64,000 bases of DNA from NCBI GenBank assembly GCA_977017645.1, contig OZ360222.1, positions 93,558,001 through 93,622,000 on the forward strand. The letters are read 5' to 3'. The notes under the pieces were generated by a model. That model was not told the origin of the DNA. It saw only the letters and a program-made list of their open reading frames with translations, and did no database searches. Positions within the stretch are counted from its first letter, which is position 1, and each line of letters opens with the position of its first letter. Positions 1-64,000 of this stretch are shown piece by piece. The DNA is from Torpedo marmorata. Taxonomy: Eukaryota. The translations under genes and the position numbers were made by a program.

Positions 1-1854
1 CAAATCACAAGTATATTTAAAATAATTTTATATTATCAATTGAATATCAGAAAAGTCAAATTGTTCATCCGCCATTCATTAGATTTGCTCCAGAAACATT
101 TTTTACATTAATTCTTTTTGCTCTAATACATTTTTGTCTCAATATAGTTATCTTCCTTCCATACTTACACCAATTATTAATTAAGCAAAATTATATTTGT
201 TTTGCAAAATCTGAATATTCTGTTTGTGGATTACATACTTTCTCTTTAATACTTCTTTAAGGAAGTGAGTAAATGAACTCTCAGCATATTGCGGGCATGC
301 ATTGGGTAAGATTAGGGATCAGGCTGGTTTGGGGGGGAGTAACGGAAAATGATAGCAATGAAGAGGGAGGGAGGAGTGAAAGCTTCATTGGACCACACTG
401 AGGCAGAGAGAGTTGTATACGATGAATGGCCAGGAAGAATTTTGTTCCAGATGAGAAAATTTTTGCAATGCTTTTGGCAATGAAAACAAATTGAATTGGT
501 CCTGGAAACTTTGCAAGGGAATTCTGCAGGTAAATAAGGTCTTTGAACTGGGAGAAAGTAACACAGCTTGGATAGAGAATATGTAGACCTTACGATTTGA
601 TAATTCCGTTTTAAAATTTTTTTTAGTCTGGTTGCTTAGTCACACCTTCTTTAGCATCCATGTATAACCAAACTCAAGCAAAAATCTTGCAGATCTGTAG
701 CCAGTCAGACTTGCAGGTATACAGCAGCTTTAATTTGTTCATCACATCCCAAATCAATTTGCATCCAATCAACTACTTTTTGAAGAGCATTTAGAGTTAT
801 AATGTAAGAAATACTGCAGATAAATTGTGTAATGCTATCATGTACAAACTAAAAATTATATATTTCACTTTGTATTCATCTATGGAGAGCCATAGCTTTG
901 GTTGATTCTGACACCACACCAGGTCCGGCCAATGTTCATTTTAGGAGGATCTTTGTTCTTTGATCTTTGTTGATTATTATTTTCCTAGACTAGATCTGTT
1001 AAAGTCTTTCCTTTCACTGTCTGGGAGATAGTGCTTATCTTGCTTGACCTGTGTTTTGTGGAACTACTTGGAGAAGATAAATTCACACAGTTTGATTTTT
1101 ATACGAGCTACAGAAAAGAACTGCAAGTGCAACAGATACATCATGAGAGCAGAACACAAGATTTTCTGAACTAAATGGGCATAAATTATAGATTTAAAAG
1201 TAGTGTGGACAAAATATTTATTCCAACATAAACAAGTAAAGCTCTATGCATGCAGAGTGTTATCTGAATACAGTGTGTTACACTGAAGTATTCTGCTATT
1301 CCCATTGGTAAAACTGCAGTATGCCATGTCAACGCAGCCACTATTTGCAAATTAGAAGCCAAACCAGCAACCCAGAAATAAATAAGGCTCTTATTTGCAC
1401 CAAGATAGTCAGCTCTTTTCCCCATTCTGCATAGCTCTTTCTTATTTAATTCTACCTGTACGCAGCATCACCCAAACACGTAGTCTCCACAACCTAGAAG
1501 ACTATGGGCTTTCGATGCATGGGAACATTGCCTTCTTTAGGTTTCATTCCAAATCACATATCCTCTTGACCCATGAATTTATCATTGTTCCCTGTTCATT
1601 ACTGGATGTAAATCGTGGAACTCCATGTCTAAAAACATAGCGGGAATACATTCTCCATAATAACTAAATGCAAGCTTTTCTGGTGATACCCAAGTCTTGA
1701 AAAATACATTCAAAAAACTTCAATAAATTCTGAAACTGCTTCAATTGCTTCATTTTCTTATGATCTTAATTACAATGACACCCGGTGGTACATGTAAAAT
1801 GACTGACAAGTATTAAAAGCTAATGTTGATGAATACAATGATCATTGAGTGATA

Positions 1855-2545
1855 CATGAAAGTCTGCAGATGCTGTGTGTAGTAAAAGCACAGAAATGCT
1901 GGAGGAACTGAGCAGGTCTCGCAGCGCCCACAGGAGGTAAAAATATATAACCGATATTTCAGGTTTGAGCCCTTCCCAAGGTATGAGTAAAAAGCAGGCA
2001 GGCACCTGACTTAAAAGAAAGGGCAGGGAGAACAGACAAAGGGTGTTAATTGGATATGGATACGAGGTCAGAGGAAGGTTGAGAATTGATTGGAGGGGGT
2101 TTGGCTCTGTGAATGTAGAGCTCAGGAAAGGGAGACAGAGGGAAAAGGGGGGGGGGGTAGAGAGAGAGAGAGAGAGAGAGGAGAGATGTAGGAATAGTGG
2201 GGCTAATGGAAAGCGGAGGTCGATGTTAATGCCATCCGGTTGGAGGGTGTCCAGATGGAATATGTGGTGTTATATCTCCAATTTGCAGAAGGTCTCGGTC
2301 TGGCAGTGCATAAGACCATGGACAAATATGTCAGCAAGGAAATGGAGCTGGGAATTGAAATGGGTGGCCTCTGGGAGATCCCCGCTATTGCGGCGGACAG
2401 AGCCAAGGTGCTCAACGAAGTGATCTCCCAGTCTGTGTCCAGTCTCTCTGATGTAGAGGACACCACAATGGGAGCACCGGATGCAGTAGATATCCCCTGC
2501 AGATTCACAAGTGAAGTGTTGCTTCACTTGGAAGTAATGATCATT
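1855..2545 (-). mobile_element. Penelope-like element 3' remnant (GIY-YIG endonuclease fragment plus terminal repeat)
   Basis: ORF 2270..2575(-) FTCESAGDIYCIRCSHCGVLYIRETGHRLGDHFVEH...HFNS resembles the PLE GIY-YIG domain. After a stop it continues QHHIFHLDTLQPDGINID. Terminal segment 1860-1985 recurs at 10630-10737 and 47345-47425. Confidence 0.85.
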
Positions 2546-2924
2546 TAAGCATTCTACCCAGATTTTTTTTTCCATCTGTGGTCAATGTATTCTGTTATTC
2601 CTGTTGGTAAACTCACCACAAGCTGCCAGACAGCATTTTAGATTATTCATTACTGATGCTGAAAATTGACATCCTGTCATGACTTGTTATGCTTGACAGG
2701 GATTGGTAAACAACAATGCATTATCACTTTCTTTACAATTTTAAGAAAATAAATTTCCACCAACCTGCTTTATTATATGACCAGTTAACAAGTTAGAATC
2801 AAAGTTAACAAATGACATAATTTAGATGGTAATTCCTCACATATGGAGCTGATTTGTATTTTAACAAAATAGAATCTTCTTGCTTGGGCATTTTTCTTTT
2901 GTAAAGGGCTCTTTGCATTTTATA

Positions 2925-3130
2925 GTCAGAGTTACGCAACAGAGAACAGGTCCTTTGGCCCAACTCATTAATGCTAACCAAGCTGGCACTCTGGGCTAGT
3001 CCCATTTGCTTCCATTTGGTCCATATCCTTCTAAGCCCTCCCTGTCCATAAATATGTCCAAATGTCTTTTGAACATTGTGTGTTTGCTTCTTGAGTTTCC
3101 TCTGGTAGTTCATTCCAGATACAACACTTG
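2925..3130 (-). mobile_element. CR1 LINE 3' end fragment
   Basis: Similar to the CR1 3' ends at 37615-37807 and 36950-37110 (acaggtcctttggcccaac, cccatttg motifs). Confidence 0.6.
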
Positions 3131-4877
3131 TCACTTTAATGCGAGTTAATTGAGGCCTTTTATCAGCAGTTCACTTTTTTACATTTTTTTTTCTAAAAAC
3201 TAATGTTGCTCCATCCAAATATCTAAAATACTGAAAAGGATTCCCGCAAGTGGAATATTAGTGGCAGAGCTTCATGAATCATACCATCAGCATTCAGAAT
3301 ATGGCAGAAGTGGAATGAGTATCGAATGGCAACAAAAATCACTTTGATGAGCATTTTCACAGATCAAACCATTGGGTTTCAGAGGAGCATTGTTAAGTTG
3401 ATATTCTATGAAGGCCTTTAATCTCATCTTGCTTATTGAAGCACTGTGCAGAATTACAGTTGAAAGGTTTTAAGTATCTTCCAGTTCAGAAAATGATTTC
3501 ATAAATGAAATGCAACAGAGATAAACTTTTAAACATATGCTAGTAACCCAATGACAAAAGATTTATCTTGTGTGTTTTACACCGGCCAACTAACTTTGAT
3601 GCTCTCCACATGGAGCAGACACAGAAAAGGTTCATTCCTTTAACCATTTCAAAGGTCATTTGGAAGTTATTGCAAGGTACAGAGAATAAAAATCCAATTT
3701 ATATATCTAATATTTTTTTTCAAGGAGATGTTTTTATGAGGTGCAGATGGAATTGAAAAAAAAAACTGGTGAATCTGTTGGATATCTAATATCCATGAAT
3801 ATATTTCAGCCAATGCAATGCAGGGTAAATTCAAAATATTACTTAGATCCCAATGTAATATCTAAGAAAAAAAATTACTGTAGTGTAGGAGTGCTTGGTA
3901 TATTACCTTAAAAAGGGAACTCTAATTTTATTGCAAATAGATTCAATTTGACAAAGGCAAGTTTCTTTGGAACAACACATTTTACAAAATAATTATTTGT
4001 GCCTCTTCCATGAAAAGATGTAAATTGATAATTAGATCTGCTGCTGCACACTATAAGGGAATTCTTTTTCCTTTTATATTCATGTTGTAATCAATAACAT
4101 GCAGGGAAAACACTATATTGATAAATAATGTACTTACTATTCGCAGTTTAATTTATTTCACCTGGAAAGTTTTTATTCATAAACAACATTCAGCATTAAT
4201 TAAACAAACCATCTCCCTCAAGTTAATTTATCAACCAGAAGATGAAAAGCAAATCAAAAGTTAGTTCCTTATCACCTTCTCCAACTCAGTCATCAGCTTC
4301 TGATCATTCTAATATTTTCCTGCTGGTCTCTCAACCTCCATCTTTTATAAACCAATCACCAAATTTTCTCCAACAACATCTTTAATTTTAAACCTTCATT
4401 CAGTGCAACAGCCTCCCACTAGTTTTAAGAGTTCCTCAATTTGTACATGCAACAACATTTCACTGCAACTCTTTGCACTGCTGTTGGTTGCTCAACCTTT
4501 CAAATCTCAAGATAACACGCATTGCAATTCCAGCCTTTGTACCTCAAGTTCCCAAACTTTCTGCCTTCTTCAATTCCATCTTTGAAATTCATTATCTTTG
4601 ACTGAGCATCTCCAAGAATTTTGAAATAATACCTTCTTCTTAAAAAGTCCTAAGTTGCTTTAACATGGCAATTTTTTCAACATTATTGTATATCTGGATT
4701 CCTCAATGATGATAGCATGACATCGTAACACATTGTCATCACTTACAGTGGTGAATCTACCAGGTTGGACATAGCACAAAGACAGTATCCCTGTACATTG
4801 CTAAACAAAGGGGATGGCTGCATGAAGCTGGCTCATTAGAAAGCACTATTTACATATTTTTTACCTTTAAGTGAATA

Positions 4878-5217
4878 CAGGTTGAGTACCCCTTATCTGA
4901 ATACCCGAATCCGAAATGATCCAAAATCCGAAATTTTTTCGTCCGTGGTCCCACAAGGTAATACATAATAGAGTTCAGAAATCCCGATCGGAAAACGGGA
5001 TGTAGCGGACGTAAGTAGTGCATTATTGAGTGTAGATTTTTCAATATACTGTATGTCTACTTCAGTTACCGGTAATTTGTGCATATGTAAATATTTGTAT
5101 TGTAATGTGAATGCATGTATCTTTAGGTCTGAGTGAATGAGTGCATTTTTTAAATGGTGCTCCAAAATCTGAAACACTTCTGGTCCCATGCATTTCGGAT
5201 AAGGGGTACTCGACCTG
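4878..5217. mobile_element. Tigger/pogo-type MITE
   Basis: TIRs CAGGTTGAGTACCCCTTATC / GATAAGGGGTACTCGACCTG with TA on both sides. No ORF. Confidence 0.9.
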
Positions 5218-5403
5218 TATTAACATTTCAATAGTTTTCCCAAAGGTCAACAGATTAGAATAGTTTTTCAATGTTTCTGTAATGTCAAAAACATACAAAA
5301 TATCTGAAAGCTTGATGGCTGATGAAGCCAGGGCATATGATTTAGACAGTTGTCAAAGATTTATCCAACTGTTTTGCAGCTGTGGCATGTTCAAGCCTAC
5401 ACA

Positions 5404-7195
5404 CGTTATATGTGGAGGAACACGTGGCTTCACTGTCTGGAACATTGTTGATTGCGCTGGGTCATGTGACCTCCTTGTCTGAAACTTATTCGGAAGTCGC
5501 ATCACCTGCCAATCAAGGTTGGACTCCGGCCACCCATTAGTGTACATCTTACCGTTGGCTCCTTTAAATGACTCAGTGTCATCACTGGCCAGACGCCCAG
5601 CTCAGAACAGAATAAAACATCGATGCCGGCCTGTCCCCTGCCTCGCCACGGGATAGCATGGCGACGGGCATCTGGGCTCTGTGCCGAGGGAGCGACCAAA
5701 TGTGAAGCCAAGGCGCGGGATGCGCTAGCCAAGAGAGGGCTTTGGCACCTTATGGATGACCTTGCACTGCCTGCTCGCAGACGTAGGTGGTAAAGGTGCA
5801 CACATATGCCAGCTAAGATGGAGAATCCAGGCATGCGAGTCAGTGAACAGACAATTTTCTTTCTCTTTTTCCCCTCTCACACTGGGGAGCAGTTCCCACA
5901 GCTCCATCGGGAACACAACGACCCTGTTTGATCGGGGGGGGAGGGGGGGTGAGCTGGTGAGGCGTTGTCATTGAGTTTGATAATGTGCCTTGTCCATCAT
6001 ATGGAAGGCACTTGTGTATATATCGATCTACTTTATTTGCATCGTTTTAATCATAGAGTACATTGTTTTTACAGTTATAACATGTTACAGATCTTATGTG
6101 TTTTTAGTGATTGGCGAGTTATGTGACTTCCAAGGGGTGGAATGTTATATGTGGATTGTGGAGAAACATGTGGCCTCCCTGGCTGGAAAATTGTGGATTG
6201 TGGAGAGTCACGTGACCTCCCTGTCTGACACTTATTCGGAAGTCGCATCATCTGCCTAGCAAGGTTGGCCTCCAGCCACCCATTAGTGCACACCTTACTG
6301 TTGGCTCATTTAAATGACTCAGTGTCATCATTGGCCAGACGCCCAGCCAGCGTTGGCGCCAAGGGGGGGCATTCGTGGGCATTGCCCCCCCAAGTGAGGT
6401 GCTGTGCCCCCCCATTGCTTCCCGACAGACCCGCCCCCGACCACATCACTAGCATGCGTCAAGCATCACTAGCGTCTTAGCTTGACGCACGCTAGTGACT
6501 CTCCACCTGACCGCATCACCGGCGTGCGTCAAGCGTGACTCTCAACGGAATAAAAGCAATGATTTTGGCTGCTACCATTGGAGGAAATGGAGGTTTCTGT
6601 CTGTCCGGTAGGCAGCTAGTAGCACCCCCCCCCCCCCCGTTGAGCGAGTTTACGACTGTCGGACTGTGCCCCCCCCCCCCCGGTTACCCTAATGCTCCCC
6701 TCTAACATTCGTTCTGGCGCCGACCCTGTGCCCACATCAGAACAGTATAAAACATCGATGCATACCACATTTCTCTCTCTCTGCCTCTTCGACCACGTCC
6801 CGAACATCGCTCCACGCCAGGTCGCTACTGTGGACATTGCTGGAGGAGTCGTAGGTAAGGTGTGCACTACACTTAAGTTGAGACATAGTACTGCGATAGA
6901 TCAGTGCTTGCAGAGAGCTGCACCCCCACTTGTACAGGGAATCGGGAGTGTGTTTGAAAGTCCCTGTCTGTGAAGTGTGTACATGTGCGGGAGCATGTAG
7001 AAGATAGGCGGCCACTGGTATCGACTCAAACCTGGGTCCGATGTGAATGTCTATATAGTTGTAATTAAGTATCGTTTGACGTCTTCCCCTGTTTGTCTCC
7101 CGTGTGTTCATTAAAGTTACCTGTGATTGTAACACTTGTGTCCAGACTCATCTCTCTGTGAACCCTCCGAACCTGATACTTTCCCAAACACAACA
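5404..7195 (+). mobile_element. Internally deleted LTR retroelement (truncated 5' LTR 5404-5626, internal remnant, PPT 6132-6142, 3' LTR 6143-~7195)
   Basis: 5404-5626 is a direct repeat of 6143-6761 once the hAT insert is removed. Purine tract AAGGGGTGGAA precedes TGTT, and the element ends ...ACACAACA. Imperfect TSD ACACA/CCACA. Related solo LTR at 61822. Confidence 0.75.
6348..6728. mobile_element. hAT-type non-autonomous element inserted in the 3' LTR
   Basis: TIRs CAGCGTTGGCGCCA / TGGCGCCGACCCTG. Degenerate 8-bp TSD cgcccagc/tgcccaca. Absent from the 5' LTR copy. Homologous to 36341-36674. Confidence 0.8.
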
Positions 7196-7551
7196 CCACA
7201 TTATGCCATTTGTGGTGCAATTGATGGTGCCAGTTCTCTGCGACTTCACACTGGAGAACTGCAAAGGTAAGTGTGAAATTTCTTCAAGGTTAGTAGCTCC
7301 CACAGGCATCTCACTTTTCTTCACAAATTTTGTACCAATGCATACTACAGTATTGATTACTCAGCGACTGAATTCTTATCTGTACCTGGTTATCTAGTGA
7401 AATTTAGACAGGAATTTTAGAAATCTACATTACCAGAAAAAACATTATCTGGTGTTGAAGAATAAATGAACACAAAGTGATATCTAGTTTTGTTCTAATT
7501 TCAATGTGCATGACTATGATTAAGATCAATGGTGGGATTAGAATTTTCATG

Positions 7552-7885
7552 ATCAGAATCAGAATCAGAATTTATTGTCATGAACAAGTCATGAAATTCG
7601 GTGTTTTGCGGCAGCACCATAGTGCAAACATTCATATTATAACCATCTTACGACATTACTATAAAAAAATATATAAATATATAAATAATAGTGCACGAAA
7701 AGTAAGGCAGTGTTATTGATCATTCAGGAATCTGATGGCACCGGGGAAGAAGCTGTCCTTGTGCCGTTGAGTGCTCGTCTTTAGGCTCCTGTACCTTTTT
7801 CCCGATGGTAGCAGAGTGAAGAGGGCATAGCCTGGGTGGTGGGGGTCTTTGAGGATAGAGGCTGCTTTTTTAAGACACCACTTTC
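7552..7885 (-). mobile_element. Rex1/Babar-type LINE 3' fragment with (ATTCTG)n tail
   Basis: Reverse strand encodes a HPGYALFTLLPSGKRYRS-like C-terminus, then AATAAA and a tandem tail. TTCATGAT flanks both sides. The same tail occurs at 14995-15068. Confidence 0.75.
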
Positions 7886-8199
7886 AATTCATGATGCTGT
7901 GTTTTGTGTGTATACATTTCAGTTTCATCCAACTGCCTAAGATCTGAGCTGTGCAGGATTAAAATTTGTTTTGTCCGTGAAAATGTCTTGTGGCAACTAT
8001 TTCAGATAACAACATTTCTGGCAGTCCTAATGCAGAGTTATGACCCAAAACACCAACAATTCAATTTACGCCTAGAGATTCTGCCAAACCATTGAGTTTG
8101 TCTTTTGTTCCAGATTCCAGTATCTGCATTCTCTTGCATCTCAATATTTCTAATGTTCACATTACACATCACGTCAATTACTTGGGGAAAAAAGCAGAT

Positions 8200-8750
8200 A
8201 GTTGGAGAATTGTATGCAGTTTTGGTCGCTACATTACAGGAAGGGTGTGGAGGTTTTGGAGAGGATGCAAAAAAAGGTTCACCAGGTTATTACCTGGATT
8301 AGAGAGGTTTAGTGTGAAGGAGAGATTGGACAAATTGCATTGTTTTCTCTGGAGCATCGGAATCCTAAAAGAAATGCATTTGGGTGATCTGAAAGAAGTG
8401 TATAAAATTATGAGAGGCATTGATAGGGGAGATGGTCAGAGTATTTTTCCTCAGGGTGGAAATGTCAAATATTGGAGGGTGTAGGTTTTAGGTGTGAGGA
8501 GAAAAGTTCAACGGAGATGTGTGGGACATCTTTTTTTAATAAAGAGAGTGGTAAGTGCCTGGAATGTGCCATCAGGGTAGGTGATGTAACAACAACATTT
8601 ATGAAGCATTTAGACAAGCACATGGATAGGCAGGGAATGCAGAGATGTGGACTATGTGCAGATAGACAGAATTAGTTTTAACTGTCGTCATGGTAACATA
8701 GATATCATGGGCTGGAGCTTCTGTCCCTGTGCTGTCCTGTTCTATGTTTT
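8200..8750 (+). mobile_element. CR1 LINE ORF2 C-terminus and 3' UTR, degenerate
   Basis: ORF 8092..8484 includes KRFTRLLPGLERFSVKERLDKL...GDLKEVYKIMRGIDR. Ends in gtgctgtcctgttctatgtt. Confidence 0.85.
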
Positions 8751-10629
8751 ATATTATAATAGCTTCACGTGAATTATAATGACAGGAGATTTTCTATTCT
8801 ATGATATCTTATTTTTCAGCAATTAAAAGTTTCAATTAACACTCCATCCAAGGTAGTTCTTCTTTTCTGTTCCCATTTCATTCAATAGCTTTTTAATCTG
8901 AAATGTCAAAACCATAACATGATGTTGTATAATATATGTATTGATTATTATAAAGGCCTGAAATTGATGCGGACACGGAAAAAATTAAATTTGTATAATA
9001 CCAGATCTTTACTTTTACGGCATAAACTGATTTGTGCTGCGTAAATCACACCCTGTGTAACATTTCATTTCTGATAACATGTACTTCAAAAATCACATTT
9101 TCCATGTTCTTGGAACAGTTAGAATGCAGAAAAACTCGATGGTTTTAATTTCCTCTCAGATTTGAGTGTCTAAGCTAAATACGTGATGTGGCAGCCCTGT
9201 CTTTTTTTCTCTTTAAACCCTTTGATGTAACCTGAATAATGAGGATGGAATGCCAAGGTCGTATTTATAAGGATAAGCCAATCAACTCAGGATTGTTGTC
9301 TATTTATAGAGGACAGCTATTCATCAAAGATCCTCTCAAATCAAAGACTGAACTAATTATTGTTATGCTACTTCCACCTTCTTCAACTCTGCCAAAAAAT
9401 CTTGAGACTAAAGCTATCAACCGAAATAGCTAAATTATTTTCAAGCACTTTCTAAAAAACAAACCATTTGACATGTTTGTCACAGATGAAAAGACCCATA
9501 CACATAGGAATAAATTGAAATCTTAAACCATTTAAAGGTTCTTGGTACCAAAATAATGATAAGGATGAATAAGCTCACAGGATATTAGCTTGCTGTAAAA
9601 CAGCACTCTAAAATGTGTTTTTTTATACAAAGGAAAATATGAAATAAGCATTAAACTCCAAAATTCTCAAACTGCAATTTAAAAATAACAAAAGATGCAA
9701 TTAAAACTTTCCACATTTCAAAATTATTCATATGGAACTAAATAAACAGACCAAATTATTTGCAATGATCAGCTTTCAAGTTCAGGGGAAGATTCAAAGA
9801 AGGTTTCGGGTGAAATTCTGTTTGTTCAATTCCACTGTTCAAGTTTATACTGAAAGTATTTGCATGATCTCAAATACCACAGAACTTGCCATAGTTTTAT
9901 TAATTTTAATTAAATATTTTAAATCAGGGTAAACTAAATCTAAAATCATTGAAACTGCCTTTTAAAAAGTTACTACTTTCATTGGAGTGTACTCATCATT
10001 TCTTTGTGAAGTAATATGTAAAATATTTGAACCATGCCTATAGCTTAAGAGTAGTAATGTGATTTGAGGACTTGCCTTCAATTAGCAAAAACCCTCATCC
10101 CCATTTTCACAATTGGCTATGTACTAGTTTTAAGGGTATGGCCAGCTTTAAGCAAAATTATTTTAAATGAATGATGAAGATTACAGGATTTGCACCTTAC
10201 ATAACGAGCTGACCTTTCCGCAGTCAGTTGTGCTGATTTAGCCATTTTGATTCAGGTTATGCAGATGATACTAGTGGGTATTCTAGAGCCAGGTGTTTTG
10301 CAGAGGCACAAGCAATTAGAGAACAGGAAAACAGTCCTCAGAATGCTCACATGAATTGTTCCATGGAGAGAAACCAAAGTAAAATCAAACAACATTAGTT
10401 TCCCATGATAGCAGTACAAGGGAGTTAATGCTGCCCAAGTGAGGCAAGCTGCAGACAGACACAAATATATGCAATTAAATAGCACAAGAATAACTTGGGT
10501 GATACAAAGTTCTGTTGGATCATTAATCACAATACTAGTTTTGCAAGCATTCGAGTACAATTCCACAACATCATTAATGACTTCTATCAATTTGACCTGA
10601 ACAAACAAATTTATAATGAGGTTCAAAGA

Positions 10630-10737
10630 AAAAACACAATGCTGGAGAAACTCAGCAGGTCAAACAGTGTACTTTATATAGCAAAGATAAAAATACATAA
10701 CCGACGTTTCGGGCCTGAGCCCTTCATCAAGCTATGG
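10630..10737 (-). ncRNA. Penelope terminal-repeat fragment containing a minimal hammerhead-ribozyme-like motif (10695-10737)
   Basis: Minus strand reads CCAUAGC UUGAUGA A GGGC UCAG GCCC GAAA CGUC GGUUAUG: core boxes, stem II hairpin, palindromic ACGU and a plausible stem I. Confidence 0.6.
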
Positions 10738-13503
10738 AAAAATGCGGGCTGCCTACAACTGTTTTTGATCAAAAAACTGAGAAAACATTTGTTTACTTCA
10801 ACTGTTTAAACAGAAAGCCCAAAGTAATAGTTTACAAAATTTTCTATCCAGAATTAATTATCAAGTTTATTTTCTTTGAACACATCAAGAAGATTTCAGA
10901 TTCAGAAGGAATACACATTAAGTTTAAAAACTTTAAATTGGACATTAAAGCATCTACTGATTGTTCTTTCATAAAAAATGTAAAATAATGTTAAAGAAAT
11001 GTGCAACTTAAAAATACCAAAATATATTAAATGGATAAACAGAATAAACCTTTTCCCAAGAAGCAAAATTTCTTTCAGTTTACATCCTATTTTCACTCAT
11101 ATTTCCTTGGTCTTAAAAGTTTAAACATCAGTGTTGGCGATGGATAGCTTATTTTTTTTAATCATCCTGTAACTATCAAGGCCACAACATCAGGTGCTAC
11201 TGTGACAAATTCAGCATAACACTCCATTCCATTCTTTTGCAAAGTGCCAGAATGATACTCTTGGCTGTTCATCTCTGTGCATGGAATTGCCAATTAATGG
11301 CAAATCACAGCAGACATGGTTATATTGGATGGCATTTCCTATAAAGTCGCTGGAGCCTATTCTAAGCAGTTCTTAATTTCAGTTCAGTCTTTAACCCAAT
11401 GTATACCAATTTAGTACAATACCAAAAGTTTTAAGTTACAATTGTGGAAGAAAGTGAACCTGATTTTTTAAAAATCCAGCCATCATACAGCTATCTTTAT
11501 CTATTTCTGCAGAGCAAAATAATGTTTATGCTGTATGAGGTCAGCATTATTAGTTTACCAAAAAAAAAAATTGCATTGAATAATGACACAATGCAACAAA
11601 CGTAAAACAACTTTACAATCCAGCATCTTTCGAAAATAATCCATTCACTGAGTTTCAAACATTGCTGTAGCAGTAATAACTGTAAAAATGCCCAATGCCA
11701 GTTAACCATATTTGTAATTGCAATTAGTATGACTATTGGTTAATTTAAAGTTCACTATTAGTAAAATAGATCAATTTACAGGCAAAAGTGATGCACATTC
11801 AATATACTAATCACTCAGGCATGCCCTATAAAATCTATCATGCAATTAGTTTAAAGTAGTTGACCTTAGTGAGAATTTATATTTGACAAGTAACTCATTT
11901 GCTAATTAACCTACTCAACATTCACAACTTTTAACGTGTTTTGCTCAATATTTTTTGCATGCATACTTGTACATACTAATGACGTTATTTTGCAATGTAG
12001 CATGCACATATTGTCATATAGAGGAGACATTATGTCATAGGAATATGAAAAAGGGGTTGTGGCAATATAGATTTAGTTATCACTTCATTTATTTCATATT
12101 TGTGATTGTAAAATAATTTAATATTATAATTCCAGTCTAACAGATTACTGTCACGATTGATTTCAATATAGCTATGCTGTTTTCATAAACATAATTCAGC
12201 ATGCATGTGACCAACATGTCAAAACAGATCATATGTGTCACTAAATCTTACCTGCCAAACAATGTCTTCGTATTTGAAAGAAACTGATTTCTAATTAGTG
12301 TTATCAATATTTGTGGAGAACCAATAGATGTATGCAAGTTCTTAATATTTAGTGGGTACTCTGCCTTTGTTAAGCTACAAACAATTCATGCTGACATTTT
12401 AAAATCTAATTCTCACAAATGGTTCCTGTACATTCTTGGTAAAGTTGATAATTGTTTTCAGTTGTGTTATTTATAGAGTAAACCAATAGTATAAAAAAAG
12501 AGAATAAATTTTGAGCACTTTAGTTTCACAACAACTTTGAGTACATAGGTCAAATATGTAAACAAAATAATTAAGAAATGGGAGAATTATTTGGCTTGAA
12601 CTTGTTAAAGCATAAAGTGCTGTGAGAAACTAATCCATGTTTATATTTAGTTTCGTTTTGATCATCAATAAAAGTGGTGTGAGTTGAGCTTCTTTGTGTG
12701 GCACGCTGCTGCTCACCTCAGACATTCACAATGTCACACAGCTTCAAAGTAACTGTCAAGTATACTTAGTTGCTTGCAAGTAAGATTTATTTTTTTAGTT
12801 ATATCTGGGTTCAGTGAATTGGTAGGTTTGGTTTGCTTCTATCTGAATGCCATTCTTCGAGTTCTAGTAAATAAGGTCAAAGAAACATCTGCAGACTTCC
12901 ATGAAGAGTGAGAGTATTTCCACTAGAACAACTCACATTCTTCATTCCCAAACACGGCAGTATAAATACAACACCTTAATTTGAAGTTGATACCATTGTT
13001 AACAATATAATCCAATTTCAAACAAAAGCACAAAAACAAACCCTGTCTGGATTTTGTTGAGCAAAGCAAACTATTTTTCAATTTGCATTTCATTACTTAC
13101 AATGTGAAGCTGTAGGTAGTCGCCAAGGCCAGCAGAGCTGTCTACACGCACCAAAATGGCATCTTTTACATGTGTGTCAAAACCCACAGCTAGTCTGTCT
13201 GCTCTGGTGCTTGGTCTGTCATTAGGGGGCCATGTGTAAATGATTAGTCCACCACCACGACTAAAAATATATGTTGTGCCAGCTGTGGAAACAAAATATA
13301 AATTTAGAACTTTATCTTTTGAATATACAGTACAGGTAGATGAGGGTCTATAACATAATTAACATATCACCATCATATTAAATATAACATAAAATGCTTG
13401 GAAATCTCAGCCAGAAATGTGGTATCTGTGGAGAAATTTCTGTATTTCCAGTACGTGCAAGACTTTGCTTTTGAGCACCTGTTAAATTCTGTATAAAAAC
13501 ATT

Positions 13504-14160
13504 TCAAGTCAAGTCAAGTCACCTTTATTTGTCATTCATTACCATATACGCAGTAAGACGAGATAGCGTTTCTCCAGGACCATGGGCAGATGTACATAAA
13601 TATCATAATACAATAGAAAAAAAAACTAATTCTAACATGCTAATACATATATATATCTAGGAATTGAGGAGCCTGATGGCTTGGGGGGAAAAACTGTTGC
13701 ACAATCTGGACGTACGAGCCCGAGTGCTTCGGTACCTCCTTCCAGATGGAAAAGGGGAAAACAGTTTACCAAAGGGGTGTGAAAAGTCCTCCACAATGTT
13801 TTTAGCCTTCCTCATGCATTGTGTGTTGTAGATGTCTGTCATGGTGGAGAGAGAGACTCCAATAATTTTCTCCGCTGACCTCACTATCCTCTGCAGGGTC
13901 TTTCGGTCTGAGGTGGTACAGTTACCAAACCAAGCGGTGATGCAATTGCTCAGAATACTCTCAATGCATCCCCTGTAGAATGTAGTAAGGATAGAGGGTG
14001 GAAGATGAACTTCCCTCAGCCTTCGCAGGAAGTAAAGACGCTGCTGGGCTTTCTTGACTATGGAACTGGTGTTGAGGGACAAGCTGAGACTGTCCACCAA
14101 GTGCACTCCAAGAAACTTGGTACTCTTTACGACCTCAACGGTAGAGCCGTCCATGGTCAA
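13504..14160 (-). mobile_element. Rex1/Babar LINE, 5'-truncated young copy
   Basis: ORF 13657..14190 [13 protein letters not shown]...SGRRYRSTRARTSRLCNSF, with a (GACTT)n tail. Near-identical to 40220-40866. Confidence 0.92.
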
Positions 14161-14535
14161 AGGAATTTGAATTAAATTCATATTTTTCATTTATACATTA
14201 TTCAAATTGTCACCGTATTTTATAATCTGCACTTCTCTGATTAGCTAGATTGCAAAATATTGCCATAGCAGCTGTAGCAACGTAAGTTCTTTTACCAATT
14301 TTTCATCACATCCCTGTCAGTTGTACAATATTTAGTACATATTGTATTGAAAATAAATCAAAGTTAGTAAAATGATCCACTGACGGTTCTCACTAAAATA
14401 TTTGCAGTTATGAAACGATGAGCTTCCACTTGCTGGTGTTTAACCCACAGTCATCCATCCATTGCATTTAGGAAAAACAAGATGGAATGGCAATTGGACA
14501 AGAGCTAGGTGCCATTGAGAATCCAAAGAAATGGC

Positions 14536-14765
14536 TCAGATTTCAGATTTATTGTCAGAGTACATACATGACGTCACGTACAGCCCTGAGATTCCTTTTC
14601 CTGCAGGCGCAGCAGAATTACCACTAATTTGTAGTGCAAAAAGTAAACTGTACACAGCGTAAACATGTAAACAATCAAAACAACTGCTAACAGGTAACGA
14701 ATGAAACTGAAAATGAAACTGACTGTGCAATACAGAGTGCAATACAATACTGTACAATACTGTGC
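14536..14765 (-). mobile_element. LINE/SINE 3' end fragment with (TCTGAAA)n tail
   Basis: Reverse strand ends GACAATAAATCTGAAATCTGA, the same tail design as the other Rex-type 3' ends. Confidence 0.55.
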
Positions 14766-14994
14766 AATAAATCTCCTGATTTATTGTAAATATACTTGAA
14801 GAGGGCAGCACTGGGGTTTACTTAACTGGTGCTGTTTATTTTTGGAGGTGGAAGAAGGTAACATTAGGGCTGAGGGATCCTGGAAATTTGTGCAGGATAT
14901 CCTGCATCTTCCTGTGCTTAAAACAGCATGACACAATGCAAAGATAACATTTCTGAAACTCGCCATCGCCTCTTCTGACCAATCTGCAACTCTT

Positions 14995-15068
14995 TCAGAA
15001 TCAGAATCAGAATTTATTGTCATGAACAAGTCATGAAATTCGGTGTTTTGCGGCAGCATCATAGTGCA
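14995..15068 (-). mobile_element. Very short 3' fragment of the (ATTCTG)n-tailed LINE
   Basis: Nearly identical to 7552-7626. AACTCTTT occurs on both flanks as a possible TSD. Confidence 0.75.
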
Positions 15069-16339
15069 ATTAACTCTTTAATTCTGCTGATAGGATTGCC
15101 CCCACATGGGTTTCCTGAATACAACAGTTCCAGAATACAACATAGTTGTTCTGTGCCCTTTACATCATCAGACATAAACTTCCGGATTTAAATTCAGCCT
15201 CACCTGCCCACCCAATGAACGTCAGTCCAACATGGTGGTTAGTGAAGGTAAAATGTTAGCATGCAAGAATAGTGCGCCTCCGGTCAAAAATTGAATTCAG
15301 ATCATTTTAATTCCAGTTGTCTATTCATTCCATTAAGCAAAGCACAGATTACATGCCTTTACATGTAGGTGTCAATTGAAAATGTACACTATTTTCATTT
15401 GGTGTGCATGGATTTTGTAGCTGTGTCAATAATTTTCTCTTTCAAATACTTTTTTTCATCTTAGATGAGGAACATTGAAGAACTTGATGTGTAGATAAAG
15501 CATTAAAACCGATACCAATAAATGTTTGTAATATTTGCAAAAGAGCTCGTCATATTGGAGCTTTTGCAAATGTCACTTCTGGCACAATCTTCGCACAGAA
15601 GAAAATGTACAATGGCCTTATAATTGGGCCCATGGCCATGGAAGAGAGATCTGTATCTAATGATCTAATTAGATTCAATATCTAATGATCAGATAGCTAT
15701 GTTCTGAAAGGATGACTATATTTTACAAAATCCAGGAATATTGTAGTGTGTGTCAACTGGCAGAACAAGTCAATACTTTTATTGAGTGGAACCGTAGAAA
15801 ATTAATGCAGAGATTTGAAAATTGAATGTTTTCTAACTTGCACTATCCATAGCGCAGGAGGTAGCATGATTACAATGATTTTCAAGTTGGATTGCACCAC
15901 TTTGGAAGTTCCATCAAGTATATCCAGTCATGAGTCATGTGAATGACACAATTGCCACATTAGACGTGCACTGATTAAAGCCATTTCCCATGCATTCCTC
16001 CCCAACAACATTTACAAAAATAGCAATTCACATTGTTCTATGGCACCGTTACCATTAGTCAATGTCAGAACAATCATGGTTTATTTTGTACTGCTTGCTC
16101 TGCAGCTATATAATTTAATAAGATGTTCTTCAGTGTATACAGTATGCCACTTAGAACCCAATTCGGAAAGATCCACTTGAATTATTAACTGGCATTCCTT
16201 CAGACCTGTCACCCACTCTCCATTATTCTGCTTCCACTCTTGCCCTATAATGACCCTCGGTCAACATAGTTCCAACTACCAAGGTCCTGATCCCTGAATC
16301 CTAACACCTAACCTCTCAACAGCAAGACTCATGTCAAAT

Positions 16340-16622
16340 GACATGCTTTTAAGGAGCTGGTCACTTAAAAGGAACAGCGAAATTTCTTCCCTGAGAAGGT
16401 AATGAATCTCTGGAAATCTCGACCTTGGAGAGCTGTGAAGGATCATCAGAAGTATTTAAAGTGGAGACAGATACATTTTTGAAATGTTAAGCAAATGACA
16501 GCAGGCAGGATCTGACAAAGATGAGGGAGTTAAGGGCTGAAGCAGAGCTGTCATTATCATACTGAATTGAGAGCAGGGTTGAGGGGTCTGATGGCATATT
16601 CCTGCTCTTATTTTCTTGTATT
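16340..16622 (+). mobile_element. CR1 3' end, degenerate
   Basis: Motifs aaatttcttccctgagaaggtaatgaatctctggaa and ttgaggggtctgatggcatattcctgctcttattttcttg. Confidence 0.65.
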
Positions 16623-16743
16623 GTGATTTACTTGATCTAGCAGTCTTGCTCGATCCCATAGCAACAATTCAACTATTCTTCTCAACCACCTAGCCACACT
16701 CAAAAATCTAGTCCAATAGCCAACCCAGTCCTTTGACCTCTCT

Positions 16744-17767
16744 TGTTATGGACCATGACTGACCATTTGGACTGCGGACGGACAGCAGGAAGGATGAAGT
16801 CTTTTGGAGTACACACTGGGACCAGGTACTGAAAGAGTTAACTTGCCCAGGACTTGGTGTACCCAGAGAGAGAGAGAGACCAGAGATGTTGCACTTTTGC
16901 AAAAGCAGGTGCAGACCTCTGCAAAAAGCAGGCAGTTTAGAGTTGCAAAGGCTAGAGAACACAGCCAAATCCAGGCATGTGAATCCCAGAGGAAAAGGCT
17001 CCTGTCTCAGAAAAATCCTGAGTTAAAAGCAACTTTTTTTAAAATTTTTATTTTTATTTTTATTTTTATATTTTTATTTTTATTTTATTAGATTAGTGGG
17101 GTTGGGAGGGTTGGGGAGAGGAGGGTGGGAGGGGAGTGAAAATGTATCACAAGTATTTTGATAATTTCATATTTTATTTTATGTATTTTGTGATTTAAAA
17201 TTTTAAATAAAATATTTTTTAAAATAAAGCAACTTTTGTGGAGAACAGGCGTGAGATCAGCGAGACCAGCTGTGAGATCCAAGTACACGCCTCAATCAGT
17301 GGTATACTGATTTGGAGTCACAATCCTCGTGAATCTCTACCAAAAGGGAAAGTCATCAGAGAAGAGAAAAACAAGCCAAGTATTCGTAAGCATAAACAGT
17401 CATTGTCTCTCTCCAACGTTCATTGAAAAGTACTTCTACCAGCACACAGAGCTGAATTTGGAACCTGAACTTAGAGAGTGAATTTTTGTGGACTGTATTA
17501 TATTTTTTTTGACTGACTTGTTTTTATGACTGACCTGGGGTTTTTGGGGAAAGTTTTTCCATTTTTACATGAGGGTTTGGCACAGACTGTAATGGTCTGG
17601 GCTTTACACACACACACCCCTTTTAGATAAGAATAGTGTTTATAGACGTTTATAGTGGGGTTAATTGTTGTGAAATTATATGTTTAATTGTCTTTAATAA
17701 ATATAAATTTCAATTTTACCCCTTTTTGCATTGTGTCTTCTGTCGTTGCTGGTTTGAGTTTGTAACA
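16744..17767 (+). mobile_element. Solo LTR (TGTTA...TAACA) with 4-bp TSD CTCT
   Basis: Termini TGTTATG and GTAACA. CTCT at 16740-16743 and 17768-17771. AATAAA near 17696. Confidence 0.75.
17038..17225 (+). mobile_element. L1-clade 3' UTR fragment inserted in the solo LTR
   Basis: Matches 44160-44320. TSD AAAGCAACTTTT at 17026-17037 and 17226-17237. Confidence 0.85.
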
Positions 17768-19504
17768 CTCTCCTCTGAAGACCCAAACCTGCAATGACTC
17801 CTCCTCCAATTACTCTGGTCCAGTTCCCTGAAATTTTCTTTCAGGTTCTCAGCAACAGTACAGAATTTCAAGGGAAGTTATGAGGCCAATTCAATGGTCC
17901 AAATGTGATGGGCCTTAAGCGCACATGAAATTTCAAACAAAAAAAACCTACAATGAAATCTCATTTTCTCACACTGAAGTGCAATTTATGCTGTTCCTGC
18001 AGGGCTGATGCATGTCTAGGCCATTTGTTTTTACACAGTTTGTTGATCTCTGTTCTCCTTTCAATTCCCTATCTAACAAGGCAGGGAGATAGGCATCTAT
18101 ATACTTTCATGGCAATGTTTGAATGTGCGTGAGACAAAGATGGCACAACTCACCCTCCTATTTTTCTCGACCCCTCAAGGGAAGTGCTTTGTATAGGTTT
18201 AGCATTTCCCATGAGTCCTCCAATCTCACATAGCCAATAACAATGAAGAATCCTAATCTTACCACTTCACCTCTACACAATGGTGCACGCAAGCATATCA
18301 CTGTTGCTACCAAACCCAGAAATCATGATGCTAATAAAAGTACAATTGATATGTCTTTTATTTTATCCATGCAAGCAGATTACCTGTGAAATATTACATT
18401 AAATGAATTATATTTTATTTAAAATTGAATTTGTAATATATTTGTAATATAATGTGCTGGGTTTGTTTTCTAGCAAATTTAGACTCTGTTGGCAAACAGC
18501 TGTGGTTCCAACCTCATCATCTATCCTACAACTCAGTAGACCAAAGGGAAATAATGAGAATGTTTGTTTCATTCTTGCTATGAGTGATGAATCATCAAAA
18601 TCCACATTCAAGCAGTTAAGTGGAGGCAGACTGCAATATATTTTGTCAAATGTCACAAAAGAATTAAAAATAGAACAAGTAAATTAATCTTATAACAGAC
18701 CACCAGTCAATCAGCAGGTGCACAGTGTTGGACATCCACCATTCATCTCCATGATACCTTAATTCCAACCATGAATGAGTGGTGGAAAATCTTCTCAGTC
18801 TGTTAGCCCTATGAGTCTTGTACGTGTTAGCACAGTTTGTAATTTGAACCCACAGATTAGAATTACCGGTATTTCCATTTCAACAGCACTCAACGCTAAA
18901 TGTCACGTTCACTAAGAATCTACTGCATGATTGGTTGGGCAAATGGAAAGTCAATTTTGTAGTTGAGCAAAAAATACTTTGTTGGGGCACCTGGCAAGTG
19001 AAGATTGTATTTAACTGTTTAATGAGAGTGCGTAATTATGATACGGGGTGGGTAGAAACAAATTCAATTCAAATTTCACCCTAATTTATCTCCAACTTGC
19101 CCACTTTTAGTTTTAATAGAATGGGGAGTCTTTGGATTTGGACATGGATTATGGTGGACTAATCTACTCTGAGGAAGCAACCCATTTAATTAAACATTTA
19201 AGACTGCGAAGGGGCTTCATTTTAACAAGTCCTCATTCAAAATTCATGGCAGTCAGATGTTACAGGGCTGAAAGAATGAAGAAAAAAAACAACAATCAAG
19301 TAGGTCTGGATTGTCTGAGATTGGCACTGAGCAACAGGAACCAGGAAGCTCCCAGATATTGAGACTTCTGTACATTGCAATTTTCTGGGTAGGGGCAGGA
19401 CACTAAAATTGATTCTAACATGTTCAAATGATTGTACATTTTGTTTTCAAAATATGAAGAACTACTGTCCCTAATCATTTTCTGATAAACATATTCATTT
19501 TCCT

Positions 19505-19890
19505 ATAACCCTTCGGCAGTAGCCACAAGTGGTTGCAGATTCTGGGGGAGGAGCAGCCCGGTGCAGGGCACCATAAATGGGGAGAACACCCCCTGTTGAG
19601 AAGGAGAAGCAGAGGAAACAACCCTACAGGTCGGTGACCACGGCAGTAGACCAGCGAGGGGCTCAACAGATGAAGGACCCACGTAGGCTGAGGGTGACAC
19701 GGTTGGGGGTCCCGCACAGCCTGCAGGCAGCTGGACACTAGCTCATGGGAACCAGGTATCGGAGCCGAGATTCGAGAGGATGCTGAGGGCAAGAAGGGCT
19801 CCCAAATGGCCTTGGGCACTGAAGGCTTCCTGTTTGTGTCAGAGGTTTGAATCTGGAACCCGGGTTGCCGATGGATCAAACTTTGAACCA
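19505..19890 (+). mobile_element. GC-rich non-coding interspersed repeat (same family as 55769-56330)
   Basis: ggtatcggagccgagattcgagaggatgctgaggg and gtgtcagaggtttgaatctggaacccgggttgccgat match the reverse complement of 55995-56078. Confidence 0.6.
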
Positions 19891-19919
19891 TCAGCAGATA
19901 TTACAGTAATGTCAGTCTA

Positions 19920-22560
19920 GTTGGCAGAAAAGGCATGGCCATGATAAGGGGACTGGGAGAAATACAAGGTTTAATTGCATTTACTTTAATTCAAGGAGTC
20001 TAACTGGAAAAGTAGATGAACTTAGATTACTAAACAGGACATGAGAACATGATACTTATGCCTTCATCGAGATATGGCAACTGGGCAGACAAAGGTTTTG
20101 AACATTCAGGAGTGATGGGGTAGGTGTAAAATAAGTGGCACTGCAATATTGAGTTAAGAGTCCTTGACTACAGAAATAGCGGGCATTCTTGAAGGTGCTT
20201 CAAATGTGGCCATATGGAAAGAGCTTAGGAACCAAAAGGAGGAGGGGGAGTGTAAATTACTTTGCTTGAGGATGTACTGAAGGTCTCTAAACAGACAATG
20301 GGAGTTATAAGAGCAGATATTTTGATTACCGGTAATCACAGAGATGTGCAAGGGTAATCGGATTATAGCAGTTGGAGATTTCAACTTTCCCAACGTTAAT
20401 TGGGATTGCTTTGGTGTGAAAGGCCTGGGTAGGGTGGGGGGGTGGGTGGTGAGGGGAGGGAGGGTGAACTGATTGAAATGCATTGAGAAGAGCTTTTAAA
20501 GCCATACAAGGATAGTCCAACTGGAAAAGGGCAGTAGTGGACCTAATCATCAGGAATGTAGATGGACGTGCAAAGAATTTCAATGGAAGAGCATTTTGGA
20601 GTTAATGGCCATAACTTTAAGTTTCAAGGAATAAGGGTAATCTCGAAATTCAGACCCTGAATTGCAGGGGGGAAAGCTGATTTCAATCATGATAAAATAG
20701 AACCTGGCAAAAGTAGAATGGGAGCAGTTATTTTCAGACAGGTCTACATCGGAAAAAGCAGGACCTATTCAAAAATAAATTGAGAGTTAAGGGGATATGT
20801 GTTCCCATAAGGATGAAAAGTAAGGATCCAAAGTAAGGATGAAAAGTAAGGATCCAAAGAACTCTGATTGTTAAGGAATGTTGAGGGCTGGATGAAGAAA
20901 GGAACAGGTACAGAGAACAGAAATTTGGGTGGTCTTTCAGGAGCAAAGAAAATATGAAGACTTAAAAAAATTAGAAGTACAAAGATGGGGAAATACCACT
21001 GTCATGAATTTCTTTAGAGATAATAGAGTAAGCAAGGAAAGAGAAAGCCCCATTAGGGATCAAATTGGAAAATTGTGCCAGGAGCCAGAGGATGTAGGTG
21101 AGGTCTTGAATGATTCTTATCTGCATTCATTAAGAATGACATTGAAGCCGGGTAATTCAGAAAGAAGGAAAATAGTGAAATTCTAGAACATTACCATTCA
21201 AAAGGAGGAAGTATTAGAGGTCTCAACAGACTTAAAAGTGGATAAATCCCCATGGCTTGATGACATGTATCCCAAGCAGCTAAGGAAGGCAGTCATCTCT
21301 GTGTCTACACTTTAATTCAGTTTGTTTTGTTTTTTAAATGTGCCCAATCTTACAAGATATTTTCCAATGAATTAGGCAAGTTTAAAGGAAGAGCATGGTG
21401 CCTGTGAGTGAAAAGGGATCATGGGAACAAAGGCCCCAGTGAATGGGAATGAAGTGTTGAAAACATTATTTGATGAGCCAGATGCCAAGTTATTGGCATT
21501 TATGAATAGTCGGATGGCAGATTATTGGAGGTTTATCGTGATTCTAAACTGGCGAATCTAACATCAGTGGCAGGAAATTTATTGGAAACACAGGACAAGA
21601 TTAATCAATGCTGGAGAAAAGCATGGTTTAGTGAAGGGTAGATCCGGTCTGAGCAATTTGAGTAAATTATTCTAAGAGTTAATAAAATATATTGAATAGG
21701 ATAGTGTGGTTGACATAGTTTTCATTGATTTCAGTCAGGCCTTCGACAGAGTCTCACATGGGTTCCTGGTCCAAAGATTTAAAGACAAAGAGATCTGAGC
21801 CAAGTTGACAAATTGGATCCAAAATTGGTTTGGCAACAGGAGGCACAGGGTAAAGTTACTGGGTCATTTTTGAGATTGGAAGTCTGTGACTAATCTGTTA
21901 GTGTACATGTACAATTGAATATTAATGACCGAAAGACCCTGCAGAGGATAGTGAGGTCAGCGGAGAAAATTATTGGAGTCTCTCTCCCCACCATGACGGA
22001 CATCTACAACACACGATGCATGAGGAAGGCTAAAAACATTGTGAAGGACTTCTCACACCACTTTGGTAAACTGTTTTCCCTTTTGCCATCTGGAAGGAGG
22101 TACCGAAGCACTCGGGCTCGTACGTCCAGACTGTGCAACAGTTTTTTCCCCCAAACCATCAGGCTCCTCAATTCCTAGATATATATGTGTATTAGCATGT
22201 TATAGTTTTTCTATTGTATTATGATATTTATGTACATCTGCCAATGGTCCTGGAGAAACGTTATTTCGTCTTACTGTGTATATGGTAATGAACGACAAAT
22301 AAAGGTGACTTGACTTGACTTGAGGTATGATTAGTAAGTTTCATGACACAAAAATTGGTGGTATTGATAATTGAGAGTCATCATATTGATTAGTTATGGG
22401 TGGTGGAGGCACAACAATGAAGTCGTCTTTGGATGAGCACTTGAATCACCAAGGCAAAGAAAGTTACAAAGTGCTGGTAAATGGGATTAACGTCAATGAA
22501 AACTGGAATGCATGGACATGCGTGGTCAAATCGTTGTTTTCTGTGCTGTATGGCTCTATG
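19920..22560 (+). mobile_element. Old fragmented CR1 LINE (endonuclease to RT to 3' end), interrupted by a Rex1 copy
   Basis: Remnants of VGDFNFP (20370), LKVDKSP..D.MYP (21230), FIDFSQAFDRVSH (21720) and DTKIGG (22345). Confidence 0.75.
21927..22323 (+). mobile_element. Rex1/Babar LINE 3' fragment, young
   Basis: ORF 21915..22178 matches the family C-terminus. (GACTT)n tail. Confidence 0.92.
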
Positions 22561-23676
22561 AACATAAAGGCAGCAACTGAAAACTGTTCAGGCTCAGCTT
22601 TGATAAATTCACAACAATACTCAAGTCTCTGGACTTGGCTATTCAGAATGGTTACTTGTGCCAGAGGCGGAAACTGAATGAACGCATAGTCCTGCACAGA
22701 TTGTCAGGTTGGGGGAAGAAGATGTACATTGAGTAATCAAACCTGAAACAAAATGTGATAATTTTAAAACTTGTACAAGGATGACAACCCTGTTACTTGT
22801 GCACAGAGTAGGTTTTCAGCATGCACAATTTTATTAATTTTGCTTGGCAAAGTGACCTCGAATATTGAATCTTTGATCTATTGGCAAACAATTTCAAGTC
22901 CAAGTTTATTCATCATTCGATTGCACAAGTACAACCCGACGAATCAAACTTTTACAAATAACATGAAAAAATATCCTTCTTTCATCTTCAGCAGTTTCAA
23001 CAAAACTTTATTAAATGGCTAGTTCATCCCTCAAGGGATTGCAAGGATGAAAACTTGATTCATTTCAATTCATGTACTCAATAACTAATTAATTAATTGA
23101 GAAACTCCAATGACCTTATGGTCTTAATACATTACATAAATTTGCGTTTTCAAATTAGACCCCGAGTTTTTGAAGCAATGGCTTCTCCTTGTGCCCCTTA
23201 CAATTATTTCTTGAGTTTTCCAAGGATCTATCCTGAGCCATTCCTTTACTGCGGTAATGCCATCCTTTGCTAAAACCAACTTGAGTTGGTACATGTGCAT
23301 CAGTGCTGCACAGCTGCACCTCTTCTTGAGCTCTCCCCATTTTTACCTACCTTGGAATTTTCTGACTATTTTTTTGATATCCAGTTTGGGATTAGTAAGT
23401 TTTCTTCAGTTGAACATTGGGAAAATTGATGCCATTTATTGCTATGTACTTTCACTTCTGAGGTTTTTTCATGCCATTGTCAGAAGTCTAGTTCAGTGTT
23501 TCACCATTTCCACATCCCAATTAAATCTGAACTGAATGAGAAAACTCTCTTATCTCTCAATTAAAAGGATCACCTTCTTCAATTTCCAGAAGATAGTTCC
23601 TTACATTTCATTGTCTAGCTAAGATTTTCATTCATGCCTGTTGTCTCATGAAAATTCTCCTATCCAGCAGAATCTA

Positions 23677-25083
23677 CAGTGCCCTCCATAATGTTTGGGA
23701 CAAAGACACTTTGTTCCTTTATTTGCCCCTGTGCTTTACAATTTTAAATTTGTAATCAAACAATTCACGTGATTAAAGTGCACATTCTGGTGATGCTCTG
23801 CCAGGCCTCCACTGCAACCATCTTCAGCTCCAGCTTGTTTCGGGGGCTTGTGCCCTTAAGTTTTCTCTTCAACATATGGCATGTTTAATTAGATTTAGAT
23901 CAGGCGACTGACTTGGCCATTCAAGAGTTTTTTCAGTTTTTAGCTTTAAAAAACTCCTTTGTTGCTTTAGCAGTATGTTTGGGATCATTGTCTTGCTGTA
24001 GAATGAAGCGCCATCCACTGAGTTTGGAGGCATTTGCTCGAACTTGAGCAGATAAAATGTTTCTAACACATCAGAATTCATTTTGCTACTGCCATCAGCA
24101 GTCACATCATCAATGAAATTAAGTGTGCCAGTACTTGTGGCAGCCATACATGCCCAGACCATAACACCCCCACCACCATATTTCACAGATGAGGTGGTAT
24201 GCTTTGGATCTTGGGCAGCTCCTTTATGCCTTCAGATTTGCTCTTGCTTTCACTCTGATACAGGTTAATCTTGGTCTCATCTGTCCACAGGACCTTTTTC
24301 CAGAATTCTGCAGACTCTTTTAAATATTTCTTGGCAAATTTTGATCTGGCCATCCTGTTTCTGTGGCTAACTAGTGGTTTGCATCTTGCAGTGTAGCCTC
24401 TGTATTTCTGTTCATGAAGTCTTCTGCGGGCAGTAGTCCTTGACACATCCACACATACCTCCTGAATAGTGTTTCTGATCTATCGGACAGGTGTTTGGGG
24501 ACTTTTCTTCATTATAATGAGAATTCTTCTGTCATCAGCAGTGGAGGTCTTCTTTGGCCTCCCAGTCCCTTTGCGATTACTGAGCTCACCAGTTCGCTCT
24601 TTCTTCTTAATGATTTTCCAAACAGTCGATTTTGGTAATCCTAAGGTTTGGACGATGTCTCTTACTGTTTTATTCTTGTTTTTCAGCCTCATAATGGCTT
24701 CTTCGACTTTCATTTGCACAACTCTGGTCCTCATGTTGAAAAATGGCAACCACAGTCTCCAAAGGTGATCAAAGGCTTAGAAGCAAGTCTAGCTCTCTTA
24801 TACCTGCACCAATGAAGCAATTAAGCATACCTGAGGAATCACAAACACCTGTGAAGCCAAATGTCCCAAACATTATGGTGCCCTGAAATGGGGGGAAATA
24901 TGTATTAAAAGTTCTGTAATTTCTACATGGTCAAACCAAAATAAATACAAATAACCTTGAATAAAATCTGGAATGTGCACTTTAATCACATGTGAATTGT
25001 TTGATTACAAATTTAAAACTGTGGAGCACATGGCCAAGTAAAGTGAAAATGTGTCTTTGTCCCAAATATTATGGAGGGCACTG
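23677..25083 (-). mobile_element. Tc1-family DNA transposon with disrupted transposase
   Basis: TIRs CAGTGCCCTCCATAATGTTTGGGACAAAGACAC and its inverse, TA TSD. ORFs 24480..24749 (HTH, GRPKKT), 24183..24452 (VLWTDETKINL) and 23869..24186 (KYGGGGVMVWACM, WPSQSPDLN). Confidence 0.95.
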
Positions 25084-25418
25084 TAGCTGCTGATATCTTG
25101 TGTTGTATTAAGACCATTGCACCTGTGTCATTCCTTGTAGACATTAGCTTTTGGGTTTTCAAAGACTTAAATGTGAAATTTTCTTCTGTACGTTTAATAG
25201 CTTTTCCAATCAAACCTCTTTGGCACAGTAAATGATTCCAGCCAATAAACCAGACGCATTTCTTCAATTTCCCAACTATAGGGCCTATTTCATTGAATCA
25301 TAAAATGTTCCATACTGAAAAGCTATCTATTTCATCTTGTCCAAATAGTTCCAGCTCTCATTCTGGTTGTTCTTAAATATGAAGGTTTCTGCATCCCTAT
25401 TCTTTCAGCCAATAAATG

Positions 25419-26073
25419 CAGGTGCCTAACCTTTTATCCGAAAACCTTGGGACTGGACACTTTTCGGAATTTGGATTTTTTCAGATTATAGAATTATTTT
25501 AACGGCGGTACTTTTAAATAATTGTGTTGCTTCAGATTCACGCAAAACAAAGACACACTCCAACTCGAAGGGTTTCTGGAGGACGGCGTTGGATGGCGGG
25601 GGGTTGCGGCGGCGCTGGACGGGGGTGTTCTCGGCGGTGCTGCACAGGGTTGTTCGCAGCGGCGCTGGACGGGGGTGTTCGCGGTGGCGCTACACGGGGT
25701 GTTCGTGGCGGTGCTGGGTCGCAGCGGCGCTGGACAGGGGGTTCGTGGCGGTGCTGGGTCGCGGTGGCGCTGGACGGGGGTGTTCGCGGCGGTGCTAGGT
25801 TGAAGCGGCGCTGGACGGGGGGTTCGTGGCAGCGCTGAGCGGGGGTGTTGCAGCGGCGCTGGACGGGGGTGTTCGCGGCGGCGCTGGACAGGGGGGGTGG
25901 TAAATGAAGTGAGATAAAGATAGATCATAAAATTAATAGCGTACATTTTATTTTTAAGTAAAACATACAGTAAAACTTTAAACATTAACTGGATCAAACT
26001 CAGCTAAACACCTGAAAATATACTGGAAAAAATGTTCGGTTTTCAGAATTTCGGATAAAAGGTTAGTCACCTG
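25419..26073. mobile_element. Tigger/pogo-type MITE with internal GC-rich minisatellite
   Basis: TIRs CAGGTGCCTAACCTTTTATCCGAAA / TTTCGGATAAAAGGTTAGTCACCTG. TA on the right, TG on the left. Confidence 0.85.
25600..25895. repeat. GC-rich tandem repeat, unit about 24 nt (gcggcgctggacgggggtgttcgc) with gtgctgggtcgc variants
   Basis: Repeated units are directly visible. Confidence 0.9.
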
Positions 26074-27079
26074 TACTAGATCCCCGCTGCTGTGAGGATA
26101 AAAGAAGAAAAGCCTCAAGTATTTTTTTTTAACCAATTATTGACCTCCAGTTATTGACTTCTCCGCCAGGGTTATTAGGTCCTATCAGGCAGCTCATAAT
26201 ATTATGCACTTCATTTAAATCTTCCCTCAGTTTCCTTTGTAACAATCTAATCAAACCTCTTTTCTTATCTAAAATCTCCCAACCCTGACAATATTCTTAA
26301 ATCTGATATGCATCCTTTCCTCTGCCTTTCCCCCTCTATCCACTATTAATAGCTACAATTCCAGGTATTACAGACAATCTGGAATTACCACTTTTAATAC
26401 TTCCACTTTGCTATTACCTTCATTTCAGATCCTCCTTACAACCCAATTCTGTAATTGTTCATTTTAATTCCTGTATTTGATTCAGCATACATTTATTGCT
26501 TGTAAAATAATTTTGATGTGTTTATTTTGGTATAGGCATTATATAAATACAACTTGATTTCCTATATTGTTCACTCTATTTACTGAATGTAACTTTTAAC
26601 CAAAAAATTCACAGTTGGATGTGCATAATATATCTGAAGAGCTCATACTTTATTCAAGGTGAATAACATGAACGACATAAAAATGCATTATTATTTTGCT
26701 TGACACCTTCATTGAACCAAAACACAATGAATAAATTCTTTTGACTTTCATGTGTCTTGGTTTATCAACGTATGACAGCCTGGATAACTAATGGGAGTGA
26801 AAGCAAGGCTCACTAATCATGTCATAACATTGTAGGTGCAGTAGGTGATTCATTAAGAGAACATTTTTATTCTCTGTGCTGTTTAATATACCCCAACAAA
26901 TGCTCTGAAGATTTATACTGCTATGTACAGTCAATTGTAAATGAGCATGAAGTCAGTCAGTTGTATGACTACCCTCCAGTTTGTGAAATATCTCACAGAG
27001 ACTTATCCAGCATCAGTGATCCTTATCTGCAAAAGATACTTTCAACTATGATTTTCCTGAGGTAACATTTCTGTTGCTG

Positions 27080-27830
27080 TTGCTGCTTTGGAAGCAGGCC
27101 AATGGAGATAAAATGATGGATGAGCCCATGTTTGCCACAGGGAAAGTTGTCAAAAGGATCATCCTCAACCATCTCCTCCCAGTGGCTAAAGGTTTGGCTT
27201 TTACCCATGTTGAGGCAGAAAACACATGATATTCACTGTGTGTCAAATCCAAGAGAAATGGAGGGAGCTGCACCAACCACTGCACACGAAGACTTCTGAT
27301 GTCACAAAATACTTTTACTCCATCCAACTGTGCAGAATTCATATCAAATCTGGCTTCATAATAGTATGCAAGCTGTGACCTTTGTTGATGGACCCAGTCT
27401 GAGGGCAACTCATTATCAAGCAAGGCTGCATTATCAACCAAAACTCATCTCAATCGATATCATTGCATTGTTACATCTCATTATCAACAAGTTTCTCAGT
27501 AACTAATCCAAGGATATCTGAGAAATTCATCAACCCCATCATCTGCATTCCAGAACCAAGATCACTCCAATCTCTGTAAGCAAGCTGCATAGTGAAGATG
27601 ATGCTAGTGTCATCAACTCTTCATTGAAGCCAACAAGAGAATGGGAATTACACTTTATATATTCAAAGCAAAGATTTCCCACTAACTTGCCTCTGTTGTA
27701 CAATACTAGCCTTCAATGATGACAACCTGGAAGATGTGGAGCACTTCTCATATCATGGGGACCACATCTCAGATAAGGCAGACTGGCAATGGAATTCACC
27801 ATTGCCTTTAGTCCGAAAGAACTTGAGACA
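27080..27830 (+). mobile_element. RTE-clade LINE fragments, old
   Basis: Decayed GKV..RIILNHLLPVA, MIFTVCQIQEKWRELHQPLH, EANKRMGITL and LEDVEHFSYHGDHISDKAD. A 3' piece with G.QRK.FKDVL lies at about 29060-29270. Confidence 0.6.
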
Positions 27831-27877
27831 TATCATCAATGCTTTCTCTGCAAAACCCGGCAAATCGAATGGCAAGA

Positions 27878-28820
27878 TAAGTTCAAGTTTATTATCATCA
27901 TCTAATAATAATAAACAGTGTCTCTCCATAACAAGGTGTGCATGCACGCATACACACACACACTAAATTTCTCAAACAGAACTCAATAATCACATAAAAA
28001 TATAATGCATAAATATTATCATGGAATAATTTATGCCATTTCATTTATGAGACCCAAGGTTACAGGAATCCATTTATCAATCTCACAGCCTGCTCCTGTA
28101 CTTCCTTCCTGATGGTAGTAGGTCAAAGATACTGTGCGATGGATGGTAGGTGTCCTCAATAATTTTTTGAGCCCTCTTTAAGCAATGGTCCTGGTGAATG
28201 TCATCAATGGAGGAAAAGGAGACCCCAGTGATCTTCTCGGCTGTTTTGATGATCCTCCATATTGATTTCCGGTCCAATGCTTTGCAGCTACCGTAACACA
28301 CAATGATGCAGCCAGACAGGACACGCTCAATGGTAAAATGTTGTCAAGATGGGGCTAGTAGCCTTGCCCTCCTCAAACTCTTTAGGAATTGTAGGTGCTT
28401 TTGCACCTTCCTGACTAATCAGGTGTAGGCGGTCCAGGATAGGTCATCCGGTATACGCACACCAAGGAACTTTGTGCTCTCAACTCTCTCCATAACAAAG
28501 CCATTAATGTTCAGTGGAAAGTGGTTGACCTTTAACCTCCTGAAATCCAGAATTGCCTCCTTTCTTTTGACCACGTTATTGCACAGGTTGTTATTCTCGC
28601 ACCATTTGCACCTCCTCTCTGTTAGCCAACTCATCATTGTTGCCAATGAGGCCAATAACTGTTGTATCATCCGCAAACTTGATGATTCCATTTGAACAAA
28701 ATCTGGCAGTGCAGTCATAAGTCAGCAGTGTGAACAGCAGGAGGCTGAGCACACAGTCCTGAGATGCACCAGTGCTCAGCATGATGTAACTTGAGGTTTT
28801 GCTGCCAAACTGGACTGACA
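27878..28820 (-). mobile_element. Older Rex1/Babar LINE fragment
   Basis: ORFs 28591..28782 ([25 protein letters not shown]) and 28083..28301 (HPSHSIFDLLPSGRKYRS). Tandem tail near 27880. Confidence 0.85.
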
Positions 28821-30821
28821 GATTTCCTTAGAGACTAAAACTTTATCCACCTTGGTCTTAAACACGAGAGAACTGTGTCTCCATCACATTCTGGAATTCA
28901 GAATTTCAAAGGTTTGCAGCTCCTGAGTAAACAAATGCTCATCTCGTACTGAATGTGCTTCACATGAGATTAATTGCATTTTGAAATGTAACCAATCATG
29001 GCAAACATGGCATCCAGTTTGTGGATATCCTTCTCATGATATTTAAGCAAACCAACATTGAATCCTCTCCCTGACCAAAATACCCATCACCAAGGTTCTG
29101 GTTTCATGAACATGGCTCCGATAGGAAGGTCACCTTTAATAAATTTTCAACACCCAATTTCCAAAAAAGTTATCTACTCCATAATCGGATCCAGTAAAAG
29201 ATGTGCAGGTGAGCAGAGAAAAATTCTTCAAGGATGTCCTCAATGTTTCCTTTAACAAGCATAACATATCCATCAAGTTGTAAGGACCCCCAGCTTCTGA
29301 ACTTTCAAAATGAATAAGGAGTATTTAGGATGGCTCATCACCATTTTTGTCAAGTTCCAGCATTGGTGGCTGGTGGTGTACGAACTCACCATACCCACCT
29401 CCCCATCACCATCAAGCATCACCAGCCCTACTAGTGGGAGAGTCTGAGAGTCCGACAGCAGCCTTATCATCCACAAATTAGCATGGGCGCGTCATCCTCA
29501 ATTCCATGTCACTAGTTAAGTGAGAAACATTATCCACAGTTAAAAATGCATGCATTCTTCCCTTTGAAGATGATGTTAACAATGTTGAAAAAGAAAGCAC
29601 ATCTCCTAATTATGCCATGCCATTTAGTTGCTAAGGATTTACTTGTCCTATCTCCCTGGTCTCCCTGGTGATTATAACTGCAGCATTTAAATTCTGTTGA
29701 GAAGCAGAACTTCTTACATTTAATCATCTCAAGGGCAAGTTAAAGAAATGCAATCTTTGTATACAATACAAGCCAATTACATGCAGGCTGGAATGCAATC
29801 CTAAGGGTAGCAAAATTATTTTGTGTACAACACAGACCAAATCTGATTTATTTTGCTTTACAATACCCTGAAAATAAACATTTATTTTGTGATAGATTGG
29901 CACTAAGTTATGCAGTCATAACTCCCTTTTGCATGCCTGACAATGTGCTGGAATTTTGTTGAGGCTTTCTTTGATGTGGAATTGTTTTCCTTGGAGGAAA
30001 AGAAAGATTGAAAGGGAAATAAGATTCATATACATAAAATTGTGTCTGAGGCATAAAATACACAAATATAAAAATATTGATTTACTTGAACTGTAACACC
30101 AAACTACTGATTTAAAAGTAGGATTCCTCAATCTAAAGGAAAATGTATGGAAATAGATACTTTTAAAGTTTTTTTTCCATCCACTTCAGAAGCTGATTGG
30201 TTCAGAGTTTAGCAGTTGATTTGTTGATCCTGTGTTCTTTCAGTGCTGCATTGAAACTAAAAGATGGATTACTTGTTCAAGAAATGGATTGAGTCCACCA
30301 GTTACTGAAACAAAAATTCCCCATGATCCAAATTAATACTTCACAGAAAAAAAACTATTCCAGCAGCTACTCTGACATATTTCCAACAGCTACCATTCCC
30401 TTCACTCAATTTTTGGATATTGGTGAATTATTTCCATAACTTAAAAAAAGCACTGTAAACCCAAATTTTAATTGAAGGTAGAACATCATTATAAAAATAG
30501 ATTAACTTGTCACTTATCTCCTTTCACATAGCAGGATCTAGATATCCACAAACTGAAGACCATGTTTCCAATGACAGTGTTAACATTTCAATAAACAATT
30601 AATATCATGTGAAGCAGATTTTGCCATCAGTCGACTGAAGAATACAGAACTAAGAAGCATACTCTCAGGATAAAAGTTTTGTCATTCAGTATGAGATGAG
30701 GAGCAAGTTGTTTACTCAGGCACTGCAAACATTTAAAATTCTGAATTCCAGAAGATGATGGATGCATAGTCCTCTCGTGCTTAAGACCAAGGTGGATAAA
30801 GTTTTAGATTCTAAGGAAATC
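28821..30821. repeat. Inverted repeat, arms 28821-29029 and 30541-30821
   Basis: Arms are reverse complements over about 210 nt, with an indel of about 65 nt. Confidence 0.8.
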
Positions 30822-31117
30822 AGGGATACATGGATCATCTTGGCTGAAAATGAAGATCAGCCACAATCTGGGGTTGAGAGGGCTACATAGTCTGCTCCTG
30901 CTCCGAATTTATGTAATCTTCTTGTAATGTTTTGAAGATGGGAAAACACTGCATACATACAAGTTATTGCTTTTGCTTTTGCTGAAGGGTAGGCAAAAAC
31001 ATGTAAGATGTTAATATGATTTTAGGTTGGTACTAAGGAGCAAGTAAACAAAAACAGACAGATGTTAACACCATGACATCAGTGAACATGACAAAAGTAC
31101 ACAGAGACTGCAAGTAT

Positions 31118-32020
31118 TCCATGGGAAAAAAAGGGCAGAAATGAGCAGTCCATGAGTTATAAGTTGGATGATGCTCCTGATTAGACATTTGGGGTCTGAG
31201 AAATAAACCAACCAGCAGAAGTTGGAGGAAGTATATTTTTCCCATTTTGCGAAGGAACTATTCAAACTTCAGGTTCATGGGTATTGTCACGTTATACCGC
31301 TTACAATGAGAAGAGAGCATTTCTTGAGCAGTCCCACAAGTCTGCTCTAACAAAGTAGAAGAGCAAGAGCACAGTGACATTGTGGACAGTGAAAGTATCA
31401 ATTCATAGACAGTAAGGGATGAGATCACTATTGCTAGGGTAATTCGGGAGCCTGACGACTGCAGGAAAGAGCCTGATGACTACAGATAAGAGCAGAATGA
31501 CTGCAGGTTTGCAATCTCGCAGTCTTGAATCTTCTCCTTCATAGAAAGATAAAGAAGACTGAATGGGCAGTGTGGGATGGGTCCTTCAGTGTGTTGGCTA
31601 CCTTTCTAAGTCAGTAGGAAGTGTAGTTTGAGCTGATGGAAGGGAGGGATGCTTGTGTGATGCTCTGTGATGTATTCATCACTTTCTGCAGGCTCTCCCA
31701 AACCATGCTGTGATATATCCAGCTAGGATGCTTCCAGTGGTGCACCTGTTGACAAATGCCAATGGATTCCAATATGTGTTCAGAACCCCTGGAATATCCT
31801 GGGATGAAGTTAAATATGATACCTCACTGGAACTATAATTTTCCATGAGAAACAGCTTTAGCATCAAATACAAATTTTGTCCAAATATACTGTACTCCCT
31901 CCAACTTCTGCGAGTTGGTTTATTTCTCAGACCCCAAATGTCTAATAGACTAATAATCAGGAGCATCATTCAACTTGTAGCTCATGGACTGCTAATTTCT
32001 GCACTTTTTTTTCCCATGGA
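31118..32020. repeat. Inverted repeat, arms 31118-31238 and 31883-32020
   Basis: tccatgggaaaaaaa...ttagacatttggggtctgagaaataaaccaac...agaagttggagg appears in both orientations. Confidence 0.85.
31262..31750 (-). mobile_element. Old Rex1/Babar 3' fragment
   Basis: Reverse strand has RCTTGSILAGYITAWFG and decayed KDPSH motifs. Confidence 0.6.
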
Positions 32021-34504
32021 CGCAGGGGAAGTGATGTGCTCTGAATAATATAGTATTCAGAGTCCAGAGTAGCTGTAGATATTTGATAGTATTTCAAAGG
32101 AACTGGTATTCAATTTTAAATGAGAAATTGTCTGAATTGCAAGCATGTAACAACACCTTCAAACAGTTCTTTTAAAGTATTTTAATACTAATGCAGAATC
32201 CTCATTTTAAGTCCAGCGTTATTTCTAGCATCTGTGTTTTCAAGCAGTAGCTCAAGACCCCAGGTTTCAATTTGTGATTCAGTCAAGGATTAAAGAGATC
32301 AGTATGTGTTTAAAAAGCTGTGTTTTTATCTGTACTTATTATTTGCAACCTATGCTCTCTATTCTTCAACATCATCCCACCTGCTGAAATGCTGTTACAT
32401 CCTACCTATGACTTCTGCCTATCTTAATCATCAGTCCTACGTTGAAGGGTTTTGAATGGCAAGTCATTAAGTCAATCTTCCAGAAATGCCTTTCTGAAAG
32501 CGTGACTTCCTGCTGTCTCTCCACATGCACAACCAGTCTATAAATCTTGGTATACTATAAATACATACAGATCTTGGACCTTAGCATATCAAATGTCAAG
32601 CCTAAGATTTATTGCTGAAAAGAGCAAAGCTGAATACAAGCTTAATTAAGCGAATAAAGATGCCTCAGTTTCACATTAAATTGTTTTTCCACTGAAAAGA
32701 AACAGGCACCATGTTCTGTACATATTTGTCACTGTTGGAGTGGCCAGTGTGTGAGTGGCCCAGTGTAGAGGAGTGGAGAGTTAGAGGCTTTAGCTGGAGA
32801 GGCTTCGTCGAGCAGAGGCTGAGGTGGTCATGAAGGAGTTGAGGTAAGGCAATGACAATCCTGTCGAGGAACAAAAGGATTCAGCAAGGAAGCACAGATA
32901 AGGACAGGTATTACTAACTTATTTTTCCTCTATTTTGTAGACAGTGGAATGGCAGCCAGGGCAGGGACATGCTCCTCTTGCAGAATGTGGATAGTCAGGG
33001 AAGCCAACAGTATCCCTGACGACATCATCTGTGAGAAATGCATCCAGCTGCAGCTTCTTACAAACCAGGTTAGGGAATTGGAACTGGAGTTGGATGAACT
33101 CCGGATCATTCGGGAGGCTGAGGGAGTGATAGACAGGAGTTACAGAGGTGCAATCACAGCAAGGAGGCAGGATGAAGGTAGCTGGATGACAGTCAGGAGA
33201 GGGAAAGGGAAAAGGCAGTTAGTACAGGGTACTCGTGTGGCCGTTCCCCTCAATAACATGCATACCATTTTGGATACTGTCGAGAGGGAAGACATACCAG
33301 GGACAAGCCATGGCGGACAGGTCTCCAGCACAGAGTCTGGCCTTGTGGCAACGAAAGGGAGGGAGGAGAAGAAGTGACCTGAAGTGATAGGGGATTCATA
33401 TGAGGGGAACAGATAAGAAATCGAGAATTCCGAATGGTATGTTGCCTCCCAAGTGCCAGGGTCTGGGATATCTCAGATTGAGTTCATGGCATTCTCAAGA
33501 GTGAGGGTGAGCAGCCAGATTTTGTGGTCTATGTTGGGACCAATGAGGTGGGTAGGAAGGGTGATGAGATCCTGCAAAGAGAGTTCAGGGATTTAGGTGC
33601 AAAGTTGAAGGACAGGACCTCCAGTGATGTGATCTCAGGATTGCTACTCATGCCAAGTGCTGGTGAGGTTAGAAATAGAAGAATAATGCAGCTTAACACG
33701 TGGCTAAAGAGATGGTGCAGGAGAAAAAGCTTCAGATTTCTGGATAATTGGGCTCTCTTCCAGGGAAGGTGAGACCTGTATCGGCAGGACGGTTGCATCT
33801 GAACTGGACAGGGACAAATATCCTTGCGGGTAGGTTTGCTGGTGCTGCTCCGGGGGTTGGGGGGGGGGGGGGTGGTTTAAACTAGATTTGCAGGGGAATG
33901 GGAACCAGAGTGCCAGAGCAGGGAGTGAAGGAGAAAAAAGATGATGTTGACTGCATATAAAAACAGAAATCAAAGAGTTGTGCGTAGTGAAAATAATGTT
34001 CTCAGGTGCATCTATTTCAATGCAAGGAGTATTGTAGGAAAGGCAAGATGAGCTTAGACTATGGATTGACACATGAAATTATGACATTGTGGCCATTAGT
34101 GAAATTTGGTTGCAGGAGGGGCAGGACTGGCAGCTGTTCCAGTGTTCCGTTGTTTCTAACGCAATAGAGCGGGAGGGATGAAGCGGGGGAAGGTGGGGGA
34201 GTGGCATTGCTCAGACAGGACAGAATAGAGAGCTCGTCTACTGAGGCTATATGGGTGGAACTGAGGAATGGGAAAGATATGACCATATTAATGGGTTTAC
34301 ATTATAGTTGTCAGTGAGAATTGGAGGAGAAAATCTGCAGGGAGATAGCAGACAGTTGCAAGAAACAAAGTTGTGATAGCAGGTGATTTTAACTTTCACA
34401 TATTGACTGGGACTCCCAGACTGTAAAAGGGATAGATGGCTTAGAGTTTGTTAAATTGGTTCACGAATGTTTTCTAAATCAATGTATTGAGGTACCAACA
34501 TGTG

Positions 34505-35805
34505 AGTCAAGTCACCCTTATTTGTCGTTCATTGCCATATACACAGTAAGATGAGATAGCGTTTCTCCAGGACCATGGGCAGATGTACATAAATATCATA
34601 ATACAATTAAAAAAACTATAATATGCTAATACACATATATATCTAGAAATTGAGGAGCCTGATGGCTTGGGGAAAAAACTGTTGCACAATCTGAACGTAA
34701 GAGCCCGAGTGCTTCCGTACCTCCTTCCAGATGGCAAAAGGGAAAACAGTTTACCAAAGGGGTGTGATAAGTCCTTCACAATGTTATTAGCCTTCCTCAT
34801 GCATCGTGTGTTGTAAATGTCCGTCATGGTGGAAAAAGAGACTCCAATAATTTTCTCCATTGACCCCACAATCCTCTGCAGGGTCTTTAGGTCCGAGATG
34901 GTACAGTTTCCAAACCAAGCGGTGATGCAATTGCTCAGAATACTCTCAATACATCCCCTGTAGAATGTAGTAAGGATAGGGGGTGGAAGATGAACTTTCC
35001 TCAGCCTTCGCAGGAAGTAAAGACGCTGCTGGGCTTTCTTAACGATGGAACTGGTGTTGAGGGACCAGGTGAGACTCTCCGCCAAGTGCATTCCAAGAAA
35101 CTTGGTACTCTTTACGACCTCAACGGTAGAGCCGTCCATGGTCAATGGAGAATGATCCCCCCGGGCCCTTCTGAAGTCAACAACCAACTCTTTCATTTTA
35201 TTTACATTCAGATGCAGGTTGTTGGCTCCGCACCATTCCATTAGCTACTGCACCTCATCTCTGTATGCTGACTCATCGTTCTTGCTGATAAGGCCCACCA
35301 CGGTCGTATCATCAGCGAACTTGATGATGTGATTCGAGCTGTGTTTTGCTGCACAGTCATGAGTCAGCAGAATGAACAGCAATGGACTAAGCACACAGCC
35401 CTGGGGAGCCCCCGTGCTCAATGTAATGACTGCCTGAGGTCTTCCCGTCAGGAAATCTAGAATCCAATTACAGAGGGTGTTGTTTAGGCCCAGCCCCCTC
35501 AACTTCCCTATCAGGTACTGAGGTATGATCGTGTTGAATGCCGAGCTGAAGTCAATAAACAGCATTCGAACATACGCGTCCTTATTTTCCAGGTAGGTGA
35601 GGGCTAGATGGAGGGTGGTAATGATGGCATCATCTGCAGAGCGGTTTGATCTGTATGCGAACTGCAGGGGGTCCAGTGAGGGGGGCAGCATAAGCTTGAT
35701 GTGCCCCACAACGTGCCTCTTGAAGCACTTCATGACGGTAGATGTGAGTGCGACAGGGCGGTAGTCATTGAGGCAGGACACCGTCAACTTCTTCGGCACA
35801 GGGAT
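34505..35805 (-). mobile_element. Rex1/Babar LINE, 5'-truncated, inserted in CR1
   Basis: ORFs 35245.. and 34507..35241 carry RT motifs [21 protein letters not shown] and KFADDTT. (GACTT)n tail. Confidence 0.93.
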
Positions 35806-36340
35806 ACTGGATCCAGCAATACTGGATCCTCTATTAGGGAACGAGACAGGACAGGTGACACATATATGTGTAGGGGCACACTTTGGGATGATACCAAGAT
35901 TAGATGTGTGGTGGACAGCGATGAAGACTTTCAAAGCTTGCAGAGGGATCTGGACCAGCTGGGAAAATGGGCTGCAAAATGGCAGATGGAATTTAATGCA
36001 GACAAGTGTGAGGTGCTGCATTTTGGAAGGACAAACCAAGGTAGGACATACACGGTAAATGGTTGGGCACTGAGGAGTGCGGTAGAACAGAGGGATCTGG
36101 GAATACAGATTCATAATTCCCTGAAAGTGGCGTCATAGGTAGATAGGGTTGTAAAGAGAGCTTTTGGCACAATGGCCTTCATAAATCAAAGTATTGAGTA
36201 TAGGAGTTGGGATGTTATTGTCAAGTTGAGGCCAAATTTGGATTATTGTGTGCAGGTTTGGTCACGAACTATGGGAAAGATATCAATAAGATTGAAAGGG
36301 TGCAAGGATGATTGCCTTCGCTGTTGACAGGACTTGAGGG

Positions 36341-36674
36341 CAGGGTAGGTCAGAACAAGTCTAATCGGGGGGCATTAGGGTAACCGCGGGGGGGCACAAT
36401 CTGCCGTTCGAAAACTCGCTCAGCAGGGGGGGAGGCGTGGTGGTGGTGCCTACCATGAACTTCCTCCGTGCGCCGCCGCCATCACACTTCCCCCTCCCTC
36501 TGACATAACAGACAAACGCGCTGCTTATATCGCGTGGAGGCTAGTGACGCTAGTGCTGTGGGTGGGGGGCACAATACCTCATTTGGGGGGGCAATGGCCG
36601 CCAGCGGGTGGGGGGTCACAATGCCTCATTTTGGGGGGCAATGCCCGCGAATGCCCCTCTTGGCGCCGGCCCTG
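36341..36674. mobile_element. hAT-type non-autonomous element
   Basis: Perfect 8-bp TSD CTTGAGGG at 36333-36340 and 36675-36682. Ends CAGGG...CCCTG. Reverse-oriented homologue of 6348-6728. Confidence 0.88.
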
Positions 36675-37614
36675 CTTGAGGGAAAGGTGAAGCAAGTTAC
36701 GACTTTATTCCCTGGAGGGTAGAAGAATGAGGGGAGATTTGATGGAGGAATAAAAAATTATGATGGGTATAGATAGAGTAAATGTAGGTAGGCTTTTTGC
36801 ACTGAGGGTAGGTGAGATACAAACCAGAGGACATGGGTTAAGGGTGAAATAGGAAAAGTTTAGGGGGAACATTAAGGGGAACCTCTTCACAAAGAGTGTG
36901 ATGGGAGTGTGGAACGAGCTGCCAGCTGTAGTGGTGAATGCGGGCTCAATTTTAACATTCAAGGAAAATTTCTACAGGTATTTGGATGGGAGGGGTATGG
37001 AGGGCTATGAGCTGGGTACAGGTCAGTGGGACTAGGCAGAATAATAGTTCAGCACAGACTAGAAGAGCCGAAGGGCCTGTTTTCTGTGCAGTAACATTCT
37101 ATGTTTCTAAGTAATGTTAGAACCCTCTACATCTGCTTTGATTTAGTGTGCATGCTGGTCAGCTTCGCTGCACTGGAATCCAAAAACATTTTTGCTTAGT
37201 GCTACTAAAATGGGATTGCATGATTAATAGAAATTCAAAAAACATACTGGAAATCCTTTAATCATCGAAAATCTTTCAAGCAGAGTTTAATACAATTTCT
37301 CCCAATGGTGACTAATTTGCATGCACTTTCCAAAGGATAAACAGAAATTATCTTACAGAGAACTTACCAGCTTTTAGTTTTAAAAACACCTTGAGGGTTA
37401 TTTTGGAAGCTTGCATTAAGGCTGCACTAATGAGACATGACTATTTGAAACTAGTTTCAGCGTGCAATTTTTAGACTAAATACTGATTACTAAGAATTAA
37501 GTGTGCCTGGAGGTGCTAAAACAAATACTTACATTTTAAATATTCAAACATTGATTAGAAACAATTTTCCTGGAATGTAACATGGACTCCCACTCATGCA
37601 CTCCAGTGGCTGAT

Positions 37615-40600
37615 ACAGAATCATAGCATGGAAACAGGATCCTTGGCTCAACTTGTCCATGCCAACCAAGCTCGTCCCATTTGCCTGTGTTTGGCCCCCA
37701 TCTTTCCTAACCTTTGCAATCCACATATCTGTCTAAATATCTTTTAAATATTACAGTTGTACTTGCCTCTACCACTTCCTCTGTCACCTCATTCCAAGAA
37801 CCCACCAGTACTTTTAGTTTAAGATTATAGCGTTAAATAGTGTGTTTTAATTTAATTTAATTCAAAAAAACGTTTTGGAACATGGTTACCCGACATAACT
37901 ACAATCTTCAGTTTTTAAAAATACTCAGAAACTCCTCGGCTCACCTCCCGGAAGATCTGCGGTCAAGCTAAGCGACCACGGGCTGCTGCGGGGATTAGGC
38001 TTTAAAGCCTCGGGATCGCGGAGAAGACAAAAGCGGTGCACGAGGTGGAGGAAGCATGGTAAGCGAGCAGGGGTGCATGCTGGACTGAGAGCGAACCCCT
38101 GCCACCCGGCTCTCCCGTCCATCCTGTTCGCCAACCACTGTTCGCTGGAGAATAAAATGGACCACATCCGACTCCAGAGGTCTGCGCAGCGTGAGTACAG
38201 GGACGGCTGTGTGTTGGTCTTTGTTGAAACGTGGCTCAGCGACAGGGTCCCGGACGCCGCCATTCAGTTAGATGGACTCGCTTTATTTCGGGCTGACAGA
38301 GATGCTGCTCTCTGTGGAAAGGTCCGTGGCGGTGGCTTGTGTGTTTACATCAACACAGAATGGTGTAAGGACTCTGTACTAGCCTCCAGTCAACGCTCAG
38401 CACTGGTGGAATTTGTGACTGTCAGATGTAGACCATTTTACCTACCGTGGGAATTTACCACGGTCCTCATAGTTGGAGTGTACATCCCCCCCAGCGCTAA
38501 TGCCAAGGAGGCGATCTGGGAACTGTGTGGGGCTATAGGCAAACTGCAGACCGCACACCCTGATGGACTGCTGATTATCGCTGGCAACTTCAACCAGGCG
38601 AACCTCAAGTCAGGGCAACCTAAATTCCATCAATATGTGGACTTTGCTATGAGAGGGGCGAACGCGTTGGATCTTGTGTTCACGAACATTTCCGGCGCGT
38701 ATCAGGCGGAGCCCTGCCCCCACCTCGGATACTCAGACCATATCTCTGTAATGCTAACCCCAGCATACAGACCGCTCGCCAGACGCTCCAGACCAGTTCG
38801 GAAGCAGGTTAAAACCTGGCCAGCAGGCGCCATCCATCCACTTCAGGACTGCTTAGAGTGTACTGATTGGCACATGTTCAGGGAAGCAGCAACCGATGGC
38901 GACTGCATCAATCTGGAGGAGTATACGGCATCAGTAACTAGCTACATTAGTAAATGTACTGACGAAGTCACTGTGCCCAAGATCATCATTACTCGCTCTA
39001 ATCAGAAGCCATGGATGACTGCGGAGGTGTGTGTGCTGCTGAGGAGCCGAAACTCTGCCTTCAGTGCGGGCGACAAGGTAACCCTAGCTATTGCAAGAGC
39101 CAAGCTGTCTAAGGCCATCGGGGAGGCAAAGCGTGCACATGCCCAGCGAATTCAGAGTCACTTTCAGGACAGCAAGAACACGTGATGCATGTGGAAGGGC
39201 ATTCAAGATATCACTAACCACAAGACTACACCATCTGACTGTGCTGGTGATGCCTCCCTCCCAGATGCACTGAACAACTTCTACACGCGTTTTGAGGCGA
39301 AAAATGATGTAGTGGCAAAGAAGACAACCCCTCCTCCAAATGATCAGGTGCTGTGTTTCACAGTGGACGACGTGAGGAGAGTGTTAAGCAAGGTTAACCC
39401 ACGGAAAGCTGCTGGGCCAGATAACATTCCCGGCAGAGTGCTCAGGGGATGTGCGGCCCAGCTGGCTGATGTTCTCACTGACATCTTTAACATCTCCCTG
39501 AGCAGTGCCGTGGTTCCAACGTGCTTCAAAGCCGCTACCATCATCCCCGTGCCAAAGAAGTCGACTGTGTCCTGCCTCAATGACTACCGCCCTGTCGCAC
39601 TCACATCTACCGTCATGAAGTGCTTCGAGAGGCTCGTCATGAGGCACATCAAGCTTCTGCTGCCCCCCTCACTGGACCCCCTGCAGTTCGCATATAGATC
39701 AAACCGCTCCACAGATGATGCCATCATTACCACCCTCCAGCTAGCCCTCACCCACCTGGAAAATAAGGACGCGTACGTTCGAATGCTGTTTATTGACTTC
39801 AGCTCGGCATTCAACATGATCATACCTGATAGAGAAGTTGAGCGGGCCAGGCCTAAACTACACCCTCTGTAATTGGATCCTAGACTTCCTGACAGGAAGA
39901 CCTCAGGCAGTCCACATTGGAAACAGCACTTCTAAGGTCATTACATTGAGCACGGGGGCTCCCCAGGGCTGTGTGCTTAGTCCATTGCTGTTTACACTGC
40001 TGACTCATGACTGTGCAGCAAAACATAGCTCGAATCACATCATGAAGTTCGCTGATGATACAACCGTAGTGGGCCTTATCAGTAAGAATGATGAGTCAGC
40101 ATACAGAGATGAGGTGCAGTCGCTAATGGAATGGTGCGGAGCCAACAACCTGCATCTGAATGTAAACAAAACAAAAGAGTTGGTTGTCGACTTCAGAAGG
40201 GCCCGGGGGGGATCATTCTCCATTGACCATGGACGGCTCTATGATTGAGGTCGTAAAGAGTACCAAGTTTCTTGGAGTGCACTTGGCGGAGAGTCTCAGC
40301 TGGTCCTTCAACACCAGTTCCATAGTCAAGAAAGCCCAGCAGCGTCTTTACTTCCTGCAAAGGCTGAGGAAAGTTCATCTCCCACCCCCTATCCTTACTA
40401 CATTCTACAGGGGATGTATTGAGAGTATTCTGAGCAATTGCATCACCGCTTGGTTTGGTAACTGTACCATCTCGGACCTAAAGACCCTGCAGAGGATAGT
40501 GGGGTCAGCGGAGAAAATTATTGGAGTCTCTCTCCCCACCATGACGGACATCTACAACACACGATGCATGAGGAAGGCTAAAAACATTGTGAAGGAATTC

Positions 40601-41350
40601 TCACACCCCTTTGGTAAACTGTTTTCCCTTTTGCCATCTGGAAGGAGGTACCGAAGCACTCGGGCTCGTACGTCCAGACTGTGCAACAGTTTTTTCCCCC
40701 AAGCCATCAGGCTCCTCAATTCCTAGATGTATATGTGTATTAGCATGTTATAGTTTTTCTATTGTATTATGATATTTATGTACATCTGCCCATGGTCCTG
40801 GAGAAACGCTATCTCGTCTTACTGTGTATATGGTAATGAACGACAAATAAAGATGACTTGACTTGACCCTCCATGTGAAAAAGGTGTCCCTCAGGTTCAC
40901 TTTTAAATCAGTCCCCTCTCAACTTAAATCTATGACCTCTAGATTTAGATTCTCCTACCCTGCAACAAAGACAGTGACTACTGATCTTAATTATGCCTCT
41001 CATGATTTTATAAACTTCTAAAAGGTTACCCTCAGCCTCCTTCGCTCTGGGGAGAAATGTCCCAGCTTGACCAGCCTCTCCTTATAATTCAAACCTGCTA
41101 GTTTCAGTAACATTCTATTAAATCTTTTCTGTCCCTTTTCCAGCTTCATGATGTCCTTTTTACACTGGGTGACAAGAACTGCGCACAATATTACAAGTGT
41201 GGTCTCACCAACATTTTTTTTTCCAGTTATAACATGACATTCCTGATGAAAGCAATGCCAAATATTGAAGGCATGAAGGAATAGTAAGCCAAATGACTTC
41301 TTAAAGAAGAAGGCAAGCTTGCCAAAATACCTTCTTCACCACCCATATAA
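37615..41350 (-). mobile_element. CR1 3' fragment (37615-37807 and 40867-41350) split by the near-full-length Rex1 copy
   Basis: The CR1 3' sequence resumes in register after the Rex tail (cccacca|ccctccatgtgaaaaa). Confidence 0.7.
37808..40866 (+). mobile_element. Near-full-length Rex1/Babar LINE (APE endonuclease + RT), with stops and frameshifts
   Basis: ORFs 38073..39185 ([22 protein letters not shown]), 39189..39872, 39838..40248 (FADD) and 40184..40726. Probable start ATG at 37882. (GACTT)n tail. Confidence 0.95.
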
Positions 41351-41599
41351 TGTAATGTTTCAGGAACCAAGCCAGAGCAAGGATGTAAAGTGGAGTGTGA
41401 GGAAATGGATCTGGTGAAGGAAATCTATAGGTCAAGGGATGATCTACGCCTGCAGATGGGAACGGATTTAATAGAATTATTGTAACAAATTCAAGACACA
41501 GTTAGATTGGAGTCACAGATTTGAGTCACAGCTGGAGAACTACCCCAAGAATGTTGCTTCCATGCTGGAGTTAATTTAATAATTTGACAAAAGCCCCAA

Positions 41600-42260
41600 G
41601 GTTATATTTTAATTCATTTTCCAAGATCAAGCACAATTGCCAAGACCAAAACATTGCCCATTCCTTCTTGCCTTCTTGAAACACTCAGTTCTTATCGTGG
41701 CACTTCCATTGTGTAAGGGCTGTCCAGGATGTAAATACCCCAATGATGATGGCCAGTTCTAGGTTTCTAATTCTGGAGGGTATGTAACAGGGAAGGGAAT
41801 ATGAAGAAGCAGTGTTCCATGGATTTGCTGTCCTCATCTTTCTTTGTGGTAAATGTTGCAGGTACATTTTGCAGATGCTACACCTATAACTGTGCACACA
41901 ATGGATGGATCAAATGTTTTGTGTGGTTGATGGAGTGCCAACCAAGTGGGCTATTTTGTCCTGGTTGATGTTGTGCTACTTGAGAGCTTTTGGAGCTGAA
42001 CTCATCCAGGTGAGTGAAGCATAATCCAGCATGCCCCTGATTTGCACCTTTCAGATATTGGAAAGGTTTTGGAGTATTACAATTGGAAACCCAGCTTCTG
42101 ATCTTCTTTTGTATGCATGGTATGTGTGATTGGTGTGGATTTGACAATAGTAATGCCATTAAAACATCTGGGGTAGATAGATTCCCTCTTGTTGGACATG
42201 GTCTTTACCTGGCATTTAGATGCCAGAAATATTACTTGCGACTGAGAAATCCATGCCAAA
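41600..42260 (-). mobile_element. Old L2/CR1-group LINE 3' fragment
   Basis: Decayed ORF2 C-terminal motifs on the reverse strand (ORFs 41884..42159 and 42077..42259). Confidence 0.5.
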
Positions 42261-43053
42261 TATTGACTAGGCGTCTTCTGCCACGGACTACTTCATTGGA
42301 GGGGCCCATCTCACAAATGCACTCTTCAATAATTTGTATCAGAATCAGAATCCTAATTACTAAATTAAATTCTTATGCAAGGATTTCACCTGAACATTCA
42401 CTTGGGTTTCTCTCTTCACATGCTGCCTTGATTGTCAACACTTTTACCAATTTCTGCTTTTATTTCACAGTCATTGAATCAGACAGCATGGAAACAGGTC
42501 ATTCGGCCCACCACATCCATGTCACCATCGAGTCCTGATCAAAACTAATCTCAATTTTCAGCATTCATCCCCTGGTCTTCTATGCCTTGGTGTTTCAGGT
42601 GCTCAAGTGAATCATTTTTAAATGTTGGGAGTGCCCAGGAAGAGTAAGGTGATCTATCTCAATGACTGTCAGCTACCGTAATGAAGTGCTTTGAGAGGTT
42701 GGTTATAGAGTAGATTAATTCCTGTCTCATGAAGGAGCTGTGCCCACTTAAATTTGCCTGTTGTCACAATAGGTCAACGGCAGACTTTTTCTCACTGGCT
42801 CTCCACTCTGTGTTAGATCACCTCGACCACAAGAAACCCTGCATTAGGCTGTTGTTCATGGAGTACAGCTCAGCGTTCAACATCATCATATCAGCCAAGT
42901 TTATGCCAAACTGAGGGATGCGTTTATAGTAAATAGTCAAAGGCTGTTCGTCCCTTTGCAAGTGGATCCTTGATTTTCTCATCGGCAGACCCTAATCAGT
43001 GTGATTTGCTAACATCACCTCCTCCTCATTGATCATCAACACAGAGACAACCC

Positions 43054-44327
43054 GAAAGGGAAGAATTCTCCTATTTTTAAACATTTATTAGAAATATGGA
43101 ATAGAGGGGATAGGAGGGAAAGGGTCGATTTCTCCAAAAATGCCTTTATATCAAAATAAACTTATTCCATTTACTGTTGATAAACAATTATTTAAAATTT
43201 GGTTCCAAAAGGGAATTAAGAAAATAAATGATTGTTTTGAAACTGGTAAATTTATTACTTTTCAAAGAATGAAAGATAAGTTTAATGTATTATCAAATAT
43301 ATTGCTTATTATCAAATTAGAGCATTTCTAGTTGGGAAGTTAGGTTATAGTTTGACTCTACCAAGACAGAGTGAATTAGAATTATTAGTTACTAATGGAG
43401 GTGTAAATAAATTTATTTCTCAAATGTATAGATTGTTTCAGAGAAAAATCCCTAAAGTAGGAATTCATAAATCAAGATTAAAATGGGAATCAGATTTGAA
43501 TGTAACAATAGATGAAGAACATTGGAAAGAATTATGTAAACTAAGTATGACGAAGATTATTAATGTTAGATATAGATTAGTTCAATTTAATTTTTTTCAT
43601 CAATTATATTTAACGCCTAAAAAATTAAAGACATTTAATTCGACATTATCAGGCTTATGTTTTAGATGTAACAAAGAGGAAGGTTCTTTTGTACATTTTA
43701 CATGGTTTTGTCCAAAGATTTATGATTTTTGGTTGAAAGTTAAAACATTTTTAGATAAAGTATTGAGTATTATACTTCCAATGGACCCTATGATATTTTT
43801 GTTTGGAGATATTAAAAGAATTAGTATTAAGATGAAATTAAATATGTATCAAATAGAATTTTTGCGAATTGCTTTAGCTGTTTCTAAGAAATGTATTGCT
43901 ATTACATGGAAATCTGATGTAGATTTAGGGTTAGAGAGATGGCATGCAGAACTTCGTTCATGTATACCACTTGGAAAAAATTACTTATAATTTACGTAAT
44001 AAATATCATTTCTTTTTGAAAATATGGAGCCCATATATGAAGGCCGTTGGTTTAAGGATTTGAAGATCTCTGGACATCGGATCTGACTGGCGAACCTATC
44101 CTCCACAATAAAATTAGTTTATAGATGTGTTTTCAAGATTGACATTCTCCTTATTCTATTTTTTTCTTTCTTTTTTATTTTTATTTTAGTAGATTAGTAG
44201 GGATGGGAGGGTTAGGGAGGGGAGGGAGGGGGGGGGTGAAAATGTATCACAAGTATTTTGATAATTTCATATTTTACCTTTTGCATTTTGTGATTTAAAA
44301 TTTTAAATAAAATATTTAAAAAACAAA
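43054..44327 (+). mobile_element. L1/Tx1-clade LINE 3' portion
   Basis: ORF 43352..43990 KWESDL..CFRCNKEEGSFVHFTWFCPKI (zf-RVT-like CCHC). G-rich 3' UTR and A-rich tail. 16-bp TSD AACACAG(A/G)GACAACCC at 43038-43053 and 44328-44343. Confidence 0.9.
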
Positions 44328-44754
44328 AACACAGGGACAACCCAGGCTGTTTGCTTCATCCCTGCTCAATTCTCATAACACTCATGACTGGGCAGCCAAA
44401 TTTAGCTCCAACACAATCACTGACGATACTATCGTTGTTCGCCAAATAAGTGGAAGTGAGGAGTCAGAATACAGGATCGAGAATCTAGTTGAGGGGTGCC
44501 AGAACAACAATTCTGTTCTCATCGTCATCAAGGACAAGGAGCTTACTGTTTATTTTGGGAAGGGGAGGCCGAGTCACCATGCACCTGTCTTCATTGATGG
44601 GACGGAGGTGGAGACGGTTAGTTCCTTCAATTTCCTGGGAGTCTATATGTCAGAAGACCTTTCCTGGAGCCAGCACCTTGAGGCAACTGTGAAGAAGGCA
44701 CATCAACACCCACAGTATCTCAGAAGTCTGAGGAGATTTGGCATTTGTCAAATA

Positions 44755-45219
44755 CAGATGATCCCTACTTACGACCTATGCGACTTACGACCACCCGTAC
44801 ATACAGTACGACTGAAAAAAGTACTGTATAATTATTAAAAAATAAAGAAAAAATATATGTAAATATAAAAATTACACATCAGGTCCCGGGGATCCAGGGG
44901 CTGTTTATTTTGACGGACCAACATGGTGGCGGCCACGGGCCAGGAGGGTGCCGAGACGCCGCTGCTGCCGAATGTGTTCTATTTTTGGGACACGAAGGCG
45001 GTGGCGGACCCAGTGTTCGAGGTGGTGAGCGCAGGCCAAGTGCCGGTGGTGGTGGACAACGGGTCTTTCCAGTGCCGGGCGGGCTGGGCCGTGGACGAAG
45101 TGCCATGGCTCCAGTTTCAGAACGTGTAGGCCCAGAGTAACATACGTCCGACTTACGTCTATTTCGAGATCCGCCCGGTCGGTCAGAACGGAACTCGGAT
45201 GTATGTCGGGGACCATCTG
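44755..45219. mobile_element. Tigger/pogo-type MITE carrying a captured host-gene fragment
   Basis: TIRs CAGATGATCCCTACTTAC / GTATGTCGGGGACCATCTG. TA at 44753-44754 and 45220-45221. Interrupts the old Rex element. Confidence 0.88.
44923..45129 (+). pseudogene. ACTR5: Captured N-terminal fragment of actin-related protein 5 (ARP5, INO80 subunit)
   Basis: NVFYFWDTKAVADPVFE...VPVVVDNGSFQCRAGWA...PWLQFQNV matches the vertebrate ACTR5 N-terminus as recalled (NVFPFRDARAAPDPVLE...VPLVLDNGSFQVRAGWA...PRLQFRAV). DNGS is the actin-fold phosphate loop. Ends at TAG. Confidence 0.8.
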
Positions 45220-45733
45220 TATTCTATAATATTTCCACAGGTACCAAGTGGAAATAGTACAGTACTGACAAGTTGCATTACAGCCAAACCAGTAATGGAG
45301 AAGGCCCCAGAAGGTAACAAACATAGCCAGGTTCTGAACACACGCTTCGATCTTCCATGCATTGAAGACATGTATGTGTGGCACTGCCTCAAGAAGGCAG
45401 ACAACATCGCAAAGGACCCCCATCGCTCTTGTTGCAACCTCTTCTCACTGTTACCATGGGTTGGAACATACACATGTCTGAAGACCAGCATGTCTTGGTT
45501 TTCAAGACCAGTTTCTTTCCAACAACCATCAGACTCTTTCGCCTCCCCTTGTTACACTAATCATAGACTGTTCCAACAACACAAAAACAACCGTCTGCAT
45601 GATTATAACACCACTTTTTTTTTCTTGTACTATGATAACCATGAATAATTTTATCTATCATTTGTTTTCATTATCTCTTTTTAATCTAATTTATTGTAAT
45701 CCTATTTTAGCTGTTTTTTTTTACTCTATTTAC

Positions 45734-45915
45734 TTCGAGTCCCGTGCTGTCTGTAAGGAGTTTGTACGTTCTCTCTGTGTCTGCGTGGGTTTTCCCCGGG
45801 GCTCTGGTTTCCTCCCACCGTTTGAAACATACCGGGGGTGTAGGTTAATTGGGTGTAAATTGGGCGGCATTAACACATGGGCCGAAATGGCCTGTTACCG
45901 TGCTGCATGTCTACA
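45734..45915 (+). mobile_element. V-SINE (HE1-like), 5'-truncated
   Basis: V-domain ggagtttgtacgttctctctgtgtctgcgtgggttttcccc..ggtttcctcccac plus CR1-type tail gggccgaaatggcctgttaccgtgctg. Confidence 0.85.
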
Positions 45916-46019
45916 ATTATTATTTTTTATGAAGTACCTGTTCGGCTGCAGCAAGTAAGAAGTTGGTACACATGAACATTGCACAATGTATTTGAAATAA
46001 ACTCATTATCTTTGTTCTT

Positions 46020-46270
46020 AGTACCTGTCTCCACCACTCTCAAAGACAGATCATTCCAAATTCCAAACACACTCTGGGTGAAAATATTCTACCTTAGATC
46101 GCCTCTAAACTTCCAACCTTTTCTATAAACGCATCCCTCTGGTTATAGTCACCTTTGCCATAAGGAAACATTTCCTGCTATTTATCTTGCTCTTATAATC
46201 TGGTCTATGTCAATTAGACCCTTTCTCTGGCTTCTCCACTCAGGGAAAACAAACCCAATCTATTCATACT
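46020..46270 (-). mobile_element. CR1 3' fragment, degenerate
   Basis: Motifs cattccaaattccaaacacactctgggtgaaaa and cagggaaaacaaaccca. Confidence 0.55.
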
Positions 46271-47344
46271 TCAAATATCCTCAGTTTCTCTGCATTTTGT
46301 TTTACAATATAATTGTCAAATAAATTTGCACAAATATTTATGATCCCATACTACAGCACCCTACATGGTTGCTAATCACACTGTGGCCACATCTCAACTA
46401 TTCACATGTACTTTGGATATAGATGATTTGCATTCTTCTCGGAATGAGAATCCTGATTTAATGGAGCAGTGTTGGAGAAGATTTCATGGTCTCACAAAAT
46501 GTCACGGTGAGATTAAAAGACACTTACACACTATTTTATCCAAGGACACACAAACACTAAGTTAGAAGCTTATTTGCATATAAACTATTACTTCAAACTA
46601 TCATACATCCTGATTCTTTCCCATACTATCACCCACCTTTGCCCCTGCATTAACCTTCAAATCTTTCCACTCCCACACTCAACCTGTGATAAAGGTCAAA
46701 CTTCAAAAGCTAAGATAATGAAAAATAAATATTACTCAAAGTCATTCATTTATTTTGGGTAAAATGGTAAAGAACAAGAGGAACTAAGACAGGCAGGAGG
46801 TCCCCACGAACACCGTCGCTCTCCACATTAGGAGTGACTATCCTTCTCCTAACAATGTTAGATGTTAAAAATTATGCTCACTAATCATGTTTAAGTGAAT
46901 TCTTTGATTTGGTCAACAATGGACATGTTCATTATCATGTGTGCTACCTCTTCATCATTAAGGTTTATTGCCCAAACTATGTCTTGACTTTGCATAGTAC
47001 CAGAAGAAACCCCCAAACCACCCTTTCCAGCCAGCCACCATTTGGAGGAGGAGGGTGACTAAATTGTGTAATGGTGCCTGAAACCTGCAGGACTGGGTTT
47101 GCAAGTAATGAGCACATTAGATTAGATGGAGTTGTGTCACAAGTGAGCTGCAGTCAGGCAAAATGTACAGGGCATCAGTTGCAAGGCTCACTAATGAAAA
47201 AGTTGGAACTTCCATACTGCCCCAGGGGACTCTAATAAGGGTGACAAGTGGGGTGTTTTAATGAAAAGGCTGATGCATAACAAGATAGTTGTCAGACCTA
47301 GAAAGCTGAATACAAGAGTTGAAAGAAGAACCGTGGAACCCATG

Positions 47345-47575
47345 AGCTGTTGGAGGAACTCAGTGGGTCAGGCAGAATTCATGGATAGAAATCAACACTT
47401 TGGGTCAGGATGCTTTATCAAGACTGAAGTAAAAAAAGCAGGGTGATATTCCATATATGAGGAGGGAAAGTTCTGACCCAAATAATCATTTCTACACATA
47501 GATGCTGCCTTACTTGCCGAGTTCCTCCGCAGCTCATTATTTGCTCAAGATTCCAGCATTTGCAGTTTTAGTGTT
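47345..47575. mobile_element. Pair of Penelope terminal fragments in inverted orientation
   Basis: gctgttggaggaactcagtgggtcaggcag is mirrored by ctgccttacttgccgagttcctccgcagc. Confidence 0.6.
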
Positions 47576-47944
47576 TCTCATGGTGAAATCCAGCTCTTGT
47601 AGAAACCCGTGCAGAACCAAGAGACTATGCACTCTATGCTGCAAACAGTATTGTGACATTTCCTTCTCACAATGTCGGCTAGAACAGGTGCGAGTTGCAA
47701 TGAATTCACAGATGGAAACCCACAAATACACACCAAGCCAGAGGTCTGGTCTTTGCCACAGAAATGTAGCCATGCAAGAGCAGGTCAACACTCAAAAGTA
47801 ACAGTGATTTGTTACAAGGGAGCAACTGAATGTTGAGAGCAAGATGTCATTCTTAAGCAGACCACTACTGCCAAGACACAGTCTAATACATTTTGTGAGG
47901 AATTCATGGTCTTCATCAAGAATCAGATGTTAAATTTCAGCAGA

Positions 47945-48535
47945 TCGCTCAAATGCACCTTCTTTAGCACCCTATCAACTTGTGCAGCCACCTTGAGGGA
48001 TCTATGGACCTGGACCCCAAGATTCCTCTGTTCCTCCACACTGTTAAGACCCCTGCCATTAATCACACACCCCACCTCACGTTTGTCCTTCCAAAGTGCA
48101 TCACCTCACACTTATCCGATTGAACTCCATCTGCCACTTCTCCGTTCAACTCTGCTTCCTGTCTATATCCTGTTGTAACCTATGGCAACCTATTACACTA
48201 TATACAGCACCTGCAACCTTCATATAATCTGAAAACTAATTGATTCGCCCCTACACTTTCTCATCCAATTCATTTATAAAAATTACAAAGAGCAGCGAGT
48301 CGCAGAACAGATACCTGCAGAACACCATTAGTGACCAACCTCCTGGGAGACTATGTTCCATATACTACCACAATCTGCTTTTTGTAGGTCAGCCAATTCT
48401 GAATCCAAACAGCCATATTTCCATCGATCCAATGCCTCATGACTTTCTGAATGAGCCTACCATGAGGGACCTTGTCAAATGCCTTATTAAATATCATATA
48501 CACCACATCCATTGTCTCACCTTTATCAATGTCAA
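47945..48535 (-). mobile_element. CR1 RT fragments
   Basis: ORF 48351..48605 DVVYMIFNKAFDKVPHGRL..WIQNWL. Reverse-strand QMEFN..KCEVMHFG and RDLGVQVH. Confidence 0.85.
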
Positions 48536-49556
48536 GCAACTCAAAATAAAAAGAAAAACTGTAAATCTTGGATATAAGAAATAAAAACAAAAATGGTGAC
48601 CCCATTCAGCAGGTCAGGTAGCATTTTCAGAAAGGGAAACAAAGCCATTGCTTCGGGTCAATGATCCTTCATCAGATGCTGAGCTTAGTGACCTGTAATT
48701 TCCCACTTTTTATTTACTTCTCTTTTGAAAAAGGGAATTATGTTTGTTGTTTTCTAATCGAGAAGAATTTCCTGCAGTTTTAGCCAATTTTGTTTCACTA
48801 ACATCAGTGCAACATGCCAATAGTGACTTCTTTGAGACCCCCGGATGAAGACAGAAGTCCAATTTACAAGGATTATTAAGATCTTGAAAGCATATGATTC
48901 GCCGAAATAATCAAAAACATCAGAAAAATTGGCCCAGATTTTGTAAGTGTAGATATGTGAAAATAGAAGCCCACAACTTGCTCTCAGCTGTTGGCCAAAG
49001 CTTCCTGACTGTGCCTCCTTGTTGGGCTCTTCATGAATGGCATTATTACCCAACACTCAAACTAGAGAATCTGCCTAAAGTACCCATGTACTTTAGATCT
49101 GGTGCCATGTCCTACACACTGTTCAAAATTAGTAGGTCAACTCTCCCCATGTTCTTACCAGTTTATTTTATACATTTCCAAAATATTTTTATGGTTCAAT
49201 TGATTTTTAATTTTATATTAACATTTTTGATTGTTTATGATTGTTGGTTGAAAGCCAGGCAAATAAAGAGGTGTTGTTTTACTGGATGTCCACATTTATT
49301 TTGTTCATTTTTTGTTTATAATGCTTTGTTACTTTCCTCCAACAAGACTTTATGTATCTAAAGACACGTTATGATTGGGCTGCGTTTGACAAATTGTTTC
49401 TGCTGGATCATCTACATAAAGTACGATAGACATTATTTGGGTCACCTGCAAATCTGGGCAGCTCACCACTGTTAGGTGGGGCATTAAATATTGCAAAGCA
49501 TGACCTGTACAAAGATTCTGATAAACCTGTAAATTAACAATCATTTGAGACAATTT

Positions 49557-49735
49557 TGGGTGGCACAGTTTGCATATTCCCCCCGTGTCTGCGTGGGTTT
49601 TCCCCGGAGGCTCCGGTTTCCTCCCAACGTTCGAAACATACTGGGGTTGTAGGTTAATTGGGTGTAATTGGGCAGCATGGGCGAAATGGCCTGTTACCGT
49701 GCTGTATGGCTAAATTTTAAAAAATAAAAATAAAA
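49557..49735 (+). mobile_element. V-SINE (HE1-like), internally deleted
   Basis: gggtggcacag start fused to the V-domain, CR1-type tail and A-rich end. A further 3' fragment lies at 53510-53575. Confidence 0.8.
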
Positions 49736-50601
49736 ATGGAAGTATGATGGTTTCTCAGTAACCATTTTTATTCTGGCACAATTTGATCTGATATCTTTAT
49801 ATTATTCTAACATTTTAATGCACAATAATAACTAGCAGGAACAACTGTAACACAATTCCCTCTTTTGCATTCCAAATTCTATGAATAGAAGAATAGTTAC
49901 TTGATGTGCCTGCAAATTAATTTTCTGTTTTATCTATACTGTACAAAGACATTCTCTTAATCCAAAAATATAATAGTTTCATTATTTTTTTATGCTCCTT
50001 ACTGAAATTAATAACCTTACAATATTGTACATTATACTCCACCTGCCAATTTCTCGAACACTCATTTTAACCCAATTATATTTTAGCAGACTTATTCCCT
50101 CCTCTTTATCAATGACCTTCCAAACTGGCTTTGTGTTGTCAATCTGCTTCGATACATAATATTTAATTTCTCTACTTGGATTGCACATATCTGATACTCC
50201 AATACTGATTTAATGATATTCCATTCAAAATTTGACAAATTGAAAATTATATTTTAAACTTATTTTTTGCTTTTCATGAATCGTCTGTGTATGTAAACAT
50301 ATTACTCCAAACACATTATAACTTTATGATGTGTAATAGCTCTTGAGTAACCTGAATACAATGCTTTTTGGAAATCTATACAGTTACAATCATGTCCTCT
50401 CCCTTATCTATCCTGAGTTTGTCTTAAAAATCTCTCAGATGTGGCAAATTGCATTTTCATTTCACAAAATGCCACAGAAAATGATAACATAATTAGTCAA
50501 TGTCATTGTTATCATTTCTTTAAACAATAAATTCTGGCTTTGGAGTCCTTTAATTTTGCTCTCTCTATTGAGATAGCATTATGGCATTTGCTATCATAAG
50601 C

Positions 50602-53288
50602 AGCTGTGTGTTGGTCTTTGTTGAAACGTGGCTCAGAGACAAGGTCCCGGACGCCGCCATTCAGCTGGATGGAGTCGCTTTATTTCGGGCTGACAGAGAT
50701 GCTGCTCTCTGTGGAAAAGTCCGTGGCGGTGGCTTGTGTGTTTTCATCAACACAGAATGGTGTAAGGACTCTGTACTAGTCTCCAGTCACTGCTCAGCGT
50801 TGGTGGAATTTGTGACTGTCAGATGTTGACCATTTTATCTACCGCAGGAATTTACCATGGTCCTCATAGTTGGAGTGTACATCCCCCCCAGCGCTAATGC
50901 CAAGGAGGAGATCTGGGAACTGTGTGGGGCTATAGGCGAACTGCAGACCGCACACCCCGACGGACTGCTGATTATCACTGGCGATTTCAACCAGGCGAAC
51001 CTCAAGTCAGGGCTACCTAAATTCCATCAGTATGTGGACTTTGCTATGAGAGGGGCGAACGCGTTGGATCTTGTGTTCACGAACATTTCCGGCGCATATC
51101 GGGCGGGGCCCCGCCCCCACCTCGGATACTCAGACCATATCTCTGTAATGCTAACGCCAGCATACAGACCGCTCGCCAGATGCTCCAGACCAGTTCGGAA
51201 GCAGGTTAAAACCTGGCCAGCAGGTGCCATCCATGCACTTCAGGACTGCTTTGAGCGTACTGATTGGCACATGTTCAGGGAAGCAGCAACCGATGGCGAC
51301 TGCAGCAATCTGGAGGAGTATACGGCATCAGTGACTAACTACATTAGTAAGTGTACTGATGAAGTCACTGTGCCCAAGACCATCATTACTCGCTCTAATC
51401 AGAAGCCATGTATGACTGCGGAGGTGCGTGTGTGGCTGAGGAGACGAACTCTGCCTTCAGTGCGGGCGACAAGCTAACCCTAGCTATCGCAAGAGCAAAG
51501 CTGTCTAAGGCCATCAGGGAGGCAAAGCGTGCACATGCCCAGCGAATTCAGAGTCACTTTCAGGACAGCAAGGATACGCGATGCATGTGGAAGGGCATTC
51601 AAGATATAACTAACCACAAGACTACACCATCTGACTGTGCTGGTGATGCCTCCCTCCCAGATGCACTGAACAACTTCTATGAGCGTTTTGAGGCGAAAAA
51701 TTATGTAGTGGCAAAGAAGACAACCCCTCCTCCAAATGATCAGGTACTGTGTTTCGCAGTGGCCAACCTGAGGAGAGTGTTAAGCAAGGTTAACCCACGG
51801 AAAGCTGCTGGGCCAGATAACATTCCCGGCAGAGTGCTCAGGGGATGTGCGGCCCAGCTGGCTGATGTTCTCACCGACATCTTTAACATCTCCCTGAGCA
51901 GTGCCGTGGTTCCAACGCGCTTCAAAGCTGCTACCATCATCCCCGTACTGAAGAAGTCGACGGTGTCCTGCCTCAATGACTACCGCCCTGTCGCATTCAC
52001 ATCTACCATCATGAAGTGCTTCGAGAGGCTCGTCATGAGGCACATCAAGCTTCTGCTGCCCCCCTCACTGGACCCCCTGCAGTTCGCATATAGATCAAAC
52101 CGCTCCACAAATGATGCCATCATTACCACCCTCCACCTAGCCCTCAACCCACCTGGAAAATAAGGACACGTATGTTCGAATGCTGTTTATTGACTTCAGC
52201 TCGGCATTCAACACGATCATACCTCAGTACCTGATAGGGAGGTTGAGGGGGCTGGGCCTAAACTACAACCTCTGTAATTGGATCCTAGACTTCCTGACAG
52301 GAAGACCTCAGGCAGTCCGGATTGGAAACAGCACTTCTGAGGTCATTACATTGAGCACGGGGGCTCCCCAGGGCTGTGTGCTTAGCCCATTGCTGTTCAC
52401 CTTGCTGACTCATGACTGTGCAGCAAAACACAGCTCGAATAACATCATCAAGTTCGCTGATGATACGACCGTGGTGGGCCTTATCAGTAAGAATGATGAG
52501 TCAGCATACAGAGACGAGGTGCAGTCGCTACTGGAATGGTGCGGAGCCAACAACCTGCATCTGAATGTAAACAAAACAAAAGAGTTGGTTGTCGACTTCA
52601 GAAGGGCCCGGGGGGATCATTCTCCATTGACCATGGATGGCTCTACCGTTGAAGTCGTAAAGAGTACCAAGTTTGTTGGAGTGCACTTGGCGGAGAGTCT
52701 CAGCTGGTCCCTCAACACCAGTTCCATAGTCAAGAAAGCCCAGCAGCGTCTTTACTTCCTGCGAAGGCTGAGGAAAGTTCATCTCCCACCCCCTATCCTT
52801 ATTACATTTTACAGGGGATGTATTGAGAGTATTCTGAGCAATTGCATCACCACTTGGTTTGGTAACTGTACCACCTCGGACAGAAAGACCCTGCAGAGGA
52901 TAGTGGGGTCAGCAGAGAAAATATTGGAGTCTCTCATTATTAGAGTCTCTCTCCCCACCATGATGGACATCTACAACACACGATGCATGAGGAAGGCTAA
53001 AAACATTGTGAAGGACTTCTCGCACCCCTTTGGTAAACTGTTTTCCCTTTTGCCATCTGGAAGGAGGTACCGAAGCCCTTGGGCTCGTATGTCCAGACTG
53101 TGCAACAGTTTTTTCCCCCAAGCCATCAGGCTCCTCAATTTCTAGATATTTATGTGTATTAGCATGTTATAGTTTTTCTATTGTATTATGATATTTATGT
53201 ACATCTGCCCATGGTCCTGGAGAAACGTTATCTCGTCTTACTGTGTATATGGTAATGAAGGACAAATAAAGGTGACTTGACTTGACTT
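50602..53288 (+). mobile_element. Rex1/Babar LINE, 5'-truncated young copy
   Basis: ORFs 50581..50829, 50857..51477, 51408..52163 and 52180..53145 are collinear with 38205-40866. (GACTT)n tail. Confidence 0.95.
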
Positions 53289-53623
53289 ATCTCCCACTCC
53301 ACTGGGACAGTACCAGGATTCAGAGATTCTGGAAGATCACATCAAACACAACCAGTATTGCTGCAGCCATTTCTTTTAGCATTCAAGGATGTGGACGATC
53401 AGTTCTATGGGATTTCTGAGCTCACATGGCTCATTAATTTACCGAGTACTTCTTTATTTTCTACTGTTAATTAATTTGACTTCCTAATTCCCAGGTCATG
53501 TTGGAGCATTTGGGTAGCACGGGCTCGTGGGCCGGAAGGGCCTGTTACTGTGCTGTATCTCTAAATTAAATTAAAATTTCTTATTCTTATTAAAAAGACA
53601 CTTGGCTTACACAAATTAATATA

Positions 53624-54379
53624 CCGTATATTTCGGCGGATAAGACGACACTTGAAGCATCCACAAAACACCCCAAAAAAAGGGTCATCCTTTAGGCCAG
53701 ATACAAAACAGTGACCTTAAAATTCTACTAAATATACCACTTGATTGGTTCCATAACCTACCCAGACCCCACCCTATAACAAATTTTTAAGCTACCAGTA
53801 TATTAAAAAAAAAGCTGCTGTAGTGTACGCAATTTTTATTTTGCACTAAAATCCATTACCAATGTGGTGTTAAACCAATAAAAAAATTGTAAAATAAAAA
53901 AACACATCACACACATTTAAAATCCTTGAAAATCACTAGCTTCATCGTATGAGGCAAAGAACTCAGCAAGCACATCCGGAGTCTCACTGTTTACACGTCA
54001 TCATACGGGTCCCAGTCTGAATCTGGTGAGTCGGCTTCGGTTTCGTCGTCAGTGTCCCGCAATAAATCATCCTCCATACTATCCATTGCACGAGAGATAC
54101 CGCACTTTTTGAAAGATAATTTGATAAAAATTTTTTAACTGGTTAAGACAGAAGGTAGCAACAGGCTGAACTGTGAATCGCTTTGTGACGGTGCTTCACC
54201 CACCTACCGGCCACACCCACCAGCTCAGTCAACATGACACCAGCTCAGTCAACACACGTATGGTACCGGTATGTTTGGGGGGTCATCTTATACCACCAAT
54301 ATGAGCTAAAACCATGAAATTCAATTGAAATTGTGGTCTCGTCTTATCTGAAGGTTGCCTTATCCTCTGAAATATACGG
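53624..54379 (-). mobile_element. pogo-family deletion derivative with transposase C-terminal remnant
   Basis: TIRs CCGTATATTTC / GAAATATACGG with TA TSD. Reverse strand about 53998-54116 encodes SFKKCGISRAMDSMEDDLLRDTDDETEADSPDSDWDPYDD. Confidence 0.85.
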
Positions 54380-55144
54380 TATTTCTATGCATTCTCCCAT
54401 GAAGTTTGACAAAGACTATCTTTTTTACCATCTTGGTCACTTCCTTATTTTGCAGTATAATTTCTTCCATGTCTAATGGACTCCAGTACACATATTATCA
54501 CAATCAGACTTTAATATTCTGTTTTACTTTGCATGTTCTTTTTTTAATAAATTTAAGTGCAACACATTTTAACTCAGCTTTAGTAATTGTATGTCTGTGT
54601 TATTTGTGGTCAGAGACAATGTCAAGAGCTACCTGTTGTATTTTGACATTAATTATTTACTTTCTATGCATGACACAAACATCACCTGCAACATGAGAAG
54701 TTAAATTTCTGCGCAGGTAGATGCAAATATATTCCATGACACTATTTTGAAAAGAAGCATTGTGTTTTCTGCCATATCTGGCAAAATGCTTCATTCTTGA
54801 TTAACACTTCTGAAAACAGATTATTTGGCCATTGTCACACAGCTATTTTCAGTACCTTACTCAGTGCAAAATAGTCGCTGCATTTCCAAAGAACTACACT
54901 TGCAAAGTACTTCCATGTACAAAATATTTTGGGAGATTGTGAAAAGTGCATGAAAGTGTTAAATACATTTAAAGTTTTTTTTTGCTGGTAACTATAATTA
55001 ATATTTAATTCAGTATAAGTAATTATATTACAAACAATAGCTCCTGTAGCAGCTATGCTTACAGTACATTTTGTTCAAACTATATCTTTGCTTTGCTTTT
55101 AATTGAATGGTAGTTCTGTCTCTCACTTCCTGACAATGAATCCT

Positions 55145-56420
55145 TTACCATTTTTACTCAGCCGCAGCATAATGGAAAATTTTCGGAAATTTTCCATTAT
55201 GCTGGCTGTGTAAAAATGTCGTGACGGAAATTAGAAACTAATTTCCATCCCGACATTTTTCCTGCAGCAGCCCTAGACATTTTTGCGGACTGCCTGCAGT
55301 TGAACTGAACTGTAGGCGGTCTGCAAAAATGGGTTAATGAATACGATGTACCTGATGACGGTCTCCCTCTTCCTGCCTCTGCCCCTCCAATGCCCCTTGT
55401 CCTCCCTCCAACCTCTCCGGCCCTCTTTCCAGGGGGTTCAATCTGCCGTGCCTCCCGCTCCCTCAACCCAACTTCTCATTCCCTCCTCAGTCGCAATACC
55501 CCACCGCCCCCTCTCCTGCCCTCCCTAACCCCTCCCCCTCTCCTTTCCCTGTGCACCCCCCTCTCCTTTCCCTGTGCACCCCCCTCTCTCTCCTTTCCCT
55601 GTGCAGGTTAATGACATCATTAATGTCGAGGTAGTGACGCTGTGCATCGGATGTAGCTGAATGTCAGAATCGACGTCGACCCACGTCCACCCTCCGGTAT
55701 CACCACAACTCCGGAAGTCAGTGTAAACCTCCATCCTGTGTGAACGGCCACTCCGGAGGGTAAATATGATTCAAGATTCAATTTATTGTCATAGTAATAA
55801 GACAGTGTCATATTCCATGAAATTTCTTTTTGCCTGCTGCAAGGCAGACAGATTCGCCACTGGCAGAAATTGCATAAGTGCGTCTAACATTCCTTACAGT
55901 CAGAGAAAGAGAAGCAAAAGAGTCCCCCCAGAGTCACTGAGTGTCCATAGATTCGCCTCCAGTGCTTCCGCAGCCACACAGAGTCCAGTCCAAACGATCG
56001 GCAACCCGAGCTCCAGATCCGAACCTCCGACACGGTCAGGTCGCCCTCGGCACCCCCTCGCATCCCGGTTCCGATACCCGTACTCCTCCAGCAGTTCGAG
56101 CCAGCCTCCAGCAGTCCGCAGCCCGGCATGAATCCCCCGACAGCAGTCTCCAGCAGCCCACAGCCTCCGCGGGTTCCTCGCCTCGAGTCGCCGGCAGCCC
56201 GCCGCGTGCACTGGTCCTTCAGCCTCAGTGAGGGATTCTCCTTCCATTGCCTCCAGTGAGAGCTCCCTCTTCCCCCACAGTGCAGCGAGGGATCTCTCTC
56301 CCACTCCATTGCCCTGCAGTGAGGACAACGTTCCCTCGTGCCTTAGGGACCCTTCCTTTCCCCACCTTGTCCCATCATTGATGATGGTAAAATCTCGTTA
56401 CCTCTGTGTAAAATTGGTAA
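55145..56420. mobile_element. Putative non-autonomous TIR element (possibly Harbinger-like) with terminal palindrome, interrupted by a retro-repeat
   Basis: TTACCATTTTTACTCAG at 55145 and CTGTGTAAAATTGGTAA ending at 56420 are imperfect inverted repeats. TSD is ambiguous. Confidence 0.5.
55769..56330 (-). mobile_element. GC-rich SINE-like repeat with a Rex-type (TCTTGAA)n tail
   Basis: Reverse strand ends GACAATAAATTGAATCTTGAATC. Body is homologous to 19505-19890. Confidence 0.65.
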
Positions 56421-56423
56421 TAG

Positions 56424-59400
56424 TGTAGCGGTACCCGCTTTGGGCAAGCGAACCGGTGCCCGCAATGGCGGCTGCGCAAGTACACGTGGCAACAGCAGGG
56501 GCCAGCGCAAAGATGGCACCGACCCCCCTTCTACTTCAACCAGGAGAAGAAGGACAGGAGACCCGGGAAAGTTCCCATTGTAATGTACAGCTCCCATTGT
56601 CATGTAGACGACAGCGATTAAGCTCGCAGCCATGCTTAAAAGCCAGGGCTGCGAGACCCGTATAACAGTCTTGCTTGCAACCCACCGACTGCATGTTGTT
56701 CTTCAGCATTGTGTGTAGCTCACGCTACATTGGTGACCCCGACGAGTCCAAACGAATTTGGACCTACAATGACCGACTCCACGGCCATCAGCGCAGTCGC
56801 CGTCAAGCTGCCGACCTTCTGGACCCAACGACCCCATGTGTAGTTCGATCAGGCAGAAGCACAGTTTGCACTCCGCAGCATCACCAGAGATGCCACCAAG
56901 TACTACCATGTGGTCAGCTCACTCGGAGAGGACGCAGCCGCATGGGTGGAAGATTTCCTGCACCGACCACCGGAGGAGGGTAAATACCCCGCTTTCAAAG
57001 CCCTGTTGATGAACACTTTCGGGCTTTCGCAACGGGAGCAGGGTGCCCGCTTGCTGCTGCTGGACGGGCTGGGAGACAGATCGCCCTCACAGCTCATGGA
57101 TGAGATGCTGGCCCTCACAGGAGGCCACACGTGCCTTTTCTTTGATCAGGTGTTCTTAGAGATGGTGCCACTCAACGTGCGCCTGGCACTCACAGAGGCG
57201 GATTTCTCCATGCCCAGGACAGTGGCTACCCAAGCGGACACTCTCTGGGAGGCAGGAAGCAGGAAGGGTGAGTCAGACAATGGTCGACCAAGTGGTCAAA
57301 CCAAAAACCCAACACCCCAACCCTGCTTGTCCCACCGAACGCACAGCCCTCGGTAGCAGCAGCGACGGCGCCAACCTCGACTGGTGTTTCTACTACCGTC
57401 GTTGGGGCCTGAATGCCCGCCGCTGCAGGTCCCCATGCAAGTTTCAGGGAAACGACAAGGCCAACCATCGCTGGTGGCAACGACGGCTGGCCACAGAGAC
57501 AGCCTACTGTACATGAGGGACAAGAATTCCGGCCGGTGGTTCCTTGTGGACACAGGAGCCGAAATCAGCATTTTTCCCCCGACACCGTACGAAACCAGGA
57601 CCCGGACACAGGGACACGCGCTGCAGGCTGCCAACGGCAGATCCATTCCGACATTCAGCACGATGGCGGCATACCTCCGGTTTGGCGACAGCCATTTCTC
57701 GTGGGAGTTCACGCTCGCAAGCGTCTGGCTGCCCATCCTAGGGGCCGACTTCCTGAGGGCACACAGCTTACTGGTAGATCTGCAGGGTAAGTAGCTGGTC
57801 CATGCACGGACCTTCCAATCCTTTGCCCTGCAAAAATCCAATCACCACTCCACCCAGCTGAGCTTCGTAGCGCAGCCAGAGGACGATTTCATCCGCTTGC
57901 TCGCTGATTTCCTGTCGATTTCTGACCCCAAGTTCACAGCAGAGTTGCCCAAGCACAGCGTCAGGCACCACATCACCACCCAGGGCCCACCGCTCCATGC
58001 CCATGCACGCCGCTTGCCCCCGGATAAACTCCGACTAGCCAAAGAGGACTTTAGCAGGATGGAGGCCTTAGGGATAATCAGATTTCCTTTTCATTTACTT
58101 GGACGATATACTTATCGCCAGTAAAACCCGCCAGGAGCACATAGCACACCTCCGCCAGCTGTTCAACCGCCTAAACCAATTCGGCCTTACAGTCAACCTG
58201 GCCAAATTCCACTTCGGCCTCTCCACAATTGACTTCCTGGGCCATAGGATAACACGCTATGGCGCAACTCCCCTACCCGACAAAGTGGACGTGGTTCGCA
58301 AATTCCCCCGGCCGTCCACCATGAAGGGCCTCCAGGAGTTCGTGGGGATGGTCGATTTTTATCACAGATTCCTGCCAGCAGCAGCCCGCATCATGCATCC
58401 GCTTTTCACCCTCATGGCTGGCAAAGCCAAAGCGCTGGTTTGGGACGCGGAATCCACTGCGGCCTTTAACAAAGCCAAAGAGGCCCTGGCTGATGCCACG
58501 ATGATGGTTCACCCCAGAACCGACGTGCCAACCTCCCTCACGGTGGTCGCTTCAAACTCGGCAGTCGGCGGGGTGCTGGACATTTACGGCCACCCGAACT
58601 TAAATACAGCGCCTTCGACCGGGAGCTACTAGCACTGTGCCTGGCCATATGGCACTTTCGATACTTTCTGGAAGGTAGAACATTCACCGCCTTCACTGAC
58701 CACAAGCCGCTCACTTTCACGTTCTCGAAAGTCTCCGACCCCTGGTCGGCCTATCAACAGCGCCAGTTGTCCTACATATCTGAGTTCACGACTCAGATTC
58801 AGCATGTCTCAGGAAAGGACAACGCTGTTGCGGACGCACTATCCCGGCCAACTATCCAAGACTTAGCCCAAGGGGTCGACTACACCGCCCGGCAGAGGTG
58901 CAGCAGGCTGATGAAGAGACGCACTGTTTCAGAACCGCGACCACCGGGCTGCAACTACAGGACATCGCCATTGGGAGAGGTGAGCAAACTCTCCTATGTG
59001 ACGTCTCCACAGGCCACCCCCGACCCATTGTCTCAGCCGCATGGCAGAGGCAGGTTTTCGATTCCATTCACGGCTTATCCCGCCCGTCCATCAGAACTAC
59101 TGCAAAGCTGATTTCCAGTAAATTCGTCTGGCACGGTCTCTGCAAGAAAGTCACCGAATGGGCCAAGAACTGCGTGCAGTGCCAGATCTCAAAAGTCCAA
59201 AACCACACAAAGACCCAGCCACAAAAATTTGAGCCAACGACCAGGCGATTTGACCACATACACGTAGACCTGGTAGGCCCCCTACCCATCTCCAGAGGAG
59301 CGCAATACCTCCTCACCATGGTGGACCGTTTCACTCGCTGGCCCGAGGCAGTCCCTCCCGCGGACATCACCAACGAAGCCTGTGCCAGAGCCCTTATCAC

Positions 59401-60408
59401 CATGTGGGTCGCTCGCTTTGGGGTGCCAGCCACATTACCTTGGACAGGGGGGCCCAATTTACATCAGCCCTGTGGACAACCATGGCCAACTTCCTGGGCA
59501 CACAGCTCCACAAAACGACGGCTTACCACCCACAGTCCAATGGTTTAGTGGAACGCTTCTCCGCCACCTAAAAGCCGCTCTAATGGCCAGTCTAGACGAG
59601 CTGCCGTGGGTCCTCCTGGGGATCCGCACAGCGCCTAAAGAAGACCTCAATACCTCGTCGGCAGTATTGGTCTACGGAACCCCCCTGGTGGTACCAGGGG
59701 AATTCCTACCCGCCCGAAGGGGGCAAGATGCCAGCACAGCAGAGATGCTCAACAGACTCCGCGAGCAACTCGGCAACCTAGCACCGATCCCCACGTCGCA
59801 ACATGGACAGTGGCCCGAGCGCATCCCCAACAACCTGCGGAGCTGTGAGTATGTGTTCATCAGAAGGGGACCACACAGGGCACCACTACAATGGCCTTAC
59901 GAAGGCCCTTTCCGGGTAGTTAAAAATAACGGCTCCACCTTCATATTGGACATTGGGGGTAAAGAAGAATGTTTCACAACAGACCGTTTAAAACCAGCAC
60001 ACATGGACTTAACTCAACCTATTGAACTACAGGCACCCAGACGTAGGGGCCGGCCTCCCAAACTACCGAGGGACTCTAACACCAGTTCTGGGGGGGGGTT
60101 GTGTAGCGGTACCCGCTCTGGGAAAGCAAACTGGTGCCCACAATGGCGGCCGTGCAAGTACACGTGGCAACAGCAGGGGCCGGCACAAAGATGGCACCGA
60201 CCCCCCTACTTCTTCAACCAGGAGAAGAAGGACAGGAGACCCGGGAAAGTTCCCATTGTAATGTACGGCTCCCATTGTCACGTAAATGACAGCAATTAAG
60301 CTCGCAGCCCTGCTTAAAAGCCAAGGCTGCGAGACCCGATTAAACAGTCTTGCTTGCAACCCACCGACTGTGTGTTGTTCTTCAGCATTCTGTGTTGCTC
60401 ACGCTACA
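56424..60408 (+). mobile_element. Ty3/Gypsy LTR retrotransposon, two LTRs, defective gag-pol
   Basis: LTRs 56424-56729 and 60102-60408 (TGTAGCG...CGCTACA), TSD ATAG, G-run PPT 60090-60098. Gag VKLPTFW and Cys motif CFYY..C..PC, protease FLVDTGAEIS, RT YLDD, RNase H TDHKPL, integrase HVDLVGPLP..VDRFTRWPEA. Confidence 0.97.
56731..56744 (+). promoter_or_regulatory. Primer-binding site complementary to the tRNA-Trp 3' end
   Basis: TGGTGACCCCGACG lies 1 nt after the 5' LTR. The vertebrate tRNA-Trp 3' end is ...CGTCGGGGTCACCA (recalled). Confidence 0.8.
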
Positions 60409-61821
60409 ATAGTATCTATTCCAAGCAGTCACAATGATTAGTATTGTGGTTAAGGCTGTCTTGAAAGTATAATAATTATTCATTTAAAGGCAATCTTTAT
60501 ACCCCTTAATTAGTTGCTGAGTTCCTTATCCTTAAGGGAAAGCAGTCAAATAGAAATTAAACTTGCATTCTGTTAGAATGTAACAGCATTGTTACAAAAC
60601 ACATGTTAACATTAAAGAAAAACCTTCAAGCTGTATACCATAGCCCGCAACCGCCTTTGAAGGTCAGTACAAATTCTGACAGGACAATGATAGTTTCATC
60701 ATCCATTACTGCAAATAGCTTTACTGCTTGCCCGGCTCAGCGTCACTGGCTCATAAGGGAAGCATGCTATGTGGAAAATAAACATTTTATGTCTGAAATC
60801 TTTTTGGGTTGTAGAATAAGTGTAATAATATTGTGAACCCAAATATGCTATTATACATAAAAATAAAACAAAATAATGTATTCTGAAATGGTTGGTATCT
60901 TATTAAATCATAACATAAATAACTGCAATAATATTGTGTGATGTTCACTCTTTGATACGATTCAAAATGCCACCATGAAATACATATTTTCTTAATTGTT
61001 AAACTGAAATGTCAGAATCTCTTCACTTTTTGTATAAAAGTATGATTTATGACTAGAATCATGTCTAACACACTACATTAATTGCATGCTATTTGGATCT
61101 CAGAACTCATTATACAAAATATTATAGCGAAGTATTATACAGAATTATACAGAAATGTGTATATATATTTTCTTGATCTGCTTTTTAATTTGATGTACAT
61201 TATGTTACGAGATTGTCATGTGGAGAATAAGTTTTATAGCTATCATTTTTATCTCATAATACAAACTGATCTCTGTTAGCAGAGGTAGGGTTACTGATAC
61301 ATTTGCATTCTTCAATAAAGATAGAAAATTCTGAAAATTTACACTATACCATAGGATAAGAAAATAGGTCTATGCTTCTCATGCAGAAACATTGTTCTCA
61401 CTCGTTCTTGATTTCATTTCAGATTGCTAACATTTGCAAATTCCTTCTCTTTTTATGTTTATTCACATGCTTTGTCATGAATAATAATTCTTCTGATGGT
61501 GATGAAGACCTTCCAAGCAAAGACCAATTTGCATTTCTCTCCATAATAGAGTGCATTGGGCTGATTATTCTGAACAGACTCCCTCTATTCACAACAATAA
61601 GTCCAATCCAATCCAAACAAAGTACTTTCACATCCACTGTACCAGTGTAGCATTACATCTTTTCCTAAATCTCTTACAATTTAGATGCCATAAAAATCTT
61701 GCATTCCATTTATGACTGTGCTGGATTCAAAATTAATGCCCAGAAATTAAACTCTGTTGACATCTAATTTTATGATAAATAAACATCTCGCTGCTAACAA
61801 TAATTATTTTGAATTATGTGG

Positions 61822-62607
61822 TGTTGTGTGTGGAGGAAATGTGGCCCCCCTGCCTGTCTGAAATGTGTGTATTGCGGGTGGTCACGTGTCCCCTCCCTGT
61901 CTGGAATGTATTCGGAACTCACGTCACCCGTCAATCAAGGTTGGGCCCCAGCCACTAATTACATCACCTGTCAGTCATGGTTTGGCTCCGGCCACTAATC
62001 AGAGCACACCTTGCCATTGGCTAATTCAAATCACTGAAAGTCACTATTGGCTCGACACACAAATTAGCACTCTATTTAGCACCAGGACAGAGCACATTGC
62101 TCTCTCTCTGCTCGTGGTGATAGCCCTGGACACCGCTCCATGCCATGGTCGCTACTGTGGACGTCGGTTGGAAGGGTCGCGGGTAAGGTGTGCACTGCAC
62201 TGAAGCTGAGCCGTAGTATCGCTATAGTTTAAACCTGCTATAGATCGATACTCGCAGTAGAGCCGCACCTCCCGACGATCAGGGGTCCAAGAGTGTGCGT
62301 ATACCCCTGCGGGTACCGTTTGTACCAGAGCCGCCTTCCGACGATCAGGGGTCCGGGAAGGGTGGGTATTACCCCTACTATAGTGTGCGAATGTCGGCAC
62401 CGCCTGTGTGAATTATAAATTGTGTACTGTGTAACGTTTTCCCACCCTCTTTTATAAACTGTGCGCCTGTGTGTGTTATTCCCGTAATGTTTCCCATGCT
62501 CTCCTATAAATTGTTGTGTGATAATAAAAGCTGTGTGTTATTGCAGCCCTTGTGTCCAGACTCGTCTCTCTGTGAACCCACCGAATCTGACACCTTTCTC
62601 AACACAA
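61822..62607 (+). mobile_element. Solo LTR related to the 5404-7195 family
   Basis: Shares the start tgttgtgtgtggaggaa, the internal tattcggaa..caatcaaggttgg and the end cttgtgtccagactc.tctctctgtgaaccc.ccgaa. GTGG occurs on both flanks. Confidence 0.8.
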
Positions 62608-62699
62608 GTGGACCAAATGAAAGGACACGTCTTTCTTCAGCTGCACTGAAGTTGGAATTCCTTTTGAGCGACCAGAAGTTACAATGACATTGTGTATAA

Positions 62700-62970
62700 C
62701 AATATGGGGCACAGATTAAAAGAAACTCTCAGAAGGATTAAAGGAGCAATGACATAATGTTCTTTCAGCCAGGGAGGATGAAGAATCTGAAACTCACTGC
62801 CTGAAAAATTGAAAGAAGAAATCACATCACATTTAAAAAGCATTTAGAAGTATATTTGAAAAACCATGATGTAAAGGCCAACAGATCAAATTCTAAGTAT
62901 GTGTTTATTAAAAGGGCAGCTACTTTTTAACAGCGAAGACAGAAAGGCCTCTTCCTGTATGTATGATTCT
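62700..62970 (+). mobile_element. CR1 3' end, degenerate
   Basis: Motifs tctgaaactcactgcctgaaa, catttaaaaagcatttaga and aaggcctcttcctgtatgtatgattcta. Confidence 0.6.
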
Positions 62971-63022
62971 ATTCCCTTTCTGCTCACCTCCATCTTCTCT
63001 TTGCATTTTAAAACATGTTATA

Positions 63023-63241
63023 CAGTAAAACCCCTGTTGTCCGGAATTCAAGCAAATGGCAGCCTCAAGCAACCGACAAAAAATCGCGTAAAATAAATAG
63101 GTAAAAAAAATGGAAATTTAAAATTGGCGCGCTTCGCCGTTAGTTCGCTAATCATGCAACACGTTGTCTCAAGCAACTGGAAAATTCACTTATCCGGCAT
63201 CTACCAATCCCCATAGGTGCCGGTTACCAGGGATTTTACTA
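63023..63241. mobile_element. Tigger/pogo-type MITE
   Basis: TIRs CAGTAAAACCCCTG / CAGGGATTTTACTA with TA on both sides. Confidence 0.8.
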
Positions 63242-64000
63242 TATTTCACTTCTCCCAGTTCTAATTAAAATTCACCAACTGGAAGCGTGAACTGAGTTTC
63301 TGTCTTCACAGATTCTACCTGACTTGCTGAGCAATTCCCATATTTTCTATTTTTTTAAATATTCAGCACACAGAATACTTTGCTTTTGAATAAAGGCAAT
63401 TGCTACAGAGTAGGGCACCACAGCATGGGGCTCAGTAGCCAAAGACCTCACACCAGCCTGCAGGTGATTAGATAACGGGTCCAGGATTCATGAAGATGCC
63501 GATGGTGAACATGGCTCCAAAGGACTGTAGACACTGATGCTTCCTGATGCTTTATGGGTTTGGAACCAGGGATTGAGGAGGTGTGACGTGAATGCCCCAA
63601 GCAATGGTTCTCCCTGGAAGGACAGAAGGGTGTGCAGCTATGGAGGTTATGGGAGAGCAGGAAGCAGCGGGATCCACGGAGACTCAATGTCTTTGAAGGG
63701 GCTCTCTTTCTTTTCTTGATAGTGGTGAAGTATTAATGGCACATCTTTGTGTGCCTTTACATGGCAAAGGAAAAACTTTGTGTTTTTGTTACATAACAAT
63801 AAGCAGAATCTTGATATGGGCATCAACATTGCCATTTTGAAGCTCACCATTCCAACTGATAGACTCTTTTAAGCATACCTTGCTGAACATATTTTCAGTA
63901 TCCAGAAAATTTTCCAGCAGCATTCTATTAAGGAACTATTACCTATACAAAAACAAATTGCTGGTTTATTTCTTGCTCTTGCTGCCATTCTGCAGTTGTT

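Follow-up and report, generated by a model that had tools for sequence, protein, structure and literature searches.

An ACTR5 First-Exon Fragment Carried by a Tigger/Pogo-Type MITE at About 230 Sites of a Ray Genome

Introduction

Gene capture by transposons is known in animals, and the published cut-and-paste cases that we found in vertebrates reach only a few copies. In the portions of their survey that are cited here, Tan et al. (2021; PMC8277862) counted 370 Pack-TIRs in 100 animals, four of them multicopy, and none in the elephant shark, the one cartilaginous fish looked up in their table. The multicopy elements include Xenopus Pack-hAT-N8_XT, which carries CAPSL 5' UTR sequence and is present in three copies, and Ssk-FB4 of the fly (the same portions of PMC8277862). 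A thousand copies are given for HelibatN3 of bats, whose cargo comprises the promoter, 5' UTR, exon 1, and part of intron 1 of NUBPL, and the same part of that report states that capture favoured the 5' ends of genes and that these were also amplified to a greater extent (Thomas et al., 2014; PMC4224331). In plants, the non-expressed copies of rice Pack-MULEs are CG-methylated according to the sections of PMC5861414 considered here. No report of the family described below, or of capture in rays, was found in the open literature (Repbase, Dfam, and subscription journals lay outside the search), and a term search of the main text of the Squalomix preprint (10.1101/2025.06.08.657570) returned no gene capture.

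Here we describe an element in a ray genome that is very probably a decayed copy of a non-autonomous Tigger/pogo transposon, the middle of which was replaced once by part of ACTR5 exon 1, and which then multiplied to about 230 sites, its copies being likely inert.

Results

Structure of the Element and Its Insertion Site

The window (the whole 64-kb stretch of DNA that was analysed, on contig C11) contains a sequence that the first-pass annotation had described as a 465-bp element with TIRs and a TA duplication interrupting an old LINE. The structural part of this description agreed with our analysis, since the inverted ends form a 15-nt pair at 93% and TA is found on both sides. The following features were assigned:

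44755–45219: Tigger/pogo MITE copy with ACTR5 cargo, 465 bp, with CAG at 44755 and ending in CTG at 45219
44753–44754, no strand: left TA target-site duplication, read from the sequence
45220–45221, no strand: right TA target-site duplication, read from the sequence
44755–44877, plus strand: left arm of the Tigger/pogo parent, an imperfect TIR of about 23 bp and then an AT-rich subterminal tract
44802–44808, plus strand: TA-CAG-TA, a 5-bp insertion within the left arm of the window copy, relative to the family consensus
44878–45137, plus strand: cargo taken from ACTR5, consisting of the 5' leader and the first part of exon 1, gene positions −36 to +221
44883–44900, plus strand: imperfect tandem duplication of a 9-bp unit, directly inside the left junction, from comparison of the gene, element, and parent junctions
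44923–45129, plus strand: decayed ACTR5 reading frame, 68 codons and a premature TAG, including the actin-fold DNGS loop
45138–45219, plus strand: right arm of the Tigger/pogo parent with the TIR at its end, from comparison of the consensus with family P
44323–44752, plus strand: old LINE, C-terminal part of the RT, 5' of the insertion, from amino-acid identity to RT ORFs
45222–45540, plus strand: the same LINE resuming 3' of the insertion, a collinear tblastn match after in silico excision
45258–45264, plus strand: second TA-CAG-TA, in the LINE, 37 bp to the right of the element, from the sequence

The cargo had been placed at about 44879–45138, one base away from its actual position, where it occupies 260 nt. 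In 100-nt windows contained within it the GC content is 59–69%, against 29–34% in the left arm. The TIRs of the family consensus are about 23 bp long with four mismatches, and relative to this consensus the window copy has a 6-bp deletion inside the cargo. The 9-bp unit at the left junction is present once in the ACTR5 gene of the assembly and is duplicated imperfectly in the element, which has no transposase of its own. Helitrons have rolling-circle ends and no TIRs; the TIRs and the TA duplication therefore set this element apart from them. Instead of the Mutator TIRs and 9–10 bp duplication of Pack-MULEs, a 2-bp TA duplication and pogo domains were found.

When the element and one TA were removed in silico, the flanks joined into one collinear LINE fragment, in line with the earlier proposal. 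The fragment at 44323–44752 shares 44–48% amino-acid identity with RT ORFs at loci L146, L160, and L164, and the LINE relatives contain the domains RVT_1 and PF09004, a pair that we take to indicate Rex1/Babar. Footprints of the form TA-CAG-TA are known for Tc1/mariner-type elements. The one in the left arm is likely the excision footprint of a CAG-ended element, and it suggests that such elements were still cutting after the window copy had landed. The second one possibly represents another excision footprint, in the LINE, and dropping 5 nt there lets the LINE frame read through; it may also have arisen by chance, because this type of 7-mer occurs 16 times in the window.

The Cargo Is the Start of ACTR5

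The first-pass annotation had recognized the cargo as the N-terminus of ACTR5, and database comparison led to the same gene: the best PDB match of the ORF was human ARP5 (E = 3.9e-7), with actins at 0.11 or weaker, and the ORF is 86% identical to residues 1–70 of Narcine ACTR5. The ACTR5 gene of this genome lies on contig C49, where eight exon matches span about 85 kb, most of them at 95–98% identity to the Narcine protein, a level that points to a host among the elasmobranchs related closely to electric rays; residues 546–586 were not found within 110 kb around the gene. The family consensus, built from 30 copies, aligns with ACTR5 exon 1 (G000:C49:13784120-13784372) at 248 of 253 nt (98.0%), and the window copy at 90.5%. 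The possibility that the locus might be the real gene, to be recognized by downstream ACTR5 exons nearby, did not hold, since the window contains only residues 1–74 and no further ACTR5 exon.

Compared with the consensus, the window copy has the changes R7Q (CAG), R22W and R64W (both TGG), A2V, and P15L, all at CpG, as had been suspected for the Arg positions that appear as TGG or CAG. The 68-codon ORF with the DNGS loop, which had been read as a feature of the cargo, is present at 44923–45126, but its length is a product of decay (the 6-bp deletion and a TCG-to-TAG stop); the consensus frame has 101 codons and runs through the right arm up to the TA. The YY1-like start attributed to this copy turned out to be mutated in it, with ATGGTGG where the gene and the consensus have ATGGCGG. 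The proposed uptake of first exon and 5' UTR was correct for the ACTR5 leader and exon 1, but only part of the exon is included, without the upstream promoter: the right edge of the cargo lies 166 nt before the splice donor of exon 1. The left edge lies near the start of the ACTR5 CpG island, with 0–2 CpG per 100 nt upstream of the cargo and 8–15 in bins across it.

Several matches that looked like longer captures (residues 1–133, 1–126, 1–88, and 7–87) were rejected, as they are ordinary copies in which the alignment had extended into the arm. The gene itself has an AT-rich palindrome of about 70 nt located about 100–170 nt upstream of the ACTR5 ATG (L031:1330-1410).

These edges bear on the nature of the template. 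An ACTR5 mRNA, or its cDNA, could have supplied its 5' end as the template, by RNA-templated repair of a break in a Tigger element that was then transposed; the left edge of the cargo lies 36 nt ahead of the ATG and near the beginning of the CpG island, the cargo consists wholly of leader and exon 1 with neither intron nor upstream promoter, and LINE RT sequence is abundant in the flanks. We consider this origin unlikely, since the cargo breaks off within the exon and shows neither a splice junction nor poly(A), and since other TIR elements of this genome, with DMRT1 and DMRTA cargo (see below), hold intron 1 sequence, i.e., were captured at the DNA level. A single DNA-level replacement within a Tigger element thus remains the preferred reading.

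The Arms Belong to One Type of Tigger/Pogo Parent

Relatives of the element were first reached by a search with the left arm, and the consensus of one group of them, family P, was built from 29 cargo-free copies. The ACTR5-family consensus matches family P at 99% over 114 nt in the left arm and at 100% over 75 nt in the right arm, and the interiors differ. Longer relatives with P-type ends were found at L148, L159, L179, and L180, and the domains CENP-B_N, HTH_Tnp_Tc5, and DDE_1 were detected in L159 and L148; because these longer relatives hold transposase domains, the interior of P is the ancestral one, which the ACTR5 piece came to replace. The Tigger relatives examined showed no intact transposase gene, and Pfam gave no match on the short transposase remnants of L102. 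The left junction has 1 bp of microhomology together with the 9-bp near-duplication, and the right junction has no microhomology. Since the terminal 8 bp differ between the ACTR5 family and family P, the identification reaches the parent type and stops short of the exact founding parent. By its TA duplication, its short TIRs, and the ends that it shares with a pogo transposase element it is a pogo/Tigger MITE, the tentative assignment to Tigger proper resting on the domain set and the form of the TIRs.

An arm pattern had 678 matches in the genome, making ACTR5 carriers a minority of this Tigger lineage; 60 further arm matches were assigned to P (29), sister family B (19), the ACTR5 family (6), and others (6). 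Several further observations were made on these relatives. Positions 4–9 of the TIRs differ among families A, B, and P, both ends changing together, and the inner arms are 90–100% alike. Most P-type copies (L242–L300, an arm-selected sample) contain a GC-rich minisatellite that the longer Tigger relatives lack; its unit is 50 bp long and is present from 1 to about 11 times. Family B (L064, L082, L115–L144) is 326 bp long and has a hAT-like end, a palindrome, TCTCGCGAGA, and a YY1-like GCCGCCATGTT; these are presumably promoter motifs, for BANP and YY1, respectively. A 43-nt piece of family B recurs in an unrelated repeat at L051. The interior of family B had no host source in its 40 best matches, each of which had at least one arm.

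The position of Tigger sequences around the source gene was relevant to a second alternative, in which a Tigger once resident at the ACTR5 promoter took the adjacent exon by end-bypass or as a two-element composite. One of the ACTR5 introns does contain a diverged Tigger relic, at a distance of about 70 kb from exon 1, but it is only 73–87% alike, and no Tigger arm match was found near exon 1 in this assembly. A 2,122-nt spliced ACTR5 contig from the probable RNA run X6 (aligned at L031:1469-1887) opens with 32 nt of the left arm and the junction, as would be expected of an arm at the promoter. The long identical cargo, though, lets an assembler join the element to the mRNA, and the simplest reading is that this contig is likely an assembly chimera through the identical cargo. 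Moreover, the two arms correspond to opposite ends of a single parent type, and both junctions fall within that parent. Such an origin at the promoter is, in our judgement, very unlikely. As for replacement within a Tigger element by a template switch near the gene and immediate transposition, as in the FoSTeST model, the junction anatomy fits, although no close parent copy was found within 110 kb around ACTR5.

Copy Number and Spread of the ACTR5 Family

A CpG-tolerant pattern across the junction of right arm and cargo gave 145 matches, against one for the control. Among these were 36 of 57 known copies, from which recapture gives an estimate of about 230 copies (192–294); the 57 marked copies came from other searches on the contigs listed and were the best-scoring ones, so that the estimate leans low. 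The 2,081 candidates of the similarity search were rejected as a copy number in favour of these two measures. The 40 scored similarity matches were all near full length, and the 39 besides the window copy were at 87–90%.

The sequence of 115 copies was examined. TA was present on both sides in 77 of the 95 copies with both ends aligned, none of 1,485 copy pairs (from the first 55 copies) shared a flank, and neither the rest of exon 1 nor unique upstream sequence was found in any of the 115 copy loci. Entry of the cargo into this one copy after its insertion, a reading that the first-pass annotation had left room for, is contradicted by these flanks and by the same junctions recurring at 145 sites. 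The element is thus a multicopy Pack-TIR: non-TE sequence is flanked by both ends of a TIR element, the parental locus has no TE ends beside the captured part, the cargo is no retrocopy of a multi-exon gene, and there are several independent insertions.

A subfamily of 39 of the 115 copies shares a 95-bp deletion between two GGCC tetramers along with linked substitutions, one of which perfects the right TIR; its frame lacks the DNGS loop and terminates after 42 codons. The spread of this subfamily indicates that transposition continued after capture. Contigs bridging the junctions of arm and cargo by at least 31 nt were found in runs of organisms A, B, and D. The ACTR5 of organism D and that of this genome differ at 6 of 258 nt, so that the family is probably older than at least one species split. 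Runs X13–X17, from organism G, share 13–15% of the words of the element. In X13 the cargo stretch was not covered at 82%, and the ACTR5 sequence of this run is a distant one, with 23 differences in 136 nt; the words shared by X13–X17 may be arm sequence and, if so, would hint at a possible horizontal transfer of Tigger.

The source gene, the breakpoints, the parent arms, the dispersed TA-flanked copies, and the deletion subfamily, together with the CpG-biased decay described below, were all read directly. The events that would connect them begin with a break or stalled fork inside a Tigger element, after which, during repair or replication, a template switch to the ACTR5 CpG island and back likely took place, once. 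The chimera would then have been moved many times in trans, likely by Tigger transposase, which a related full-length Tigger would have supplied, and the 95-bp deletion subfamily would have arisen later and spread too.

Decay of the Copies, Selection and Transcripts

Copies differ from the consensus of their own subfamily by 2.5–2.6% at non-CpG sites and by 13–14% at CpG sites. This bias of the decay toward CpG leads us to infer germline methylation as the probable cause of CpG loss. For coding changes, copies without the 95-bp deletion (n = 76) gave a non-CpG N/S ratio of 0.97 (p = 0.83), the 39 deletion copies 0.74 (p = 0.20), and pooled cargo-blind copies 0.76 (p = 0.07); in the G-of-CpG class the former 76, many of them chosen by similarity, gave 0.69 (p = 0.01). 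No clear coding selection on the copies emerges from these ratios, and, so many of the 76 copies being similarity-chosen, the mild deficit of amino-acid changes in some classes is compatible with weak selection without demonstrating it.

Some copies could nevertheless be kept for a function, whether they serve as mini-promoters with a CpG island, give rise to small RNAs against ACTR5, or encode truncated Arp5 peptides, an explanation that does not exclude the others. In addition to the mild deficits, the ATG and frame are kept in 33 of 50 similarity-chosen copies (by a loose tag), and run X18 has spliced ACTR5 together with element-junction contigs. However, assembled contigs reveal neither the strand nor the start nor the level of an RNA, and in them read-through or DNA is indistinguishable from a transcript of the element; among the records listed, none typed as RNA contained the element. 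The deletion subfamily is successful without the DNGS loop and with its early stop. CpG sites decay five times faster than other sites, alike in cargo and arms, and the YY1-like motif is not spared: its 10-mer is kept in 27 of 48 copies, against a mean of 53% for comparable 10-mers of the cargo. This decay and the ordinary loss of the motif are evidence against a retained promoter role. Retention for function is accordingly improbable in our view, and the copies of the transposed chimera are likely inert passengers.

Other Gene Starts in TIR Elements of This Genome

Sampling of the 60 further arm matches led to another GC-rich cargo, whose sole protein matches were to chondrichthyan DMRT1 (6 of 87 candidates). 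The true DMRT1 lies on C2 (G000:C2:246426982, L333), with more DM genes downstream. In about 33 copies inspected (L301–L332, L334), a TA-flanked MITE with CCGTATATTT-type ends was found to hold the DMRT1 leader, starting at about −186, together with most of exon 1 and a portion of the intron 1 minisatellite. A 23-nt pattern at the DMRT1 start had 3,699 exact matches in the genome and none for the control. Three long copies retain most of the DM domain, and most copies seen are internally deleted. Tigger arms related to those of the ACTR5 element also carry a deleted DMRT1 piece, with flanking sequence in common with the other MITE, and a hand-off of DMRT1 cargo between transposon families is likely. 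A third type of carrier is a hAT-like element in which a complete DM domain of DMRTA type is accompanied by the end of the exon and by intron sequence, at 93–94% identity to L336 over 804 nt. Its left end, CAGTGGCGGATTAAC, was present in all 13 loci checked, and both ends with an 8-bp duplication were read in L342, L345, and L350. Dozens more DM-domain matches are dispersed in the genome. The loci concerned are as follows:

L301–L305, L308, L310, L316, L319, L320, L322, L324: Tigger-armed DMRT1 carriers
G000:C2:256478233 (L336): likely DMRTA-type source
L339–L348, L350, L352, L355: copies of the DMRTA-type piece

These elements are evidence for recurrent first-exon capture in this genome. Tentatively, the ray genome might even house a vertebrate counterpart of the rice Pack-MULE system, in which several TIR superfamilies would repeatedly capture CpG-island first exons (ACTR5, DMRT1, a DMRTA gene, and probably many more), pass cargo between families, and amplify it to hundreds or thousands of copies; we see this as possible but still doubtful. 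If it were true, RNAs silencing the transposons could reach the parent genes, essential and sex-determining ones among them.

Discussion

Nearly all published vertebrate Pack-TIRs are single-copy and arose without transposition. Since the parent type, the gene that served as donor, the two breakpoints, about 230 copies, and a derived subfamily are all at hand, the family offers direct access to capture and to the large-scale transposition that followed it. Together with the DMRT1 start (at least 3,699 copies) and the hAT DM exons, the family makes two questions testable in a vertebrate, namely, what favours the capture and amplification of 5' CpG-island exons, and whether the silencing of copies affects parent genes. 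In practice, the ACTR5 and DMRT copies will confuse gene annotation, primers, and read mapping in these rays.

In the features that the cited portions of Tan et al. (2021; PMC8277862) describe, the ACTR5 element resembles other multicopy Pack-TIRs: host sequence lies within a TIR element, the parent gene is on another chromosome, transposition was repeated, and the cargo of 200–300 bp is GC-rich, with little or no microhomology, an anatomy that would be in keeping with their FoSTeST model. It differs from their multicopy cases in its about 230 copies, its Tigger/pogo carrier, its coding cargo, and the deletion subfamily that spread later. As in the part of PMC9219625 that treats the Tigger family of pogo, it has a TA duplication and TIRs in the 8–33 bp range, and its relatives have CENP-B, Tc5 HTH, and DDE_1 domains; unlike Tigger as characterized there, the element lacks transposase, and its assignment to Tigger proper, as against another pogo family, is tentative. 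Rice Pack-MULEs, in the sections of PMC5861414 considered, likewise hold GC-rich gene pieces in TIR elements, but they belong to the Mutator superfamily, with long TIRs, longer TSDs, and measured expression, whereas the ACTR5 family is known from sequence. With HelibatN3 it shares the amplification of a gene 5' end to high copy by a vertebrate DNA transposon; HelibatN3, as that part of PMC4224331 presents it, is a rolling-circle Helitron, and the ACTR5 element is a TA-duplicating TIR element without upstream promoter or intron. Against these systems the ACTR5 family is new by its scale: a coding piece of a first exon has reached about 230 copies inside a pogo MITE for which both the donor and the parent type are resolved.
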